Positions 1 through 64,000 of a stretch of 64,000 bases of DNA are shown here, one piece after another (within the stretch, counting starts at the first letter, position 1; the number at the start of each line of letters is the position of its first letter). The notes under the pieces are model-generated. The model did not search any database. It was given only the letters and a program-made list of their open reading frames with translations, and had not been told where the DNA came from. Source of the stretch: Minisyncoccota bacterium. Its GTDB lineage: Bacteria; Patescibacteriota; Minisyncoccia; Phycocordibacterales; Phycocordibacteraceae. Position numbers and translations under genes: made by a program. Location of the stretch: the NCBI GenBank assembly GCA_022842945.1, contig JALHOO010000001.1, forward strand, positions 157,830 through 221,829, given 5' to 3'.

Positions 1-897
1 CACTGGCTTCCAACCGAGATCTCTATGCAGAGAGATATCGAGCAGTGGAAGAGCACGAGTGTGCTTACCGACGACGAGCGCAAGGCGTTCGAGACCGTGC
101 TCGGCTTCTTCACCACAGCAGACTCCATTGCCGCGAACAACGTAGTGCTCGCGCTCTACAAGCACATCACGAGTCCTGAGTGCCGCATGTACCTTCTTCG
201 CCAGGGATACGAAGAGGCTATTCACACGCACGCATACCAGTACATTGTTGAGTCTCTTGGTATGGATGAGTCCAAGATCTTCAACATGTACCGAGAAGTA
301 GAGAGCATCTACAATAAGGACAACATGATTCTCCGCTTAAACGAGGGAATCTTCGCAGATGACTTCAAAACCGGAACACTTGAAGCAGACCAGCTCTTCG
401 TTGAGAACCTCTGCGTGTTCTCCCTCATCATGGAAGGTATCTTCTTCTACTCATCCTTTGCGGTTATGTTTGGCTTCCAGCGCCAGAACAAGCTCACCGG
501 AGCTGCAGAGCAGATTCAGTACATCATGCGTGACGAGTCCCAGCACCTGAACTTTGGTGTGAACATGATTAACACCATCAAGGAGGAGCAGCCTGAGATT
601 TGGAGCGAAGAGTTCCAGCAGCGCATCATTGATCTTGTGAAGCGCGCGGTTGTGCTTGAGTACACGTTCGCAACAGAAGTATTCCCACGCGGTATCTTCG
701 GTATGAACGCAGACGGTTTCAAGCAGTACATCGAGCACATCGCAGATCGCCGTCTCGCAACTGTTGGTCTTCCGGCGCAGTACAACGTAGAGAACCCGTT
801 CCCATGGATGGGGGAGGCGGTGGATCTCAACAAGGAGAAGAACTTCTTCGAGACCCGCGTAACGGAGTACAAGACGGGAGGACAGTTGAGCTGGTAA
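1..897 (+). CDS. nrdB: Ribonucleoside-diphosphate reductase beta subunit (class I, R2), 5'-truncated by window edge
   Basis: The frame is open back to base 1. Di-iron ligand motifs are present: EEAIHTHAYQYI and MRDESQHLNFG (two ExxH). The C-terminal tail is typical of R2. Confidence 0.85.
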   Translation, partial: HWLPTEISMQRDIEQWKSTSVLTDDERKAFETVLGFFTTADSIAANNVVLALYKHITSPECRMYLLRQGYEEAIHTHAYQYIVESLGMDESKIFNMYREVESIYNKDNMILRLNEGIFADDFKTGTLEADQLFVENLCVFSLIMEGIFFYSSFAVMFGFQRQNKLTGAAEQIQYIMRDESQHLNFGVNMINTIKEEQPEIWSEEFQQRIIDLVKRAVVLEYTFATEVFPRGIFGMNADGFKQYIEHIADRRLATVGLPAQYNVENPFPWMGEAVDLNKEKNFFETRVTEYKTGGQLSW

Positions 898-915
898 TAC
901 GAGAAATCAGTCCCT

Positions 916-943
916 AAGAAAGCCGCTTACAAGCGGCTTTCTT
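916..943. terminator. Intrinsic terminator hairpin after nrdB
   Basis: aagaaagccgc-ttacaa-gcggctttctt, a 10-11 bp GC stem followed by T-rich sequence. Confidence 0.6.
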
Positions 944-1023
944 GCGTATATCGAATTTCTCTTTTCTTGACACTCCTATCCCTGTCGATATACTATATAT
1001 TATTACTATAGTATAGTACTTAT

Positions 1024-1245
1024 ATGACTGTTATTACTGTACCTGTATCGAGCGAGCAGGAGCTTTTCATAAAGAATCTGGTGAAGAGCGGTCGCGCTGC
1101 AAACAAGGCGCATGCGGTCCGGATGGGTATTACGCTACTTGCGCAGGAAGATGCGATGTTGCGCATCGCGAAAGCAGAGCGCGAAATAGCTGAAGGTCAG
1201 GTCCTGAAGGGTGATCTGAGGAAACTTGCGAAGCTTGTTGACTAG
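1024..1245 (+). CDS. ParD/RHH-type antitoxin (type II TA)
   Basis: 73 aa; the EQELFIKNLVKSGRAANKAHAVRMGITLLAQED segment resembles the COG3609 ParD pattern. Its stop lies 2 nt before the downstream toxin start. Confidence 0.6.
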   Translation: MTVITVPVSSEQELFIKNLVKSGRAANKAHAVRMGITLLAQEDAMLRIAKAEREIAEGQVLKGDLRKLAKLVD

Positions 1246-1247
1246 CT

Positions 1248-1514
1248 ATGCTTGAGGTCGAGTACGCACCGGAGTTCATTCGTACCTGGAAAAAACTCCC
1301 TGAAGACCTGCAAGAAGAAGCAATCGATCGTATCGAACTGTTCAAAGATCGCACGCATCATGCGATGCTCAAGGTACATAAGCTCTCCGGAAGACAGAAG
1401 GGAAAGTGGAGCTTTTCAGTCAATTTCAAATATCGGATTATCTTTATGTACGCTCGTGGTGATAAGAACACTGCGCAGCTACTCGATATAGGCGATCATT
1501 CTGTCTACGAATAG
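1248..1514 (+). CDS. RelE/ParE-superfamily toxin
   Basis: 88 aa; the C-terminal KLSGRQKGKWSFSVNFKYRIIFMYARGDKNTAQLLDIGDHSVYE matches the RelE/ParE signature, and it is tightly coupled to the upstream antitoxin. Confidence 0.6.
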   Translation: MLEVEYAPEFIRTWKKLPEDLQEEAIDRIELFKDRTHHAMLKVHKLSGRQKGKWSFSVNFKYRIIFMYARGDKNTAQLLDIGDHSVYE

Positions 1515-1580
1515 CACATAATGAATAAGAGCTTCTTTGAGACTGGTGGCCAGCTGAGCTGGCACGTTTCATCCAGTCAC

Positions 1581-1607
1581 ACAAAAGCCGCATTGAGCGG
1601 CTTTTGT
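1581..1607. terminator. Bidirectional terminator between the TA pair and the Y1 transposase-like gene
   Basis: acaaaagccgc-attga-gcggcttttgt, nearly the same stem sequence as the hairpin at 916-943. Confidence 0.55.
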
Positions 1608-1610
1608 CAT

Positions 1611-2285
1611 TTAGCTCGTAACCCACAACCTTCTATTTGATTTTGCATAGAGCGTTCGAAAGTCGTGGATCACATCGTCTACAGACGAGGTGTTCTGCAC
1701 CATCTCTTCAAGAAGCGCTGAGGAGAGAATGGACCCTTCGGCTCTTCGTACGTCCTCGTAGTCATGCAGGCTTGTGAAAGGATAGGCAACGATGTTTCTG
1801 TGCACGTCACTCCGCCTGCTCTCTTCAAAGAGCTGAGACGGGTTGCCGTGTATGTAGTTAACAACGCGCTTCAGGGGTGTAGTCTTGCCTACGTGCCTTG
1901 ATTTGAACCTTCCAGAGAACAGCGTGCCTGAACGCCGGTACTTCGCATTGAAGTACATGATGTAGGCGGTACCGAGCTTGCGCATGAACAGGCTAATACC
2001 GCCCGGGGCACGTTCCCTTAGAAGAAGGTCGTAGTGTGTGGGCATGAGTGCATACGCGCCAATATCAACCAAGCACTCGTCGCGCAACTGCTCGAACACC
2101 GCTTCGAATGCTGTGTCCTCATTTCGTACAGAGCGCACCGGCAAACTCATCCGATTGTTGCAGGTGTATAGAAGCATCTGAAATCTCAGATAGTCTTTGT
2201 GCTCCATAAACACCTGGCGCATATCGATGCCACGGTTGTAGCAGTGATACCACTCGTCCGGGAGAAAACGCTGAGGCTTTGACAT
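1611..2285 (-). mobile_element. IS200/IS605-like Y1 (HUH) transposase family protein, RAYT-like, possibly inactivated
   Basis: The motifs YHCYNRG...MRQVF, GTLFSGRFKS and VVNYIHGNP resemble Transposase_17/COG1943. The HuH position reads T-H-Y-D rather than H-u-H. The ORF extends to 2351, but an internal Met at 2285 avoids overlap with the pilin gene. Confidence 0.55.
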
Positions 2286-2289
2286 GGGT

Positions 2290-2775
2290 CTAACGGCTAA
2301 GACAGAACTCCTCGCTATCAGGCAAGGCAGACTCTGCAGCTCCTGGTGCACACACGGTTATGCGGCTTGCTACAGGATCCTGTCTAACGGTGTACTTCGT
2401 TGAGTACTCTTCAGTGCACGCAAGCGTTGTGCAGTTGTTCTCTCCGGTGGAAGGATCAACGGGTACTTCTGAGAGATAGGTTGGAACAAGGCAGCGACGC
2501 AGGTCATAGGAGTCAGAGCTTATCTCTTTCGCTACTTCCGTTGGAAGGGGATCACACGAGGCACTTGCGAAGAGTCCGCGAGTATCTGCCATGCGGTTAC
2601 TTACTGCGTTCAGAATGGTAGCTACATTCGCCTGGCGCTGTGCGTTTCTCGCTTGGGCGAACTGTCTTAACGGGTTAACCGCAACGAGGACAATAGTGGT
2701 GAGTATGGCAAGCATACCGATAACTACGAGTATCTCTATAAGCGTAAATCCGCGCACGGGGTGCTTTCTTTGCAT
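2290..2775 (-). CDS. Type IV (pre)pilin, class III signal peptide
   Basis: KHPVRGFTLIEILVVIGMLAIL is a prepilin cleavage/N-methylation motif. It is the last gene of the pilus operon. Confidence 0.8.
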   Translation of the reverse strand: MQRKHPVRGFTLIEILVVIGMLAILTTIVLVAVNPLRQFAQARNAQRQANVATILNAVSNRMADTRGLFASASCDPLPTEVAKEISSDSYDLRRCLVPTYLSEVPVDPSTGENNCTTLACTEEYSTKYTVRQDPVASRITVCAPGAAESALPDSEEFCLSR

Positions 2776-2849
2776 GGATGGTAGATAAGTAGGTAATGCG
2801 CACCCCTGAAGCATAGAAAGAACCTCCTCATCGAAATCTCAAGGATAGT

Positions 2850-3257
2850 TCAAATTTCCCTGACCGATTCAACCCTAAAGGGAGGTCGCAAACCCGGCAG
2901 TTCTTCAAGGAACACTTCCAATCTTGTTATGGAGTCTTTCTGTTCTCCTTGAACAATAATGCGTAGTAGGGAATCGATCTCAACAATGGATTCAATAGTG
3001 CACAACGCGTCTACAGAAAGATCTACAACCTCTCCGTCTTCGTGCGGACGGTATGTGAGGTCTGTAGAAAGCTCGAACAAGGCTACCTGCATACACGAGT
3101 ACGCATGCGCGCGACTCATAAGAGCGTCTTCGTTCCAAAGGGCTGAAAGCCGCAGAAGATAGGTGCGTGTAGCAGACGAGAAGGCAAGAGCCGTAAGTAC
3201 AGCGCACAGAAATAGGGTGGTGATGAGTGCGGCGTATCCGCGAGATAGGTGTGTCAT
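2850..3257 (-). CDS. Minor pilin / pseudopilin-like protein
   Basis: N-terminal SRGYAALITTLFLCAVLTALAF is a prepilin-like hydrophobic segment; 4-nt overlap with the upstream gene. Confidence 0.55.
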   Translation of the reverse strand: MTHLSRGYAALITTLFLCAVLTALAFSSATRTYLLRLSALWNEDALMSRAHAYSCMQVALFELSTDLTYRPHEDGEVVDLSVDALCTIESIVEIDSLLRIIVQGEQKDSITRLEVFLEELPGLRPPFRVESVREI

Positions 3258-3616
3258 GGAGCGAGTAGGTAGATTCGGTCGCTAAAATCTCGCTTTCCAA
3301 ACTCTCCATGGACGAGAGAAAATCGTATATCTATATACGCTGGATTCTCTAATTCCTCATACAACACACTGAAGTCTTGTACGATATAGGGAGTGAGAGA
3401 CTGCATGTTTTCTGCGTCCGGAACCTTTCCGTGCATAACAGCCTGGCGCGCCTTCTTCAGAAGAAACACCCCTTCAAACTCTATGTGTGAGAGCTCGTTC
3501 ATACGTTCGCTCGATGCGCCTATAGCAAACGCACCCATGCCAGAGCCGGTTATAAGCAGGGAGAATAAACCAAGGTACACAAGTGTCTCAACAAGACTGA
3601 ATCCTCGGTGTGTCAT
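3254..3616 (-). CDS. Minor pilin-like protein
   Basis: MTHRGFSLVETLVYLGLFSLL is a canonical G-F-S-L-V-E prepilin motif. Confidence 0.7.
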   Translation of the reverse strand: MTHRGFSLVETLVYLGLFSLLITGSGMGAFAIGASSERMNELSHIEFEGVFLLKKARQAVMHGKVPDAENMQSLTPYIVQDFSVLYEELENPAYIDIRFSLVHGEFGKRDFSDRIYLLAP

Positions 3617-4995
3617 AGGCCAAGGCGCAGAACGTGTCCGCCACTAGAATCATTTGCCGCCACAAATAGACCCGATCCTCCGCATGCAACAGTGCCTCCT
3701 GTCGTTCCTTGAGGAAGGGTGTAGGACGAATGTCGAGCGATGTATCTTGCGTTCTTAACGTCCCAGTGTTCCAGGTGGGTTCTTGTGAGCACATACGCCT
3801 GCATGCCCTGCACCACAATCCCATAAACGCTTGAATCTATGTCCCGCGAAGAGAGTTCCTCTCTAAGGTTGGTTGCGGAAAGAAGATACAACTCCTTTGA
3901 GTTTAAGGGTGCAGATCGCCCGATATAGAGCACCTCTCCGGAGAGTGCGAGAGTCTGTGCAATGCCCGCTCCCGGAGGCCGAGCTCGCATGCTCGCTTGC
4001 ATAGAGGAGTTAAGCGAGGACAGGGGAAATGCCATAACCGCTCTATCTCCCGCGATACTGTTGTCTGCCGTTGCGACATAGACAGTACTGCCATTGCTCA
4101 CGATGTCGTTCACAGTGCTTCCAATCTCGGCACTCCCTACCTGGACCGGAAGTTCAGGGTTCTCCAGAGAGAACACCCGAAACTCCGGGTCCATGCTTGA
4201 GGCACGAAGCCCAACGAAGAGATATCCATGCGCGTAGGTAATGCTGCGTGTGGGTGGTAGGGGAAGAGAATGCACTCGCACAATCTCTGTACCCTGTAGC
4301 AGAAGCACATCAAGCGCGGCGCACGGTATGCCAACAGGGCACGTGTGCGCTGAAAGGGCATAGATATAGTCTCCATGCACCGCTACGGCTCCATACCCAA
4401 TCTTCGTACTGGTTGCCGTGTCAAATGTGAGGGGAGTCTCAGTGCTGTTCTTCGTATCAAATACAAGTAAAGCTGGATCAGAGAACCCGGCTGTTGAGCT
4501 CGCAGACACAACTACATGCGCACGATTGGCTGCGAGAGAAGCGATGTGAGGGAGCGGGAAGGTGGTAAACGGTTTAAGAGCCGGTTCTGAAACTGCGTGT
4601 CTTCGCAGAAACGGGCTACAGGCATACTGGTCCGCATGCATATAGTCTGTTACGTATCCATCCATCACTAGCGTCTGCGGAATATCCCATACCGTGTTCC
4701 AACTAACCTGACTTTGCACATGCCTTGCACTCCCGTCTCCCACGGTCTCTACAAGCACCGCTGTATTAAACACATTGTTAGTACCCTCGTACGAAGTAAT
4801 ATCAATAAACCCTTCAGGTCCGCGAGCCATCTCCTTTAAGAAACCTTGCTGTGCTATATAGCCCGCCTCTCTGTGCAGTACTGCATTTGCAACTACGTCG
4901 GGTGCGCCGAGCACAAGAAGACTAATAGCAATGAGTGTTGTTGTGAGGAGGGTAAGAGAGATGAGTATCTCTATGAGGGAGAAACCGCGAGTCAT
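3613..4995 (-). CDS. Large pilin-like protein (prepilin N-terminus plus 430-aa extracellular domain), candidate tip adhesin
   Basis: MTRGFSLIEILISLTLLTT is a prepilin motif, followed by a long globular domain; 4-nt overlaps on both sides. Confidence 0.65.
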   Translation of the reverse strand: MTRGFSLIEILISLTLLTTTLIAISLLVLGAPDVVANAVLHREAGYIAQQGFLKEMARGPEGFIDITSYEGTNNVFNTAVLVETVGDGSARHVQSQVSWNTVWDIPQTLVMDGYVTDYMHADQYACSPFLRRHAVSEPALKPFTTFPLPHIASLAANRAHVVVSASSTAGFSDPALLVFDTKNSTETPLTFDTATSTKIGYGAVAVHGDYIYALSAHTCPVGIPCAALDVLLLQGTEIVRVHSLPLPPTRSITYAHGYLFVGLRASSMDPEFRVFSLENPELPVQVGSAEIGSTVNDIVSNGSTVYVATADNSIAGDRAVMAFPLSSLNSSMQASMRARPPGAGIAQTLALSGEVLYIGRSAPLNSKELYLLSATNLREELSSRDIDSSVYGIVVQGMQAYVLTRTHLEHWDVKNARYIARHSSYTLPQGTTGGTVACGGSGLFVAANDSSGGHVLRLGL

Positions 4996-5396
4996 GGTAG
5001 AGGGGTTGTGTCTTCAATACGGCCATGGGGAGAGACACTGATGCGATAGTCAGAGCGTGTGAGAATACGCTCCTCAACCACTTGATTGGAAAAGAGAAAC
5101 TCTGTATCTCCCTCTGTCGCTACGACTCTTTGAAATGGATAGTCTGAGTCTTCACGCCTCTCAGAGTACGAAGGGCCATAGAACACAACGAACTCATCGT
5201 TGTGTACCAGGACACCACTCTCGCTCGCGCTACTCCTTGCATACAGAAGTGCCGTTACCAGGGTCTCTCTGTCGCTTTGTATAGAAAGCCTGTTATAGCT
5301 CGCTACGGGTGCAATCGCTGCTATCCCAATCACGAACGCACTCACACCAAGTACCACGAGTACTTCTATGAGCGAGAATCCTCGTACGCTAGCCAT
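4992..5396 (-). CDS. Minor pilin-like protein
   Basis: MASVRGFSLIEVLVVLGVSAFVIG is a prepilin motif. Confidence 0.7.
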   Translation of the reverse strand: MASVRGFSLIEVLVVLGVSAFVIGIAAIAPVASYNRLSIQSDRETLVTALLYARSSASESGVLVHNDEFVVFYGPSYSERREDSDYPFQRVVATEGDTEFLFSNQVVEERILTRSDYRISVSPHGRIEDTTPLP

Positions 5397-6453
5397 GCAG
5401 ATCCTGCGTTATTTGATACACCGGCGTAATAATCGCAAGCGCAATAAACCCAACCAAGATACCCATGAGGATCATGAGTACCGGCTCAATAAGGGTGGCA
5501 AGACGAGCGCACACTGCATCAAACTCCTCTTCGTAGTATTCAGAGAGAAGTGTAAGAGCGGAAGGTAGGGTACCGGTGCGTTCTCCCGCCTCAATCATCT
5601 GTGTAAAGAGAACGGGGAAGCACCGTTCGGAGTCCGCTAGAGACGTCGAAAGACGCTCCCCAGAAAGCACCTGTCCTTTGGCAGTAGTAAGCTTAAGACC
5701 GAACACTCGATTCCCACACACTGCTTCAGACAGCTCAAGTGCACGGATGATACCTGATCCGCTATGAAGAAGAGTGGAGAGCGTCCGAGAGAGGTGCGTT
5801 AAGAGATACGTGCGCACCAGGGTACGGAGAAGAGGAATACCCAGTATGCTGGTGTCTAGGAACAGACGTACCTGTGGCTTCTTGTGCAGATACCACGCAC
5901 CACCACCTATAAAGGGAAGTACCAGAAGAAATACCCATCCATGCGAAGCTATCGCATCAGATACGAATATAAGGGTACGTGTTGAAAGGGGAAGTGCAGA
6001 ATCAAACCCACGGAACAAAGGAATAATCTTCGGAAACGCATACAGACTTAAGAATGCCGAGATAGCGAGCGTAGAGCACACAATAATCGCAGGATAGATG
6101 AGCGCACTTATGAGCCGCCTCTGAAGGCTCGTTTGCTTCTTCAAGACAACCGCAAGCTGTGCGAGAGAACGAGGCAGAGTGCCCGTCTCTTCGCCAACCT
6201 CAATCATGGCGATAGTCAGGGGACGCACAACGCGAGGGAATTGTCCCAGTGCGCTTGATAGGCTGCTTCCTTCTGAAACGGAAGACACAAGAGACTGCAG
6301 AATATACAGGCTACTCTTTGAGCGCGCTGAGTCCCGCAACAATGAGAGTGCTTCAAGTATCGGTATGCCGGCGGAAAGGTACACAGAGAGTCTGCGTGCG
6401 AACAGTATCTGTTCCTTGAGTCCAAAGATAAGAAACCGTGGTGTGAGGTTACG
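5389..6453 (-). CDS. pilC: Type IV pilus assembly platform protein PilC (GspF family)
   Basis: Polytopic membrane protein with two GspF-like repeats. The ORF extends to 6477; Met at 6453 gives a 4-nt overlap with pilB. Confidence 0.8.
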   Translation of the reverse strand, partial: RNLTPRFLIFGLKEQILFARRLSVYLSAGIPILEALSLLRDSARSKSSLYILQSLVSSVSEGSSLSSALGQFPRVVRPLTIAMIEVGEETGTLPRSLAQLAVVLKKQTSLQRRLISALIYPAIIVCSTLAISAFLSLYAFPKIIPLFRGFDSALPLSTRTLIFVSDAIASHGWVFLLVLPFIGGGAWYLHKKPQVRLFLDTSILGIPLLRTLVRTYLLTHLSRTLSTLLHSGSGIIRALELSEAVCGNRVFGLKLTTAKGQVLSGERLSTSLADSERCFPVLFTQMIEAGERTGTLPSALTLLSEYYEEEFDAVCARLATLIEPVLMILMGILVGFIALAIITPVYQITQDLHG

Positions 6454-7660
6454 CATACGAAGCACGTGCAATCTCATCTATGGAAGTGATGCCCTTACGC
6501 ACCTTCTCGAGCCCGTCCCCAAGCAGAGGCACCATACCGCGAGAAAGAGCGAGGGCACGTAGGGTGTCCTGTCCTGTTCCCGTCTCTATGCTGGTGCGAA
6601 TAATCTCATCAACTGCAAACACTTCAAACACACCCACGCGCCCTCGGTATCCCGTGCCTCTGCACGCAATACACCCGTGTCCCTTAAAGAACACCTCAAG
6701 TCCACTAATCTTCTCTGGCACGAACTTCCGTATCCGCTCGAGCACATGTTCTTCAGGCGTATACGGTTCCTTACACTCGCTACACATCCGTCGCACGAGC
6801 CTCTGCGCTATAACAAGGCGCACTGTGCTCGCTATGAGGTACGGCTCGATACCGATATCTTGAAGACGAGGCACTGCAGACACTGCGTCGTTAGTATGGA
6901 GTGTTGAGAGCACGAGGTGTCCGGTTAGTGCGGCATGCACCGCAAGACGTGCCGTCTCCTCGTCTCGAATCTCGCCAACCATAATAATGTCCGGATCCTG
7001 GCGAAGTACACTCCGTAGTCCATTAGCAAAGGTGAGTCCGCGCTCTGTGTTCACGGGTATCTGGTTGGTACCCGGAAGGGAATACTCTATAGGGTCCTCG
7101 AGCGTAACGATGGATCGTGTCTCGCTGTCGAGCATCTGTAGGAGTGCATAGAGAAGGGTAGTTTTGCCGCTTCCGGTGGGTCCTGTCGCAAGAATCATCC
7201 CACTTGATTGCTCAAGTGCCCGCGTAAGTAAAAGCTGATGCCCGTTCCTGCATCCGAGAGAACGTAGAGATTTCTTCTCGCCTCCAGGTACGAGGATTCT
7301 CAGTACCGCGTTCTCTCCGTAATAGGTTGGAGCAATGGAAACACGCACATCGTTCTCGTGGCCGTCGGGGTCAATAAAGGTAAAGCGTCCATCCTGTGCG
7401 GTGAAGTGTTCGTCCGTGCGAAGTCCAGAGAGTATCTTTATGCGAGACAACACTGCAGGATGCGTGTGAGCGGGAAGTGTGCGCACATCCTGCAACAGTC
7501 CATCAATCCGTATACGCACCCGCACACCCTCCCGGTCTGGATTGAGATGTATGTCAGACGCCCCTGCCTCAAGAGCCTCCTGCAGAACAGTATTGATAAC
7601 CGTTACGGCAGACGGAGTACTTAGTATCTCCTGTATAGATTGCGTGCGGGTATCTTGCAT
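6449..7660 (-). CDS. pilB: Type IV pilus assembly ATPase PilB (GspE family), short form
   Basis: Walker A ILATGPTGSGKTTLLYAL, a CxxC...CxxC tetracysteine, and a GspE fold. Confidence 0.85.
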   Translation of the reverse strand: MQDTRTQSIQEILSTPSAVTVINTVLQEALEAGASDIHLNPDREGVRVRIRIDGLLQDVRTLPAHTHPAVLSRIKILSGLRTDEHFTAQDGRFTFIDPDGHENDVRVSIAPTYYGENAVLRILVPGGEKKSLRSLGCRNGHQLLLTRALEQSSGMILATGPTGSGKTTLLYALLQMLDSETRSIVTLEDPIEYSLPGTNQIPVNTERGLTFANGLRSVLRQDPDIIMVGEIRDEETARLAVHAALTGHLVLSTLHTNDAVSAVPRLQDIGIEPYLIASTVRLVIAQRLVRRMCSECKEPYTPEEHVLERIRKFVPEKISGLEVFFKGHGCIACRGTGYRGRVGVFEVFAVDEIIRTSIETGTGQDTLRALALSRGMVPLLGDGLEKVRKGITSIDEIARASYA

Positions 7661-7770
7661 GAGGGAAGAGTACTCAGAGAGAGCTCAAGGAAACCTCAAG
7701 TGCGAATAGGGAGAATATAAAGAAGCCTCCGGATCTTTCGATCCGGAGGCCCTGTAGTTGTTGAGGAAGC

Positions 7771-9174
7771 CTATGACTCAGGCTTCCAGTGTTCGAGCAT
7801 CTGTACGAGAAGCGGTACCGGTACGCCGGTAGCTGCGCCCTTGAAGAGGCCGTCCTTGCCGGTGCCTTCCATACCGGTTCCGGCGATGTCCAGATGGGCG
7901 AAGATGCCGTTCATGTCTTTTGCCGCGTCCGCGAGGAACGCGGCAGCAACACAGGACCCGCCCATTTTGCCGCCGTTCGGTTGCACGTTCGCGATGTATG
8001 CGACCGAGCTCTCGAGATCCGCCTCGTACCCTTCGTGGGGCATGTGCCAGACATCGTTCCCGGTCTCCTCACCCCAGATCTTCATGTGGTCGACGAAGCT
8101 GTCGTCCGAGCAGAAGAAGCCGGTGTGGCGGTTCCCGAGCGCGATGCGGATCGCGCCGGTAAGCGTAGCCACCGTAACCAGAAGGTGTGGATCGTGTTCG
8201 TTGAGGGCATGGGTGATACCGTCACGAAGCACGAGACGTCCTTCCGCGTCCGTGTTCAGAATCTCCACGGTCTTGCCGTCGAGACCCTTGATCACGTCCA
8301 TGGTGCGATAGCAGTCGGACGAGACGAGATTCTCGGCCGCCGGAACGATGGCAACGGCGTTAACGGGAAGCTTGAGCTTCGCCGCGATAAGAACAGCCAT
8401 GATGGCCGCAGCGCCGCCGCCCATATCCTTCTGCATGCCCTGGATTGCGCCAGAGAGCTTCAGGTCAGTGCCGCCGATGTCGAGCGTGACGCCCTTGCCG
8501 ACGATGGCCACATCCGTAACGGACGAATCTGGTTTCCCATCGTAAGAGAGCTCGATCAGGCAGGGCTTGTTCTTCGCCCCTTTCCCGACCGCACACAGTA
8601 AGCCATAGCCGTCCTTCTCCAGCTCCGCATAGTGTTTGACCACAACGCGAACGTTCTCGATTCCTTCAGCGAGCTTTTCAACGCGCCGGCCGAACTCCTC
8701 TGGATAGAGGTAGTTCGAGGGTTCGTCCACCAGTTCGCGGCAGGTGTTCACGCCGACGCCGATAATTGCGCCGGTACGCAGACCTGCTGCTTCGTCATCT
8801 CTGCAGTTGATGACATAGAAGTTCTCGACGCCAGAGTACCCCTTGCTCGGCATTTTGTACTTGCCGGAGCGATATGCCGCGAGCATCAGGTTCATGGCAT
8901 AGAGGCGTCCTTCAGAGAACAGGTCGCTGTTCTCGTCGAACGGCAGCACGTCAAGATAATCGAGTACGAGATCCGAAAGTTTGAGTCGGTGCGCCTCCTG
9001 CATGACCCCGCGCGCGATCGATGCGATACGAGCAGGATTGGTGAGCGTCCCGTCGATGCCGTACACCAGGATTTGCCTGGCCTCCGTCTTCGAGAGATAG
9101 GAAGTGTCGATGTCCGGGTCCAAACGAACCTGCACTGCGTGTGCGGGTGCTGATTCGGCTATATGAATCTTCAT
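7771..9174 (-). CDS. pepA: Leucyl aminopeptidase (M17)
   Basis: NTDAEGRL motif; 467 aa. Confidence 0.85.
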   Translation of the reverse strand: MKIHIAESAPAHAVQVRLDPDIDTSYLSKTEARQILVYGIDGTLTNPARIASIARGVMQEAHRLKLSDLVLDYLDVLPFDENSDLFSEGRLYAMNLMLAAYRSGKYKMPSKGYSGVENFYVINCRDDEAAGLRTGAIIGVGVNTCRELVDEPSNYLYPEEFGRRVEKLAEGIENVRVVVKHYAELEKDGYGLLCAVGKGAKNKPCLIELSYDGKPDSSVTDVAIVGKGVTLDIGGTDLKLSGAIQGMQKDMGGGAAAIMAVLIAAKLKLPVNAVAIVPAAENLVSSDCYRTMDVIKGLDGKTVEILNTDAEGRLVLRDGITHALNEHDPHLLVTVATLTGAIRIALGNRHTGFFCSDDSFVDHMKIWGEETGNDVWHMPHEGYEADLESSVAYIANVQPNGGKMGGSCVAAAFLADAAKDMNGIFAHLDIAGTGMEGTGKDGLFKGAATGVPVPLLVQMLEHWKPES

Positions 9175-9285
9175 GGTCCTTAACCTCTTCTTCTGGTGCC
9201 AAAGTGCATGGGGAACTATTCCCCGGTAAAACTCCAGGTGAACCCTATCAGTATTAGGGTGGGTGTCAAAGAAAACAGACCTGTT

Positions 9286-9588
9286 CTAATCCTTCCCCCA
9301 GCGCCATCTAGGCTCCTCGCCCCACTTAGAACAGATCCTATACAGGGAATAGGAGAGAAGGGCTATAACCACAAGGAACTCCAGGATGCCAAATACCAGC
9401 TCCCGGGTGCTCACAGCAGCCTCAGAAGCAACCCCAAGCCAGCTGAAGAACACGATGAAGCTAAGGGAGAACAAAAGGGCATAGAGGGCCGTTATAGCCC
9501 ATCCTTGCCACGAAATAGGGAACCAACCCCACCCGTATGTCTTTGCCCTAAACCAGAGCTTGCGGACCTTCTTTCTGTGTTCGCTCAT
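9286..9588 (-). CDS. Small membrane protein (2 TM), unknown function
   Basis: 100 aa, with W/G-rich hydrophobic segments. Confidence 0.45.
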   Translation of the reverse strand: MSEHRKKVRKLWFRAKTYGWGWFPISWQGWAITALYALLFSLSFIVFFSWLGVASEAAVSTRELVFGILEFLVVIALLSYSLYRICSKWGEEPRWRWGKD

Positions 9589-9679
9589 GGGATTATAATA
9601 CAGTATCTAGGCCGTTTTTCCAGTCTTGACGGCTCCAAAATGAGGGGTGCGTGAACATGAAGAAATGGCTTCCCACATC

Positions 9680-9708
9680 TTGACAGCACATGTCAAGTCT
9701 GCTACTAT
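9680..9708 (+). promoter_or_regulatory. Near-consensus sigma70-type promoter with inverted repeat over -35
   Basis: TTGACA at 9680-9685, a 17-bp spacer, and TACTAT at 9703-9708. An inverted repeat cttgaca-N5-tgtcaag overlaps the -35. A short hairpin plus T-run lies in the 5'UTR at about 9718-9745. Confidence 0.5.
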
Positions 9709-9744
9709 GGGCTTGTAAGCCGTCCGCAAGGGCGGTTTTCATTT

Positions 9745-10356
9745 ATGCCAGTTATTGCAGTAGTAGCTCTTATGAGCTTTCTGTTTCTACCGGGTAGCGC
9801 AGGGGCACCGGCACATGCGGAGACGATTTCCGCGCCGACTGTTACCAGCGGGATGGCTGAAGAGCCTTCCAAACGTCTGGCTACCTCACGTGAGGTAGCC
9901 GATACCTACCAGGTTAGTATGACCGCTTACAATGCCGTTCCCGGACAGACAGATGACAACCCATTTGTCACCGCGAGCGGTATGGCCTCGAATCACGAGG
10001 TTGTGGCTGCGCGATCACGCGATATGGCGGCTGAACTCCCGTTCGGCACCGTCATACGCATAGAGCGCTCGACGAAGGACACCCCTTCGTGCCGTTTCGG
10101 CGAAGTCGAGCACTTGATCGGGTACCGCATTATTGCGGACACGATGCACCAGCGCTGGGTCCATAAAATTGATGTCCTCTTCGATATCAATGATACGGTC
10201 CCGGTAGAAGGTCGCGAAGTGAACCCGGCCATTGCGCTTGGGCACTGTGAAAGCGTAACAGCTACGGTTGTAGGAAAGGTGGATATGAAAAACCCACCAA
10301 CTACTCAGGCTGAGCTGGCTGCGATGTTCGCTACGCCGTCATACGCACTGCGTTAA
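9745..10356 (+). CDS. Secreted 3D-domain (MltA/YuiC/RlpA-like) cell-wall protein
   Basis: A signal peptide, and MTAYNAVPGQTDDNPFVTASG...GTVIRIE...IADTM...IDVLFD typical of a 3D domain. Confidence 0.7.
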   Translation: MPVIAVVALMSFLFLPGSAGAPAHAETISAPTVTSGMAEEPSKRLATSREVADTYQVSMTAYNAVPGQTDDNPFVTASGMASNHEVVAARSRDMAAELPFGTVIRIERSTKDTPSCRFGEVEHLIGYRIIADTMHQRWVHKIDVLFDINDTVPVEGREVNPAIALGHCESVTATVVGKVDMKNPPTTQAELAAMFATPSYALR

Positions 10357-10431
10357 TAAATGAATCTCCTTCATGAAGACCCGTACTCGTAAGAGCGCGG
10401 GTCTTCGTTCGTTTGGTATAGTACCTATAGT

Positions 10432-11667
10432 ATGAACATCACATTCAAAGCGTTCGTTGCCAGCGCACTCATGGCAACCTTTGTGCTTTCAGGAGTGGCA
10501 CCGATTACCGCGCATGCCGCAAGCAAGAAATCTTCAAAGATAGAAGTCTCTGGCTGGATCCCGTACTGGAGAACGGAGGCGGGCACCAGGGACGCTGGCA
10601 AGAACCTGTCTCTCATGACGGAGGTTAATCCGTTTAGCTACACGGTGCGCGCAGACGGAAGCCTCACCGATGCTATGAAGGTTGGCGGAAGCGACTGGCA
10701 GAAGCTCTTCAAAGACGCAAGGAAAAAGAAAGTTCTTGTGGTGCCAACTATTATGTGGAGCGACACGAACGCGATACACAACGTGCTCTCGAACCCCGTA
10801 ACCCGCACGGCGCACATAGAGGGTATTGTGAAGGCGGTAAACGATAATGATTTTGATGGCATCGATATAGACTACGAAGGTAAGAAAGCCGAGACCCGTG
10901 TCCACTTCTCTGCATTTCTTGAAGAACTCAAGGACGCACTCGGACGCGACAAGCTGCACTGCACTATCGAAGCTCGCATGCCGCTCTCTGCACGCTTCTC
11001 AGGCACGCCTCCCGCAAACATCGAATACGCAAACGATCTTAAGGAAGTGAACCGCCACTGTGATCGTGTGCGCATCATGACCTACGACCAGCAGACCGCA
11101 GACCTTGAGCTCAATAAGGTAGCGCGTGACGCGAAGGAGATATATGCACCGGTTGCTGACGTGAAGTGGGTAGAGAAGGTTGTGGAGTATATGGGCCAGG
11201 ACATCGACAAGAAGAAGATGGTACTCGGTATCCCTACCTACGGCTACATCTATCAGATCATGCCAAACACCAGTGGAACGGGATACAGCTACATCAAAAC
11301 CGAAGTATTCAATCCCGGATACGGCACACAGATTGCGAAGCAGTATGGCATAACCCCTGAGCGCAATCGCGCAGGAGAGTTGTCGTTGAGCTACGTGCCC
11401 AAAGACCAAGTCTCTACACTTCCGAACCAGAAAGAGCTTGCACGTCTTGCACCTAAGGGGACTACAAGTGCACGTCTCGCTAGTGCAGGCGCACTCGCAC
11501 TTGCAAAGAACACAGGACAGCAGGCACCGGTAACCTATCTAACCTGGAGCGATGCAGGAGCTATTAAGCAGAAGGTGGACCTTGCAAAGAAGCTTAAGCT
11601 CGCAGGTGTTGCGGTCTTTAAGATAGACGGAGGATCGGACCCGAAGATGTGGCGCGCACTGAGGTAG
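10432..11667 (+). CDS. Glycoside hydrolase family 18 (chitinase/peptidoglycan hydrolase-like), secreted
   Basis: A signal peptide, and the DFDGIDIDYEG catalytic motif (DxxDxDxE) of GH18. Confidence 0.75.
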   Translation: MNITFKAFVASALMATFVLSGVAPITAHAASKKSSKIEVSGWIPYWRTEAGTRDAGKNLSLMTEVNPFSYTVRADGSLTDAMKVGGSDWQKLFKDARKKKVLVVPTIMWSDTNAIHNVLSNPVTRTAHIEGIVKAVNDNDFDGIDIDYEGKKAETRVHFSAFLEELKDALGRDKLHCTIEARMPLSARFSGTPPANIEYANDLKEVNRHCDRVRIMTYDQQTADLELNKVARDAKEIYAPVADVKWVEKVVEYMGQDIDKKKMVLGIPTYGYIYQIMPNTSGTGYSYIKTEVFNPGYGTQIAKQYGITPERNRAGELSLSYVPKDQVSTLPNQKELARLAPKGTTSARLASAGALALAKNTGQQAPVTYLTWSDAGAIKQKVDLAKKLKLAGVAVFKIDGGSDPKMWRALR

Positions 11668-11681
11668 ACACAGTACAAAAG

Positions 11682-11712
11682 AAAAGACCCGCCTGAGCGG
11701 GTTTTTTCTTTT
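11682..11712. terminator. Bidirectional intrinsic terminator
   Basis: gacccgc-ctga-gcgggt followed by tttttctttt. Confidence 0.65.
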
Positions 11713-11717
11713 GTGAA

Positions 11718-11939
11718 CTACTTCGGGACCTCAAGTACGTCGTCCTTCTCAAGGGTTTCCATGCCCCCATCGCTGAAGGTTATTTCAACCTCGTTAGCAG
11801 CATTCGTGCGGTAGCTGGTTATAGTGCACTCCTTTCCATTGCGAACAACGGTATCGCGCACCTCGAGATCAGAGACCTTCTTTTCAAAGCTCTTCTCAGG
11901 ACTTGGTACAGGCTGGGGAAAGGATTCATGCATAGTCAT
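11718..11939 (-). CDS. Hypothetical small protein
   Basis: 73-aa ORF, convergent with GH18 and sharing its terminator. Confidence 0.4.
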   Translation of the reverse strand: MTMHESFPQPVPSPEKSFEKKVSDLEVRDTVVRNGKECTITSYRTNAANEVEITFSDGGMETLEKDDVLEVPK

Positions 11940-11967
11940 GGGTGGATTTTACCATAGAGCGTTTCTA

Positions 11968-12864
11968 CTAGTCGAAAAGAACACCCAAATACTTGTCTAG
12001 GGTTCGCTGGTCAAGGTCGTAGAAGGTCTCTTTCTCTTCGTGAAGACGTTCAGCCAGTTCGGTGCCAACGAAGCGCCAGTGCCACGGCTCGTACTGGTAG
12101 TACGAGTTGCCGCGAGGGTAGGAGAGTATGAAGCCGTATCGCCACGCGTTGTCAGTAAGCCACTCGTATTCGTCCGTCTTGTCGAAGCCTGCGAATGTGC
12201 CGCCAACAGAAGGCGTAGTGAGGTCAACGGTGGTACCCAGCTGGTGCTCCGAGTATCCTTGCTCCGCAGAGAAGGCATTGGCACCGCTTCCGTAGCGGAC
12301 GGTGTACGAGGACTTGAGTGCGGTCTGAGTGGCAAACGATCGATACGCAGACGCAACGAGAAGTGCCATGCCGTCCTTCGCAGACTCTTCAAGTAGATCA
12401 GTTAGGAACGGTTCCATCTGCGCATGTACCTCATAGGTACGATCCTTCTGGAAGACAAACAGAGAAGGGACTGGTGCAAGCGTGCTTGGTGCATAGTTCT
12501 CATTCAAGAAATACACCTTCGAGTACTTGGCGAGGAGTTCCGGATCGGTCTCAACAATCTTCTCGAGGTCCTGTACCTCTTCTGAAAGTTTTCGCACTGT
12601 CCGCTTTGAGTCGCTATGCTCCTCTTCAAGCAAACGAAGCTGCCCCTCAAGAGCAATGCTTTGAGACGTCTTCTCTTCAAGTCTTGCCTCGATCTCTGCT
12701 TCAGTCTTCGCATGCTCTTCCTGCATCTGTGCAAGTTCGAGTCTGGCTGAGGCAAGGTCGGTACTACTCTTCTGAATCCAGAAGATACCTCCGAAGAGAA
12801 CCCCTACACCAAGGATTCCCGCACCTATACCTGCCATCTGCTTCATGCGGGCATTGTCCCACAC
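11968..12864 (-). CDS. D-alanyl-D-alanine carboxypeptidase, VanY/peptidase M15 family, membrane-anchored with coiled coil
   Basis: SEHQLGTTVDL and EPWHWRF motifs of the M15B/VanY zinc peptidases. Confidence 0.7.
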   Translation of the reverse strand: MWDNARMKQMAGIGAGILGVGVLFGGIFWIQKSSTDLASARLELAQMQEEHAKTEAEIEARLEEKTSQSIALEGQLRLLEEEHSDSKRTVRKLSEEVQDLEKIVETDPELLAKYSKVYFLNENYAPSTLAPVPSLFVFQKDRTYEVHAQMEPFLTDLLEESAKDGMALLVASAYRSFATQTALKSSYTVRYGSGANAFSAEQGYSEHQLGTTVDLTTPSVGGTFAGFDKTDEYEWLTDNAWRYGFILSYPRGNSYYQYEPWHWRFVGTELAERLHEEKETFYDLDQRTLDKYLGVLFD

Positions 12865-12867
12865 CCG

Positions 12868-14916
12868 CTAGTCTTTCGCGATTTTCGACAGAATCTCCTC
12901 AATTTCAGCGAGGCCAGTGGGCTTCGTGAGGTGGTGGGTGAAGCCCGCTTTTTGAGCCTTGCGAATGTCTGATTCCTGGCCGTATCCCGTAAGAGCAATG
13001 AGAGTCGCTGCCACACGCTCGTCTTTGGTGAGTGCACGCGCTACGTCGTACCCCTCAATGTCAGGCAATCCAATATCAAGCAGGATAACGTCAGGGGCGT
13101 ATTCTGGAGCGCGTTCAATGGCGGATTCTCCGGTATAGACCGCCTCCGTCTCATTCCCGCGAAGGGCAAGAAGCTTGGCAAGTGAGTCTGCAGCGGCCTT
13201 GTTGTCGTCTACAACGAGAATGCGAAGACCTTCTCTTGTGTCCATAGAGCGGGGTACAGAATTAGGAGTGCTTGTAGAAGTTGGGTGGAAAGGGAGGCGT
13301 ACGATAAAGGTGCTTCCACGTCCTTCGCCGCCACTCTCGGCCACAATAGAGCCGCCGTGCATTTGTACGAGATTCTTGCTGAGCGAAAGACCAATACCAA
13401 GACCTGCGCGGAGCATGCCTGGCTGGTCTATCTGAAAGAAGGGCTCGAACACGTGCTCAAGCAAATGTGCATCCATACCGATGCCTGTGTCACTAACGGT
13501 AACAACTGCTTCGCTTCCTACAGTCTTCGCCGAGATCGTAATCTCTCCTCGAGGCTCCGTGTACTTCGCGGCGTTGTTAAGCAAGTTAACGAACACCTGC
13601 TCAAGGCGCACGGGGTCCGCCTCTATGAGAATGGCCTCTTTGGGGAGACTGGAGGTTAGAGTGTGCTCCCGCTCTCTCATAATCCCGTCCACCGTTCCCA
13701 TGCTGCGTACAAGAATAGCGTTCAGATCAACCTGCTCCTTCTGAAGGGATAACTTCTCCTTCGATATGCGCGATATATCAAGGAGGTCGTCGAGGAGATG
13801 CCTCATGGTTTTAAGGTGCGTGGTCATGCTTTCTGCAAGCATCGAGGCACGTACATTCTCCGCCTGCTCAAGTTTCATAATCTCAAGAGACGACATGAGT
13901 GGTGCAAGGGGATTGCGAAGCTCGTGTGCGAGGGTAGCAATAAAGCGACTCTTCGCCTCGTCCTCCTTTCGAATACGCTCCACGGCCTCCTCAAGGCTCT
14001 GTATGTTGCGCCTCAGATCGTTTGCCGTATCCTTGCGCTCCTCGGCAACGGTAACCAAGAGTAGGAACAAAGACGAGATCATAACAATGTATATTTCTGT
14101 TTGCAGGAGAGCGGGTGCGAGACTTGTGGCAGTGTCCGAAGATCGAACAAGCAATATCGTCCCGCCAAGCGCAAGTGCCGCATGCAGGAAGAGCGCAAGG
14201 GTCATAAACCGTGGACCAATGCGCAGCGCAATCCAGAGCAGAGGCACCAGTATGAGATATACGATAGGGACCTCGGCAATCTCTCGATACGCTGTCCAGT
14301 ACAGCAGCATACTCACAAAGACCACGCTTGCTATCGCAAACCATGCCTCAACATACTCTATGGGTGTACGTGAGAACTGTACGCGGGGTAGCCAGCGAAT
14401 GAGGAGAGGGGTAATAATCAGTACCGAGAGTATCTGACCAATCCACCACGGGATGAAGGTGCTCGTGCTCTGCACTACAGGGAAGTCCGCCAGAGCATAC
14501 GTTACGGTCCCGAGTGCTGGCCCAACGGCCGTGGCAAAGAGTGCAATAGTAATGAAGACAAGCGTATCGCGGACCTGCGAGAATGAGTTCACAAAGCCGA
14601 ACTTCCTGAGGAACCATGCGGCAACAACGGCCTGCAAGGTTGCGCCAAGAGCAAGACCAATAGCAACGAAGAGTGTCGCGCCTTTAAGGAGTTGTGCTAG
14701 GAATGCGGCGGCAAGGATGGCGGGCCATAACCCTACGCCGCCCAGTATGAGTCCGGCAAGGGCAATGCCTGACGTAGGCCATATGAGTGCAGGTGAGGCG
14801 CCAAGTGCGCTCTGAACATAGGCAAACACCTGTGCTGAGAGCAGACAGGCTACGAACAGTAGACTCATGTATACGAGATGCCTTCCGGAAAAGGTTGGAG
14901 GGAGAGTGGCGCGCAT
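12868..14916 (-). CDS. Hybrid sensor histidine kinase / response regulator with polytopic N-terminal membrane sensor
   Basis: HisKA H-box (HELRNPLAPL), HATPase_c G-boxes (GIGLSLSKNLVQMHGG), and a C-terminal receiver (ILVVDDNKAAADSLAKLL). Confidence 0.85.
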   Translation of the reverse strand: MRATLPPTFSGRHLVYMSLLFVACLLSAQVFAYVQSALGASPALIWPTSGIALAGLILGGVGLWPAILAAAFLAQLLKGATLFVAIGLALGATLQAVVAAWFLRKFGFVNSFSQVRDTLVFITIALFATAVGPALGTVTYALADFPVVQSTSTFIPWWIGQILSVLIITPLLIRWLPRVQFSRTPIEYVEAWFAIASVVFVSMLLYWTAYREIAEVPIVYLILVPLLWIALRIGPRFMTLALFLHAALALGGTILLVRSSDTATSLAPALLQTEIYIVMISSLFLLLVTVAEERKDTANDLRRNIQSLEEAVERIRKEDEAKSRFIATLAHELRNPLAPLMSSLEIMKLEQAENVRASMLAESMTTHLKTMRHLLDDLLDISRISKEKLSLQKEQVDLNAILVRSMGTVDGIMREREHTLTSSLPKEAILIEADPVRLEQVFVNLLNNAAKYTEPRGEITISAKTVGSEAVVTVSDTGIGMDAHLLEHVFEPFFQIDQPGMLRAGLGIGLSLSKNLVQMHGGSIVAESGGEGRGSTFIVRLPFHPTSTSTPNSVPRSMDTREGLRILVVDDNKAAADSLAKLLALRGNETEAVYTGESAIERAPEYAPDVILLDIGLPDIEGYDVARALTKDERVAATLIALTGYGQESDIRKAQKAGFTHHLTKPTGLAEIEEILSKIAKD

Positions 14917-15028
14917 GCGGGTAGAGGAAGTGGTTGTCTCTTAAGTCTACGGATTATTCATGAAGCCTACATGAAGAGAGGCTGTCTTGCGCGAAAGACC
15001 GCTGTACCCGTAGTATACGTACTACTAT

Positions 15029-15430
15029 ATGGGTAAATATGAACCAGGCGACTTCGCCCTTGTCGCTAAACGTTCCAGTGCCGGCATCGGTCTCTTTACA
15101 AACTCCTCCATACCAAAGGGCGCCTGTGTTATTGAGTACGTAGGCCGTACACTCTCAGAGAAGGAAACAGAGAACAGCAAGAGCAAGTATCTCTTTGAGA
15201 TATCAAAGAAGAAGACGATTGACGGCAAGCCTGCCATAAACAAAGCCGGATACATTAATCACGCATGCAAACCTAACTGCGAGACCAAGATACATGCCGG
15301 AAGGGTGTTCGTTATGGCCATCAAGAACATCAAGCCCGGGGAAGAGCTTACCTACGACTACGGAAAAGAATACTGCCTCGAACACTGCGTGCCGTGCCGC
15401 TGTCCGGCAGCGAAGCACCTCTACAGATAG
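15029..15430 (+). CDS. SET-domain protein (putative lysine methyltransferase)
   Basis: INHACKPNCE (NHSCxPN motif), ELTYDYG, and a post-SET-like CVPCRCP cysteine cluster. Confidence 0.7.
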   Translation: MGKYEPGDFALVAKRSSAGIGLFTNSSIPKGACVIEYVGRTLSEKETENSKSKYLFEISKKKTIDGKPAINKAGYINHACKPNCETKIHAGRVFVMAIKNIKPGEELTYDYGKEYCLEHCVPCRCPAAKHLYR

Positions 15431-15503
15431 CAGGACACGCCTGTCGAACCCCTCGAAGTTTTATATAGACGGCTCCACAGGTATCGGATTCTGCAGGGGC
15501 GCT

Positions 15504-16001
15504 CTAGGCCTTTGCCGGAAGTTTGTTCCAGTACGGTTCAGGATCAAACGTATTTCCAGCCGTATTCTGCTCTGCGTCTTTATACCTGCCCCACAGTGTC
15601 ATGTGTACACGCTTGGAGGCCATGTGCGTATGTGGGCCTGTTGAGCGCCCTGTGCTTCCTCCGTATCCCACAAGCGCACCCACGGAAAGATTCATACCAA
15701 CCCGAACAGGCGTGTTCGAAAGGTGCATGAACGTTATTTCAACCCGTGCTTTCATACCGTCTGGAAACTCATACTGACTACGGGATAGAAGACACACATA
15801 GAGACCTGAGCCGTTTGGTTCAACCGCAACCTTCGTTACCCGGCAATCAAACGGGGCATGGATAGGCTGTCCATGAGTCAGTGCGAGGTCTACGCCGTTA
15901 TGTAGCTCAAATCCAAACTCTCTGTACAGGACATCAGGTACGCCCCAGATACGAGTAACGATATGAGGTGTAACGGGGTAGTAGAGGGAGAGTCTCTGCA
16001 T
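15504..16001 (-). CDS. M23 family metallopeptidase (LytM-like)
   Basis: HNGVDLA and GYGGSTGRSTGPHTHM motifs. Confidence 0.75.
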   Translation of the reverse strand: MQRLSLYYPVTPHIVTRIWGVPDVLYREFGFELHNGVDLALTHGQPIHAPFDCRVTKVAVEPNGSGLYVCLLSRSQYEFPDGMKARVEITFMHLSNTPVRVGMNLSVGALVGYGGSTGRSTGPHTHMASKRVHMTLWGRYKDAEQNTAGNTFDPEPYWNKLPAKA

Positions 16002-16049
16002 AGCACAATCCTAGCACCGGTCTCATGAAGTCTTCACGCACATTCTGCA

Positions 16050-16433
16050 ATGCTACAGCGGTCTATCCCTAATCATTTCTCTATGGACCCGTATGTAGCC
16101 CCATCAACCAAGCCCCTGTACCGCGGCACCCAGATTGTCTGGTACATCCTCGGTGTGCTTGAGATACTCCTCGCGTTCCGTTTTGTGTTGAAGCTCCTTG
16201 GTGCCAACGCATCAGCAGGATTCACCAACTTCATCTACACACTCTCGTATCCGTTTACGCTTCCGTTCTCAAGCGTGTTCGGTGTAAGCCAAGTGTCCGG
16301 AAGCATCTTTGAGTGGACCACGCTCCTAGCAATGGCAGTGTACTGGCTCGTTGCGCTCGGTCTCATAAAGATCCTCACCATGAGCAAGGCCGTAACAACG
16401 CCAGAAGCAGCCGTAAAGCTCGACAATCAATAG
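16050..16433 (+). CDS. yggT: YggT family membrane protein
   Basis: FRFVLKLLGAN motif and two YGGT-like repeats; the adjacent gene is a YggU homologue. Confidence 0.65.
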   Translation: MLQRSIPNHFSMDPYVAPSTKPLYRGTQIVWYILGVLEILLAFRFVLKLLGANASAGFTNFIYTLSYPFTLPFSSVFGVSQVSGSIFEWTTLLAMAVYWLVALGLIKILTMSKAVTTPEAAVKLDNQ

Positions 16434-16446
16434 AAGACACAAAGAG

Positions 16447-16478
16447 AAAAGGCGCGCTCACATGAGCGCGCCTTTTCT
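16447..16478. terminator. Bidirectional terminator
   Basis: aaaaggcgcgctc-acatg-agcgcgcctttt. Confidence 0.65.
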
Positions 16479-16484
16479 TTCTTC

Positions 16485-16748
16485 CTATCCCTTCCACATG
16501 TCTTCGAATGCCTTGCGTGCGTCTTCGTCTGTGGCTCCTGGGTTGTCGCGCTTATAGTTCTCGAACCATTCTGCCATAGCTTTAAAGTCCGCATCGAACT
16601 TCTCTTTGTCGGGTGCGGCTTCTCTCGCCTCCATCAATTGGTCAAAGTCCTGTGCCTTCTCTTGCGCCATAGCCGCAAACACACCAATGATGACACCAAC
16701 GGCAACAAGCACGATACCTATAAGAATCTTCTTAGTGGTTGGGTTCAT
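16485..16748 (-). CDS. Small membrane-anchored protein
   Basis: An N-terminal TM (ILIGIVLVAVGVIIGVFAAMA) then a charged domain. Started at the internal Met; the ORF runs to 16841. Confidence 0.45.
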   Translation of the reverse strand: MNPTTKKILIGIVLVAVGVIIGVFAAMAQEKAQDFDQLMEAREAAPDKEKFDADFKAMAEWFENYKRDNPGATDEDARKAFEDMWKG

Positions 16749-16808
16749 GTAGAGCAGTATAGGAAACCCAGATGAAGGAGACCTGAAGGCTGTGCTAGCG
16801 TAGAGGGA

Positions 16809-17051
16809 ATGTATATCCATGTACGCGCCACCGCCGGGCACAAACAGGAGTCTCTGGAGCAGCTATCAGAGACACACTTCTCTATAACAGTGCGGGAGGA
16901 AGCTGAGCGGAACCAGGCGAACCGTCGTATCGTTGAGCTCGTTGCTGAGCACTACGGGCTCCCCAAGGGAAGGGTGCGTATCGTGAACGGGCACCACAGT
17001 CCTTCCAAACTCCTCTCAGTGTCTTTCGACGAACCTAAATCGGACGGATAA
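16809..17051 (+). CDS. yggU: DUF167/YggU-like protein
   Basis: ANRRIVELVAEHYGLPKGRVRIVNGHHSPSKLLSV matches the UPF0235 pattern, and yggT-yggU synteny is conserved. Confidence 0.6.
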   Translation: MYIHVRATAGHKQESLEQLSETHFSITVREEAERNQANRRIVELVAEHYGLPKGRVRIVNGHHSPSKLLSVSFDEPKSDG

Positions 17052-17883
17052 CGAACGAGTCAATAGAGATGGCACCTTCTGCACTCACGGAATACGTGAA
17101 GTCTGCGGTGTACGCATTGTGTCCATCCTCGTATGACACGACGCCTGCACCGTTCTCGGTTTCTATGCTGGTTACATAGTATGTTCCGCCAAGTACCTCA
17201 GGCTCCGGAGAAAGACGAGAGATATTGTCTGCAATGTACTGGTCTATGCTTGCAAGCTCTTTTGGTGCCTCCGCAAACGTTACGCTTTTTGCAATTGCGC
17301 GAATGGCGTCTACGTTAGCTTCCGCAAGATTCTGATTCAACGGCGCATGTACCACGAGCACCTTTGAAGCACCCGCATCTCCCTGCATAAGGAATACGTA
17401 GTACGGTCCTTTCTGTACGTTCTCAACGGCGCCCGTGCTGAACGTCTTCAACTCGCCTTTGAGATACACCTCAAATCCTGCAGCTCCCGCGTTCGTTAAG
17501 AAGGGCATACCGCGATCTAGTCCCGTGCAGGTAAACGAAGCCTCAGGGCCGTCTGCAGCACAGAGGTCGGCAAGGCTCCGGCTTGCGGCTGCCATGAAGG
17601 TCTCCCCGGGTTCTCCTTGGATACTAGCGACGCGCACATCAGCAATACCGTCTATACCGCCCTCGGTGAGAGTACCGATGGTTGCCATATCAGGTGTGTA
17701 GACAAGAATGTCGAGCTCACCCGGGTACGAGAGCGCGTAGCCGTGGTCTGTGTTTTGGTACGTCTCGGCAGATACTGCAGCGGGTGTCTCAACGGTGTCG
17801 TTCTTTTCAAAAGCGTATACCGCAATGGTTACGAGGACAATAACACCAATGATGCTGAGGATGACGGAGGTGGTTCTGTTCAT
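17035..17883 (-). CDS. Membrane-anchored/secreted hypothetical protein
   Basis: 282 aa with an N-terminal TM anchor. Confidence 0.5.
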   Translation of the reverse strand: MNRTTSVILSIIGVIVLVTIAVYAFEKNDTVETPAAVSAETYQNTDHGYALSYPGELDILVYTPDMATIGTLTEGGIDGIADVRVASIQGEPGETFMAAASRSLADLCAADGPEASFTCTGLDRGMPFLTNAGAAGFEVYLKGELKTFSTGAVENVQKGPYYVFLMQGDAGASKVLVVHAPLNQNLAEANVDAIRAIAKSVTFAEAPKELASIDQYIADNISRLSPEPEVLGGTYYVTSIETENGAGVVSYEDGHNAYTADFTYSVSAEGAISIDSFVIRPI

Positions 17884-18351
17884 GGTTCCTAGTATACGTC
17901 AGGGCTTCATGAGACGCACAGGCTCTCTGTAGTTCAATGTAGGCATGGCAGATCCAAAACAACATCCACATACTGAGACTCGGAGAAGAGAGGAAAAGAA
18001 ACGTGAACAGCCAGGAGGCTGGAAGGCTGGACGAGTGCATCAGAAGGGAGGTGCACCAACCTCAAACAAGGCGACGGGAGGGAAGATGGCTCGCTGAATA
18101 GCGAAAGGGCGCACGGAATCTCCGTGCGCCCCAAGGCCTCCAGCAGTGCTGGTCTTACTCGCTAGCGAGCTGGCTTGCGAGCATCCTTTGCGGCCTGCTT
18201 GATAGCAAGACGCTTCTTGGTCTTTGGAGGACTCTTCCTCGGCTTTTTTGGGCTAACCCCGTGACTGTTTGCGGCCATAGATTTAAATTAGGTGTGACTA
18301 CACCATACTACGAAATGGGATAAAAATCGCCTTGCAGGTCTGCGACAGTGA

Positions 18352-18546
18352 TTACATCTTTTTGCCGTACCCGTAGCTTCGGTAGCCGAGATACCCAGCG
18401 AGGGCTACAGCAACCCAACTAAATGAAACAGGTATGGCAATGCCTCCAACTATGGCTTCCCAGCCATAGAAAGCACGCATAAGGTGCGCAACTGCTACAA
18501 GGAGGAATACTCCTGATACAAGGTAATAGAACGTTTGTTTGCTCAT
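18352..18546 (-). CDS. Small membrane protein (2 TM)
   Basis: 64 aa, hydrophobic. Confidence 0.4.
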   Translation of the reverse strand: MSKQTFYYLVSGVFLLVAVAHLMRAFYGWEAIVGGIAIPVSFSWVAVALAGYLGYRSYGYGKKM

Positions 18547-18620
18547 GGGTGTATCGTAACATGCCTAAACTAATCACCCCCTAAATAGAAAGAACCATGC
18601 ATTACATGGCTCTTTCAGTT

Positions 18621-18694
18621 TGCTCCGCGGGCAGGATTCGAACCTGCGACCAATCGATTAACAGTCGACTGCTCTACCGCTGAGCTACCGCGGA
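18621..18694 (-). tRNA. tRNA-Asn (anticodon GTT)
   Basis: Cloverleaf folded by hand: acceptor TCCGCGG/CCGCGGA, anticodon loop CTGTTAA, T-loop GGTTCGAATCC. CCA is not encoded. Confidence 0.8.
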
Positions 18695-18805
18695 ATGGTA
18701 GTTGCCCTCAACGTGAGGGCCTCACTATACTAGGCCTAAACCCCACATTGGGCAACCTGTGGGCTTGCTATACTGAAGGTATACACACCTAACTCCAATC
18801 TTCCT

Positions 18806-19048
18806 ATGCCCATACTCTATGTTCGACCCGGCTGTCCCTATTCGCACAAAGTGCTCCTTGAGGCTGAAGAATTGGGTGTTACGTTCGAGCTTAAGAACGT
18901 AAATGATCCTGCTATTGCGGACGAGCTCGTAGCTCGAGGTGGGAAGCTCCAGATGCCATACCTCGTAGATGAGGAGCATCGCGTAGAAATGTACGAGTCA
19001 GACGACATCATTGCTCATCTTCACGAGTCCTTTACTCCAAAACCCTAG
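18806..19048 (+). CDS. Glutaredoxin/NrdH-like thioredoxin-fold protein
   Basis: CPYS active-site motif; 80 aa. Confidence 0.7.
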   Translation: MPILYVRPGCPYSHKVLLEAEELGVTFELKNVNDPAIADELVARGGKLQMPYLVDEEHRVEMYESDDIIAHLHESFTPKP

Positions 19049-19111
19049 ACTGGGGGAGTGGAGGGACTCGAGCAGGTCCATGTTTTATGAGCGTGTAATC
19101 AACCAGACTCC

Positions 19112-19480
19112 ATGCAAATTAACTTCAAAGGTTCCAATTATGAGCTTCCGTCGAACATCAGTGCACTCGCGAAGCGTAAGGTAGACGGCCTCGCTAAGTA
19201 TCTCGGAAAGGGGAAAGAGAACGCTCGTGCGTATGTAGACCTAGGCAAGGAAACTGAAGCGCACCAGAACGGAAAGATCTGGCGTGCAGACATTAACTTT
19301 GACGTAGACGGTAACCGCTTCTATGCGAAAGCTGTAGAGGAGAGCATTGAGGTTGCCATAGATCGCTCCGTGAGCGAGCTTGCACGGGAACTCCAAACCG
19401 CACGCAAGCGCGAACAGAGTCTTGCGAAGAAAGGAGGAAGCATCATCAAGTCCATGATGCGCGGAGGACTCTCTGCTTAA
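19112..19480 (+). CDS. hpf: Ribosome hibernation promoting factor (RaiA/HPF, S30AE family), short form
   Basis: MQINFKGSNYELPSNISALAKRKVDGLAKYL...ADINFDVDGNRFYAKAVEES is typical. Confidence 0.75.
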   Translation: MQINFKGSNYELPSNISALAKRKVDGLAKYLGKGKENARAYVDLGKETEAHQNGKIWRADINFDVDGNRFYAKAVEESIEVAIDRSVSELARELQTARKREQSLAKKGGSIIKSMMRGGLSA

Positions 19481-20343
19481 ACTGGTTTCCAGCCAGAGCG
19501 TTCGAGGATATTGAACTCCGTTTCGTTCTTTCCCTCAGGTACAACCAAGGTTGGGATGAATATACCTTGTTCGTAATCGTAGCGGGCAGATCGAATCTTC
19601 ACGCGTATCTTCACATCGTTCTTTTCAACAAAGAAGTACGTCCCGGGAGACTCAGCGTATGCTCGGTACCGGTTCCAGTTCTCGAGAGGATCTCCGTTAA
19701 GGGACAACTCTCCCATCTCTTTCTTGATCTTCTTGGTGTGTGTAGCGAGCGTATGGTCCTGAGGTACAGCTTCAATAGAGCCGTCTTCAAAGGACGGAAG
19801 GATGTCTGTTAGAAGCTCGGCACCAATGCTAACGAGTCGAGGACGCAGTTCCCGCGTTGTCTCGGTTGGCTCTATAGGAACTTCAACACTTGCCAGAACG
19901 TCTCCTGCATCAAGTGCATAGACCATTTGCTGAATGGCTACACCAGTAACGGTCTCTCCGTTTAGGAGTGCTCCTTCAACCGGAGAGGCACCACGGTACT
20001 TTGGGAGAAGAGAGTAATGGATGTTAAGAACGCCAAGGGGAAAGGCATCTATGAGTGCCTGCGGAAGGATCTTTCCGTATGCCACAACAAGGGCGTATTC
20101 AGCTCCATATTCCTTAATCTCTGCAATAAACGCTTCGTCTATCTTCTCTGGTGTAAGAACGGGAAGGGTGTGCTCAAGCGCCCATGCTTTGGTCTCTGAA
20201 GGGGTGAGGGTCATGCCGCGCCCTTTAGGTGCGTCTGGAGAAGACACAACTGCAAGGGGCGTGTAGCCCTGTGCAACAAGATGCGCGAGGGTGTCGCGAG
20301 CAACGTAGGGCGTCCCGAAGAATAGAAACGGTTTATGCGACAT
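19477..20343 (-). CDS. fmt: Methionyl-tRNA formyltransferase
   Basis: N-terminal formyltransferase fold (FFGTP...), an HYSLLPKYRG-like motif, and def-fmt synteny. Confidence 0.85.
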   Translation of the reverse strand: MSHKPFLFFGTPYVARDTLAHLVAQGYTPLAVVSSPDAPKGRGMTLTPSETKAWALEHTLPVLTPEKIDEAFIAEIKEYGAEYALVVAYGKILPQALIDAFPLGVLNIHYSLLPKYRGASPVEGALLNGETVTGVAIQQMVYALDAGDVLASVEVPIEPTETTRELRPRLVSIGAELLTDILPSFEDGSIEAVPQDHTLATHTKKIKKEMGELSLNGDPLENWNRYRAYAESPGTYFFVEKNDVKIRVKIRSARYDYEQGIFIPTLVVPEGKNETEFNILERSGWKPV

Positions 20344-20857
20344 GGTCTGGGGAGTCCTTACGTACTTCGGTGCAGTCGGTTGCGTGGTCTATGAACAGAA
20401 TGCCGTTCAAGTGATCCGTTTCGTGCTGAAATATCTGCGCAAGGAGACCGCCTCCTCCACGCTCGAATAGGGTGCCGTCTACATCTTTGGCACGCACCGT
20501 AGAGCGCTCGTGGCGCATGGTTTTGCCGTATATACCGCGCACCGACAAACACCCTTCGTCCATCTCAACACGTCTGCGGGAACTCTTTACGAATTCAGGA
20601 TTTATGTAGACGCCGACGTCCGCTGGATGCTCTCCCATTGGAGGCGGAGGGATGGTGCGGTCGTAGCGAACAATGAAGATGCGGTAGGGAATACCAATCT
20701 GCGGAGCGGCAAGTGCTACACCGTCCATCTGGCTGTCGAGCGTCTCTTCCATGTCCGTGATGATGTTCTGAAGCTCAGGTGTGCCGAAGAGCCCGTCTGG
20801 TACCGGTTCTGAAATCTTGCGGAGGACGGGCTCTCCGTCTTGAACGATTGTCGACAT
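20333..20857 (-). CDS. def: Peptide deformylase
   Basis: GIGLAAPQ-like, EGCLSV and HETDHLNG motifs. Confidence 0.9.
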   Translation of the reverse strand: MSTIVQDGEPVLRKISEPVPDGLFGTPELQNIITDMEETLDSQMDGVALAAPQIGIPYRIFIVRYDRTIPPPPMGEHPADVGVYINPEFVKSSRRRVEMDEGCLSVRGIYGKTMRHERSTVRAKDVDGTLFERGGGGLLAQIFQHETDHLNGILFIDHATDCTEVRKDSPDHVA

Positions 20858-21068
20858 AGGGGGACTATAGCAAAAAGAAAGGCGCCGGTCCCGAAGTGGG
20901 TGGCGCCATTGGTGTCTAGAACTAAAGAGCTACGGTGCCGGGGACCCTTCCTGAGGGTCGGAAGTCAGGATCCCCGGCACCAGCGCACAGCGGGAGGCGC
21001 TACCCACGTCTCTGGAGGGGAGACAGCGAGTACTATAGTTATAGCAGACTTGACCCGTCTGTCAATGT

Positions 21069-21359
21069 TTAGAAAGGCTTGTCTGGCTGCTTGTGCTTCT
21101 CCGGGTCTATCTCCCACCAGAACTTTTTGCTGAAGTTCTTTGAGCGGCTGCAGACCGTTTTCAGATAGTAGAGGTCGTCAGTGGGGATACCTTCGAGGAT
21201 TTTCCCCATGCGCCCCATGGTGAGCTTCGGAATGCCGTCGTTTGCACGGGAGTGGTTCAGGTGGCGCACAAAGAACCGCATGAGCTCGCCACGCTCAGTC
21301 TTGGTACTGCGTTTCTTTTCTCCAAAGTCCTTCGGCAGAAAATCGCTGATGCTCTTCAT
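21069..21359 (-). CDS. Hypothetical basic protein
   Basis: 96-aa ORF. Confidence 0.4.
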   Translation of the reverse strand: MKSISDFLPKDFGEKKRSTKTERGELMRFFVRHLNHSRANDGIPKLTMGRMGKILEGIPTDDLYYLKTVCSRSKNFSKKFWWEIDPEKHKQPDKPF

Positions 21360-21436
21360 AGGGGCATTGTAGCAATTTCTTCTTATGCAGGCAGACCCAT
21401 GCTCTACGGAGGAACTAGGGGTATACTTTACATACT

Positions 21437-22003
21437 ATGTCTAATCACGTGCGTGGATTTACCCTCATCGAGCTTCTGGTTGTTATCGCTATTATCGGAC
21501 TCCTCTCGAGTATCGTGCTTGCAAGCCTGAGTAGTGCACGAACGAGAGCAAATGATACCCAGAGGGTGGCTGCGGTTAAACAGATTCAGAACGCTCTTGA
21601 AATCTATTACCTCAACAACGGACAGTATCCTGGAGCTGGGCAAGGTATAAGCTCATCCTTCGTAATCGCGCCGCACTCGGGAGTTGCGTGTGGCTATAAC
21701 AATGACTGGTGCACCTTCGAGACCGCTATGGCGTCGTATATAAGTAAGATTCCTCGGGATACCGCAGGCTCGTTTAGTGGTGGAGGGCGCTATGTATATA
21801 AGCGTAATGCGTCGAGACCTGATCTGTATGCCCTTGGCGTAAGTATGGATGGCACTAACAGTGCCGCAGCTAACGATGGAGGAACGCACCAAACGTTATA
21901 TGAAGTAGGACCGCTAGTTGAATACTGCAAGTCTAAGTACTCTGGAAACAATGCACTCTGGTACAACTGGGATGGCGGCAATCTCTGTAACGGAGGGAAC
22001 TAA
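21437..22003 (+). CDS. Type IV pilin (second pilin locus)
   Basis: HVRGFTLIELLVVIAIIGLLSSIVL prepilin motif. Confidence 0.8.
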   Translation: MSNHVRGFTLIELLVVIAIIGLLSSIVLASLSSARTRANDTQRVAAVKQIQNALEIYYLNNGQYPGAGQGISSSFVIAPHSGVACGYNNDWCTFETAMASYISKIPRDTAGSFSGGGRYVYKRNASRPDLYALGVSMDGTNSAAANDGGTHQTLYEVGPLVEYCKSKYSGNNALWYNWDGGNLCNGGN

Positions 22004-23319
22004 GCCTGCTCTATTTTTGCACCAATAGATGTAAGGCGATTAACGAGGTCCTCGTAGCCACGGTTGATGCTGTACACGTTGCGAAGCGTTGAGGTGCCTT
22101 CTGCAGCCAGCATACCTATAAGAAGGATAGTTGCGGGGCGAAGTGCTGGAGGTGCCACAATCTGCGTGCCACGCAGATGAATTGGACCGCGTATCTGGAT
22201 GCGGTGTGGATCCATGAGGACGGTGTCGGCACCTAAGCGATCAAGCTCGGTGTAGTAGATAGCACGCTTTTCATACACCCAGTCATGGATGAGTGTCTCG
22301 CCTTCAGCTTTTGTTGCAATAACCGCAAAGAAAGGAAGGTTGTCTATGTTGAGTCCTGGATACGGACGCGCATGAATCTTCTCGGGGAACGCTATGAGAT
22401 GAGAGGGTTCTATATGGATGTCCGCAAGTTTTGTTATACCGTTCTCGGAAAGAGCATGGTCCGTAACAGTGAACTTCAGATTCATCTTTTCAAGTACCTC
22501 GAGCTCAACCTCAAGAAACTCAATTGGCGCATTGCGGATGGTGAGGGCCGAGCCTGTGGTTGCGGCTGCCGCAATGAAGAACATCGCGTCAATTGGATCC
22601 TCGCCAATAGCGTAGGTGATGTCCTTATTGATACTCGTCACACCCGTTATGGAGAGGGTGGTGGTACCAAGGCCTTCGATAGTAACGCCGAGCTCCTGAA
22701 GGAACCCGCATACTTCCTGTACCTGGTAGTTCGCAGACGCGTACTTAATAACGCTCGTGCCTTCAATACCGGCTGCTGCGAGCATGGCATTGATGGTTGC
22801 GGTGTCGCTCGACTCATAGAGCACAATCTCTGTTGCAGAGAGTCCGTCGTTGGTTATTTGATACCGGTCGGAAAGGGTTTCTATACTGATGCCGAACTTC
22901 TCTAGGGCCCAGAGGTGCGAGCGCACACTGCGTAGACCCAAGGTGCATCCTCCGGACTGCGGCAGGTCAAAGGTTGGGAAGTGATGCACCAACGAGCCAA
23001 TGAACATGAGAATGGAGCGGGTGCGCACCGCGGCCGCTGTATCGATGGTATCGAGAGAAATAGTCTCCGGGGGTGTGATAACGACGTCTTTGTCCTTCCA
23101 CACAACGTCAACGCCAATAGAGCGCAGTACCTCTATAAGGCGATGCACCTCTTCAATCTTTGGAACCTTGCGGAGGGTTGTCGTTCCTTTGTTAAGGAGA
23201 GATGCAGCAAGCATGGCAACCGCACCGTTCTTTGAGGAGTTCGTGGTTATCGAACCCTTGAGCGGGTGCCCGCCCTGAACGACAAAGTTATTCTCTTCGG
23301 TAGCAGACATGGGTCGCAT
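22000..23319 (-). CDS. murA: UDP-N-acetylglucosamine 1-carboxyvinyltransferase
   Basis: Catalytic-Cys loop LPQSGGCTLGLRSV and an EPSP-synthase-like fold. Confidence 0.85.
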   Translation of the reverse strand: MRPMSATEENNFVVQGGHPLKGSITTNSSKNGAVAMLAASLLNKGTTTLRKVPKIEEVHRLIEVLRSIGVDVVWKDKDVVITPPETISLDTIDTAAAVRTRSILMFIGSLVHHFPTFDLPQSGGCTLGLRSVRSHLWALEKFGISIETLSDRYQITNDGLSATEIVLYESSDTATINAMLAAAGIEGTSVIKYASANYQVQEVCGFLQELGVTIEGLGTTTLSITGVTSINKDITYAIGEDPIDAMFFIAAAATTGSALTIRNAPIEFLEVELEVLEKMNLKFTVTDHALSENGITKLADIHIEPSHLIAFPEKIHARPYPGLNIDNLPFFAVIATKAEGETLIHDWVYEKRAIYYTELDRLGADTVLMDPHRIQIRGPIHLRGTQIVAPPALRPATILLIGMLAAEGTSTLRNVYSINRGYEDLVNRLTSIGAKIEQA

Positions 23320-23371
23320 TGTATCAGTACTAGGGGAAAGTTCGATCCCTCAATCTGCGCAATGAGAGATT

Positions 23372-24421
23372 TTGCGCGTCATACAGGAAACAGGGTATGA
23401 TACAGGCCACATGCCCCTCTTCTCTCCTCGCATCGGAATCGACCTCGGCACTACGAACGTTCTGGTATTCGTTCCCGGGAAAGGCGTGGTCCTTAACGAG
23501 CCGTCCGTTGTTGCAGTGTCTACCGAAACCAACAAAGTGCTCGCCATAGGTGTAGAAGCAAAAGCGATGGTGGGGAGAACACCAGACTCCATAACCGCAT
23601 ACCGCCCCATGAAGGACGGTGTTATCGCGGACTACCGCGTAACCGAGGCCATGCTCCGCTACTTCATTCGTAAGGCCGTAGGACGTAACCTGTTCAAGCC
23701 AACCGTACTCATCTCCGTGCCTGCCGGTGTGTCCTCAACCGAGAAGCGTGCCGTTATCGAAGCGGCAGTGAAGGCAGGGGCGTCTGATGCGTACGTGGTT
23801 AAGGAACCTATCCTTGCAGCTATTGGTGCAGGCATTCCTATTCAGGAAGCCATGGGTCGCATGGTGGCGGACATTGGCGGCGGAACTATCGACGTAGCGG
23901 TGATTTCTCTTGGCGGTATTGTTGCCTCAACCTCCGTAAAGGTAGCGGGCAACAAGCTTGATCGTGCCATCATCGACTACGTGAAGAAGCAGTACAACCT
24001 TTCTATAGGAGACAAGACTGCAGAAGAGATAAAGATTCAGGTGGGTTCAGCGGTCCCGGTAACCGAAGAGCTTTCTATGCAGGTAAAAGGTCGGGACCTT
24101 CTTACCGGTCTCCCGCGCACCATAGAGCTCAAAACAAACGAAGTGGTGCAGGCGATGAACCGGGAACTACGCGAGATGATGAACGCGGTACGAAAAGTGC
24201 TCCAAGACACCCCACCAGAACTCGCAAGTGACATCATCGATAACGGCATTATCTTAACCGGAGGCACTAGCCAGCTCCGTCACTTGCCGGAACTCGTATA
24301 CCGCCGCACCGGTGTCCAGGCAAAGCTGGCAGACGACGCGTATTTCTGTGTAGTTAGAGGAACGGGTATCGCGCTTAAGCATCTTGATACGTACAAGAAG
24401 AGCATCATTTCTAAAAAGTAG
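23372..24421 (+). CDS. MreB-like actin homologue (extra paralogue)
   Basis: IGIDLGTTN, DIGGGT and LTGGTS actin-fold motifs. Confidence 0.8.
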   Translation: MRVIQETGYDTGHMPLFSPRIGIDLGTTNVLVFVPGKGVVLNEPSVVAVSTETNKVLAIGVEAKAMVGRTPDSITAYRPMKDGVIADYRVTEAMLRYFIRKAVGRNLFKPTVLISVPAGVSSTEKRAVIEAAVKAGASDAYVVKEPILAAIGAGIPIQEAMGRMVADIGGGTIDVAVISLGGIVASTSVKVAGNKLDRAIIDYVKKQYNLSIGDKTAEEIKIQVGSAVPVTEELSMQVKGRDLLTGLPRTIELKTNEVVQAMNRELREMMNAVRKVLQDTPPELASDIIDNGIILTGGTSQLRHLPELVYRRTGVQAKLADDAYFCVVRGTGIALKHLDTYKKSIISKK

Positions 24422-24437
24422 CGTAGAGAAAATAGAA

Positions 24438-24475
24438 ACAGCCCCGAGCAACGTGCTCGGGGCTGTCCTCGTTTA
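24438..24475. terminator. Bidirectional terminator
   Basis: acagccccgagca-acg-tgctcggggctgt. Confidence 0.65.
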
Positions 24476-24907
24476 GAACGAGTAGTACAGACGCACACCG
24501 TACACGGGCTCGGTACGAAGAGTCGGAAGACCGTTCAGGCGAAGCTTCGAACGATCGACGCCGCCGGTGATGGAGAACCGATCATTGAGAGTGTAGGTGA
24601 GACCCACGCCCTCGTCGCGAACACCGATGGTTTCAAACGGACGATACGTTTCGCCGCGCGTCCGGAGATACCAGCCGTTTCCGGCTTGAAGCATCGGACG
24701 CCCCCGCTCGTCAAACGAGAGAGCCTGAATCTTCTGGAAGTCGCGTGCAGGCCAGATGTGCGGGTAGTCGAATGCTGGACGGAAGTCCGCATGGCGCGGA
24801 CCGTAGGTCTGCTCCGTGTACGGATCGTCCATGGGAGTTTGCGCATGTGCGTCACTCGCAAGAGCGAGCAGCGCAATAGCAAGGATGGAAAGGACAGAGG
24901 CACGCAT
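24473..24907 (-). CDS. Secreted protein with OMP-like C-terminal beta-signature
   Basis: A signal peptide (ALLALASDAHA), alternating hydrophobic beta-strand patterning, and a C-terminal YGVRLYYSF ending in Phe. Confidence 0.45.
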   Translation of the reverse strand: MRASVLSILAIALLALASDAHAQTPMDDPYTEQTYGPRHADFRPAFDYPHIWPARDFQKIQALSFDERGRPMLQAGNGWYLRTRGETYRPFETIGVRDEGVGLTYTLNDRFSITGGVDRSKLRLNGLPTLRTEPVYGVRLYYSF

Positions 24908-24986
24908 GGGAATTCCTTTCGTGACTGGACTTCCTTTATGAGACTCCTGGGACGGGTTCTCGTCAAGGAAACAAAGTGCGTAAATG

Positions 24987-25019
24987 AAAAGAGCCCCGCA
25001 AGATAGTGGGGCTCTTTTC
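24987..25019. terminator. Bidirectional terminator
   Basis: aaaagagcccc...ggggctctttt. Confidence 0.6.
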
Positions 25020-25032
25020 GTACCGTTCCTCC

Positions 25033-25500
25033 TTAGTTCACTCTCGTAAACTCAAGCGATCCGTTCCCAAAGAGATAGATCATCGAGAGATCGTTCTCAG
25101 AGAGTTCCGTAATAGCGAAGTACATAACCTCCTCGGCAAACTGAATCTTGATAACCCGTGCATCTTTCACAACCGGGAGTGTTGGTTGTTCTTCAGCTGG
25201 GTTTTCAACAAAGTTCCATGAGCCTCTAATGGTTGCAGTGTCGTCACCCTCATAGCTATCAACGACGGTACCGTCTGCACTGAACGCACGAACAAAGCGA
25301 GCGTCATCTTTGCTTTGCCAGGTGCCTGAGAGCTCGAATGCTGCTTGCTCGTTTGGAGCGGCAACACCGTTCACGCTCTCGCTTGGACTAAGTACATCTT
25401 TGGTTTCTTGCGGCATCATCATGGCCCAGTACCACCAGCCAACAACCGCGAGCGCTACTACTACCGCAATCCCTATAGCCACGTTCTTGTTCATACGCAT
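25033..25500 (-). CDS. Membrane-anchored hypothetical protein
   Basis: N-terminal TM then a soluble domain; 155 aa. Confidence 0.45.
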   Translation of the reverse strand: MRMNKNVAIGIAVVVALAVVGWWYWAMMMPQETKDVLSPSESVNGVAAPNEQAAFELSGTWQSKDDARFVRAFSADGTVVDSYEGDDTATIRGSWNFVENPAEEQPTLPVVKDARVIKIQFAEEVMYFAITELSENDLSMIYLFGNGSLEFTRVN

Positions 25501-25552
25501 CCGTTGGATTAGCTCCTATGGAGAAAGTCTAGCATCGAGCTAGAATGCATAT

Positions 25553-26251
25553 ATGAAGCACCATGCGTACGTGTATGTAGGCGAGCGGGAGACCGGTCTC
25601 TTAGAGGTGAGGGCCTTTGCGAAGAAGACCCTCGGACTTTCCGGCATGGATAACCCAGATATTGCGGTATTTGAGTATAGTCTCTTCTCGGTGGACGATG
25701 CACGCAGAGTAACCGCCTTTTCCGCACAGTCTTCGGTGTCAGGCGGAACTCGCCTCATTGCTATTGCTGTTGGTCGCATCTTCCATGAAGCACAGAACGC
25801 ACTCTTAAAACTCTTCGAAGAGCCGAACGAGGGAACCGTCCTTGTACTCATCATTCCGGCTGAAGGACTTCTTCTGCCAACACTCCGTTCGCGACTAGTA
25901 CCTCTGCCTTCAGAGCATGCGGTTGAAGTGTTGTCTGAAGACGCGCGTGCGTTCCTTGAAGCAAGTAAGACTGAGCGCGAGAAGCTTGTTACGAAACTCG
26001 TAGCTCGCTCAAAGTCTGACAAAGAAGTAGAGAAACAGGCAGCACGTCTTGCTGCCGTTGATTTGGTGTATGGCATCACGCGCGCAGCATACGCCAAGCG
26101 TAGAGGTTGTGAGGGGAAGGAGGCACAGGAGCTCGACGCGCTCCTTGACGACCTTTCTCGTTTTGCCCCCATTCTTCATGAACGCTCGGCACCCTTGAAG
26201 CTTATCTTCGAACATCTGCTCCTCGTACTCCCGGCAAGTCTCTCGAAGTGA
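25553..26251 (+). CDS. holB: DNA polymerase III delta-prime-like clamp-loader subunit (short, no P-loop)
   Basis: LLKLFEEP and TLRSRL (sensor-1 SRC-like) motifs. Confidence 0.6.
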   Translation: MKHHAYVYVGERETGLLEVRAFAKKTLGLSGMDNPDIAVFEYSLFSVDDARRVTAFSAQSSVSGGTRLIAIAVGRIFHEAQNALLKLFEEPNEGTVLVLIIPAEGLLLPTLRSRLVPLPSEHAVEVLSEDARAFLEASKTEREKLVTKLVARSKSDKEVEKQAARLAAVDLVYGITRAAYAKRRGCEGKEAQELDALLDDLSRFAPILHERSAPLKLIFEHLLLVLPASLSK

Positions 26252-26266
26252 TACACTGGCCGGTAT

Positions 26267-26821
26267 ATGGCGTCATTTGATTTCAAGAACCTAGATACAA
26301 GCATTAAGGAGACAGAGGAGTGGCTCGTCCGCGAGCTCTCAAGCGTGCGCACCGGACGCGCAACGCCCGCAATCCTCGACACGATTAAGCCTGAGGTGTA
26401 TGGCACCCGCACCCCTATTAATCAGGTTGCGGCCGTGAATATTGAGGACGCACGTACGCTCCGTATTGTGCCGTGGGACAAGTCGCTTACGAAAGTTATT
26501 GAAGGAGCTATTCAGAACGCAGACCTTGGAGTCGGTGTTGGTTCAGATGATCAGGGTCTCCGCGTGACCTTCCCCGAACTCACCGCAGAGCGCCGCACCA
26601 TGCTTCTAAAGGTCGCAAACGAAAAGCTCGAAACCGCACGTATCACGCTTCGTGGACACCGCACTGACGCGATTAAGGCACTTGAAGCGGCCGAGAAAGA
26701 GGGTGGTATGGGCAAGGATGAGCTCGCACGCTTTAAGGATGAGGTACAAAAGAAAATTGATGCTGCTAACGATGCGCTCTCTGCGCTCGGCAAGAAGAAG
26801 GAAGTAGAAGTCTCTGCATAA
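26267..26821 (+). CDS. frr: Ribosome recycling factor
   Basis: 184 aa; VRTGRATPAILD and the C-terminal coiled coil typical of RRF. Confidence 0.85.
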   Translation: MASFDFKNLDTSIKETEEWLVRELSSVRTGRATPAILDTIKPEVYGTRTPINQVAAVNIEDARTLRIVPWDKSLTKVIEGAIQNADLGVGVGSDDQGLRVTFPELTAERRTMLLKVANEKLETARITLRGHRTDAIKALEAAEKEGGMGKDELARFKDEVQKKIDAANDALSALGKKKEVEVSA

Positions 26822-26824
26822 CCC

Positions 26825-27922
26825 ATGACTATTCTCATCTTCATTCTCGTCCTTATAGCTCTAATTGTGGTGCATGAGTTCGGGCATTTCCTTGTAGCGA
26901 AATGGTCCGGGATGCGTGTAGACGAGTTTGGGCTTGGGTACCCGCCTAAGGCGTGGGGAAAGAAGATTGGAGAGACCGAGTACACCCTCAACTGGCTGCC
27001 GTTTGGCGGCTTCGTGAAGATATTTGGTGAGGACCCGGAGAAAGGAGAGGAGTATGCGCCACGCTCGTTTGGTTCAAAGCCAAAGAGTCTTCAGGCGCTC
27101 GTGCTTATCGCAGGTATCGCTATGAACCTCTTCTTTGCGTATGTGCTTATTACCGCAACGTTGTTCATGGGTACCACTCGCGCCCTTACGAATGAAGAGG
27201 CGCTCACGGCTCCTGACGCAGAGCTCGCTATTGCGTCGGTGCTTCCTGGGTCTCCGGCTGCGCGCGCAGGACTCATCCCTGGCGAGTTCATAGCAAAGAC
27301 CGAGTCAGTAGGAGGGGTGTACGAAGGCGCAAACCCTGAAGGCTTCATGGCGCTTGTGGGTGAGAACGAGGCGGGCATTCCGGTGTCTCTTACTATTGAG
27401 AACGAAGTGGGAATCCGCACGGTTACCGTTACGCCCGAGACAAACGTCATTGCGGGAGATCCAGAGCGTGTCGCTCTTGGTATCGGACTTTCAGCGGTGG
27501 GGACCGTTGCATTGCCGTGGTACCAAGCACCTATTGATGGCGCGCTTATAACCTGGGAGCTCACTCGTCAGACGGCTATAGCGCTCGTTGGCTTCTTTGG
27601 AAGCGTGTTTACGCTTTCTGCTGACTTGTCTCAGGTAGCGGGACCCGTGGGTATTGCAGGAGCGGTAGGGGATGCTTCAAGCAATGGCTTTGCGTCACTC
27701 ATGACCATAACCGCACTCATCTCCATAAACCTCGCACTCATTAACCTTCTCCCGATTCCAGCCCTTGATGGCGGACGACTCCTCTTCGTTATTATTGAAG
27801 CGATAATCCGGAAACCCATAAAGCCAGAATTTGCGAACGCCGTGAATGGTATCGGGTTCTTCTTCTTGATTGGACTCATGCTTGTTATTACGGCGAGCGA
27901 TATCTTTAAGATCTTCGCGTAG
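26825..27922 (+). CDS. rseP: RIP metalloprotease RseP (site-2 protease) with PDZ
   Basis: HEFGHFLVAKW (HExxH) and the LINLLPIPALDGGRL motif. Confidence 0.85.
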   Translation: MTILIFILVLIALIVVHEFGHFLVAKWSGMRVDEFGLGYPPKAWGKKIGETEYTLNWLPFGGFVKIFGEDPEKGEEYAPRSFGSKPKSLQALVLIAGIAMNLFFAYVLITATLFMGTTRALTNEEALTAPDAELAIASVLPGSPAARAGLIPGEFIAKTESVGGVYEGANPEGFMALVGENEAGIPVSLTIENEVGIRTVTVTPETNVIAGDPERVALGIGLSAVGTVALPWYQAPIDGALITWELTRQTAIALVGFFGSVFTLSADLSQVAGPVGIAGAVGDASSNGFASLMTITALISINLALINLLPIPALDGGRLLFVIIEAIIRKPIKPEFANAVNGIGFFFLIGLMLVITASDIFKIFA

Positions 27923-27936
27923 CGTTGCAAATGTTT

Positions 27937-27971
27937 AAGCGCCGCCTGCACGGGTGCAGGCGGCGCTTTTT
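27937..27971. terminator. Strong intrinsic terminator after rseP
   Basis: aagcgccgcctgca-cggg-tgcaggcggcgcttttt. Confidence 0.7.
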
Positions 27972-28378
27972 CAATTGCTTTTCGTGTCGTACCGGAACGT
28001 GTGTCCAGGAGTCGCCCACCACGCAACCAGCATGACGTTTGTTGGTATAGCTGAGGACGCGAACTGTTCGTTTGCGATGTGCTCGATGCCCACGCCAAGT
28101 ACGGTTGCCATTCGCTCCATAACTGTTTGCGGCACCTCGAAGAGAAACTGAAGATCGATCTGGGCGAATGCGGAATCTCCCATGTAGGCTTCCGTGACCG
28201 CCACCATAACCTCTGGCGACTGGTGGAGTGCGTTCAGTTCAAGATCGTTCGTAACGAGCGTCTCGGTCGTGGACGTTACCCAGTCGTGGAGGAGTATTAC
28301 CATCTCCTTGAGGCTGCATGCTCCAGTCTTCACGGGCACTGCGGCACGTCTGTTCAGCGTAATGAGCACATTAATCAT
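27971..28378 (-). CDS. Hypothetical protein
   Basis: 135-aa ORF convergent with rseP. Confidence 0.4.
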   Translation of the reverse strand: MINVLITLNRRAAVPVKTGACSLKEMVILLHDWVTSTTETLVTNDLELNALHQSPEVMVAVTEAYMGDSAFAQIDLQFLFEVPQTVMERMATVLGVGIEHIANEQFASSAIPTNVMLVAWWATPGHTFRYDTKSN

Positions 28379-28513
28379 CTGTTCTTCTCCAGGGACGATA
28401 TGTCTGAAAGCATTTAGACATTACTGTGGCTTTTTGTCCAATGGTGCCCTTGTCTGGAATTGCACTTCAGTAATTTTGCGGTGTGTGAAGGAGGAACGTA
28501 TACTAGAACAATC

Positions 28514-29758
28514 ATGCGCCAGAGCCAGCTATTCACAAGAACCAGGCGTGACGCCCCTAAGGACGAGGAGGCGAAGAATGCGCAGCTTCTAATCCGTGCA
28601 GGGTTTGTACACAAGGAGATGGCGGGCGTGTACACATACCTCCCGCTTGGTCTTCGTGTCTTGAACAACATCGTACAGATCATCCGCGAAGAGATGAATG
28701 CTATTGGCGGGCAGGAGATGGTACTAACCGCGCTCCAGGACAAGAAGCTGTGGGAGAAGACAGACCGCTGGGACGACAAGAAAGTAGATAACTGGTTCAA
28801 GACGGAGTTTAAGTCTGGAGGCGAAACAGGACTCGGCATCACACACGAAGAACCCATAACCCGCGTTATGTCCGAACACATTGCGTCGTATCGGGACTTG
28901 CCGGTATACGCATACCAGTTTCAGAATAAGTTTCGCAACGAGCTTCGTGCCAAGTCCGGCATTATGCGCGGCAAAGAGTTCTTGATGAAAGATTTGTACT
29001 CATTCGCAAAGAACGAGGAGGAACACCAGGTATTCTTTGAAAAAGCACGCGAAGCATACAAGACAGTATTTGCGCGCATGGGCATCGGAGACCGAACGTA
29101 TGTAACCTTCGCTTCAGGAGGCATGTTTAGTGCGTTTTCGGAGGAGTTCCAGACGGTCTCGGATGCAGGCGAAGACACTATTTTTGTAGATGAAGAGAAG
29201 AAGATTGCGGTTAACAAGGAAGTCCTTACAGACGAGAACCTTGCAACACTTGGTCTTGAGCGCGGCAACCTTGTTGAGAAGAAATCTATAGAGGCCGGAA
29301 ATATCTTTACCCTTGGTACACGCTTCTCCGAGCCGCTCGGCCTTACCTATATGGCAGAAGATGGTACCAAGCAGCCCGTTGTTATGGGAAGCTACGGCAT
29401 TGGTCCGACACGTCTTATGGGTATCATTGCCGAACTATTCTCAGACGAGAAGGGTCTTGTGTGGCCTGAGGCCGTTGCCCCGTTCCAGTATCACTTGGTG
29501 TCACTTGCAGGTACAGACGCCGGTATCACGTCTATTGCAGACGAGCTATACGCTGAGCTCACGCTGAAAGGCATCTCGGTCCTCTATGACGATCGCGACG
29601 CGCGTGCGGGAGAGAAGTTCGCAGACTCAGACCTTATGGGTATGCCGTATCGCATTGTTGTGGGAAGGGATGCGCTCGCAACAGGAGAGTACGAGCTCGT
29701 GCACAGAGCAACCGGAGAGGTGTCGAAGGTTTCTAAGGAAGATATTCTGAAACGATAG
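28514..29758 (+). CDS. proS: Proline--tRNA ligase (short form lacking an editing-domain insertion)
   Basis: N-terminus MRQSQLFTRTRRDAPKDEEAKNAQLLIRAGF aligns with the bacterial ProS start; class II motifs are present. The ORF opens at 28460, but conservation supports 28514. Confidence 0.8.
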   Translation: MRQSQLFTRTRRDAPKDEEAKNAQLLIRAGFVHKEMAGVYTYLPLGLRVLNNIVQIIREEMNAIGGQEMVLTALQDKKLWEKTDRWDDKKVDNWFKTEFKSGGETGLGITHEEPITRVMSEHIASYRDLPVYAYQFQNKFRNELRAKSGIMRGKEFLMKDLYSFAKNEEEHQVFFEKAREAYKTVFARMGIGDRTYVTFASGGMFSAFSEEFQTVSDAGEDTIFVDEEKKIAVNKEVLTDENLATLGLERGNLVEKKSIEAGNIFTLGTRFSEPLGLTYMAEDGTKQPVVMGSYGIGPTRLMGIIAELFSDEKGLVWPEAVAPFQYHLVSLAGTDAGITSIADELYAELTLKGISVLYDDRDARAGEKFADSDLMGMPYRIVVGRDALATGEYELVHRATGEVSKVSKEDILKR

Positions 29759-29760
29759 GT

Positions 29761-30822
29761 ATGGCTAAAGGAAACCGCTTTTCAAAGAACTCGCTCTTCT
29801 CAACCGACATCGGCATCGATCTCGGTACCGGCAACACACTCGTCTACGTGCGTGGACGCGGCATTGTTATCTCTGAGCCTTCGGTTGTAACAGTTAACGA
29901 AAAGACCGGACAGATGGTTGCGGTAGGGAAGGAAGCAAAGGCGATGCTCGGCAAGACCCCGCCGCATATCCGCGCTATTCGTCCTTTGTCGCACGGAGTT
30001 ATCTCAGACTTTGAGGTAACGGAAGAGCTGCTCGCGTATTTCATAAACAAGGCCCAGGGAGGACGGACGAGACTGTTTGGCCCTCGAGTGGTTGTGGGTG
30101 TGCCGACCGGTGTCACGAACGTGGAGAGCCGTGCGGTACGTGACGCTGCTATGACTGCCGGCGCACGGGAGGTATTCATCCTTGAAGAACCTATGGCAGG
30201 TGCTATTGGTGCAAAGCTTCCGGTTATGGAGGCGGTGGGTACTATGGTGCTTGATATTGGTGCGGGCACTACCGACATCGCTGTTATTGCGCTTGGCGGC
30301 TCGGTTACCGGCAAGAGCTCGCACGTTGCAGGAGACCACTTCAACGACGCCATCATCGACTACGTGCGTAGCGAGTTCCAGCTCCTCATCGGCGAGAAGA
30401 CTGCTGAAGACACGAAACTCGCTATTGGTGCGGTGCTTCCGCTCCAGACTCCCCTTGAGAAGGCTATCCGCGGACGCGACCTTGCTACCGGTCTTCCGCG
30501 CGAGATCCTCCTTACGGACTCGAACATGCGTGAGGCTCTCTCGCCGTCTTTAGACGCACTTATGGAGGCTATGAAGGAGGTTATCGAGAAGACGCCGCCT
30601 GAGCTTCTTTCTGACGTGCTTGAGCGGGGGGTAACGGTGTTTGGAGGAGGGGCTCTCCTGCGCGGTCTTCCAGAGCTTCTGGCGAAGATGCTTGGGGTGC
30701 CGGTGCACGTAACCTCGGACCCGCTCACGGCCGTGGTACGGGGTACGGGCGTTGTAACAGAAGATCCGCGTCCATGGCACGACGCCTTTATGCATGAAGA
30801 AGCGATTCTCCCGAAGACATAA
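29761..30822 (+). CDS. mreB: Rod-shape determining protein MreB
   Basis: IGIDLGTGNT and DIGAGTTD motifs; heads the mreBCD-pbp2 operon. Confidence 0.85.
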   Translation: MAKGNRFSKNSLFSTDIGIDLGTGNTLVYVRGRGIVISEPSVVTVNEKTGQMVAVGKEAKAMLGKTPPHIRAIRPLSHGVISDFEVTEELLAYFINKAQGGRTRLFGPRVVVGVPTGVTNVESRAVRDAAMTAGAREVFILEEPMAGAIGAKLPVMEAVGTMVLDIGAGTTDIAVIALGGSVTGKSSHVAGDHFNDAIIDYVRSEFQLLIGEKTAEDTKLAIGAVLPLQTPLEKAIRGRDLATGLPREILLTDSNMREALSPSLDALMEAMKEVIEKTPPELLSDVLERGVTVFGGGALLRGLPELLAKMLGVPVHVTSDPLTAVVRGTGVVTEDPRPWHDAFMHEEAILPKT

Positions 30823-31582
30823 CTCTCTACTGGGTGCGTATCCGTGGGCAGGACCCGCCGCGCTCTCTTTGTTGGTGCTCGTACTCCTGGTTGCTGTTTT
30901 GCGCTTCTTTGTTCCAGGAGCGCTCATGGCCGTTGCAACGCCCCTTTGGTACACCGGTTCACTGCTCACGGCAGGCGTAGGGAACAGCACGTCCTTCTTT
31001 TCTAATAAGACAGACTTGATGCGGGAGCGCGACCGGCTTCTGGCAGAGAACGCGGCATTCTATGCAAAGAGCGCACAGCTTGAAGCTAAAGTAGAGGATC
31101 TTGAACGGTTGCTTGGGGATCGCACGGAACGCACGGACGCTATCCTTGCAGGTGTGCTTACGCGTCCTCCGGTCTCTCCGTATGACGTGCTTATTATCGA
31201 CACGGGATCACAGTCTGGAGTTCGCGAAGGAGCGCTGGTACACGGTCCCGGCGGCATGCCGCTCGGACGTATTCAGAGCACAACTGGGAACACCGCGCGC
31301 GTGCTCTTGTATTCAACGCCAGGGACCGAGACTGAGAGCTGGATAGGTGACGCAAGACTGGCGGTTACGCTTGTTGGGGAAGGGAGTGGTGCTATGAGTG
31401 CGATTGTTGCGCGTGAAGCAGGAATCCTCGTTGGCGACATGGTGTATGCCATGGGACCTGGTGCGCAAGCGGTTGGTGTGGTGAGTGCGGTTGGAAACGA
31501 TCCTTCTTCACCACGGTCGCGAGTGGATATTAAGCCGCTTGTAAATCCATTCTCCATTACCTGGGTAACCATAGCGCCATGA
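30794..31582 (+). CDS. mreC: Rod shape-determining protein MreC
   Basis: N-terminal TM, coiled coil, and a beta-rich C-terminal domain; position in the operon. Confidence 0.65.
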   Translation: MKKRFSRRHNSLLGAYPWAGPAALSLLVLVLLVAVLRFFVPGALMAVATPLWYTGSLLTAGVGNSTSFFSNKTDLMRERDRLLAENAAFYAKSAQLEAKVEDLERLLGDRTERTDAILAGVLTRPPVSPYDVLIIDTGSQSGVREGALVHGPGGMPLGRIQSTTGNTARVLLYSTPGTETESWIGDARLAVTLVGEGSGAMSAIVAREAGILVGDMVYAMGPGAQAVGVVSAVGNDPSSPRSRVDIKPLVNPFSITWVTIAP

Positions 31583-31833
31583 TGCGTATTGGAAGCGTTG
31601 CGGTTGCATTCATCTCTCTGTTTGTGTTTCCTTGGCCGGTATCGTTCGCGCTCATTCTTGTAGCCAGCGTGTTTATGCCGCTTGCAGGTGTTACGCTCGG
31701 AATTCTTTCTGATCTCCTCTATTTTGTCCCTGGTTCCGCATTCGTGCCGTACGGCTCGCTCTTTGGCCTCGTCTGTACCGTAGGTTCGCTTTTGATGCAG
31801 AGGTTCGTGAAGACGCGTATTATGGGTGAATGA
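31579..31833 (+). CDS. mreD: MreD-like small membrane protein
   Basis: 84-aa polytopic membrane protein between mreC and pbp2, with 4-nt overlaps on both sides. Confidence 0.5.
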   Translation: MMRIGSVAVAFISLFVFPWPVSFALILVASVFMPLAGVTLGILSDLLYFVPGSAFVPYGSLFGLVCTVGSLLMQRFVKTRIMGE

Positions 31834-33506
31834 TCTTCGGGAAGTATCACCGCAGGAAGAAGCGTGCACATCAGCTCGATCCAGACGAGATTTTCTTGGA
31901 TTCTTCCAACCCCTCTGGCTTTGACCAGAGCAGGCTTGAAGGAAAGCTTGAAAAGCCTATCGCACGCACCACGTTCTCATCAGTTGGGTTCGTTATCCTT
32001 GTCCTTCTTTTTACGCTTATAGCGCAGGCTGCAAACCTCCAGGTGCGCCAGGGAGACACGTATGCGCTTCAGAGCGAGCGCAATCGTTTGCGTCCCCAGG
32101 TCTTATTCGCTGAGCGCGGCGCTATCGTAGATCGCAATGGGGAGGCGCTCGTATACAACGAAGAGGGGGAGGGCGGGTTCGTTCGGAGAGTATACGAGTA
32201 TCCAGGCTTCTCCCATCTCTTAGGATACGTCTCGTACCCGAAGCAAGATTCCTCCGGCAACTTCTATGAGACGGAGATTAGGGGATTGAATGGTGTCGAG
32301 GAAGCTATGGACGATGTGCTGTCAGGCGAGAATGGCACCCTTTTGGTTGAGGAGAATGCGCATGGCGACGTACAGTCTTCAGGTACAGTGAAGCCAGCCG
32401 AAAAGGGCGAGACTGTTATGCTTTCTGTAGACTCACGAGCCCAGCGTGCGTTTGCGCGTGCCGTGTCCGAGCTTGTGAACAGTATCCCGTATATGGGCGG
32501 GTCTGCCATTCTTATGGACATACGCACAGGGGAAGTACACGCACTCGTGTCCTACCCTGAATACAATCCGAACGTCCTTTCCTCAGGCGGGCCCTCGAGT
32601 GTTATTGCCTCGTACCACACAGACCCGCGACGGGTATATCTCGATCGTGCGGTATCCGGTCTTTATACACCCGGTTCCATCGTTAAGCCGATGGAAATCG
32701 CAGGTGCGCTCTCAGACGGGATTGTTTCGCCTGAGTGGGGCATAGTCTCAACCGGTTCTATCTCCATACCAAACCCGTATGATGCGTCTCGTCCGTCCAT
32801 ATTCAAGGACTGGAAGGCGCACGGGTGGGTAGATGCGCGGCGTGCGGTTGCCGTATCCTCTGACGTCTATTTCTATGCCATTGGAGGAGGGTACAGAGAC
32901 GTTAAAGGACTCGGTATTGAGCGGCTTAAGTATTGGTACGATGCGTTTGGCTTTACGTCGCCAACGGGTATTGAGCTTTCTGGGGAGGCAACCGGGTTTG
33001 TGCCAACGCCTGAGTGGAAGCAGAGGACCTTTGACGATCCATGGCGTCTTGGCGACACGTACAACACGTCTATTGGGCAATACGCGATGCAGATAACGCC
33101 GCTTGAGGCTGTGCGCGCGGTTGCGGCGGTGGCCAACGGCGGGAAGCTTGTGAAGCCAACGTTAGTTAAGGACGCGCCTCTACAGGGGCAGAGTATACAG
33201 ATAAGTCAGGATGCGCTTCGTATCGCACGCGAGGGTATGCGTATGGCAACAACTGAGGGAACGGCTATTGGTTTGAACTCTCTTTCGTTTGTGAAGGTTG
33301 CTGCAAAGACTGGTACTGCTCAGCTTGGTGTGAACAACGAGTTCCATAGCTCATGGTCTGTGGGGTACTTCCCGTACGACAATCCCAAATATGCGTTCGC
33401 TATTGTTATGGAGCGCGGACCATCTACGAATGCTATCGGCGGTATTTTCGTGACACACCAGGCACTTACTGAAATGAACCAGACCGCGCCTGAGTATTTT
33501 GACTAG
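31830..33506 (+). CDS. mrdA: Penicillin-binding protein 2 (elongasome transpeptidase)
   Basis: SIVKP (SxxK), SSD-like and KTGTAQ motifs. Confidence 0.85.
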   Translation: MIFGKYHRRKKRAHQLDPDEIFLDSSNPSGFDQSRLEGKLEKPIARTTFSSVGFVILVLLFTLIAQAANLQVRQGDTYALQSERNRLRPQVLFAERGAIVDRNGEALVYNEEGEGGFVRRVYEYPGFSHLLGYVSYPKQDSSGNFYETEIRGLNGVEEAMDDVLSGENGTLLVEENAHGDVQSSGTVKPAEKGETVMLSVDSRAQRAFARAVSELVNSIPYMGGSAILMDIRTGEVHALVSYPEYNPNVLSSGGPSSVIASYHTDPRRVYLDRAVSGLYTPGSIVKPMEIAGALSDGIVSPEWGIVSTGSISIPNPYDASRPSIFKDWKAHGWVDARRAVAVSSDVYFYAIGGGYRDVKGLGIERLKYWYDAFGFTSPTGIELSGEATGFVPTPEWKQRTFDDPWRLGDTYNTSIGQYAMQITPLEAVRAVAAVANGGKLVKPTLVKDAPLQGQSIQISQDALRIAREGMRMATTEGTAIGLNSLSFVKVAAKTGTAQLGVNNEFHSSWSVGYFPYDNPKYAFAIVMERGPSTNAIGGIFVTHQALTEMNQTAPEYFD

Positions 33507-33575
33507 ATTGACGGGGGCAAGAGAGCCCGTACAATACGTACACCAACTAGCGTTCACTATTCATTCACACAAGAC

Positions 33576-34046
33576 ATGACCGAACAGGATACCGTCGTAA
33601 GCCAAGAGAAATTCGACGAGATGATAAAGGAGCTCGAGAATCTTAAAACCGTTCGCCGCACAGAGATTGCGGAGAACCTTGAGTACGCTCGTTCGCTCGG
33701 CGACCTTTCGGAGAACGCAGAATACCAGGAGGCCCGCGAGCTGCAGGCGGCAACCGAAGAGCGCATCAGAAAGCTGGAGGAGCTCGTGAAGCGTGCGAAG
33801 ATTGTCACAGACGGCAAGAAGAAAGACGTCGTCGGCTTTAGCTCGGTCGTTACGATAAAGAAGGAGGGAAGTGGAGACGCGCACGAGTACACCATTGTTG
33901 GCTCTGAAGAAGCAGATATGCGCATCCACAAGCTCTCGCACGTCTCGCCACTTGGGTCCGCACTCATGGGCAAGAAGAAGGGAGATACCTTCACGTTTGA
34001 AACCCCTAACGGGAAGCAGACGTATACGGTTGAGAAGGTAGCGTAA
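33576..34046 (+). CDS. greA: Transcription elongation factor GreA
   Basis: N-terminal coiled coil with acidic tip (DLSENAEY) and an FKBP-like C-terminal domain. Confidence 0.85.
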   Translation: MTEQDTVVSQEKFDEMIKELENLKTVRRTEIAENLEYARSLGDLSENAEYQEARELQAATEERIRKLEELVKRAKIVTDGKKKDVVGFSSVVTIKKEGSGDAHEYTIVGSEEADMRIHKLSHVSPLGSALMGKKKGDTFTFETPNGKQTYTVEKVA

Positions 34047-34065
34047 GGACTAGGAGATAAGAATT

Positions 34066-34094
34066 GGCCCCGCATACAGCGGGGCCTTTCTTCT
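34066..34094. terminator. Intrinsic terminator after greA
   Basis: ggccccgc-ataca-gcggggcc followed by tttcttct. Confidence 0.65.
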
Positions 34095-34573
34095 AGTCTC
34101 CAGAGCGCTCCTGTTCCCATCTCCGTTGCTGAGCTTGTACGGCAGTCTCGTAGGAGCTGAGCGGCAGTGCATCGAGCGGGACGCGAGGATACTCGATCGG
34201 CTTCTCCACAACCGGCTCATCATCCCCAGAGGTGTAGGGACGAGGAATCGGTCCGAGACTGGCGCGAGCGGATTCGTCGTGGTCGTTTTGCATGAGTATG
34301 CTCCCAGATCATGCGGTTGGAATGAACAGCGTTTCGTCTTTCTAACGAACGAGTCCCCGGCCTTTTCAGGTCGGGGACTCGATTCAAGTTTCTTTTCCTT
34401 ACTTTGGAGAAACCTCAAGCGAAACACCGACCGGACGCAGTAGTCCGAGGTAGGTGAAGACGAAGAAAATAATCTCTTGAATCGCTCGAGTCATTACTAG
34501 AAGAGGATAGCCCGAATAGAGACGGCACGCAAACCAGGGTTATACACAACTTTCTGTAAGAATCATGAACCAT

Positions 34574-34619
34574 GTGGGTGAAAGTGGCATATACTGACAT
34601 ATAAGTGGGATGAAGTGGG
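34574..34619 (+). promoter_or_regulatory. Candidate MraZ operator: four GTGGG/GTGGC direct repeats in two 10-bp-phased pairs upstream of mraZ
   Basis: GTGGG at 34574, GTGGC at 34584, GTGGG at 34605 and 34615. This matches the known MraZ-box architecture of GTGG[G/T] repeats with 10-nt periodicity. Confidence 0.55.
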
Positions 34620-34655
34620 AACATCGTTTCCTCACCAATCTTGCACCTTCTTACT

Positions 34656-35087
34656 ATGCTCATCGGAGAATACCGCCACACCCTCGATGCGAAGAACCGT
34701 CTTTCGCTTCCTGCGAAGTTCCGAAAGGAACTCGGCTCTTCAGTTATTGTGACGCGTGGTCTCGATCACTGTCTCTTCGTCTACACGAAGGCCGCATGGA
34801 AGACGGAGGCGAAGAAGTTTGCAGAGCACTCCACGGGAGCGGCAAGTGGCCGAGCTATTGCGCGCCTCATGCTTGCAGGCGCTAACGAGGCGGATGTGGA
34901 CTCTGCAGGACGCATCCTTGTCCCTGACTACCTCAAGAGCTACGCAGGCCTCTCAGGAAAGTGCGTGGTTGCCGGCGTGTCAGATCGCGTTGAGCTCTGG
35001 GACGAAGCGGCATGGGAGACCTACACCGCAAACATTGAGCGTGACGCTGACTCGTTCGCCGAGGCACTCGGAAGCCGCACCACCTAA
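34656..35087 (+). CDS. mraZ: Transcriptional regulator MraZ
   Basis: MLIGEYRHTLDAKNRLSLPAKFR, with DxxxR motifs duplicated in the C-terminal half. The ORF opens at 34641. Confidence 0.85.
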   Translation: MLIGEYRHTLDAKNRLSLPAKFRKELGSSVIVTRGLDHCLFVYTKAAWKTEAKKFAEHSTGAASGRAIARLMLAGANEADVDSAGRILVPDYLKSYAGLSGKCVVAGVSDRVELWDEAAWETYTANIERDADSFAEALGSRTT

Positions 35088-35091
35088 GCCT

Positions 35092-36054
35092 ATGGATACT
35101 CCTTTCGAGCAGCGACACGATACCGTTCTCCTTGAAGAGGCAGTGGATGTGCTTGAGGTTGTTCCGGGGGACGTTGTAGTAGACGCAACCTTGGGAGGTG
35201 CCGGACACTTCCGCGCACTTCTCGCAAAGCTTGGGTCTGAGGGAACACTGGTAGGTATTGATGCAGATGAGGATGCGCTCGTGCGTGCACAGGAAGTGGT
35301 TGATGCGATTGCCGCAGATAAGCGTCCAACAGTGCACCTCATCCACGGGAACTTCCGCGACCTCGAAGACATTCTCGCAAAGAACAACCTTGTACCTACA
35401 AAGATCCTCTTTGACCTCGGCTGGAGCGCCTTTCATCTCACAAGCGGTCGAGGATTCTCCTTCAAGGTTGATGAGCCGCTCCTCATGACGTATGGCGACC
35501 CAGAGGGCACCACAACCGCTGGAGACCTCGTCAACCACCTCTCGGAGAGCTCGCTCGCAGACCTGCTCTGGTCTCTTGGAGAAGAGCGCTTCGCAAAGTC
35601 TATTGCGAAGTCCATCGTCCTCATGCGCGAAGAGCATCCTATCGAGACCACGTTTGACCTCGTAAAGGCTATTGGCGAAGGTGCGCCGTCTTGGTACCAG
35701 CACCGCCGCATCCACCCGGCAACCAAGACCTTCCAGGCACTTCGCATTGCAACCAACGACGAGCTCGGAGCGCTACGCGAGGGACTGCATGCCGCTATCG
35801 AGCGCCTCCCTGAAGGAGGTCGTGTAGCGGTTATCAGTTTCCATAGCACCGAAGACCGCATCGTAAAGACGATGCTTCGCGACGCCGTAACAGAGGGAAA
35901 GGGAAGTCTTGCGCACAGAAAGCCTATCGCTCCTTCTGCACGTGAGCTTCTCGCAAACCCCCGTGCGCGAAGTGCGAAGTTGCGAACGTTCGTCGCTGGA
36001 GTGCCTACCAGTAAAAGCCGCATTAATCTAACTAGTTTCCCTGTATATGCCTAA
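35092..36054 (+). CDS. rsmH: 16S rRNA (cytosine1402-N4)-methyltransferase RsmH
   Basis: HxPVLL-like start (DTVLLEEAVD), SAM motif DATLGGAGH, and an FHSxEDR-like motif (SFHSTEDRIV). Confidence 0.85.
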   Translation: MDTPFEQRHDTVLLEEAVDVLEVVPGDVVVDATLGGAGHFRALLAKLGSEGTLVGIDADEDALVRAQEVVDAIAADKRPTVHLIHGNFRDLEDILAKNNLVPTKILFDLGWSAFHLTSGRGFSFKVDEPLLMTYGDPEGTTTAGDLVNHLSESSLADLLWSLGEERFAKSIAKSIVLMREEHPIETTFDLVKAIGEGAPSWYQHRRIHPATKTFQALRIATNDELGALREGLHAAIERLPEGGRVAVISFHSTEDRIVKTMLRDAVTEGKGSLAHRKPIAPSARELLANPRARSAKLRTFVAGVPTSKSRINLTSFPVYA

Positions 36055-36325
36055 GCTCACCGTTCCTGTTCTCGGATATGTTGCCGCTGCACTCGTAGCG
36101 ACGTATCTCGTGCTGATTGTGGTTACGGTGTCCATGGCGGCATGGCAGACGAACCTTGCGATGGAGGTGCACGAGACCGAAGCGGATATCGCACGTCTTG
36201 AGGCCCGTTACTACGACATGGTGGCGCAGATTGATCAGACAAACCCGGAAAGCCTCGGTCTCACCAAGCCTGGACGTGTGATGTACGCGTCAACACAGAC
36301 CGCACCGTCTGTAACGCTCCGTTAG
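36047..36325 (+). CDS. ftsL: Cell division protein FtsL-like
   Basis: 92 aa with a single TM plus coiled coil; position between rsmH and ftsI. Confidence 0.55.
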   Translation: MPKLTVPVLGYVAAALVATYLVLIVVTVSMAAWQTNLAMEVHETEADIARLEARYYDMVAQIDQTNPESLGLTKPGRVMYASTQTAPSVTLR

Positions 36326-36329
36326 TACT

Positions 36330-38057
36330 ATGCGTCGGGAGATTCGCACGAGACTACGCATCCTCACTATAGGGTTGGCACTCGTCGCACTCCTTCTCAT
36401 AACTCGGTTATATTTCGTACAGATTGTAGACGGAGAGGAGTTTTCACTACGCGCAGAACGTCAGTACCTTTCTGCAAGCCAAGAGCTTTACGACAGGGGT
36501 ACTATCTATTTCAGTCGCAAGGACGGCACGGTGCTTTCTGCAGCAACCTTGCGTAACGGCTTTACGATAGCCATGCATCCAAAGCTTGTTGAGGACGCTG
36601 AAGCTACCTATGCCGCACTCTCTGCTCTTATTCCCATTGATAGGAAAGTGTTCTTTGCGTCTGCAGCACGCACCGAAGACCCGTATGAGGTGGTTGCAAA
36701 GCGTGTGGGGGAAGATGAGGGGCGTGCAATACAGGCGCTCGACCTCGCAGGTATTAAGGTAGAGAGGGAACGCTGGCGGGCGTACCCTGGAGAGACCAGG
36801 GCAGCTCAGTCTATAGGGTTTGTGGCCTTTGATGACGACGATACGCTCGCGGGTCGTTTTGGTCTTGAGCGCTATTACAACGACGCCCTGTCCCGCGACT
36901 CGGTTGGAGTGTTTGGAAACTTCTTCGCAGAACTCTTCTCAAATGTACATAGCGTAGTATCTGATGCTCGGGAGACACGAGAAGGAGATCTCATAACCTC
37001 CATAGAGCCCGTGGTACAGGAGAAGCTGGACCAGATACTCCTCGAAGTGAATGCGCAGTATGGAAGCTATGAGACCGGTGGCATCATCATGAATCCGAAG
37101 ACCGGCGAGATTATCGCGCTTGATACCGCACCTTCCTTTGATGCGAACGATTTCGCAAATGGAGACCCCGCGCACTTTGGAAACCCACTTGTTGAACACC
37201 GCTACGAGTTCGGCTCTATCGTAAAAGCACTCACTATGGCAGCCGGCCTCGACTCAGGAGTAGTTACACCAAACACTACCTACAACGATACCGGCTGCAC
37301 CACACTCAACAACAAGAGGTTCTGTAACTACGATCTCAAGGCTCGCGGCGTAACGCCGATGCAGGAGATTCTCTCGCAGTCTCTGAACATGGGTGCGTCG
37401 TATGTCGCTCTTCAGGTGGGGCATGAGAAGTTCCGTGGATACTTCAAGGATCTTGGTATGGCAACAGAGACCGGTATAGACCTCCCAAGCGAGATTAAGG
37501 GAGACCTCGGCAACATCGAGACCAGTCCGCGCGACATTGAGTATGCAACCGCGTCCTATGGACAGGGTATCGCGCAGACCCCGGTGCAGATGATTCGGGC
37601 ACTGGGTGCGCTCGCTAATGAGGGGCAGGTGGTAACGCCGCACCTGGTAACAAAGATTAGGCTTGAGTCAGGTATTGATAAGCAGCTTTCGTGGGGAACA
37701 CCCGAGCGCGTGTTTAGCGCCAAAGCAGCAGAGGAAACTACACGCATGCTTGTTAAAGTAGTGGACGATAAGCTCGCTGGGGGCACTGTGAAGATCCCGG
37801 AAATGAGTGTCGCGGCAAAGACCGGTACAGCGCAGATTGCAGGTCCCGGAGGCACCTACTCTGAGAACAAGTACTTCCACTCCTTCTTTGGGTATTTTCC
37901 AGCCTACGACCCTAAGTTCATCATCCTGCTGTACACCAGGGAGCCTGGGGGAGTACAGTACGCGTCTGAGACCCTCACCCACCCCTTCATGGATCTGACA
38001 CACTTTTTAATCAATTATTATGAGATTCCGCCAGATCGCGCGGACTATCCAGGCTAA
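36330..38057 (+). CDS. ftsI: Peptidoglycan D,D-transpeptidase FtsI (class B PBP)
   Basis: SIVKA (SxxK) and KTGTAQ motifs; the dcw position. Confidence 0.85.
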   Translation: MRREIRTRLRILTIGLALVALLLITRLYFVQIVDGEEFSLRAERQYLSASQELYDRGTIYFSRKDGTVLSAATLRNGFTIAMHPKLVEDAEATYAALSALIPIDRKVFFASAARTEDPYEVVAKRVGEDEGRAIQALDLAGIKVERERWRAYPGETRAAQSIGFVAFDDDDTLAGRFGLERYYNDALSRDSVGVFGNFFAELFSNVHSVVSDARETREGDLITSIEPVVQEKLDQILLEVNAQYGSYETGGIIMNPKTGEIIALDTAPSFDANDFANGDPAHFGNPLVEHRYEFGSIVKALTMAAGLDSGVVTPNTTYNDTGCTTLNNKRFCNYDLKARGVTPMQEILSQSLNMGASYVALQVGHEKFRGYFKDLGMATETGIDLPSEIKGDLGNIETSPRDIEYATASYGQGIAQTPVQMIRALGALANEGQVVTPHLVTKIRLESGIDKQLSWGTPERVFSAKAAEETTRMLVKVVDDKLAGGTVKIPEMSVAAKTGTAQIAGPGGTYSENKYFHSFFGYFPAYDPKFIILLYTREPGGVQYASETLTHPFMDLTHFLINYYEIPPDRADYPG

Positions 38058-38059
38058 GT

Positions 38060-39343
38060 ATGAAATCCCTACTCAAATCGTTCGTTGCAGGTTCTCTCGC
38101 GGTGCTCGCGGGTGCCGTTATACGCAAGTACCGTCCGCTTATCGTTATGGTAACGGGAAGCGTAGGGAAGACGTCAACGAAGGATGCGCTCGGAAGCGTA
38201 CTTGCGGGCAAGTTTAATCTGCGTGCAAGCGAGAAGAGCTACAACAGTGAGTTCGGTGTTCCGCTCACTATCCTTGGAAGCCGGAACCCGTGGGAGAACC
38301 CCTCGGCGTGGCTTCGAGTATTTAAGGAAGCATTCGCACTCCTTCTCCTTCCAAACATCTATCCGAAGCTTCTTGTGCTTGAGGTTGGTGCAGACAGGCC
38401 TGGAGACCTTGCACGCATCCTGCGCATTGCAGACCCTGACGCGGTTGTGGTTACGCGTCTTCCTGAGGTGCCGGTGCATGTTGAGGCGTACGCGAGTCCG
38501 CAGGCCGTGCGTGAGGAGGAATTCGCTCCTGCCTATGCGCTCACTCCTGGGGAGGCACTCATTATCTCTGCAGACGATCCTCATGCTATCGCTATGGCAG
38601 CGCGTCTTCCGGTTACTCTCACAACCTTCGGATTCGCAGACGGGGCTGATGTGCGTCTTGAAGGATACTCATACTTTGAAGAAAACGATGTGCGGGGTAT
38701 GGAGGCAATCCTTAATGTACGCGGAGAATCCTGCACCCTCCGGGTTATAGGCGCACTCGGCAAGTCCCAGCTCTATGCACCAGCAGCCGCTATTGCAACG
38801 GCGCTCTCGTTTGATATGCCGCTTAGTTTGGCGCTTGAAGGCGCACAAGCCTACGTACCTCCTGCCGGAAGAGGCCGCTTACTCGGAGGCAAGAACAACA
38901 CCCTCCTTATAGACGACTCATACAATGCGTCGCCTGCGGCCGTTGAAGAGGCGCTCTCTGCACTCCAACTGCTTCCAGGAAAGGGAAGAAGGATTGCCGC
39001 ACTTGGAGACATGCTTGAACTTGGACGGTATTCTGCAGAAGAACATGCGCGCATCGGTACGCTCTGTGCAGAGAAAGTTGATGTGCTGGTTGCGGTTGGT
39101 ACCCGCTCGCGCGCAACCGCTGAGGCAGCACGAGCTGCGGGTATGAAGGACGACAGTGTATTTGCCTTTGATACATCGCTAGAAGCTTCAGAGATGCTCG
39201 ACCTGTTTGTTCAAGAAGGGGATACGGTTCTGATTAAGGGCTCGCAGAGTATTCGTATGGAGCGCATTGCAGAGCGTCTTCTAAAGAACCCTGAGGACGG
39301 CGTAAAGCTGGTGCGGCAGGAGCGTGAGTGGAAGGCACGGTAG
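38060..39343 (+). CDS. murF: UDP-N-acetylmuramoyl-tripeptide--D-alanyl-D-alanine ligase
   Basis: Mur ligase P-loop VMVTGSVGKTSTKD and DDSYNASP motif. Confidence 0.85.
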   Translation: MKSLLKSFVAGSLAVLAGAVIRKYRPLIVMVTGSVGKTSTKDALGSVLAGKFNLRASEKSYNSEFGVPLTILGSRNPWENPSAWLRVFKEAFALLLLPNIYPKLLVLEVGADRPGDLARILRIADPDAVVVTRLPEVPVHVEAYASPQAVREEEFAPAYALTPGEALIISADDPHAIAMAARLPVTLTTFGFADGADVRLEGYSYFEENDVRGMEAILNVRGESCTLRVIGALGKSQLYAPAAAIATALSFDMPLSLALEGAQAYVPPAGRGRLLGGKNNTLLIDDSYNASPAAVEEALSALQLLPGKGRRIAALGDMLELGRYSAEEHARIGTLCAEKVDVLVAVGTRSRATAEAARAAGMKDDSVFAFDTSLEASEMLDLFVQEGDTVLIKGSQSIRMERIAERLLKNPEDGVKLVRQEREWKAR

Positions 39344-39424
39344 GAAACGTAGAATGAGTAAAAGAAGACCCGCTACATCCGAAGATGTAGCGGGTCAGTA
39401 TGCGTTATGTAGAGATTACGCGAG

Positions 39425-40792
39425 TCAGCCGTAGGTGCGACAGACTGCGCGCTTCACACCGCTCCACAGTAGGCGCACGTTTGTTGGCGCTTTGGGAGGA
39501 GTGTCGTTGCCACACATGGCGTACGTTTCGATGCGGACCAATACTGCGGCCTGTTTCTGACGTGACGTGTGCCGTTCGTAGAACTCGATTGCCTTGCCCA
39601 TGCCGCCCCAGAAGAGGATGATCAGGACTATTGCGATGATGCCGAACAGTGCGATGAGATACCATGCCCGGAGATCCGGATTCAGGAACCACGTCGCGGT
39701 AAGTGCGACCGCCGCAATCGGGAAGATGGGAACCAGCAGGAGTTTCCATCCCTTATAGTCCATCATGTGCTCATGCTCGTCTGATAGAAGCAGATTCTCT
39801 CCGAGCCTGGCCGACAGTCGAGTTGCCACGGCTTCCTTCCAGACCGGTAGCGGATTGCCGCCGAACAGAAAGTGCAGGATCCCGGCGAACAGAACCCAGG
39901 TCCGCTTGGTGATTTCGAACAGCAGGTATAGAGCCACGCCGAACGTGAACGCAAAGGCGATTCTTCCGCGCATGGAACACTCGTCCCTCGGCCTGTTCAG
40001 CTGGAAATAGCCCAGCCAGTCCTTCACCCAGTCGGGCAGAGGCTTGGCGAAGATCTCGGTTGGAACCGACACCTTCATGTGGTCGTAAGCGATGACCCGG
40101 CTGGTGCCCGAGATGAAGTCCAGATCGCGATGTGCAGTCCGAATTTCGTCGCCGTCGGAATCCCAGACGTTGATTTCGCCAGGCTTGTCGACGGCCTCCT
40201 TCAAGCGTGACCAGAAACGCCGTGCTTCGTTCGATTTCACCAGATAGGTGACGAAGTCGTAGTCGCCAGGGCTCCGGAAGGAGAAGTAGCCACGTCCGTC
40301 ACCGATGCGTTCGGCACCGTTTACAGTCTGGATGACTGTTTTCGACCTGTCCCACCATCTGTAGTTCGAGTCATCGTTACACTGCTTTTGGGCCACAATG
40401 ACCAGCGCCCACTGGCTCCCGATGTTGTCGCGCATGAAGGCCAGGATCTCTGGCTTGATGCACCACCGAAAGGGAACGGACGGATGATCGATCGTCGGGT
40501 CGTCGAAGTGAATCTCGACGGCGCCCTCGACAGGAAACTCGGAGGCTTCACGCACCTTGGCGGCGCGGAAAGCGTTCTCCCGTGTCGCGTCGTCGATGAC
40601 GGTGAAAGTCACCTGCATTCCAAGTTGTAGGCGAACATTGCAGTCGTCGCTGTGGATGTATACATCCTTTTTCGACGCCAAATCGGCCGGCGAACCGTCC
40701 TTCTTGGTGATGGTGCTGCGCTTGATGTAACCGTAGTCGCCGCCCCCGTTGAGTTTGTTGATGATACCTTTGTAGCGTTCTTGCTGGGCCAT
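39425..40792 (-). CDS. Cold-shock-domain (OB-fold) protein fused to an unknown 230-aa domain and a 4-TM C-terminal region
   Basis: N-terminal YKGIINKLNGGGDYGYIKR...DVYIHSDDC...GMQVTFTV aligns with the CspA RNP1/RNP2 region. There are four C-terminal hydrophobic helices. GC and codon use look higher than the neighbours, and it lies next to tRNA-Glu. Confidence 0.6.
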   Translation of the reverse strand: MAQQERYKGIINKLNGGGDYGYIKRSTITKKDGSPADLASKKDVYIHSDDCNVRLQLGMQVTFTVIDDATRENAFRAAKVREASEFPVEGAVEIHFDDPTIDHPSVPFRWCIKPEILAFMRDNIGSQWALVIVAQKQCNDDSNYRWWDRSKTVIQTVNGAERIGDGRGYFSFRSPGDYDFVTYLVKSNEARRFWSRLKEAVDKPGEINVWDSDGDEIRTAHRDLDFISGTSRVIAYDHMKVSVPTEIFAKPLPDWVKDWLGYFQLNRPRDECSMRGRIAFAFTFGVALYLLFEITKRTWVLFAGILHFLFGGNPLPVWKEAVATRLSARLGENLLLSDEHEHMMDYKGWKLLLVPIFPIAAVALTATWFLNPDLRAWYLIALFGIIAIVLIILFWGGMGKAIEFYERHTSRQKQAAVLVRIETYAMCGNDTPPKAPTNVRLLWSGVKRAVCRTYG

Positions 40793-40970
40793 GAAGGTCC
40801 CTTTCTGTTGTGAGCAGCAGAAGTTTTATTCTCTGGAAAGAACTGCTCTTTCTTCCAGAAATCCTATGCACCCGTTACGGATGCGCAGGAAGCTGGAGAA
40901 AAGAGCGTACGAAAATACTTTAACACTTAGAAGAATAAAGTCAATTTAGGCATTTGCCATAACTAAACGC

Positions 40971-40996
40971 AAAACCGCCCTTTCAGGGGCGGTTTT
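40971..40996. terminator. Bidirectional terminator between tRNA-Glu and the CSD-membrane gene promoter
   Basis: aaaaccgccc-tttcag-gggcggtttt. Confidence 0.65.
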
Positions 40997-41003
40997 GCTC
41001 GTG

Positions 41004-41075
41004 TGACCTCACGGGGAATCGAACCCCGATTTGATCCGTGAGAGGGATCTGTCCTAACCGTTAGACGATGAGGCC
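41004..41075 (-). tRNA. tRNA-Glu (anticodon CTC)
   Basis: Acceptor GGCCTCA/TGAGGTC, anticodon loop CTCTCAC, T-loop GGTTCGATTCC. CCA is not encoded. Confidence 0.7.
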
Positions 41076-41094
41076 GTACAGGTTTTATACCAGA

Positions 41095-41967
41095 TTACCG
41101 CAAGGAATTCCAGACCGGGTATCCGAGCCAGTGTCTACGCTTTCCTATACGAGTCCGCTTAATGGAGAGGCAGAGTCCCTTGGTATCAAGGTTTGCCCCT
41201 ATACGCTCCGCTAGGGTGCGCATATAGGTGCCTGAGGCGCAGACAACAGAGAGTGTAAGGATGGTGTACGAGCGGTTAGGAATCTTCCCAAAGAGAGACC
41301 TCCATTCTTCACGTATCTCGTCCTGTCTGAAGTCTGCACCCAGTTCCTTAGAGGGTTCGTCTGAACGGGGAGCTTTAGAGAGCATGGATTGTATGCGCGC
41401 GTGCAGTTCTTCAGCGGGTGTCTCAGAGAGACTCCTTTGCTTGATGGAATAGATGGTTTCGTTGTGGCGGGGTATCTCTACGGTACTGAGCGTTCCTTCA
41501 AGTGCGTACAGGAACAAGGGCTTTCCCTCCACCGTCTTTGAAGAGAATGCGGGGTACGCAACAAACTTGGTTCCTGTTTGCTCTTTGAGCACTTTCTTAA
41601 TCTCTGCAGGAGAGGGGAGTGTCTCTTTATCTGCATAGGTTGGCATACCAAGCACGTCCCCGGTATCTGTTGAGAAATCTAAGAGCACCTCAATCTCATA
41701 CTCCTTATCAAGACCTCTATAGTTCTCCTGGCGCTTGCATTCCTCTCCAAGAAGCACGAGCAACATGCCTTCAGCCATAGGGTCCAGTCTTCCCGCATAG
41801 CTTGCAGGAATGTTCGTGTAGGCAGGGTTAGCAGCTTTCCACGCTGTTATAGCTTCAAGGGGCGTTTGACCCACTTCTTTATACAGAAGGACGTAGGGAG
41901 GGATCATAGGGTAATGGTATGGTACGAGGTATGAAAATGAAAACCGCCCAGTCGCTTTCTGCAACAC
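41095..41967 (-). CDS. truB: tRNA pseudouridine(55) synthase TruB
   Basis: AGRLDPMAEGMLLVLLGE catalytic Asp motif; the C-terminal extension is PUA-like. Confidence 0.8.
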   Translation of the reverse strand: MLQKATGRFSFSYLVPYHYPMIPPYVLLYKEVGQTPLEAITAWKAANPAYTNIPASYAGRLDPMAEGMLLVLLGEECKRQENYRGLDKEYEIEVLLDFSTDTGDVLGMPTYADKETLPSPAEIKKVLKEQTGTKFVAYPAFSSKTVEGKPLFLYALEGTLSTVEIPRHNETIYSIKQRSLSETPAEELHARIQSMLSKAPRSDEPSKELGADFRQDEIREEWRSLFGKIPNRSYTILTLSVVCASGTYMRTLAERIGANLDTKGLCLSIKRTRIGKRRHWLGYPVWNSLR

Positions 41968-41995
41968 GGGCGGTCGGGTCTTCGAGAACTTCTGT

Positions 41996-42283
41996 TCAGT
42001 GGTAGCTCATCGTGTCGGGCGTGAAGTACTCTCGAATCTCCACTCCGAGTTTCGCAGCCTGATTGCGGAGGCCTTCATGAGAGGCGACCTTCACTGTCCG
42101 GCGCACTTCGATCCAGGGCAGGGGCCTTTCGACCCTCCGTCCTTTAAGCACGTCTTTTTCGAAAAGGGCGATTCGCTCTTCGCTGATACCTTCGGCGAGC
42201 AGGAATCCCTGAATCATGACCTCTTCTCCGTCCTTCGAGAAATGTCTCTGGAACGGAGCATAAATCAACGCATGCTTACACAT
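41996..42283 (-). CDS. Hypothetical protein
   Basis: 95-aa ORF, co-directional with the truB and yqeY operon. Strand choice over the antisense ORF rests on operon direction only. Confidence 0.35.
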   Translation of the reverse strand: MCKHALIYAPFQRHFSKDGEEVMIQGFLLAEGISEERIALFEKDVLKGRRVERPLPWIEVRRTVKVASHEGLRNQAAKLGVEIREYFTPDTMSYH

Positions 42284-42397
42284 TGTAGGTGACCTCTCAT
42301 TTCACGTGAATGAATTACGTCACCATCACCGAACCCTGCCGCTACCATAGCACGCAGGAATCATACGTAAAGGCTCTACGTCATGAAGAACGGCGGC

Positions 42398-42655
42398 CTA
42401 GAGATGGCCGCCGAAGAAATATTCCTCATTGCTATTCTGGTTTTGCTCCACCTCAACCATAGTGTTGGTGATTGTGGGGTCCTCGAGAATCTGTTCGTAC
42501 AGATCGTCTTCATGGTCGACGATCTTCTCAGTCTTCTGTGCGAGCTTTTTTCGTGCTCTCGCCTCGCCACCACGACGTGCGCACATAAGCACGAAACTGT
42601 AGTCGTCCCGGGCCAGCGCATCAGCGATGAACGCTGGTTTTGAGCGTTTTGCCAT
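42398..42655 (-). CDS. Hypothetical small acidic protein
   Basis: 85 aa from the internal Met, with a GGAGG Shine-Dalgarno 7 nt upstream. The longer ORF would overlap yqeY. Confidence 0.45.
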   Translation of the reverse strand: MAKRSKPAFIADALARDDYSFVLMCARRGGEARARKKLAQKTEKIVDHEDDLYEQILEDPTITNTMVEVEQNQNSNEEYFFGGHL

Positions 42656-42710
42656 TCTCTCCTCCAGACAGAGCTCCTGGAAGCATTCTACCGACAAACC
42701 CCCAAAAGAA

Positions 42711-43166
42711 TCAAGATAGTAGGGAGTCGATAACCGCCTTAACTGCGCCTCCGTCTGCGCGTCCCTTAAGTTCCTGCATAACCGCGCCCGTAAAGCGGCC
42801 GGCATCTTTCTTCTCAGAGATACCCAGCTCAGTCATCTTTGCTTTAACCACAACCTCAATCTCTTCAGTACTCATCTGCTCGGGAAGAAGAGATTCAAGC
42901 ACAACGAGCTCCTCTTTCTCTGGTACTGCGAGCTCATGACGTCCTGCTGCCTCAAACTGCTCGATAGAGTCCTTGCGCTGGTTCGCAGCACGCTTCACAA
43001 CTGCGAGTGCCTCTTCGTCCGTTAGGAACTCATCTGGCTTACGCTTCTTTGCAACGACTTCGTTTGTCATTGCGCTTGCAAGGGAGCGGAGGGTGCGCAG
43101 ACGCACCTCGTCTTTCGCACGAAGCGCGTCGGGAATACCTGCCTTTATGGTCTCATGTATGGTCAT
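42711..43166 (-). CDS. yqeY: GatB/YqeY domain protein
   Basis: 151 aa; the all-helical GatB_Yqey pattern (LRSLASAMTNEVVAKKRK...LTDEEALAVV). Confidence 0.7.
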   Translation of the reverse strand: MTIHETIKAGIPDALRAKDEVRLRTLRSLASAMTNEVVAKKRKPDEFLTDEEALAVVKRAANQRKDSIEQFEAAGRHELAVPEKEELVVLESLLPEQMSTEEIEVVVKAKMTELGISEKKDAGRFTGAVMQELKGRADGGAVKAVIDSLLS

Positions 43167-43199
43167 GAGGGAATCGTACCATTCTGTTCCTATGAGGGT

Positions 43200-43949
43200 C
43201 TAGGTCCGGTACGAAGCGGGAATGCTCGCATACCCCTCCTTGGAGACGATGACATGATCTACAAGCTCAATACCAAGGAGACGTCCTGCGTCTATGAGCT
43301 GCTTCGTAACTGCGAGATCTGCAGAGGAGGGAACCAGGTCCCCTGAGGGATGGTTGTGTACGAGGATTACCGCAGCTGCCGCATACTCAAGTGCTGGACG
43401 GAATACTTCACGCGGATGCACCAGGTTCGTGTCTATGGTGCCTATAGACAGTACCTCGTCGCGAATAACCTTATATCGACTATTGAGATAGAGCCCCCGC
43501 AGGTGCTCCTTGGGAAGTGTGCGCATGTCCGTAACATGCTCGAAGACATCGCTTGCCGTGCGCACGATAGGGAGCTGGCGATCATTCTTCGCAAAGAATC
43601 GGCGCCCAAGCTCAGCACTCGCCACAATCTGCATACTCTTCCCAAGAGGAATGCCTGCTTGTTCTGCAAGGCGCGCCGCATCCGTCTCCTGCATGATTGA
43701 ACGGTCTCCGTACTCGCTCGTTATGCGCTCTGCCATGGAGAGCACATTCTCTTTGCGGGTTCCTACGGAAAGCACAATGGCTATAAGCTCGGTTGTTGAA
43801 AGTGCCGAGGGTCCTTGGGTAAGGAGGCGTTCGCGCGGGCGCTCGTCATGCGGGAGGTCGTTAATGGCGAGAACGTACGGGTGCTCCACTTCAGAAAGTA
43901 GGGAAGCTGAAGGGGTAACGACGTACGGGCTTCGGATAGCGTGTCTCAT
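43200..43949 (-). CDS. radC: RadC-like JAB/MPN domain protein
   Basis: JAMM motif HNHPSGDLVPSSADLAVT and an N-terminal HhH-like region. Confidence 0.8.
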   Translation of the reverse strand: MRHAIRSPYVVTPSASLLSEVEHPYVLAINDLPHDERPRERLLTQGPSALSTTELIAIVLSVGTRKENVLSMAERITSEYGDRSIMQETDAARLAEQAGIPLGKSMQIVASAELGRRFFAKNDRQLPIVRTASDVFEHVTDMRTLPKEHLRGLYLNSRYKVIRDEVLSIGTIDTNLVHPREVFRPALEYAAAAVILVHNHPSGDLVPSSADLAVTKQLIDAGRLLGIELVDHVIVSKEGYASIPASYRT

Positions 43950-44069
43950 ATATATAACCGTACGTGAGCAGCGGGCATTTCTCAGAAAAGAAATCCACAG
44001 AATACTTCAGGTTTTCTTTATCTTTCTGTGCATACGGCAGTCTTGGGTCGTCAGGTATACTAAGGCCTA

Positions 44070-46748
44070 ATGGCTATTGAATCGTGGCATGCCCTTACCC
44101 CAGACGCGACCGCTCAGCGTTTGGCTACAAACCGTGAGCGCGGCCTGGAGAGCCAGGAGGCACAGGCGCGGCTGGCGGAAGGTAAGAATCAAATGCCCGA
44201 ACCTGAGCGTGACGGCTTCCTTGCGAAACTTCTAAAGCAGTTCGCAAGTCCGATAACGCTCGTGCTGGTGGTAGCGGCAGGTGCAACACTCGCCCTCTCC
44301 CATGTAACTGACTCCCTTGTTATTCTCGCCGCGCTCATGGTTAACGTGGTGATGGGGTTGGTGCAGGAGGGAAGAGCCGGAAAAGCCTTCGAGGCCTTGA
44401 AGAAAGGGGAGGCACGTAACGCGGTGGTGCTTCGAAACGGAGAGCCGCTACGCATTCCTTCAGAGGAATTGGTGGTGGGAGATCTGGTTGTACTCTCCAC
44501 GGGGGATGCTATTCCTGCAGACATACGTCTGGTTGAGGTGCATGGACTTTCCGTCAACGAGTCCGCGCTCTCTGGAGAGTGGCTCGCAGTAGAGAAGAAT
44601 ATAGAGGAGTCCAGAGAGAATGCTCCGCTGGTTGAGCGTACGGGCATGGTGTATGCAGGTACTCTTGTTAGTGCAGGAGCAGGAAAGGGACTCGTGGTAG
44701 CTATTGGAAGAAATACGGAGATTGGAAAGATTGCGGTTGAGCTCGGAAAGAAGGATGAGAGTGTCACCCCGCTGATGCGTGACATTCGCCAGGTGGCACG
44801 CTTCATTCTTACTGCAGTGAGTGTGATCCTCGTGGGCATCATTGCACTGGGATTCTTCCGTGGCCTTCCGCTTGACGAGACCATCTTCACAGCTATCGCC
44901 CTTGCGGTAGCCAGTGTTCCAGAGGGTCTCCCTGCAGCAGTAACGGTGGTGCTTGCGCTTGGTATGGAGCGCATCCTTAAGAGCGGAGGACTCGTACGCA
45001 ATCTTCTTGCGGCAGAGACCCTGGGCACTACAAGCATCATCCTCACCGATAAGACGGGCACACTAACGGAAGGTAGGATGACGCTCGAACAGTTCGTTGG
45101 GACAAGCACAATCTCAATTGATGCCGTGCATGGAGAGGCACGACTCCTGTTAACTGCAGCAGTCCTCGCGTCAAACGCGTACGTAGAAGAGCGTCCTGAG
45201 GCAATTGAGGACGAGAAACTCGTGGTGCATGGACGCCCCATAGAGTCAGCCATTGTTATGGCGGGACTTAAGAACAGCATTGCGCAGCACGTCCTTCTAG
45301 AGGAGTTTCCGCGCATGGACGAGCTGCACTTCGATTCCGCACGCAGATTCGGGGGCATGCTTGTGCGTGCACAGGAAGGACCCGTTGCATACCTTACGGG
45401 TGCTCCTGAACTCTTTTTGTCGCATATAGGAAAGTCCGTGAATGCAGAAGGGCGTGCGGAGGTTATTTCAAAAGAAGTACTCGCACACCTCGAAGACGCG
45501 CTCGAGGACGCTGCCAAGCAAGGGAAGCGAGTTATTGCGGTTGCGCGCGTAACCGAACCTGGCACTTCGTTCCCTCAAGAGAAAGGTCTTGAGGACTTCC
45601 TCCGTTCAGGAGAGCTGCTTGGTCTCTTGGTGTTCTCAGACGTGATTCGTCCAGAAGCAAAAGAGGCTATTGCCGCCATGCGCAGCGCAGGGTGTCGCGT
45701 GATTATGCTCACCGGCGACAATCCAGAGACCGCGCTCTCTATAGCACGTACAGTTGGTATTGCAGACGATCCTGAGGAGCGTGCCTATATAGGTGCAGAA
45801 CTCACCACCCTAACGGATGCCGAGCTTGTTGAGCTTCTACGCACGCACACCGTATTTGCACGCGTAGCACCCTCTGAGAAGCTTCGTATTGCGAACGTGC
45901 TCAAGGATGCGGGGGAGATAATAGCTATGACCGGAGACGGAGTGAATGATGCACCTGCGCTCCGTGCTGCGTCCATTGGTATTGCACTTGGGTCCGGTAC
46001 GGACGTTGCCAAAGAGGCATCTGACCTGGTGCTCCTTAATAACGGGTTCTCGGTTATAACCGCAGCCATTCGAGAGGGAAGACGTCTTCGAGACAACTTC
46101 AAGAAGATCTTTGCGTACATGCTTTCAACCAACTTCAGCGAGGTTGTCCTGATTGCGTTCTCACTCATCTTCGCTCTCCCGCTTCCCATCCTTCCTACCC
46201 AGATACTCTGGTCCAATCTGGTACAGGGCGGTCTCATGAACTTCGCGTTTGCCTTCGAACCTCTCTATCCAGATGCGATGAAGCGAAACCCTCAAGACCC
46301 TGAGACTTCTCGAGTAATCTCACCGAAGATTGTCCAGCTTATCGTCCTCGTTGGAACCATCACCTCCGGTACCCTCATCAGCGTCTACCTCTTCCTTATC
46401 TCCTTCACGGCACTTTCTCTTCCTGAGATTCAGACCCTTATGTTCGTTGCGGTGTCCGTGAACTGTATCTTCATGGCGTTCTCTATGAAGAGTTTCGGCA
46501 CGCCGTTGTGGAAGATTTCCTTGTTCTCAAACAAGTTCTTGCTTGTCTCGCTCGTGGCGAGTGCGGGTATTCTTCTTGCAGTGCTGTTCGTACCTTTCCT
46601 GCAAGGGCTTGTGCATGTGTCCCCGCCAACCATGCTTCAGATAGGTATGCTCGTTGGGTTTGGGTTGGTTAACCTTGCAACCATTGAAATTGTTAAGTGG
46701 CTTGTCTTTATTCGTCCACGCACACCGTCCGGTATACTCAAGGTATGA
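44070..46748 (+). CDS. P-type cation-transporting ATPase (type IIA-like, Ca2+/Mg2+)
   Basis: DKTGTLT phosphorylation site, GDGVNDAPAL hinge, and 10 TM helices. Confidence 0.85.
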   Translation: MAIESWHALTPDATAQRLATNRERGLESQEAQARLAEGKNQMPEPERDGFLAKLLKQFASPITLVLVVAAGATLALSHVTDSLVILAALMVNVVMGLVQEGRAGKAFEALKKGEARNAVVLRNGEPLRIPSEELVVGDLVVLSTGDAIPADIRLVEVHGLSVNESALSGEWLAVEKNIEESRENAPLVERTGMVYAGTLVSAGAGKGLVVAIGRNTEIGKIAVELGKKDESVTPLMRDIRQVARFILTAVSVILVGIIALGFFRGLPLDETIFTAIALAVASVPEGLPAAVTVVLALGMERILKSGGLVRNLLAAETLGTTSIILTDKTGTLTEGRMTLEQFVGTSTISIDAVHGEARLLLTAAVLASNAYVEERPEAIEDEKLVVHGRPIESAIVMAGLKNSIAQHVLLEEFPRMDELHFDSARRFGGMLVRAQEGPVAYLTGAPELFLSHIGKSVNAEGRAEVISKEVLAHLEDALEDAAKQGKRVIAVARVTEPGTSFPQEKGLEDFLRSGELLGLLVFSDVIRPEAKEAIAAMRSAGCRVIMLTGDNPETALSIARTVGIADDPEERAYIGAELTTLTDAELVELLRTHTVFARVAPSEKLRIANVLKDAGEIIAMTGDGVNDAPALRAASIGIALGSGTDVAKEASDLVLLNNGFSVITAAIREGRRLRDNFKKIFAYMLSTNFSEVVLIAFSLIFALPLPILPTQILWSNLVQGGLMNFAFAFEPLYPDAMKRNPQDPETSRVISPKIVQLIVLVGTITSGTLISVYLFLISFTALSLPEIQTLMFVAVSVNCIFMAFSMKSFGTPLWKISLFSNKFLLVSLVASAGILLAVLFVPFLQGLVHVSPPTMLQIGMLVGFGLVNLATIEIVKWLVFIRPRTPSGILKV

Positions 46749-47797
46749 ACGTCATAACTGTTGTAATCATTGTCGCGGTACTTATTCTGTTCCAGGGTAT
46801 AGGTCTCTGGCTCGTGCTTAAGCGTCGCGAGAACGACACTCCTAAGGACGATGGCGGTCTCCTCCTGATCCAGAATCAGATGGAGAAGCTTGAGCGTTCC
46901 TTGGACTCTCGTATGGCAGAGAGCTCTCGCTCGATGCATGAGACTATGCGAAGCCAGGTAGGGGAGAGTTCCAGGCTTTTGAAGGAGATAACGCAGGAGA
47001 TAACCTCCGTGAAAGAGATTGGACGTGAGACGGGGAAGTTTGCTGAACAGTTGAAGAACCTCCAAGACATCCTGAAGAACCCGAAGCAGCGCGGTATCCT
47101 CGGCGAGTACTATCTCGAGACTGTGCTCAAGAACGTGCTTCCTCCCGGCATGTTCAAGATGCAGCATGCATTCTCGAACGGAGAGATCGTTGATGCTGCG
47201 GTGTATGTAAACGACAAGATTGTTCCTATCGACTCAAAGTTCTCGCTCGACAACTACAACCGCTACATCCATGCAGAGGGCGCTGAGCGCATTACGCTTG
47301 AGAAAGCATTCGTGAACGATCTTAAGATTCGTATCACAGAGACCGCTAAGTACATCCGTCCTGAAGAGGGCACCATGGACTTCGCATTCATGTTTATTCC
47401 CTCAGAGGGCATCTACTACGACCTCCTCACCAACCAGGTAGGTGCCGGAGAGGACGAGAACCTTATCCAGAGAGCCGCCGGCAAGTTCAAGGTTATTATC
47501 GTGTCGCCAACCTCCTTCCTTGCGTACCTCCAGACCGTTATGCAGGGCCTTAAGGCGCTCCAGATAGAGAAGCAGGCAGAGGAGATCCAGAAGCGTGTAG
47601 GGGAGCTTGGCAAGCACCTCGCCTCATATGAGACCTATTACCAGAAGCTTGGGGTGTCTCTGGGCACCGCCGTCTCCCACTACAACGCTGGGTACAAAGA
47701 GCTCGGAAAGGTTGAAAAGGACGTGTACCGTATAGCTGAGGAGAAGATAGGGCTTGATGTCCAATTGCTGGATAAGCCCGGGAATACTGAGGAATAG
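46745..47797 (+). CDS. rmuC: DNA recombination protein RmuC
   Basis: N-terminal TM, a long coiled coil, and the RmuC C-terminal domain. Its start ATG overlaps the ATPase stop in an ATGA overlap. Confidence 0.7.
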   Translation: MNVITVVIIVAVLILFQGIGLWLVLKRRENDTPKDDGGLLLIQNQMEKLERSLDSRMAESSRSMHETMRSQVGESSRLLKEITQEITSVKEIGRETGKFAEQLKNLQDILKNPKQRGILGEYYLETVLKNVLPPGMFKMQHAFSNGEIVDAAVYVNDKIVPIDSKFSLDNYNRYIHAEGAERITLEKAFVNDLKIRITETAKYIRPEEGTMDFAFMFIPSEGIYYDLLTNQVGAGEDENLIQRAAGKFKVIIVSPTSFLAYLQTVMQGLKALQIEKQAEEIQKRVGELGKHLASYETYYQKLGVSLGTAVSHYNAGYKELGKVEKDVYRIAEEKIGLDVQLLDKPGNTEE

Positions 47798-47843
47798 CCT
47801 CACTATTGCTTTTTAGGGCCTACTTAGGTATTCTGAGGGGACT

Positions 47844-48173
47844 ATGGAACTCGCAGTAATCAAGACCGGAGGCAAGCAGTATGTTGTCTCCCCAGGCGCT
47901 CTCGTAACTATCGAGAAGCTTGGCCGTGGATCAGCAACAGAGGTGCTCAAGAAGGGTGATACCGTCACCTTTGATGAGGTCCTCATGACCGACAACGGCA
48001 CCCTCGCACTCGGCGCACCATTCCTCGCAGGAAAGACCGTTACTGGTACCGTGTACTCGGTAGGACGCGCTAAGAAGGTGGATGTGGTTAAGTACAAGGC
48101 GAAGAGTAACTACTTCAAGCGCCGCGGACACCGCCAGCCGGAAATCAAGGTTAAGATCGACGCAATCGTCTAG
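47844..48173 (+). CDS. rplU: 50S ribosomal protein L21
   Basis: MELAVIKTGGKQYVVSPGA conserved start. Confidence 0.9.
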   Translation: MELAVIKTGGKQYVVSPGALVTIEKLGRGSATEVLKKGDTVTFDEVLMTDNGTLALGAPFLAGKTVTGTVYSVGRAKKVDVVKYKAKSNYFKRRGHRQPEIKVKIDAIV

Positions 48174-48177
48174 CACA

Positions 48178-48208
48178 GACCGCCCCAAAGGGCGGTTCTT
48201 GCGTTATA
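48178..48208. terminator. Terminator after rplU
   Basis: gaccgccc-caaa-gggcggtt followed by cttgcgtt. Confidence 0.6.
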
Positions 48209-48256
48209 GACCGTACATCGTATGGTCTATAGAGACGTCTGCAACAGGAGACATAC

Positions 48257-48535
48257 ATGATAGTTCTTTTAGTTCGTGTCTGCCCTGATCGGCAGACGCA
48301 GGTAACACTTACGCCCGCTATCCAGCGCGTCATGAAAACTGACAAGCCTTTGCCCAAAGACGGCGGGAAGTTCTTCTTCCCGGCCCTTGGCAAGGATCTT
48401 CCGGTGTTCAACCGTCCTCGCGCACCGAAAGGGAGCACTCCTGAAATCTGGTGTACGGCAAGCCCAGACGACATCGTTCGCCTGCGAGGCTTCGAGTCTG
48501 AATGGACCCCGATGTCTTGCCTTGCGTGCGGGTGA
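48257..48535 (+). CDS. Hypothetical protein
   Basis: 92 aa, with an AGGAGA Shine-Dalgarno 6 nt upstream of the ATG. Confidence 0.5.
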   Translation: MIVLLVRVCPDRQTQVTLTPAIQRVMKTDKPLPKDGGKFFFPALGKDLPVFNRPRAPKGSTPEIWCTASPDDIVRLRGFESEWTPMSCLACG

Positions 48536-48536
48536 T

Positions 48537-48601
48537 ATGAGCCTCGAAACTGATGTTTCGAGGCTCATGAAGTTTGCACAAGTTAAAGTTGGTGGTATAA
48601 T
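48537..48601 (+). promoter_or_regulatory. Perfect 14-bp inverted repeat abutting a consensus-like promoter
   Basis: atgagcctcgaaac-tgat-gtttcgaggctcat at 48537-48568. Then TTGCAC at 48574-48579, a 16-bp spacer, TATAAT at 48596-48601, a GGGGAAG Shine-Dalgarno, and the ATG at 48633. Confidence 0.55.
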
Positions 48602-48632
48602 ACTCGCTGAATTGTTCCAAAGGGGAAGAAGA

Positions 48633-48890
48633 ATGCAAAAAAGAATCATTGCCGTGTCCGGCGATACCTTCCCTGGCTGTTTGCCGAGGGTTTCGAGACC
48701 GCTTCGCGATCATGAGACGTTCCCAGGCGAGAGCGAGAACTTCTACGTCGAGGAGCTTCAAGAAGGTTTCTACATCATGGACGTAACGGCCGATGCGGCA
48801 GTCTTCTATGTGTTGAAGGCAGTTGCCGAGCGGTTGCGCGACACGTACAACTGGAGCGAGGAATCGCTGCCTGTGAATCGGGTTGCGTAG
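48633..48890 (+). CDS. Hypothetical small protein
   Basis: 85 aa, downstream of the promoter and Shine-Dalgarno above. The longer ORF from 48387 is unlikely. Confidence 0.5.
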   Translation: MQKRIIAVSGDTFPGCLPRVSRPLRDHETFPGESENFYVEELQEGFYIMDVTADAAVFYVLKAVAERLRDTYNWSEESLPVNRVA

Positions 48891-48934
48891 CGAAAGAGGG
48901 TCCGCGAACAGAACGTTCGGCGGGCCTTTTCTCT

Positions 48935-49540
48935 TTAGGTCTCCTTTCTGTTCTGGAGTGCCGCAGACAAGGTCGCTGAGTCCGCATACTCAAGCTCAGA
49001 CCCTGTTGCAAGGCCGCGCCCAAGCTCTGAGATGAGGATAGAGCCACGCAGCGGCCCCAGTACCTCTCGTACACGGTCTGCAGTGTGTTCGCCTTCAGAG
49101 GTTGCGGAGAGGGCAAGCACAATTTCAGAGAGTCCTGTGCGTGAGCGCTCCTCAACCACTCGTACCAAATCTCGTTCTCGAATGGCACCTTTGCCTGAAA
49201 GGGTTAGAACGCCACCCAGCACAAAGTATCGCCCACGATACGTACCCGCTCGTTCAACCGCTACCAAGTCCTGGTCCTTCTCTACAACCATGAGCATGGT
49301 GTCGTTGCGGTTGTTGTCGGTGCAGTAGTTGCAGAGGGTGTCTGTGCTAACGGGAGCAAAGCGCATGCACATGCGACACTGGTGTACGTCATTAGAAAGG
49401 TTCGCTATAAGGTCAGCAAGACGGTTGCGGTCTCCTTGAGGCACTGAGAGGAGATGGTATACAAACCGCTTTGCCTGCCGCGGTCCTATGCCCGGGAAGC
49501 GGTTGAATGCTGAGGACAACTCTTCAATGCGGTCACGCAT
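48935..49540 (-). CDS. recR: Recombination protein RecR
   Basis: HhH N-terminus, C4 zinc finger CRMCMRFAPVSTDTLCNYC, and a Toprim domain. Confidence 0.85.
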   Translation of the reverse strand: MRDRIEELSSAFNRFPGIGPRQAKRFVYHLLSVPQGDRNRLADLIANLSNDVHQCRMCMRFAPVSTDTLCNYCTDNNRNDTMLMVVEKDQDLVAVERAGTYRGRYFVLGGVLTLSGKGAIRERDLVRVVEERSRTGLSEIVLALSATSEGEHTADRVREVLGPLRGSILISELGRGLATGSELEYADSATLSAALQNRKET

Positions 49541-49542
49541 AC

Positions 49543-50907
49543 CTAAAACTCGTCAGCAAACTCTCCGTACCCGGTCTTATCCATCGGCATGAAGCTCGTG
49601 CGCTTCTCGTCGAAGTACAGCTCAACCTTGCCGGTTGGTCCGTTACGATGCTTCTCAACGAGGATCTGGGCAATGTTTGGTCTGTCGCTCTCCTTGTTTA
49701 TCTTGTCCTCGCGATGGATGAACATAACCACGTCAGCGTCCTGCTCAATGGATCCAGAGTCGCGAAGGTCCGAAAGGCGAGGTGTGCCTCCACGCTGCTC
49801 AACGGCACGAGAGAGCTGGGAGAGGGCAATAACCGGTACCTCAATCTCGCGAGCAAGCTGCTTCAACGAGCGAGAGATTTCCGTAACCTGCTGCACCATG
49901 GAGTCTGAGGCCTTGGTGTTGGTTGGTGCCATGAGCTGGAGGTAGTCCACGATAATAAGTCCAATACCACGTTCGCGCTTGAGGCGTCTCGCAACCGCAC
50001 GCATGGAGAGAATGTTCTGTGCGGGCTTGTCGTCGATGTAGATAGGGGCCTTTGAAAGACTCTCAAGCGCGTCACGAATCTTCCCAAAATCCTCCTCGGT
50101 ACTAATAGCACCCGTGCGCATCTTCCACGAGTTAACAAAGGACTCCGCTGACAACATACGGTCTACGAGCTGCTCGGAGCTCATTTCAAGAGAGAAGATA
50201 CCTACGGGCACGTCTCCACGTACTGCAGCGTTACGTGCGATATCAAGCGCCAAGGAGGTCTTTCCCATGGACGGACGGGCGGCGAGGATGATGAGGTCAG
50301 ACTTGTGGAGGCCTGAGAGAAGATTGTCGAGGTCGGGGAAGCCGGTTGAGACGCCGCGAATGGCTCCCTTGTTCTTCGAGAGTTGCTCGATACGGTCCCA
50401 TGCATCATCCATCTTGTCTTTGATGGCAACGAACTTATGAACGGCGCTTGAGTTTCCGATAGCGTAGATAGACTTCTCTGCGGTATCAAGTGCAACGGCG
50501 GTGTCCACGTTCTCGTCATACGCGGACTCGGTTATCTCACTCGCGCAGTCTATAAGGGAACGCATGATGTGCTTGCGGACCACGAGTTCCGCGTAGTGAT
50601 TAAAGTTTCCAGGAGTAGGGGAGGAGCCGGCAAGTTCCGCAAGGTAGGCACGTCCGCCAGCCCGCTCAAGAAGTCCCTTTGCATTCAACCGCTCTCCAAG
50701 AGAAAGCATGTCGATAGGTTCGCCGCGCTCAACAAGCTCACGCATGCAGTCAAAGATATGGCGATGCTTGTCTGCGTAGAACGACTCTGGACGGATAAGG
50801 TCCGAAACGTCGTGAATGGCGTCAGGCTTCAAAAGAAGTGAGCCGAGGAGTGCGCGCTCTGAGTCGAGGCTCTGGGGCGGAATGCGGTGGGGAGTGTCGG
50901 TTGCCAT
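49543..50907 (-). CDS. dnaB: Replicative DNA helicase DnaB
   Basis: Walker A GARPSMGKTSLALDIA and the RecA-like H1-H4 motifs; 454 aa with no intein. Confidence 0.9.
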   Translation of the reverse strand: MATDTPHRIPPQSLDSERALLGSLLLKPDAIHDVSDLIRPESFYADKHRHIFDCMRELVERGEPIDMLSLGERLNAKGLLERAGGRAYLAELAGSSPTPGNFNHYAELVVRKHIMRSLIDCASEITESAYDENVDTAVALDTAEKSIYAIGNSSAVHKFVAIKDKMDDAWDRIEQLSKNKGAIRGVSTGFPDLDNLLSGLHKSDLIILAARPSMGKTSLALDIARNAAVRGDVPVGIFSLEMSSEQLVDRMLSAESFVNSWKMRTGAISTEEDFGKIRDALESLSKAPIYIDDKPAQNILSMRAVARRLKRERGIGLIIVDYLQLMAPTNTKASDSMVQQVTEISRSLKQLAREIEVPVIALSQLSRAVEQRGGTPRLSDLRDSGSIEQDADVVMFIHREDKINKESDRPNIAQILVEKHRNGPTGKVELYFDEKRTSFMPMDKTGYGEFADEF

Positions 50908-50920
50908 TCCCTCTATTCTA

Positions 50921-52381
50921 TCAACCAGGGCGTCGAGTGACTATGGTGCCAGAAGGGCCGTCCTCCACATGATATCCACTGCTCTCAATGTGGATACGGA
51001 GCGCATCAGACTTCGAGAAATCCTTAGATACCCTTGCTATATCACGCTCCCTCACGAGTGCCTGGATGTGCTCAGGTACTTCAGCTTCTTCCGCAAGGAG
51101 CGAAAGCCCGAACACCGCATCTGCCGCATCAATAACCGCAAGTTGTTCTTCGCGCTCCATGTCCTCGTCTTTAACGGTCTCCCAGAGGAGTGCGAGCGCG
51201 CTTGGTGTTGCGAGATCGTCTCGAAGGAGCGCAATCATGCGGCGACTCGCATCAGATTGCTGAAGACGTCCTTTCGCTTCGTGCTTTATGGTGCGCGCAA
51301 GACGGGTAAGGCGTGATAGTGCTTCGTTGCTCGCCTCAAGAGACTCCCAGCTGAAGGAGAGGGGAGAACGGTAGTGCGCCTGGAGGAAGAGGTAGCGCAA
51401 GGAAAGAGGGCTCAGTCTTCTGGCGGTTATATCTGAGAGATAGATATCGTCGCCTGCAGACTTCGATACCTTGCGGTTGTCGATGGTTAGGAAGGCACCG
51501 TGCATCCAAAACCTCGCAAGTGGTTTCTCGAACGCTGCCTCAGACTGCGCTATTTCGTTCGTGTGGTGTACGGGGATGTGATCCATGCCGCCGGTATGGA
51601 TATCAAATGGCTGGCCGAGTAATGCGCGCGCCATAGCCGAGCACTCAATGTGCCACCCTGGGAACCCTACGCCCCAAGGAGAAGACCACTCCTGTTGGCG
51701 ACGACTTCCTCTCGGAGAGAACTTCCACAGTGCAAAGTCTGCTGGATGCTTCTTCTCTGCATTGTCCGCTATGCGTCTGCCAATCTCTGCGAATGCTTCT
51801 TCCTTTTGCTTCGCACCCGAATGATCAAGCGCGCCGTAGTTGGCGTACTTTGCTGTATCGAAATAGATACCGTCGTTCGTTTTGTACGTATACCCCTTCT
51901 CCTCAAGCTTCTTCACGATATCTATCTGCTCATCTATATAGTCTGTTGCGCGTGGGAAGCTGATGTCGTCAGTGTCTACACCAAGAAGTCGTATGTCCTC
52001 GAGGAAGAGCTTTGTATAGCGTGCGGCAATGTCCTGGGCGGTTTGTCCTTCCTGTTTTGCACCTGCCTCCATCTTGTCCTCGCCATGGTCTCCGTCTCCC
52101 TGGAGATGTCCTACGTCCGTTATGTTGATGACGCGACGTACGTGGTACCCGGCGAAGGAGAGGGTGCGTGCGAGAACGTCTGCGAACACGTACGCACGCA
52201 GATTCCCGATGTGTGCACGACTGTATACGGTTGGTCCGCAGGAGTAGAGGGTTGCAGAGCCGGCCTTGAGAGGAGTGAAGAGATCACGCTTGCCTGAAAG
52301 CGTGTTCGTAAGGAAGAGGGGTGCGTCGCTTCTCGCGGGTTCGCTTGCGCGCGCGGAGAACAGATTCTGTATCCATTGCAT
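50921..52381 (-). CDS. cysS: Cysteine--tRNA ligase
   Basis: HIGN (RAHIGNLR) and KMSKS-like (KVSKSAGD) class I motifs. Confidence 0.85.
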   Translation of the reverse strand: MQWIQNLFSARASEPARSDAPLFLTNTLSGKRDLFTPLKAGSATLYSCGPTVYSRAHIGNLRAYVFADVLARTLSFAGYHVRRVINITDVGHLQGDGDHGEDKMEAGAKQEGQTAQDIAARYTKLFLEDIRLLGVDTDDISFPRATDYIDEQIDIVKKLEEKGYTYKTNDGIYFDTAKYANYGALDHSGAKQKEEAFAEIGRRIADNAEKKHPADFALWKFSPRGSRRQQEWSSPWGVGFPGWHIECSAMARALLGQPFDIHTGGMDHIPVHHTNEIAQSEAAFEKPLARFWMHGAFLTIDNRKVSKSAGDDIYLSDITARRLSPLSLRYLFLQAHYRSPLSFSWESLEASNEALSRLTRLARTIKHEAKGRLQQSDASRRMIALLRDDLATPSALALLWETVKDEDMEREEQLAVIDAADAVFGLSLLAEEAEVPEHIQALVRERDIARVSKDFSKSDALRIHIESSGYHVEDGPSGTIVTRRPG

Positions 52382-52414
52382 ACGTCTATTCTATCGCACC
52401 AACCCTAAATGGCC

Positions 52415-53332
52415 TTATAGCCACTTGCGTACGCGGAAGTACACCACAAGCGCCAAGGAGACACCAACCATGAGTCCAAGGATAATCCAGAAGCCGTGTT
52501 CTGAATCAACAAACGGCATAACCTCGGTGTTCATGCCGAAGACGCTCGCGATAAGCGTAAGGGGAAGGGCGGTGAAGGCCATAACCGTTAAGGTCTTTGT
52601 AACCTGGTTCTGGGAAGCGCTTAGAAGTGAATCGTTCGTTACGCGGAGCTCTCCAGCAACGGCCCTATATGAAGAGACGAGGGACGCAGCATGAATGCGT
52701 CTTGCTTCGATGCGTGCAGCGTACTCTTCAAAAGCAGAACCAAAGAAGACAGGCGTTGAAAGTGCTGCGAGGAAGTCTGCGAGCGGCTCTTCATGTCGTG
52801 CAAGCGACGTTTCAAAGCGCAGAAGAATGCGGCCAGAGTCAGATATGGTGCGCACGGTCTGCTGCTCCTTGCCGCTGAATATGTCGCGCTCGATACGCTC
52901 CAGTCGCTTGCCCGCCTGCTCAATGTCGCCGCTAATAGATGCATATAGTCTTCCGAGTACACGCTCAACCATACCCGCGGTCTTAAGACTCTTCTCTGGA
53001 AGGCCAAGCAACTCCTCGGCCTCAAGGATCTTGTGTAGGTTGTGCAGAGATTCGACACTCTCATACCGCGTGGTTATGAGGAACTGCTTGCCTACGATGA
53101 AATCTATCTCCTGTGAGTGCGTGCCATCTTCAGAGCCCATAACGGGAAAATGGAGGATAAGGTACGAGTATCCAGGGAAGGCAATAGAGAGCGGATAGGG
53201 GGTGGGGGTAGAAATCTCCTCATGCACCCGCTCATCTATATCGAACTCCTGCATCACGCTCGTGATCTCGTCCTCGGTAGGGCACTCGAGATCTACCCAT
53301 ACTGTTTTGCCACGTACATGCCTCATTATCAT
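52415..53332 (-). CDS. corA: Magnesium/cobalt transporter CorA
   Basis: GMN motif (VFGMNTEVMPF) before the last TM helix. Confidence 0.85.
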   Translation of the reverse strand: MIMRHVRGKTVWVDLECPTEDEITSVMQEFDIDERVHEEISTPTPYPLSIAFPGYSYLILHFPVMGSEDGTHSQEIDFIVGKQFLITTRYESVESLHNLHKILEAEELLGLPEKSLKTAGMVERVLGRLYASISGDIEQAGKRLERIERDIFSGKEQQTVRTISDSGRILLRFETSLARHEEPLADFLAALSTPVFFGSAFEEYAARIEARRIHAASLVSSYRAVAGELRVTNDSLLSASQNQVTKTLTVMAFTALPLTLIASVFGMNTEVMPFVDSEHGFWIILGLMVGVSLALVVYFRVRKWL

Positions 53333-53419
53333 TACTCGTAAGTATACGCGCTGTAGAGCGTCTAAAGTCGCAGCGTATCCCCGTATCCGTGGATACAGAC
53401 CTCATGATAGAATTTCCTT

Positions 53420-54691
53420 ATGAACCCTTCTGACGAACACCTGGAGCCTGAAGTCACACGTGCGACACCGTTCGCAAAGATAGCAAAGCTTGGAGTTGCG
53501 CTTGCGCTCATGCTTGCTATTGGGTTTGCCGGCGGCATGGGTGTGGGTGCAGCAGGCGGCAGTCGCGTGCTTTCAAACCTTCCGCTTCTCGGAGACGGAC
53601 TAGACGCAACACCCGACACCTCAGCAGACCTCTCAGACTTCTGGAAGGCATGGAATGCACTTAATGAGCGTTTCGTAGAGACACATGGCACTTCGACAGC
53701 GCCCTCAGCCGAGGACAAGATCTGGGGCGCTATTCAGGGACTTGCCGCCTCGTACGGCGACCCGTACACCGTATTCATGCCGCCAACTGAAGCCAAGCAG
53801 TTCCAGGATGATATTCGTGGCGACTTCCAGGGTGTGGGTATGGAGATAGGTGTTAAGGACGGGGTACTTACCGTTATAGCGCCTCTCAAGGGAACCCCTG
53901 CAGAGCGCGCGGGACTCCACTCAGGAGACATGATTATTGCGATCGATAAGACATCAACCGACGGTATGTCTACAGATGCAGCCGTTAAGCTCATCCGTGG
54001 CGAGAAGGGAACCACCGTTACCTTCACCATCCTTCGCGACGGAGCGCCGCTTGAAATCCCGGTTGTGCGCGACACCATAACCGTGCCTACGATTGAGACC
54101 ACGGTTGATGAGAGTGGGGTGTTCGTTATCTCCTTCTACAGCTTTACGGCGAACTCAAGCCAGCTCTTCTCAAAGGCCATTACCGAGTTCCGCAAGTCGG
54201 GTTCAACCAAGCTCCTTATTGATCTGCGCAACAACCCAGGAGGATACTTAGAGTCTGCTGTTGCGATATCTGGACACTTCCTCCCAAACAGTGCAGTTGT
54301 GGTAACAGAAGACTATAAGGGTAAGCAGGAGAATGTCGTACACCGAAGCAAGGGCGTCAACGGTCTTCCTGCGAACACTGAGGTAGCTATCCTTATAGAT
54401 CAGGGATCAGCATCAGCCTCTGAGATTCTCGCAGGCGCACTTCAGGACGCAGGTGTCGCAACTCTTGTCGGCGCACGCTCCTTCGGAAAGGGCTCGGTGC
54501 AGGAACTTGTAACCATTAATGGAGGTGCCCTCAAGGTTACGATTGCTCGCTGGCTCACTCCGGGAGGACGCTCCATCTCAGACGGTGGCCTTACGCCAGA
54601 CATCGAGGTTGCGTACACTAAAGAAGATAGGGAAGCGAAGGCGGATCCTCAGAAAGCGAGAGCGATTCAGTTCCTGACAACGGGACGATAG
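53420..54691 (+). CDS. ctp: Carboxyl-terminal processing protease (S41) with PDZ
   Basis: PDZ (GDMIIAIDK), S41 catalytic region (GARSFGKGSVQ), and an N-terminal TM. Confidence 0.8.
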   Translation: MNPSDEHLEPEVTRATPFAKIAKLGVALALMLAIGFAGGMGVGAAGGSRVLSNLPLLGDGLDATPDTSADLSDFWKAWNALNERFVETHGTSTAPSAEDKIWGAIQGLAASYGDPYTVFMPPTEAKQFQDDIRGDFQGVGMEIGVKDGVLTVIAPLKGTPAERAGLHSGDMIIAIDKTSTDGMSTDAAVKLIRGEKGTTVTFTILRDGAPLEIPVVRDTITVPTIETTVDESGVFVISFYSFTANSSQLFSKAITEFRKSGSTKLLIDLRNNPGGYLESAVAISGHFLPNSAVVVTEDYKGKQENVVHRSKGVNGLPANTEVAILIDQGSASASEILAGALQDAGVATLVGARSFGKGSVQELVTINGGALKVTIARWLTPGGRSISDGGLTPDIEVAYTKEDREAKADPQKARAIQFLTTGR

Positions 54692-54701
54692 GTAAAAGAG
54701 G

Positions 54702-54732
54702 AAGCCGCCCGGTGTATGCCGGGCGGCTTTTC
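54702..54732. terminator. Bidirectional terminator
   Basis: gaagccgcccgg-tgtatg-ccgggcggctttt. Confidence 0.65.
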
Positions 54733-54733
54733 G

Positions 54734-55360
54734 CTAGATAACGTTTCGGATGTAACGCTCGAGCTTTTTCGGGTTGGCGCATTCTGCGACGACTTGCCAA
54801 AGCATGTCGCGTGAATCGTGCGCATCCTTCATATTCATCAGTTCATGATCATTGAAGTCAATTGCGGGACTCTGAACTATCAAGTTCCGTAACCAGAGGG
54901 ACGTGGAATACTCGCTCCACGACCCATACTGAATACAGATATCCATAGATTCCTCAATGTCCGCTGCTTGCGATTCGCCGAGGTAGGAGAGATCAGAGAT
55001 GCGCACATACTCCGGGTAGAGAGCGAGTGCAACAACCCTTTCGTATCTGTCCATGTCTCTTGAGGAGGGGAGTATGATGTCATCTCCCCAAATCGTAAGG
55101 TGACCTCCAGAGAGGGGCATGAGGGCTTGGAACTCGGGTGTCTGTCCGAGCTCAGAGACCGCTTTGATACCGGTGAGAATCAGACCGGCACGACGACGAT
55201 CGCGACGAGCTCTCCGCCACGCGAGGTATCGTTCATGCTGAAAGCGTTGTTGCCTAACTTCCTGGAGGTAGACAACGCGTCGCTCAGCCGAGACTTTTAT
55301 TGACGTGAGTCGATGTTCTACCTTCTCGGCGACTTCTTGGCGCAGTGCATTGGTCGTCAT
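54734..55360 (-). CDS. Hypothetical protein, Arg-rich N-terminus plus acidic C-terminal domain
   Basis: 208-aa ORF between ctp and rplI, sharing terminators on both sides. No motif recognised. Confidence 0.45.
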   Translation of the reverse strand: MTTNALRQEVAEKVEHRLTSIKVSAERRVVYLQEVRQQRFQHERYLAWRRARRDRRRAGLILTGIKAVSELGQTPEFQALMPLSGGHLTIWGDDIILPSSRDMDRYERVVALALYPEYVRISDLSYLGESQAADIEESMDICIQYGSWSEYSTSLWLRNLIVQSPAIDFNDHELMNMKDAHDSRDMLWQVVAECANPKKLERYIRNVI

Positions 55361-55480
55361 GGTCGTCTCCGATCCACTGTTGATGTTTGGTACGTCTAGA
55401 ATGATATAGCCACATTCTGCTCATTAAATCAAACGTGTCTTGGTTGCATCAGAGAGCCCGGCCCGGTAGGATGAAGCTAT

Positions 55481-55906
55481 ATGAAAGTAGTACTACTCAA
55501 AGACGTTAAGAACACGGGCCGTGCAGGAGCAGTCGTTGACTGTTCTGACGGGCACGCGCAGAATTTCCTTATTCCTCGTGGTATGGCGGCACTTGCTACC
55601 CCTACGAACCTAAAGCAGGCGGAGCTTCGTCTAAAGCAGGATAGCGACCGCAAGGAGCTTGATGTAAAGCTTATCCAGGATCGTCTCTCAGCGCTCGCTG
55701 AGGACCGCATCGTTATCAAGAAGAAGGTGAATGAGAAGGGACACCTGTATGACGCGGTTGATTCCGCAGATATTGCAAAGGCAACAGACCTTCCGGAGTC
55801 CGCTATTAAGATCGAGAAGCCATTCAAGGAGGTAGGTACGTTCGACGTCCCTGTGTCTCTCGGAGAGAGCTTCGGAAAGATTTCCATTACGATTGAGGCT
55901 GAGTAG
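55481..55906 (+). CDS. rplI: 50S ribosomal protein L9
   Basis: MKVVLLKDVKNTGRAGAVVDCSDGHAQNFLIPRG conserved N-domain. Confidence 0.9.
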   Translation: MKVVLLKDVKNTGRAGAVVDCSDGHAQNFLIPRGMAALATPTNLKQAELRLKQDSDRKELDVKLIQDRLSALAEDRIVIKKKVNEKGHLYDAVDSADIAKATDLPESAIKIEKPFKEVGTFDVPVSLGESFGKISITIEAE

Positions 55907-55921
55907 GGGAGGGGTATAGAG

Positions 55922-55953
55922 AAACGGCGCGTCCTGAAGGGCGCGCCGTTTTC
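55922..55953. terminator. Bidirectional terminator
   Basis: aacggcgcg-tcctgaag-ggcgcgccgtttt. Confidence 0.65.
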
Positions 55954-55973
55954 GATTCAACAGTATCGAATGA

Positions 55974-56591
55974 TCAGTGGAAGCCGGCAAACCTATCGGA
56001 GGAGTATTTCCGACGTCTGGAAAAACGCCTCGCGACCATTTTCCAGATACTCTTGAGGAACCAGAACAGAAGATACGTAGCGAACGGCGAGACGAGTGCT
56101 GTGATGGCAATCATCTCGTACGGATACATCCGAACGGTATCTGATTGATACAGTTTAACCAAGCCTGCATTCTTACGACCCTCTTCTCGAACGCGCACTA
56201 CCTGAGCGGTAGCGGTGTCGGCTTCTGCCTGTTTGAGTGCGAGACGCTCCATCCACGGAACATGCGTCTCGCACATACTCTCGACAGTCATGCCCTGGTA
56301 GACGCGGTACGCGATACCGTTCAAGAGTATTTCGGACCCAATCTGAAGATTCGTCGGGATAACCTCTCGGCCGTCCCCATACACCGCGCTCGTCATGCAA
56401 CGGGCAAGCGTAGATGGTGTCTGGGTATGTACTTCTCCGGCAATAGTCATCGAAACCAGAACCGAAGCGATTCCGATGCTTGTGCTCCTATACATAGCAT
56501 TTCCCCCTATAAAGACCTGTGGGATGAGTCCCGTTTGATGCTGAGGAGCAGTATGCACGAGAGAGGGTGGTATTGAAAGGGGCTTCTTCAT
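55974..56591 (-). CDS. Hypothetical membrane protein (C-terminal TM and basic tail)
   Basis: The ORF runs to 56714, and the start is uncertain (an internal Met at 56591 was chosen). A C-terminal hydrophobic helix is followed by an RRFSRRRKY tail. Confidence 0.4.
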   Translation of the reverse strand: MKKPLSIPPSLVHTAPQHQTGLIPQVFIGGNAMYRSTSIGIASVLVSMTIAGEVHTQTPSTLARCMTSAVYGDGREVIPTNLQIGSEILLNGIAYRVYQGMTVESMCETHVPWMERLALKQAEADTATAQVVRVREEGRKNAGLVKLYQSDTVRMYPYEMIAITALVSPFATYLLFWFLKSIWKMVARRFSRRRKYSSDRFAGFH

Positions 56592-56796
56592 AATGAGAAA
56601 AGGCCGCTTGGGGAGCGACCTTGTTCGAGTGTGCGATATGCAACCTGCCCACGGCAGGATCTCTGCGACGGACCTTCCAAGGGGTTTGTTCCCTTGTGAA
56701 GCGGCGATTTGCATAAAGCTCTTTATGGGTAGGCACGAAGGTACTCTGTACAGTGAGGATAATCCTCAGGATAGGGTTGATGAAGCGGTGCCGGGG

Positions 56797-57387
56797 TCAG
56801 TTCCGCTTGGTCTGCGGCTGGCCCGTTGCCGGGGGAGCCGCGGCGGCTGCAGCTGCGGCCGGGGCGGCGGCGGGGCGGGCATCGATGCGCGCCTGGAGGC
56901 CTTCAACGAGGGTGTTGGACGTCTCCCAGCGTGCGTAGGACTGGGTCCATTTCCTCTGGAGTGCGACCTTCTCGTCGGAAAGTCTGTCGACTTCGCGTGC
57001 GAGTTCTGAACGCGTGACCTCCGCGGCCGCGAGCTCGGTTGCGACGGGATCCCTGAGGGCCGCCTTGCAGATGCTCCAGTAGGTGTCGCCCTTCTGGAAG
57101 GTGACGGTCGGAAGACCGCACACGTCCTTCCGGGTCTCGCCGACCTGGATGGCGCGGGCTTCCCGTTCCGTGTCGCCGTTGGCGATGCGGGCCTTGCGGG
57201 CAGCGTCGGCGATCATGGGGTCGGTGACGGCCACGATCGGGGCAGGCACGACAGGCGCAGGACGAGCAGCCGGGGCTGCAGTTTCCTGCACCGGGGCAGT
57301 CTGTTCGGCGATCGCTTGATCCTGGCCTTTGCAGGCGGGAACCAAAAGAGCGAGGCACAAGCCTGCCAACACGATAATCTTTTTCAT
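56797..57387 (-). CDS. LysM-domain lipoprotein with Ala/Pro-rich linkers
   Basis: Signal peptide ending LVPAC (lipobox-like), a LysM core VTFQKGDTYWSICKAAL, and a C-terminal AAAPAAAAAAAAPPATG tract encoded by a GC-rich GCN run. Confidence 0.6.
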   Translation of the reverse strand: MKKIIVLAGLCLALLVPACKGQDQAIAEQTAPVQETAAPAARPAPVVPAPIVAVTDPMIADAARKARIANGDTEREARAIQVGETRKDVCGLPTVTFQKGDTYWSICKAALRDPVATELAAAEVTRSELAREVDRLSDEKVALQRKWTQSYARWETSNTLVEGLQARIDARPAAAPAAAAAAAAPPATGQPQTKRN

Positions 57388-57534
57388 CTTCGTATCCTTC
57401 TTTCAATACTTGTTGCTGTTCAGGCAGAGACCGGGGCGCGAAGCCAAACGGTCTGTATCTACCTGGGAAACTCCATTTACAACATTAGCACAAAGTACTC
57501 TAATGTCAAGGAAGGTGTACTGCTACCCATACAG

Positions 57535-57562
57535 AAAAAACCGCCCAGGTGGGCGGTTTTCT
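57535..57562. terminator. Terminator after rpmA
   Basis: aaaaccgccc-aggt-gggcggtttt. Confidence 0.65.
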
Positions 57563-57574
57563 AGGAGAGAAGTA

Positions 57575-57853
57575 TTACGCGGGGACAACGTCTACAACCT
57601 TCTTGCGGACAACGCGTCCATCAAAGTTGGTCTTGCGGCGGTCGCGGAAGAGGATTTTGCCTGTCACCATCGAGTAGAGGGTGTGGTCATGGCCTACTTT
57701 CACGTTCTTTCCAGCCTCAATCTTAGTACCGCGCTGGCGCACGATAACCATGCCTGGGCGAGCTGCCTGGCCGTCATAGAGCTTAACCCCCAGGAATTTT
57801 GGTCCTGAGTCTCGTCCGTTTTTGGTAGATCCTCCTGCTTTTGTATGTGCCAT
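57575..57853 (-). CDS. rpmA: 50S ribosomal protein L27
   Basis: [24 protein letters not shown] conserved start with an AAGGAAAG Shine-Dalgarno. The ORF track reads through further upstream. Confidence 0.9.
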
Positions 57854-57878
57854 ACTGCTATACTTTCCTTTAGTACCT

Positions 57879-58289
57879 ATGAGTATACCAGACCAAGAAA
57901 GGAAGGACAAGGAAGGTCTGGGCCGTATTCCTACCGACCTCCTTATTGTCCTTGTGGTTATACTCTCTGCCACCCTAGCGTTCGGGCTCGGAGTGCTTGC
58001 GGGAAAGGATATGGCAAAGCCCAACGGCAAAGACGGGTTCTGGATAGAGCAGCTGCCTCAGAGACCTGAAGTGAGTGGGGGAGGGCCTGCGGCGGCTATA
58101 GAGGCCATTGAGGAGCCTGTAGTTGAAGGACCTAAGGTCTATATGGCCTCAAAAACTGGCACCAAATACTACTTGCCAACCTGCGGCACCGCCAAGCGCA
58201 TTAAGGAAGAGAATAAGGTGTGGTTTAGTACCAAAGACGAGGCTGAGGCGGCTGGGTACGGACCCGCTGCAAACTGCCCAGGACTGTAG
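57879..58289 (+). CDS. Membrane-anchored protein with C-terminal Ada-like zinc-binding ('sunset'-type) domain
   Basis: An N-terminal TM, then [39 protein letters not shown], which resembles the Ada_Zn_binding pattern C...I...N.V.F.S..EA..AGY.PC..C. Confidence 0.5.
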
Positions 58290-58303
58290 GGTAGAATAGG
58301 GTC

Positions 58304-58909
58304 ATGATCGTCCTAGATGTTGAGACTACTGGCCTCATCCCACACAAGCATTCCATTCTTTCTCTTGGTGCACTCGACCTGAACGACCCCACGAATCAGT
58401 TCTATGAGGAGTGTCAGGTGTGGGAAGGAGCAGGTGTTGACGAAGATGCGCTGCGTATCAATGGCTTTTCCAAAGAGGAAGTAACAGGACAGGGGAGTAT
58501 GAAGCAGACCGAGGCGGAACTTATAACGGCCTTCGTCGCCTGGGCCACAGACCGCCCTCAAGACCGAACGCTTGCCGCACAGAACCCGTCGTTTGATTTG
58601 GAGTTTGTGCAGGCAGCGTGCGCACGTGCGGGAATAGACTGTCCGTTTGCAAAGCGCACCATAGACGTGCATACGGTTGCGTGGGTGCATATGGTTGAGC
58701 ATGGTGTGGAGCCTCCAACCAAGAACGGACACTCAGCCATTAATCTCGATACTGCACTTAAATACTGCGGTGTGCCCGAGGAACCCAAACCACACAATGC
58801 GCTCATGGGCGCTATGTGTCATGCCGAGGTTATCTCGCGCATAGCGTATACTAAGAAATTATTGCCCGACTTTAGCTCTTTCGATATTCCATGGGAGACG
58901 AACCGATAA
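58304..58909 (+). CDS. DEDD-family 3'-5' exonuclease (DnaQ-like)
   Basis: MIVLDVETTGL Exo I motif; the downstream Exo II/III acidic residues are plausible. Confidence 0.7.
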   Translation: MIVLDVETTGLIPHKHSILSLGALDLNDPTNQFYEECQVWEGAGVDEDALRINGFSKEEVTGQGSMKQTEAELITAFVAWATDRPQDRTLAAQNPSFDLEFVQAACARAGIDCPFAKRTIDVHTVAWVHMVEHGVEPPTKNGHSAINLDTALKYCGVPEEPKPHNALMGAMCHAEVISRIAYTKKLLPDFSSFDIPWETNR

Positions 58910-59682
58910 TCACCACGCCAACGATGAGCCTCTACGCCCCTGACGAAGGGGAGACAAAAGAGGTGCGTAATCGCGAGATGGGTAACGTGCTTACTCGTGC
59001 CATTGAGGAAGGGAAGCACGAGGTACCCACAAACCCAGCACCCCTCGTATGTAAGCCGCAACAGCTTGAGAGCTGGAGAGTGTTTAAGATCATGGCGGAG
59101 TTCGTAGACGGCTTTGATCTCCTAAAGAAGTACGGTCTTGCCGCTACCTTCTTTGGAAGTGTTCGTCTTACCCCTGAGGACCGGTACTACCAAGAGGCGG
59201 TAGAGCTCGCAGGTGTCCTCGCCAAGGAAGGCTACGCGGTTATAACGGGAGGCTCAGCAGGCATTATGGAGGCAGGAAATAAGGGAGCACATGATGCAGG
59301 AGGCTCTTCGGTTGGTCTTAATATCCGTCTTGAAGATAAGCAGGCCAACAACGCCTACCTTACCGACTACTTCACCTTCGATCACTTCTTTGTGCGCAAG
59401 GTTATGCTTACGTTCTCCTCAGAGGTATACGTGTACTTCCCAGGAGGCTTCGGTACGCTCGACGAGTTCACGGAAATTCTCACACTGGTGCAGACGAAGA
59501 AGATTAAGCCAGTGCCCATAGTGCTGTACGGCTCTGAGTTCTGGAATCCGTTCGTAGAGCTCTTCCGGAACCATCTTCTTGTAAAGTACGAGACTATTAG
59601 CGAAGAGGATCTCGCACTGTTCGTGGTTGTAGACTCGGTTGATGAAGCCGCGGCGTACATTAAGAAGACCGTAGTCTGCTAA
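58891..59682 (+). CDS. LOG family protein (TIGR00730 Rossmann fold, cytokinin riboside 5'-monophosphate phosphoribohydrolase-like)
   Basis: VFGSVRL, GGSAGIMEAGNKGA and PGGFGTLDEF motifs. Confidence 0.75.
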   Translation: MGDEPIITTPTMSLYAPDEGETKEVRNREMGNVLTRAIEEGKHEVPTNPAPLVCKPQQLESWRVFKIMAEFVDGFDLLKKYGLAATFFGSVRLTPEDRYYQEAVELAGVLAKEGYAVITGGSAGIMEAGNKGAHDAGGSSVGLNIRLEDKQANNAYLTDYFTFDHFFVRKVMLTFSSEVYVYFPGGFGTLDEFTEILTLVQTKKIKPVPIVLYGSEFWNPFVELFRNHLLVKYETISEEDLALFVVVDSVDEAAAYIKKTVVC

Positions 59683-59690
59683 TTAAGGAT

Positions 59691-59849
59691 ATGGGACTCG
59701 ACTACAGCCAGAAGCGTCTCATCTCTAAAGCGCTCCATAACAAGAAGCATGACGCGCGGAGCGAGCGCTTACGGAAGTACGCCTTCCTCACAGGCGTCAT
59801 GGGTATGCTCGTCTCTCTCGTGCACCTGATCGTGGTTGTGTTGAAGTGA
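59691..59849 (+). CDS. Micro-protein (52 aa), basic N-terminus plus C-terminal TM helix; paralogue of the next ORF
   Basis: MGLDYSQKRLISKALHNKKHDARSERLRKYAFLTGVMGMLVSLVHLIVVVLK. It is not on the ORF track because it is under 60 aa. Confidence 0.45.
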   Translation: MGLDYSQKRLISKALHNKKHDARSERLRKYAFLTGVMGMLVSLVHLIVVVLK

Positions 59850-59888
59850 GTCGTGATATTCTACTTCCATACGAGACCTATATAGCCT

Positions 59889-60023
59889 ATGCCACGACAC
59901 AAGACTAAGAAGCATGCGACACATAAGCCCAAGTTAGGTCTTGAGGTCTATGCATTCTGGACGGGGTTTGCGAGTACTCTTATAAGTCTTCTCCATGTGC
60001 TTATCGTCGCAACGAAAGGATAG
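59889..60023 (+). CDS. Micro-protein (44 aa), paralogue of 59691-59849
   Basis: MPRHKTKKHATHKPKLGLEVYAFWTGFASTLISLLHVLIVATKG shares the KKH...YAF.TG...L(V/I)SL.H(L/V)(I/L)V pattern. Its stop lies 2 nt before the next ATG. Confidence 0.45.
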   Translation: MPRHKTKKHATHKPKLGLEVYAFWTGFASTLISLLHVLIVATKG

Positions 60024-60025
60024 GC

Positions 60026-60229
60026 ATGAAGCGTTTCTATAGCCTCTCCAAAGCACAGCTCCTAACGCTCTTGATATTCGGTGCGGTTGCAACCTACTGG
60101 TCTATCTACAAGGCAAGCTACGCACACTACACCGCAACCATAACGCTTGCAGAAGTACTAAGCTGGCTTATCCCGCTTGTGCTCTTTATGTACACCCTTG
60201 GTTGGCGCGACCATCATAAGAAGAAATAG
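60026..60229 (+). CDS. Small 2-TM membrane protein (67 aa)
   Basis: Two hydrophobic helices; its stop lies 2 nt before the next ATG. Confidence 0.45.
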   Translation: MKRFYSLSKAQLLTLLIFGAVATYWSIYKASYAHYTATITLAEVLSWLIPLVLFMYTLGWRDHHKKK

Positions 60230-60231
60230 AG

Positions 60232-60366
60232 ATGAATACTCCTAAGAAGAAAGTAGTAAAGCCTGAGCCTGGCTATCGGGGAGGGAAGGGAGGTATGAAT
60301 GGCTTTTCGGATAAGGGTGTGAAGAAGCCCGTGCGTGCGACCTACTACGGAAAGAAGGCGCGGTAG
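60232..60366 (+). CDS. Micro-protein (44 aa), Lys/Gly-rich, KGG-like
   Basis: MNTPKKKVVKPEPGYRGGKGGMNGFSDKGVKKPVRATYYGKKAR, translationally coupled to the upstream ORF. Confidence 0.4.
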   Translation: MNTPKKKVVKPEPGYRGGKGGMNGFSDKGVKKPVRATYYGKKAR

Positions 60367-60421
60367 GAAATATGAAGGAGTCTGGACTTTTCGGGGGAAA
60401 AGGATAGGATTCATTTCGGTT

Positions 60422-60516
60422 CGGCGAGATGGCAGAGTGGCTTAATGTTACGGCCCTCGATGGCCGTAGGGGAAGCTCAGACTTCTCTCGCAGGTTCGAA
60501 TCCTGCTCTTGCCGCC
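60422..60516 (+). tRNA. tRNA-Ser (class II, long variable arm; anticodon probably CGA)
   Basis: Acceptor GGCGAGA/TCTTGCC, G73 discriminator, encoded CCA, T-loop GGTTCGAATCC. My hand fold gives an atypical 8-nt anticodon loop. Confidence 0.7.
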
Positions 60517-60542
60517 AACCGTTCTTTAGGCATGATTGATAG

Positions 60543-60617
60543 GGGTGGGTAGCTCAGCGGTAGAGCGCTGGCACTCTGTGTCAGAGGTCGCGGGTTCGAA
60601 TCTCGCCTCTCCCTCCA
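60543..60617 (+). tRNA. tRNA-Arg (anticodon TCT by hand fold)
   Basis: 75 nt with encoded CCA and T-loop GGTTCGAATCT. The anticodon stem CTGGC/GTCAG has a loop ACTCTGT, with C at position 33 (unusual). Confidence 0.6.
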
Positions 60618-60712
60618 ATTATCCTTCACCGTACTGTCCCGGGGAAGCTCCACGCTTGGACTCTCGCCACGTTGGCTTGAGGATTGCAAGGTCGTACCTT
60701 GCCCCCGGTGCC

Positions 60713-60740
60713 CACCGTCTCGTTGAGGCGGTTTTTGTTT
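60713..60740. terminator. Terminator after the tRNA pair
   Basis: ccgtctc-gtt-gaggcgg followed by tttttgttt. Confidence 0.55.
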
Positions 60741-60804
60741 AACTAGAGAAATAAAGTAGAAAAAGGCCGGGGAGTGTTTCCACTCATGATACCGTGCTAC
60801 CTTT

Positions 60805-61230
60805 ATGTTCATGAAGAAACTCAAGCCCTTGATCAAAGCAATTGGAGAGAATTGGTTCAGAATAACTATTCTATTATTGGTTTTGTTGGTCATAGTGATG
60901 GTAAACGGGTACTTGCAAGAACAGAATAGGCTGGCGCGCGAGGCTGCCACTCTTAAGCAAGAAAAAGAAGACAAGGAGTTCGATGCTCAACAGAAAGAGG
61001 CTTGTCTGGCAATCTATAAGCAAGAATCATCGAAGTGGAATAACGTGAATGGGTGGAGATACGCTGATGATCAAGATACTTGTTACGTGGAGTACAGGCT
61101 CAATCCAAGCGAGAAGAAGACTGGGGCAGAGTGTGACGCACTCTACAAGGGAGACGACGGAATTGTGCTATTCGGTTTGATAGATAGCTGGCTTAATTGC
61201 AAGGATGGAGTATTTGAAAACTCATTCTAG
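60805..61230 (+). CDS. Small secreted/membrane-anchored Cys-containing protein (island gene)
   Basis: 141 aa with an N-terminal TM and 4 Cys; markedly lower GC than the upstream genes. Confidence 0.5.
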   Translation: MFMKKLKPLIKAIGENWFRITILLLVLLVIVMVNGYLQEQNRLAREAATLKQEKEDKEFDAQQKEACLAIYKQESSKWNNVNGWRYADDQDTCYVEYRLNPSEKKTGAECDALYKGDDGIVLFGLIDSWLNCKDGVFENSF

Positions 61231-61242
61231 CTAAGAAAACAA

Positions 61243-61277
61243 GAAAGAGACCTCATGAGAGGTCTCTTTCTTTTTAT
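61243..61277. terminator. Intrinsic terminator
   Basis: aagaaagagacctc-atga-gaggtctctttcttttt. Confidence 0.7.
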
Positions 61278-61486
61278 CCTAAACTTAACCATTTCCCCAG
61301 GAGCCAAAAGTGATTTGGGGATAGAGGTCACTTCAGCGGTAACTGGCGCCAGTTAGCTTTACTAAAGAAACTATCTATACCAACAGTCACTCGAGGCGAT
61401 CTCTTAATGGGGAATAAGGTTTCGGAAGGCAACCTAAGACGTACGGGTAGGAATCGAACCAGAAGTACTTTCGTGGCTTTGTAAGA

Positions 61487-61520
61487 CATACTTGGTACAA
61501 TATACGCAGTACATCTAGAG
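61487..61520 (+). repeat. Direct repeat copy A (GTACAATATA...GCAGTACATCTAG)
   Basis: catacTTgGTACAATATAcgcaGTACAtCTAGag, similar to copy B at 62826-62866. Confidence 0.5.
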
Positions 61521-61669
61521 ACACAGAAAGTGGGCCAGGATTAGGAGCAAACGAGAATAGTTCCCTTGGATCTCGATTCACTGAGGAAAGGTATGTGGTG
61601 TAGTCACAAACCCTAGATTCACAGGTGGGTCTGTGGAGGACAAAAAGGGGAGTGTGGTAGGGTAGGTAG

Positions 61670-62386
61670 ATGGCAAAGGTAAGTAATTTTATATTTGTTG
61701 ATGAGGCGGGTGATCCTGGGGCACCGTATTCGATCGGGAATGACGGTGTAAAAATCTCTACGGGTGCGAGCCCTTTTTATATTATTGCCGCATTGTGCGT
61801 AGACGAACGCCAACTTCATTTGATGGAGGACAGGATAATGGCTGTGAAAAGCGCTTTCGGGTATACAAAGGAAATTAAGAGTAACGAAATTTCGCTGCCC
61901 CTCTACAGAGCTCTTCTAGAGATAGTTAATGAACTTGGTGTAAAGATTTATTACTGTCTAGTTGATAAGGCTAATTATCAAGGACAATTTAAAGTCGACG
62001 GAATTCGTGAGCTACACAACGTATTTGACGAGTACCATCTTGTTAAGGCAGTTACTTGCGCTGTTGTCGATGGAGACTTAAGAGATGTAGAAGTTGTAAT
62101 AGATAGAACCGATAGACGCCTTCTCGATGGAAAATTTGAAGCTTTTGATAATTATTTAATTCGGAAGGTCAAAAAGTATTTTGGCGATAAAGATTTTGGG
62201 AGAATAAACCACATCACTCATGTGAATTCTCAGTATGTTAATGCAATGCAAATGTCAGATATTGTGGGGGGAGCAATACGAGATAATTTCACAGGAAAGA
62301 ATACGGATCTCATCGCGGTTCTCTCAGAGGAGCTTCTTATAAAAGCTACCGGTAAAAGGTATAAACCTCTTACAATTGAGATATAA
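61670..62386 (+). CDS. DUF3800-like protein
   Basis: N-terminal FIFVDEAGDPG matches the DUF3800 DESG-type start; the AT-rich codon usage differs from the core genes. Confidence 0.55.
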   Translation: MAKVSNFIFVDEAGDPGAPYSIGNDGVKISTGASPFYIIAALCVDERQLHLMEDRIMAVKSAFGYTKEIKSNEISLPLYRALLEIVNELGVKIYYCLVDKANYQGQFKVDGIRELHNVFDEYHLVKAVTCAVVDGDLRDVEVVIDRTDRRLLDGKFEAFDNYLIRKVKKYFGDKDFGRINHITHVNSQYVNAMQMSDIVGGAIRDNFTGKNTDLIAVLSEELLIKATGKRYKPLTIEI

Positions 62387-62613
62387 AAAGAAAAGGGGGC
62401 GCCCACACCTGGGACACCCTTTTCATTGGTTAGTATACACAAGTAAAGTGTAGGGTCAATGAATATAACGATTTCGTGGCCTAAAATAAGGCTAGAATTG
62501 TCCACATAGCATATTCTGTGTGCATAGTATGCAGGCACGCGTGCGAGAGTCGGCTGGCTGCTCATACTTAGGAAGGGAAGGCTAGATTCGTAGGTAAATC
62601 TATAGTCCCTAAA

Positions 62614-62654
62614 ACCACTTCCCCGAACCCAATTTTTGGGTTTTTGGGGAAGTG
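62614..62654. repeat. Long near-perfect inverted repeat (18-bp arms, 5-nt loop) in an 850-bp non-coding stretch
   Basis: ccacttccccgaacccaa-ttttt-gggtttttggggaagtgg. Confidence 0.6.
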
Positions 62655-62825
62655 GTCACTAATGGCAAATAAGCGCACGGATAAAATTTAGTAGCCACTG
62701 GAAGTTGGAAGAATTATTTTGCCGTCCTTCGTAAAGGGAAGTAGGGGTACAAAAGTGTGCACTAGGTGACATAGATCTGATTCAAAGAATTTAGCCCAGA
62801 AGAGGGGCTCAGGGCTTTCTTATAT

Positions 62826-62866
62826 ATACTTCGTACAATATATCTTTTGCGTAGTACAATCTAGCA
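62826..62866 (+). repeat. Direct repeat copy B
   Basis: atacTTcGTACAATATAtcttttGCGTAGTACAatCTAGc, with 17 of 18 identities in the core plus a shared GTACA..TCTAG tail. Confidence 0.5.
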
Positions 62867-63189
62867 AATAGCTGGGCCGTATTCTATTCAGCCCGCATTT
62901 CTTTCTATACATCTTCTCTCTGTGCGAGCCTCTATACTGCCCTGTGAGCTCTCTGAATATTCGGAGTGATACATCCTATGACTCTGCATTCACCTCTGCG
63001 CGCGCCTACAAAAGATTCTCCACACCACTCCCCCGATTTCTTTAAACCGAGACAGGGGAGTCGTTGTTCAGAGCAGGATACTTTTAGTAGGTGCACTTCC
63101 CTCTCTAGGAAAATAATTTACTTAGGGAAGTGTCCAATGGTTTGGAAGCTTTCAGTTGAGAGACTCTGTATCGTAGTAAAAGGTATGAA

Positions 63190-63222
63190 GAAAGCGCGGA
63201 CGATATGTATCGTCCGCGCTTT
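63190..63222. terminator. Terminator for the minus-strand zinc-ribbon gene
   Basis: aaagcgcggacgata-tgt-atcgtccgcgcttt. Confidence 0.6.
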
Positions 63223-63235
63223 CAGTCATGAAGGT

Positions 63236-63787
63236 CTACTTCTTCTTTGCAGCCTTCTTCGCAACCTTCTTTGGTGCTGCTTTCGCAACTACCTTCTTCT
63301 CAGCCTTAACGGGCTTCTCAGAGCGCTCTGTAGAAGCGGTGAGGATAGAAGAGTACGCTGCGCTCTCAAGGCTCTGGATGAGCGTATCGAGTTTTGCATG
63401 TACAACCGTGAGCTCGCGCTGCATAGCACCAATACGGGGGTCCTCAACTGCTGTCTGGGATGCTGGAGCAAATGAGCGCTCGGAACGCTCAGGACGATCA
63501 GAGTAGCTACGCTTCTCGTACGAGTTGCCGTAGCTGTTTCCTCCTCCGCGAGAGTCGCGTGGAGCCTCGTCACGAACGAAGCAGTTTTTGCAGAATACAG
63601 GCTTCTTGCCGTTTGGGCGGAATGGTACCTCGCAGGCTGCGTGACACTTGCTGCAGCTGGTCTTAAAGGTCTCTGAAGCACCACGAGAGTCCCTATCAAA
63701 GGACTTGCGGGGTCCGCCAAAGCTTGGACGGCTGAAGCTTCCTCCACGGGCGCCAGAAGGCTTAAAGTTTTTCTTGAAATCGTTCAT
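63236..63787 (-). CDS. Zinc-ribbon protein with Arg/Ser/Gly-rich middle and Lys/Ala-rich (histone H1-like) C-terminal tail
   Basis: CSKCHAACEVPFRPNGKKPVFCKNCF (CxxC-x13-CxxC), RS/RG-rich low complexity, and a C-terminal KKVVAKAAPKKVAKKAAKKK. Confidence 0.55.
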   Translation of the reverse strand: MNDFKKNFKPSGARGGSFSRPSFGGPRKSFDRDSRGASETFKTSCSKCHAACEVPFRPNGKKPVFCKNCFVRDEAPRDSRGGGNSYGNSYEKRSYSDRPERSERSFAPASQTAVEDPRIGAMQRELTVVHAKLDTLIQSLESAAYSSILTASTERSEKPVKAEKKVVAKAAPKKVAKKAAKKK

Positions 63788-63927
63788 GCGAGATAGTTAT
63801 TGGGTGATTGGTTTGATTATATCATACGATTATGAAAAATCAATCTATGAGCTCTACATACCCTCCTTTTCGACAAATGGCAAATTCTGTGCAATTCTGC
63901 GCTATAGAAACCTTGGGAGCAAGAAAT

Positions 63928-64000
63928 ATGCACAAGATCCTGATTGTTGAGGATGATCCCTTGATACAGGAAATGTATCAACGCGATCTGGGCGGCTTCG
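63928..64000 (+). CDS. Response regulator receiver domain, 3'-truncated by window edge
   Basis: MHKILIVEDDPLIQEMYQRDLGGF with a GGGAG Shine-Dalgarno 8 nt upstream. Confidence 0.6.
   Translation, partial: MHKILIVEDDPLIQEMYQRDLGGF

What the first reader, a model, noticed from the sequence alone, without database searches (positions are those of the whole stretch)
60422..63800. Low-GC island downstream of tRNA-Ser/tRNA-Arg: DUF3800-like gene flanked by about 38-bp direct repeats, plus 850 bp of non-coding DNA with a long inverted repeat
Immediately after the tRNA-Ser/tRNA-Arg pair and its terminator, base composition drops sharply. The region holds a small Cys-containing exported protein (60805-61230) and a DUF3800-like gene (61670-62386).

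The DUF3800-like gene is bracketed by two imperfect direct repeats:
- Copy A, 61487-61520: ATACTTgGTACAATATA..GCAGTACATCTAG
- Copy B, 62826-62866: ATACTTcGTACAATATA..GCGTAGTACAATCTAG

Downstream lies about 850 bp with no ORF of 60 aa or more. It contains an 18-bp-arm inverted repeat at 62614-62654. The island ends with a minus-strand zinc-ribbon protein carrying a lysine-rich tail. Taken together, tRNA-adjacent position, compositional shift, flanking direct repeats and a DUF gene point to a horizontally acquired cassette, possibly a defence or addiction module. DUF3800 has no established function. The long non-coding stretch may hide an ncRNA or decayed genes.
Basis: seen in the sequence. Interest (0 to 1): 0.7.

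Follow-up and report, generated by a model that had tools for sequence, protein, structure and literature searches.

The report
DUF3800 cassette inserted at chromosome dif site
The "direct repeats" are the chromosome's dimer-resolution site (dif) at the replication terminus and a dead duplicate of it, and they bracket a small acquired cassette holding an RNase H-like DUF3800 gene and a tiny conserved antisense hairpin RNA.

Summary
The features are real, but the tRNA-island reading is mostly wrong. The window is a Patescibacteria chromosome. Copy B (62828-62855) is a 28-bp, 11-6-11 site. It occurs once, in the same place and orientation, in 36 related genomes, and is 20/28 identical to Bacillus subtilis dif. 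The most strand-skewed 7-mer, AGGGAAG, points at this site from both sides regardless of gene strand, and GC skew changes sign there. One relative encodes a Xer-type recombinase 20 bp away. I read it as dif at the replication terminus.

The inverted repeat is a conserved hairpin made of two opposed copies of the polar motif, and it is native. Copy A is the core of a decayed, collinear duplicate of the whole dif region (about 270 bp). Its site has lost 7 bp.

Between the two copies lies a low-GC insertion absent from 19 relatives. It holds a DUF3800 gene (RNase HII/HIII-like fold) and a convergent hairpin sRNA of about 40 nt with its own promoter and terminator. This RNA accompanies every homologue examined and shows compensatory changes. 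No Rfam family matches it.

Integration of a small circle at dif, probably by Xer, is inferred. A defence or addiction role is plausible but untested.

The parts
60423..60617 (+). Two tRNA genes: a Ser-like tRNA (CGA) with an irregular 6-nt anticodon loop, and tRNA-Arg(TCT). They are context only. They are absent from this position in relatives and are not an attachment site for the cassette.
   Evidence: ARAGORN. Rfam tRNA, 41.9 and 51.6 bits. No tRNA at the syntenic locus of 13 relatives.
60805..61230 (+). p141, a small membrane-anchored protein with four Cys. It is a lineage-specific gene in a variable slot between the conserved terminator/GGCCGGGGAGTGTTTCCACTC block and the dif region.
   Evidence: ORF. 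No tblastn match in relatives. No Pfam family above cut-off. Relatives carry other small membrane ORFs in this slot.
61241..61272 (.). Bidirectional terminator hairpin after p141.
   Evidence: Terminator scan on both strands, 14-bp stem. Inverted repeat I1.
61278..61542 (+). Unit A, a decayed duplicate of the whole dif region. It holds a degenerate left hairpin (about 61290-61335), a dead site (61490-61510: ACTTGGTACAA-TATA-[7 bp missing]-CGCAGT) and about 30 nt of right flank.
   Evidence: Collinear local alignment to 62608-62883, score 67 vs 26.4 +/- 3.5 for shuffles, z 13.9. About 59% identity.
61670..62386 (+). DUF3800 gene (238 aa), predicted to have a type-2 RNase H-like fold. The DE motif (D11, E12) and QxxD motif (Q194, D197) are invariant.
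62385..62459 (-). Convergent small RNA gene. It has a promoter (TTGACC-16-TATACT, 62459->62432), a hairpin (62424->62390) and a U-tract. The predicted transcript is about 40 nt, antisense to the 3' end of the DUF3800 mRNA.
   Evidence: Promoter and minus-strand terminator scans. Fold of -18.8 kcal/mol. Covariance model hit of 73.1 bits at 62376-62431, minus strand. Present beside the homologue in all 20 loci modelled. Covariation. Promoter in 19 of 20 loci.
62574..62660 (+). Left accessory block of the dif region. It holds a polar-motif copy (AGGGAAG at 62574) and a conserved hairpin (62614-62656) made of two opposed copies of GGGGAAGTGG.
   Evidence: Inverted repeat I10. Fold z -5.1. Conserved in L003, L004, L005, L007, L008, L014 and L035 at the same distance from the site.
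62828..62855 (+). Candidate chromosomal dif site: ACTTCGTACAA-TATATC-TTTTGCGTAGT (11-bp arm, 6-bp centre, 11-bp arm).
   Evidence: Once per locus, same orientation, in 36 Patescibacteria loci. 20/28 identical to B. subtilis dif (sequences from PMC3025954). AGGGAAG polarity converges on it. GC skew changes sign there. A Xer-type recombinase ends 20 bp from the site in L029. It does not fold as RNA (z -0.2).
62856..62885 (+). Right flank conserved among the closest relatives (..CTGGGCCGTATTCT) and also copied into unit A.
   Evidence: Alignment A1. blastn, 84-95% identity. Alignment to unit A.
63093..63133 (+). Right-hand hairpin of two opposed polar-motif copies (CACTTCCC ... GGGAAGTG). Relatives keep a toward-dif copy at +190 to +240.
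   Evidence: Motif positions. Fold of -16.6 kcal/mol, z -1.9.
63190..63223 (.). Perfect 16-bp palindrome, the terminator of the native zinc-ribbon gene (63236-63787, minus).
   Evidence: Inverted repeat I4, 100% complementary. The zinc-ribbon protein is syntenic in L008, 68% identity.

Best explanation
This is the replication terminus of a Patescibacteria chromosome.

The dif site. The 28-bp site at 62828-62855 is the chromosome's dif site, where a Xer tyrosine recombinase resolves chromosome dimers. A purine-rich polar motif, AGGGAAG, points toward it on both chromosome arms, as FtsK-orienting KOPS/SRS motifs do. Extra conserved copies flank the site closely. The "long inverted repeat" consists of two opposed copies of this motif.

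The insertion. A small piece of foreign DNA of about 1.34 kb, counting one copy of the dif region, sits beside dif. It lies between a dead copy of the dif region of about 270 bp (unit A, 7 bp missing from the site) and the live copy (unit B). This is the footprint of a small circle that carried a dif-region copy and integrated by one crossover at dif. The host Xer system most likely did this, as with IMEX elements and dif modules. The insertion then became fixed because one of the two sites can no longer recombine.

The cargo. It is a two-part module found in unrelated places in many Patescibacteria. One part is a DUF3800 protein with an RNase HII/HIII-like fold and intact acidic motifs. The other is a convergent hairpin RNA of about 40 nt, made from its own strong promoter and ending in its own terminator. 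The bases in its loop and internal loop do not vary. The likeliest working model is that the RNA is a specific ligand or regulator of the nuclease, comparable to an RNA antitoxin, so that the pair acts as a defence or addiction module.

Status of each step. Shown: conservation and uniqueness of the site, convergence of the polar motif, the duplication, absence of the cassette from relatives, the protein fold, and conservation, covariation and strand of the RNA. Inferred: Xer catalysis, the circular intermediate, the protein-RNA interaction, and any defence or toxin role.
For: dif site:
- One copy per locus, in syntenic position and the same orientation, in 36 related genomes, and none in non-Patescibacteria loci.
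- 11-6-11 architecture, 20/28 identical to B. subtilis dif. B. subtilis and E. coli dif share 19/28.
- In an unbiased scan, AGGGAAG is the most strand-skewed 7-mer in the window's left arm (18:1) and in relatives' left arms (62:3). After reverse-complementing, it is also the most skewed in relatives' right arms (40:1).
- This polarity does not follow gene strand. It flips at the site in the more distant L090 as well.
- GC skew is positive to the left of the site in all 14 informative loci and lower to the right in 13 (negative in 10).
- A Phage_integrase/SAM-like recombinase ends 20 bp from the site in L029.

Duplication: (score 67 vs 26 +/- 3.5). It is unique to the window among 19 genomes.

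Insertion: p141 and DUF3800 are absent from all relatives. The gene has low GC.

Cargo:
- The RNA lies next to every homologue examined.
- The covariance model scores 45-73 bits on the antisense strand and 17 bits or less on the sense strand. It finds nothing above noise in the 13 relatives lacking DUF3800 that were searched.
- 95% of cells are paired, against 88% in shuffles. Seven pairs show changes on both sides (0 of 500 shuffles reach this).
- The U-G pairs are valid only on the minus strand.
- 19 of 20 loci have a promoter match of at least 9/12. In 15 of them it ends 4-8 nt before the hairpin.

Precedents:
- An IMEX flanked by an intact and a modified dif site, the modification stabilising it (PMC9765430).
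- KOPS motif variants (PMC3384302).
- RNA motifs near DUF3800 genes (PMC5737381).
Against: - No Xer recombinase or FtsK gene is seen in the 64-kb window. Only 1.1 kb lies to the right of the site in the window, so the skew switch rests on relatives.
- The inner palindrome criterion of Kono et al. (more than 4 of 6 pairs between positions 7-12 and 17-22) is met by only 3-4 pairs (my count on the sequence; criterion).
- Unit A is only about 59% identical to unit B, less than unit B is to its orthologues. It looks like a complete dif region with a deletion, not a clean hybrid site. A RecA-dependent or other duplication route cannot be excluded.
- Other cargo next to dif in relatives (RT fusion, zeta toxin) has no pseudo-dif.
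- Most DUF3800-plus-RNA modules are not near a recognisable dif. In L090 the module lies on the other side of dif, in the other orientation, with no duplicate.
- There is no experimental or transcript evidence for the sRNA, and nothing shows the protein is toxic or protective.
Confidence: 0.6

Rival explanations
1. Classical tRNA-targeted genomic island. An integrase-mediated insertion next to tRNA-Ser/tRNA-Arg, with the 38-bp repeats as attL and attR.
For: The cassette follows two tRNA genes and has low GC. Relatives lack it.
Against: - Copy B and the inverted repeat are conserved, in the same order, in relatives that have neither the tRNAs nor the cassette.
- There is no integrase in the region.
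- No tRNA 3' fragment is repeated downstream.
- The repeats lie 0.9 and 2.2 kb from the tRNAs, and p141 lies outside them.
Confidence: 0.03
2. The 28-bp element is not dif. It would be a conserved promoter/operator or part of a non-coding RNA that happens to lie near the terminus, and copy A would be a duplicated regulatory region driving DUF3800.
For: - Conservation extends beyond 28 bp: a GGGGC..TTTGATA-like block to the left and CTGGGCCGTATTCT to the right.
- The arms co-vary between genomes, as an RNA stem would.
- Copy A lies about 160 bp upstream of DUF3800.
Against: - The promoter scan finds nothing at 62800-62870 on either strand.
- The element does not fold better than shuffles (-4.3 kcal/mol, z -0.2).
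- Sequence downstream is not conserved beyond about 30 nt.
- No Rfam family matches.
- This reading does not explain why the genome's most polar 7-mer switches orientation exactly here, nor the dif-like 11-6-11 layout.
Confidence: 0.08
3. The site is dif, but Xer played no part in the insertion. The duplication would come from RecA-dependent Campbell integration of a circle carrying homologous terminus DNA, or from a segmental duplication into which the DUF3800 module later landed.
For: - The duplicated segment is about 270 bp, much longer than a Xer core. It includes both flanks.
- Unit A looks like a complete copy with a later 7-bp deletion.
- Other genes next to dif in relatives have no pseudo-dif.
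- DUF3800 modules occur at many non-dif places.
Against: - Both routes give the same product, so nothing here argues directly against this rival.
- Xer is the recombination activity known to act at dif, and known IMEXs leave one intact and one altered dif.
- The module has landed beside dif in two genomes, the window and L090.
Confidence: 0.25
4. The conserved hairpin after DUF3800 is only a bidirectional transcription terminator. The "sRNA" would have no function of its own, and DUF3800 would act alone.
For: The hairpin is called terminator-like and sits 4-70 nt after the stop codon. Both strands fold about equally well.
Against: - Ordinary terminators do not keep loop and internal-loop bases invariant while the adjacent protein falls to 46-65% identity.
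- A near-consensus promoter is kept in fixed register on the antisense strand in 15-19 of 20 loci.
- The U-G pairs and the longer U-tract fit only the minus strand.
Confidence: 0.1

Closest known systems
dif/Xer chromosome dimer resolution sites with FtsK-orienting polar motifs (E. coli dif and KOPS GGGNAGGG; B. subtilis dif and SRS GAGAAGGG; L. lactis difSL/XerS and GAAGAAG)
   Same: A 28-bp site of 11-6-11 layout with partly palindromic arms. One copy, at the point where GC skew and a purine-rich polar 7-mer switch orientation. 20/28 identical to B. subtilis dif. In one relative (L029) the recombinase gene lies next to the site, as I recall for xerS/difSL and xerH/difH.
   Different: The outer arms are more palindromic and the inner arms less so than in classical dif (ACAA...TTTT instead of ATAA...TTAT). 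The polar motif is AGGGAAG. A conserved hairpin of two opposed motif copies sits 170-215 bp to the left of the site, and I know of no counterpart. I found nothing on dif in Patescibacteria in the paper library.
IMEX elements (CTX-phi and TLC-phi of Vibrio, the gonococcal genetic island, Legionella LME-1) and Acinetobacter dif modules
   Same: Foreign DNA without its own integrase, sitting at dif between an intact and a defective dif copy. In LME-1 the altered copy stabilises the insertion (PMC9765430).
   Different: It is far smaller: one gene plus one sRNA, about 1.3 kb. The duplicated segment is about 270 bp of the dif region rather than a site mimic of 22-28 bp. The dead copy is a deletion derivative. 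No circular form or second occurrence with the same junctions has been seen.
DUF3800-associated RNA motifs DUF3800-I to -XI (Weinberg et al. 2017, PMC5737381; Rfam RF02969, RF02968 and others)
   Same: A conserved structured RNA next to a DUF3800 gene, ending in an intrinsic terminator, on the opposite strand to the gene. Its function is unknown.
   Different: It matches none of the Rfam models, even at E up to 10 in a 281-nt search. It is much smaller (one hairpin of 14 pairs, about 40 nt). It is defined by a promoter in fixed register and overlaps the 3' end of the gene's mRNA.
Type I toxin-antitoxin pairs with 3'-overlapping convergent antisense RNA (B. subtilis txpA/RatA, bsrG/SR4; from my own knowledge) and type III pairs (ToxIN)
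   Same: A protein gene is paired with a constitutively promoted small RNA that is complementary to the 3' end of its mRNA. The pair occurs in mobile, low-GC contexts.
   Different: The protein is a 238-aa RNase H-like enzyme, not a small membrane peptide. The RNA sequence is invariant beyond what antisense pairing requires, which points to protein recognition. No toxicity has been shown.
Retron type VII and CRISPR-associated DUF3800 proteins (Mestre 2020, PMC7736814; Altae-Tran 2023, PMC10910872)
   Same: The same Pfam domain, with the DE motif and a predicted RNase H2-like fold. It is linked to defence systems and non-coding RNAs.
   Different: There is no reverse transcriptase, CRISPR array or TPR domain here. 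The protein stands alone and keeps the QxxD motif, which the retron-linked clade lacks.

Membership tests
dif (Xer recombination site) | 28-bp site: two 11-bp recombinase-binding arms around a 6-bp centre, with arms partly palindromic | tested here: met
   ACTTCGTACAA-TATATC-TTTTGCGTAGT. 10 of 14 symmetric positions are complementary about the centre. 20/28 identical to B. subtilis dif (reference sequences).
dif (Xer recombination site) | Inner palindrome criterion of Kono et al. 2011: more than 4 of 6 complementary pairs between positions 7-12 and 17-22 | tested here: not met
   3 pairs in the window's site (plus one G-T), and 4 in relatives with GCACAA..TTTTGC. This is my count on the sequences; the criterion is. 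Symmetry lies more in the outer arms.
dif (Xer recombination site) | Single copy at the replication terminus (GC-skew switch) | tested here: met
   One full site in 64 kb and one per 20-kb locus in 36 genomes. GC skew is positive to the left of the site in all 14 informative loci and lower to the right in 13 (negative in 10). Whole-genome position could not be checked.
dif (Xer recombination site) | Polar FtsK-orienting (KOPS-like) motifs converge on it | tested here: met
   AGGGAAG is the top-ranked skewed 7-mer on both arms with opposite polarity (18:1, 62:3, 40:1). This is independent of gene strand. The flip lies within 250 bp of the site.
dif (Xer recombination site) | A cognate Xer tyrosine recombinase, and recombination at the site | not testable with these tools
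   None is encoded in the window. L029 has a Phage_integrase (E 4e-41) with a SAM-like domain ending 20 bp from its site. Activity needs experiments.
IMEX / dif module | Insertion at dif, flanked by dif and a dif-like copy in direct orientation, with no integrase of its own | tested here: met
   Units A and B flank 61543-62607. The only cargo is DUF3800 and the sRNA.
IMEX / dif module | Crossover within the site core, and an excisable or circular form that moves between genomes | tested here: inconclusive
   Unit A is a full copy with a deletion, not a recognisable hybrid. No other genome has the same junctions. L090 has the module beside dif in a different geometry. Read-level data are not available.
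DUF3800 (PF12686) | Profile match above the curated cut-off | tested here: met
   37.4 bits against a cut-off of 21, covering profile positions 1-147 of 149.
DUF3800 (PF12686) | N-terminal DE motif and C-terminal QxxD motif | tested here: met
   D11, E12, Q194 and D197 are invariant in 35 sequences. The motifs are described in PMC7736814.
DUF3800 (PF12686) | RNase H2-like fold | tested here: met
Rfam DUF3800-I to -XI RNA motifs | Match to one of the curated covariance models | tested here: not met
   No DUF3800 motif was reported at the gathering threshold, at E up to 5 over 3 kb, or at E up to 10 over 281 nt.
Rfam DUF3800-I to -XI RNA motifs | Conserved structured RNA consistently adjacent to DUF3800 genes | tested here: met
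   All 20 loci modelled have it. Covariation is supported.
Toxin-antitoxin (type I or III-like) | Toxic protein neutralised by a cognate small RNA | not testable with these tools
   Only the gene arrangement (convergent, 3'-overlapping sRNA) is seen.
tRNA-targeted genomic island | Integrase gene and a direct repeat of the tRNA 3' end at the far border | tested here: not met
   No recombinase. No tRNA-derived repeat downstream.
PADLOC candidate system PDC-M04 | Component A together with its partner gene(s) | tested here: inconclusive
   There is a component A hit, E 1.6e-8. p141 and the zinc-ribbon protein match no PADLOC model. I did not establish the composition of the candidate system.

The most novel reading that the evidence does not exclude
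DUF3800-plus-hairpin-RNA modules could be a previously unrecognised class of minimal, self-contained defence or addiction cassettes in Patescibacteria. The invariant 40-nt RNA would hold an RNase H2-like nuclease in check. At least some of these cassettes would move as tiny circles of about 1.3 kb that carry a copy of the host dif region and ride the Xer machinery into the terminus. That would make them the smallest IMEX-type elements known. It would also give a simple handle on the function of DUF3800-associated RNAs, which has been open since they were described in 2017.
Probability: 0.15. Interest if true: 0.75.

Novelty: new variant of a known kind. Interest (0 to 1): 0.5.

Why it matters
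- It gives a concrete candidate dif site and a KOPS-like polar motif (AGGGAAG) for a lineage of ultra-small Patescibacteria. I found nothing published on chromosome dimer resolution in this group. The site is a handy marker for the terminus in fragmented MAGs.
- It shows how a terminus can pass for a genomic island: low GC, long non-coding DNA, repeats and hairpins.
- It adds a very small DUF3800-associated RNA that is bounded by its own promoter and terminator. Eleven unrelated RNA motifs are already known next to DUF3800 genes, and none has a known role. A 40-nt hairpin beside a 238-aa stand-alone RNase H-like protein is about the simplest pair on which to test what these RNAs do.
- If Xer did capture the cassette, defence-type genes can enter even the smallest bacterial genomes through the dimer-resolution site.

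Tried and rejected
- Known RNA families. Rfam at the gathering threshold on the whole window, and at permissive E-values on 60300-63300, 62340-62620 and L005:11440-12260, gave only tRNAs and noise.
- RNase P, tmRNA, SRP and 6S RNA. I considered these for the conserved blocks at 62570-62890 and rejected them by eye for lack of their universal motifs. This is not a formal test.
- The 28-bp site as an RNA hairpin: fold z -0.2.
- A promoter at copy A or copy B: none was called.
- A tyrosine recombinase in the window: a regex on all ORFs of 150 aa or more, and tblastn with the L029 recombinase, found nothing.
- dif-like sites near other DUF3800 homologues (L083-L089, L091-L108, L157-L163): none, apart from L090.
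- Pseudo-dif copies next to other cargo in 18 relatives: none, apart from a 45-nt piece in L020.
- A viral-contig scan with the hairpin core: 48 hits, of which 47 were chance matches lacking the stem context and one was a real instance, L122.
- Source of unit A: it is not closer to any relative's dif region than to unit B.
- Closest DUF3800 homologue (P0002, 78% identity): its contig DNA could not be fetched.
- Supplements of Weinberg 2017 are not held, so I could not compare the hairpin with the drawn motifs.
- p141: no informative family in Pfam, NCBIfam, PADLOC or PHROGs.

Full report
**1. What is in the sequence**

The described features are present.
- GC drops from about 0.53-0.55 to 0.38-0.44 after 60800. 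The DUF3800 gene is 0.393, against 0.528 for the whole window.
- ORFs 60805-61230 (141 aa) and 61670-62386 (238 aa) exist. The second matches Pfam DUF3800 above its cut-off (E 5e-9) and a PADLOC defence-candidate model (PDC-M04A, E 1.6e-8).
- The direct repeats are real: 61475-61504 and 62813-62842 are 83% identical without gaps. The inverted repeat has arms of 14 nt at 93% and folds at -30.1 kcal/mol, z -5.1.
- The minus-strand gene 63236-63787 encodes a CxxC-x17-CxxC zinc-ribbon protein.
- ARAGORN finds tRNA-Arg(TCT) and, before it, a Ser-like tRNA with an irregular anticodon loop.

**2. Relatives change the picture**

A scan with the neighbouring LOG-family protein (58891-59682) returned syntenic loci from Patescibacteria MAGs at 55-86% protein identity.
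- The closer relatives keep the LOG gene followed by some or all of the four small ORFs that follow it in the window. None has the tRNAs, p141 or DUF3800 there.
- Copy B and the inverted repeat are nevertheless conserved in them, at up to 95-97% DNA identity. That is higher than the surrounding genes.
- In L005 the inverted repeat begins only about 240 bp after the last small ORF.
- So copy B and the hairpin are native, and the insertion lies to their left.

**3. Copy B is a dif-like site at the replication terminus**

- The core is ACTTCGTACAA-TATATC-TTTTGCGTAGT (62828-62855): two near-palindromic 11-bp arms around a 6-bp centre.
- Its centre, ACAATATATCTTT, occurs exactly once, in the same orientation downstream of LOG, in 36 Patescibacteria loci. 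The non-Patescibacteria loci have no such site, only three weak core matches without the CG arms.
- It is 20/28 identical to the experimentally defined B. subtilis dif. B. subtilis and E. coli dif share 19/28 (sequences from Kono et al. 2011).
- GC skew is positive to the left of the site in all 14 informative loci and lower to the right in 13, negative in 10. Genes to the right are mostly on the minus strand.
- The strongest evidence came from an unbiased search for strand-skewed 7-mers. AGGGAAG ranks first in the window's left arm (18 plus: 1 minus) and in the relatives' left arms (62:3). After reverse-complementing, it also ranks first in their right arms (40:1).
- This polarity does not follow gene orientation. 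In the window's left arm, 9 copies lie in plus-strand genes, 6 in minus-strand genes and 3 between genes, and all are plus-oriented.
- The polarity flips within about 250 bp of the site. It does the same in the more distant L090.
- This is how FtsK/SpoIIIE-orienting motifs behave: KOPS GGGNAGGG, SRS GAGAAGGG and L. lactis GAAGAAG (PMC3384302).
- In L029 a tyrosine recombinase (Phage_integrase, E 4e-41, with a SAM-like N-domain) ends 20 bp from the site.
- The site does not fold as RNA (z -0.2), and no promoter is called there.

Caveats: no Xer gene lies in the window. The window shows only 1.1 kb to the right of the site. The inner-palindrome rule of Kono et al. is met by only 3-4 of 6 pairs.

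**4. The inverted repeat**

- The hairpin at 62614-62656 consists of two opposed copies of the polar motif (ACCACTTCCCCG / CGGGGAAGTGGT).
- It sits 170-215 bp to the left of dif and is conserved at that distance in the close relatives.
- A similar hairpin lies to the right of dif at 63093-63133. Relatives keep at least a toward-dif copy at +190 to +240.
- Its function is unexplained.

**5. Copy A is the core of a dead duplicate of the whole dif region**

- 61278-61542 aligns collinearly with 62608-62883: degenerate hairpin, spacer, site and about 30 nt of right flank. The score is 67, against 26.4 +/- 3.5 for shuffles, z 13.9.
- The duplicated site has lost 7 bp (TCTTTTG), that is, part of the centre and the inner right arm. 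It should therefore be inactive.
- Among 19 genomes tested, only the window has such a duplicate.
- Unit A is about 59% identical to unit B and is not closer to any relative's dif region.
- The DNA between the two units (61543-62607, 1065 bp) is the DUF3800 cassette.
- A direct duplication of a recombination region around foreign DNA is what single-crossover integration of a circle carrying that region produces. Xer-exploiting elements leave one intact and one altered dif, and the altered copy stabilises the insertion (LME-1, PMC9765430).
- Xer catalysis is an inference here. RecA-dependent integration would give the same product.

**6. The cargo is a two-part module**

Protein:
- It has 137 homologues; the few that carry a source name are from Patescibacteria MAGs.
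- D11, E12, D120, D145, Q194 and D197 are invariant.

RNA:
- Right after the stop codon of every homologue examined lies a hairpin whose loop and internal-loop bases do not change, while the proteins fall to 46-65% identity and the contexts differ completely.
- On the opposite strand a near-consensus promoter fires into it. In the window this is TTGACC-16-TATACT at 62459->62432.
- 19 of 20 loci have a promoter match of at least 9/12. In 15 of them the -10 element ends 4-8 nt before the first paired base. A U-tract follows the hairpin on that strand.
- Thirteen distinct versions show compensatory changes: G-C / C-G / U-A at one pair, C-G / U-A at another, and A-U / G-C at two more. An invariant U-G pair and five wobbles are valid only on the minus strand.
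- A covariance model scores 45-73 bits on the antisense strand of each DUF3800 locus, against 17 bits or less on the sense strand. It finds nothing above noise in the 13 relatives lacking DUF3800 that were searched.
- On the clean alignment, 95% of cells pair (88% in shuffles) and 7 pairs change on both sides (0 of 500 shuffles reach this). All slid controls are lower.
- The product is predicted to be an RNA of about 40 nt, antisense to the 3' end of the DUF3800 mRNA.
- Weinberg et al. described eleven unrelated RNA motifs beside DUF3800 genes, function unknown. This hairpin matches none of the Rfam models.

**7. Mobility of the module**

- DUF3800 genes of this subfamily are 8-16 GC points below their loci in the window and 8 of 9 other loci.
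- They sit in unrelated neighbourhoods: next to restriction-modification and AAA genes (L083), HTH/Gp49 (L157), RhuM (L108), NYN (L158), and a terminase-bearing element (L089).
- In L090, syntenic with the window on the LOG side, the module lies about 680 bp from the same dif-like site. It is on the other side of the site, in the opposite orientation relative to it, and there is no duplicate.

**8. Verdict**

- The region is a replication terminus carrying a small acquired cassette, not a tRNA-targeted island.
- My confidence is about 0.85 that the site is dif, about 0.85 that the sRNA gene is real, about 0.4 that Xer made the insertion, and about 0.35 that the pair acts in defence or addiction.
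- The dif site and polar motif are expected features of any bacterium, though I found no description of them for this lineage. The hairpin RNA and the dif-bracketed one-gene cassette are new variants of known kinds.

Noticed in passing
window 60423-60517: The Ser-like tRNA (long variable arm, CGA anticodon) has an 18-nt anticodon arm instead of 17. ARAGORN draws a 6-nt loop and calls it tRNA-?(Arg|Ser). If the closing C-G pair opens, the loop is 8 nt. Two other public assemblies (L001, L002) are identical to the window over their overlaps; only L001 covers this tRNA.
   Followed up: partly
window 60618-60745: Between tRNA-Arg and the terminator, about 95 nt fold into a cloverleaf-like shape. 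It has an acceptor-like stem (CCGGGG/CCCCGG), three hairpins and a T-arm-like GCAAGG-UCGUA-CCUUGC, which is 61% similar to the real T-arms. ARAGORN and Rfam do not call it, and its fold z is only -2.0. It may be a decayed third tRNA.
   Followed up: partly
L005:11483-11625 (also L003, L006, L008): Where the window has the two tRNAs, the closest relatives have a non-coding block of about 140 nt that is 86-94% conserved (GGTGTTAGTATGCGGATTCCGGCCCC...), followed by the shared terminator and GGCCGGGAGTGTTTCCACTC. No Rfam family matches.
   Followed up: partly
whole window and all related loci: AGGGAAG is a strongly polar 7-mer (18:1 in 62 kb) whose orientation depends on the chromosome arm, not on gene strand. 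It is a candidate FtsK-orienting motif for this lineage and a practical way to orient MAG contigs.
   Followed up: yes
L029:11700-12668 (minus strand): A XerC/D-type tyrosine recombinase gene ends 20 bp from that genome's copy of the dif-like site. The arrangement recalls xerS/difSL. A LexA-like gene lies just to the right of the site there and in L005.
   Followed up: partly
L014:10997-12214 (minus strand): Beside dif in this relative is a 405-aa fusion of a reverse transcriptase (RVT_1, E 5e-17) with a DnaG-type CHC2 zinc finger (E 3e-26). Other relatives carry a zeta toxin (L010), a NUDIX-like ORF judged by eye, not searched (L025) or an HNH nuclease (L035) next to dif. The dif flanks are therefore a variable, defence-flavoured spot.
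   Followed up: partly
window 62230-62565 (minus strand): A 111-aa ORF, called as a gene in a public assembly (L001 3347-3682), overlaps the DUF3800 3' end and covers the whole sRNA gene. It is most likely spurious.
   Followed up: no
window 56600-57400: There is a sharp GC peak (0.62-0.69, against 0.52 around it), with AT skew down to -0.32. I did not examine it.
   Followed up: no
L088 vs L089: Two metagenome contigs share 3.9 kb at 97% identity, starting 138 nt upstream of an identical DUF3800 gene, but they differ completely further upstream. There DUF3800 and its RNA are the first genes of a larger shared element, which in L089 includes a ParB-methyltransferase and a terminase.
   Followed up: partly
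L159-L163: All five fetched contigs carrying DUF3800 homologue P0025 (from five samples) end 360-540 nt downstream of the gene. This suggests a repeat or a strain-variable junction there.
   Followed up: no
window 59691-60023: The two small ORFs after LOG (52 aa and 44 aa) are paralogues with a shared C-terminal hydrophobic segment (..LISLLHVLIV..). They are conserved in relatives, and tblastn with one hits the other.
   Followed up: no
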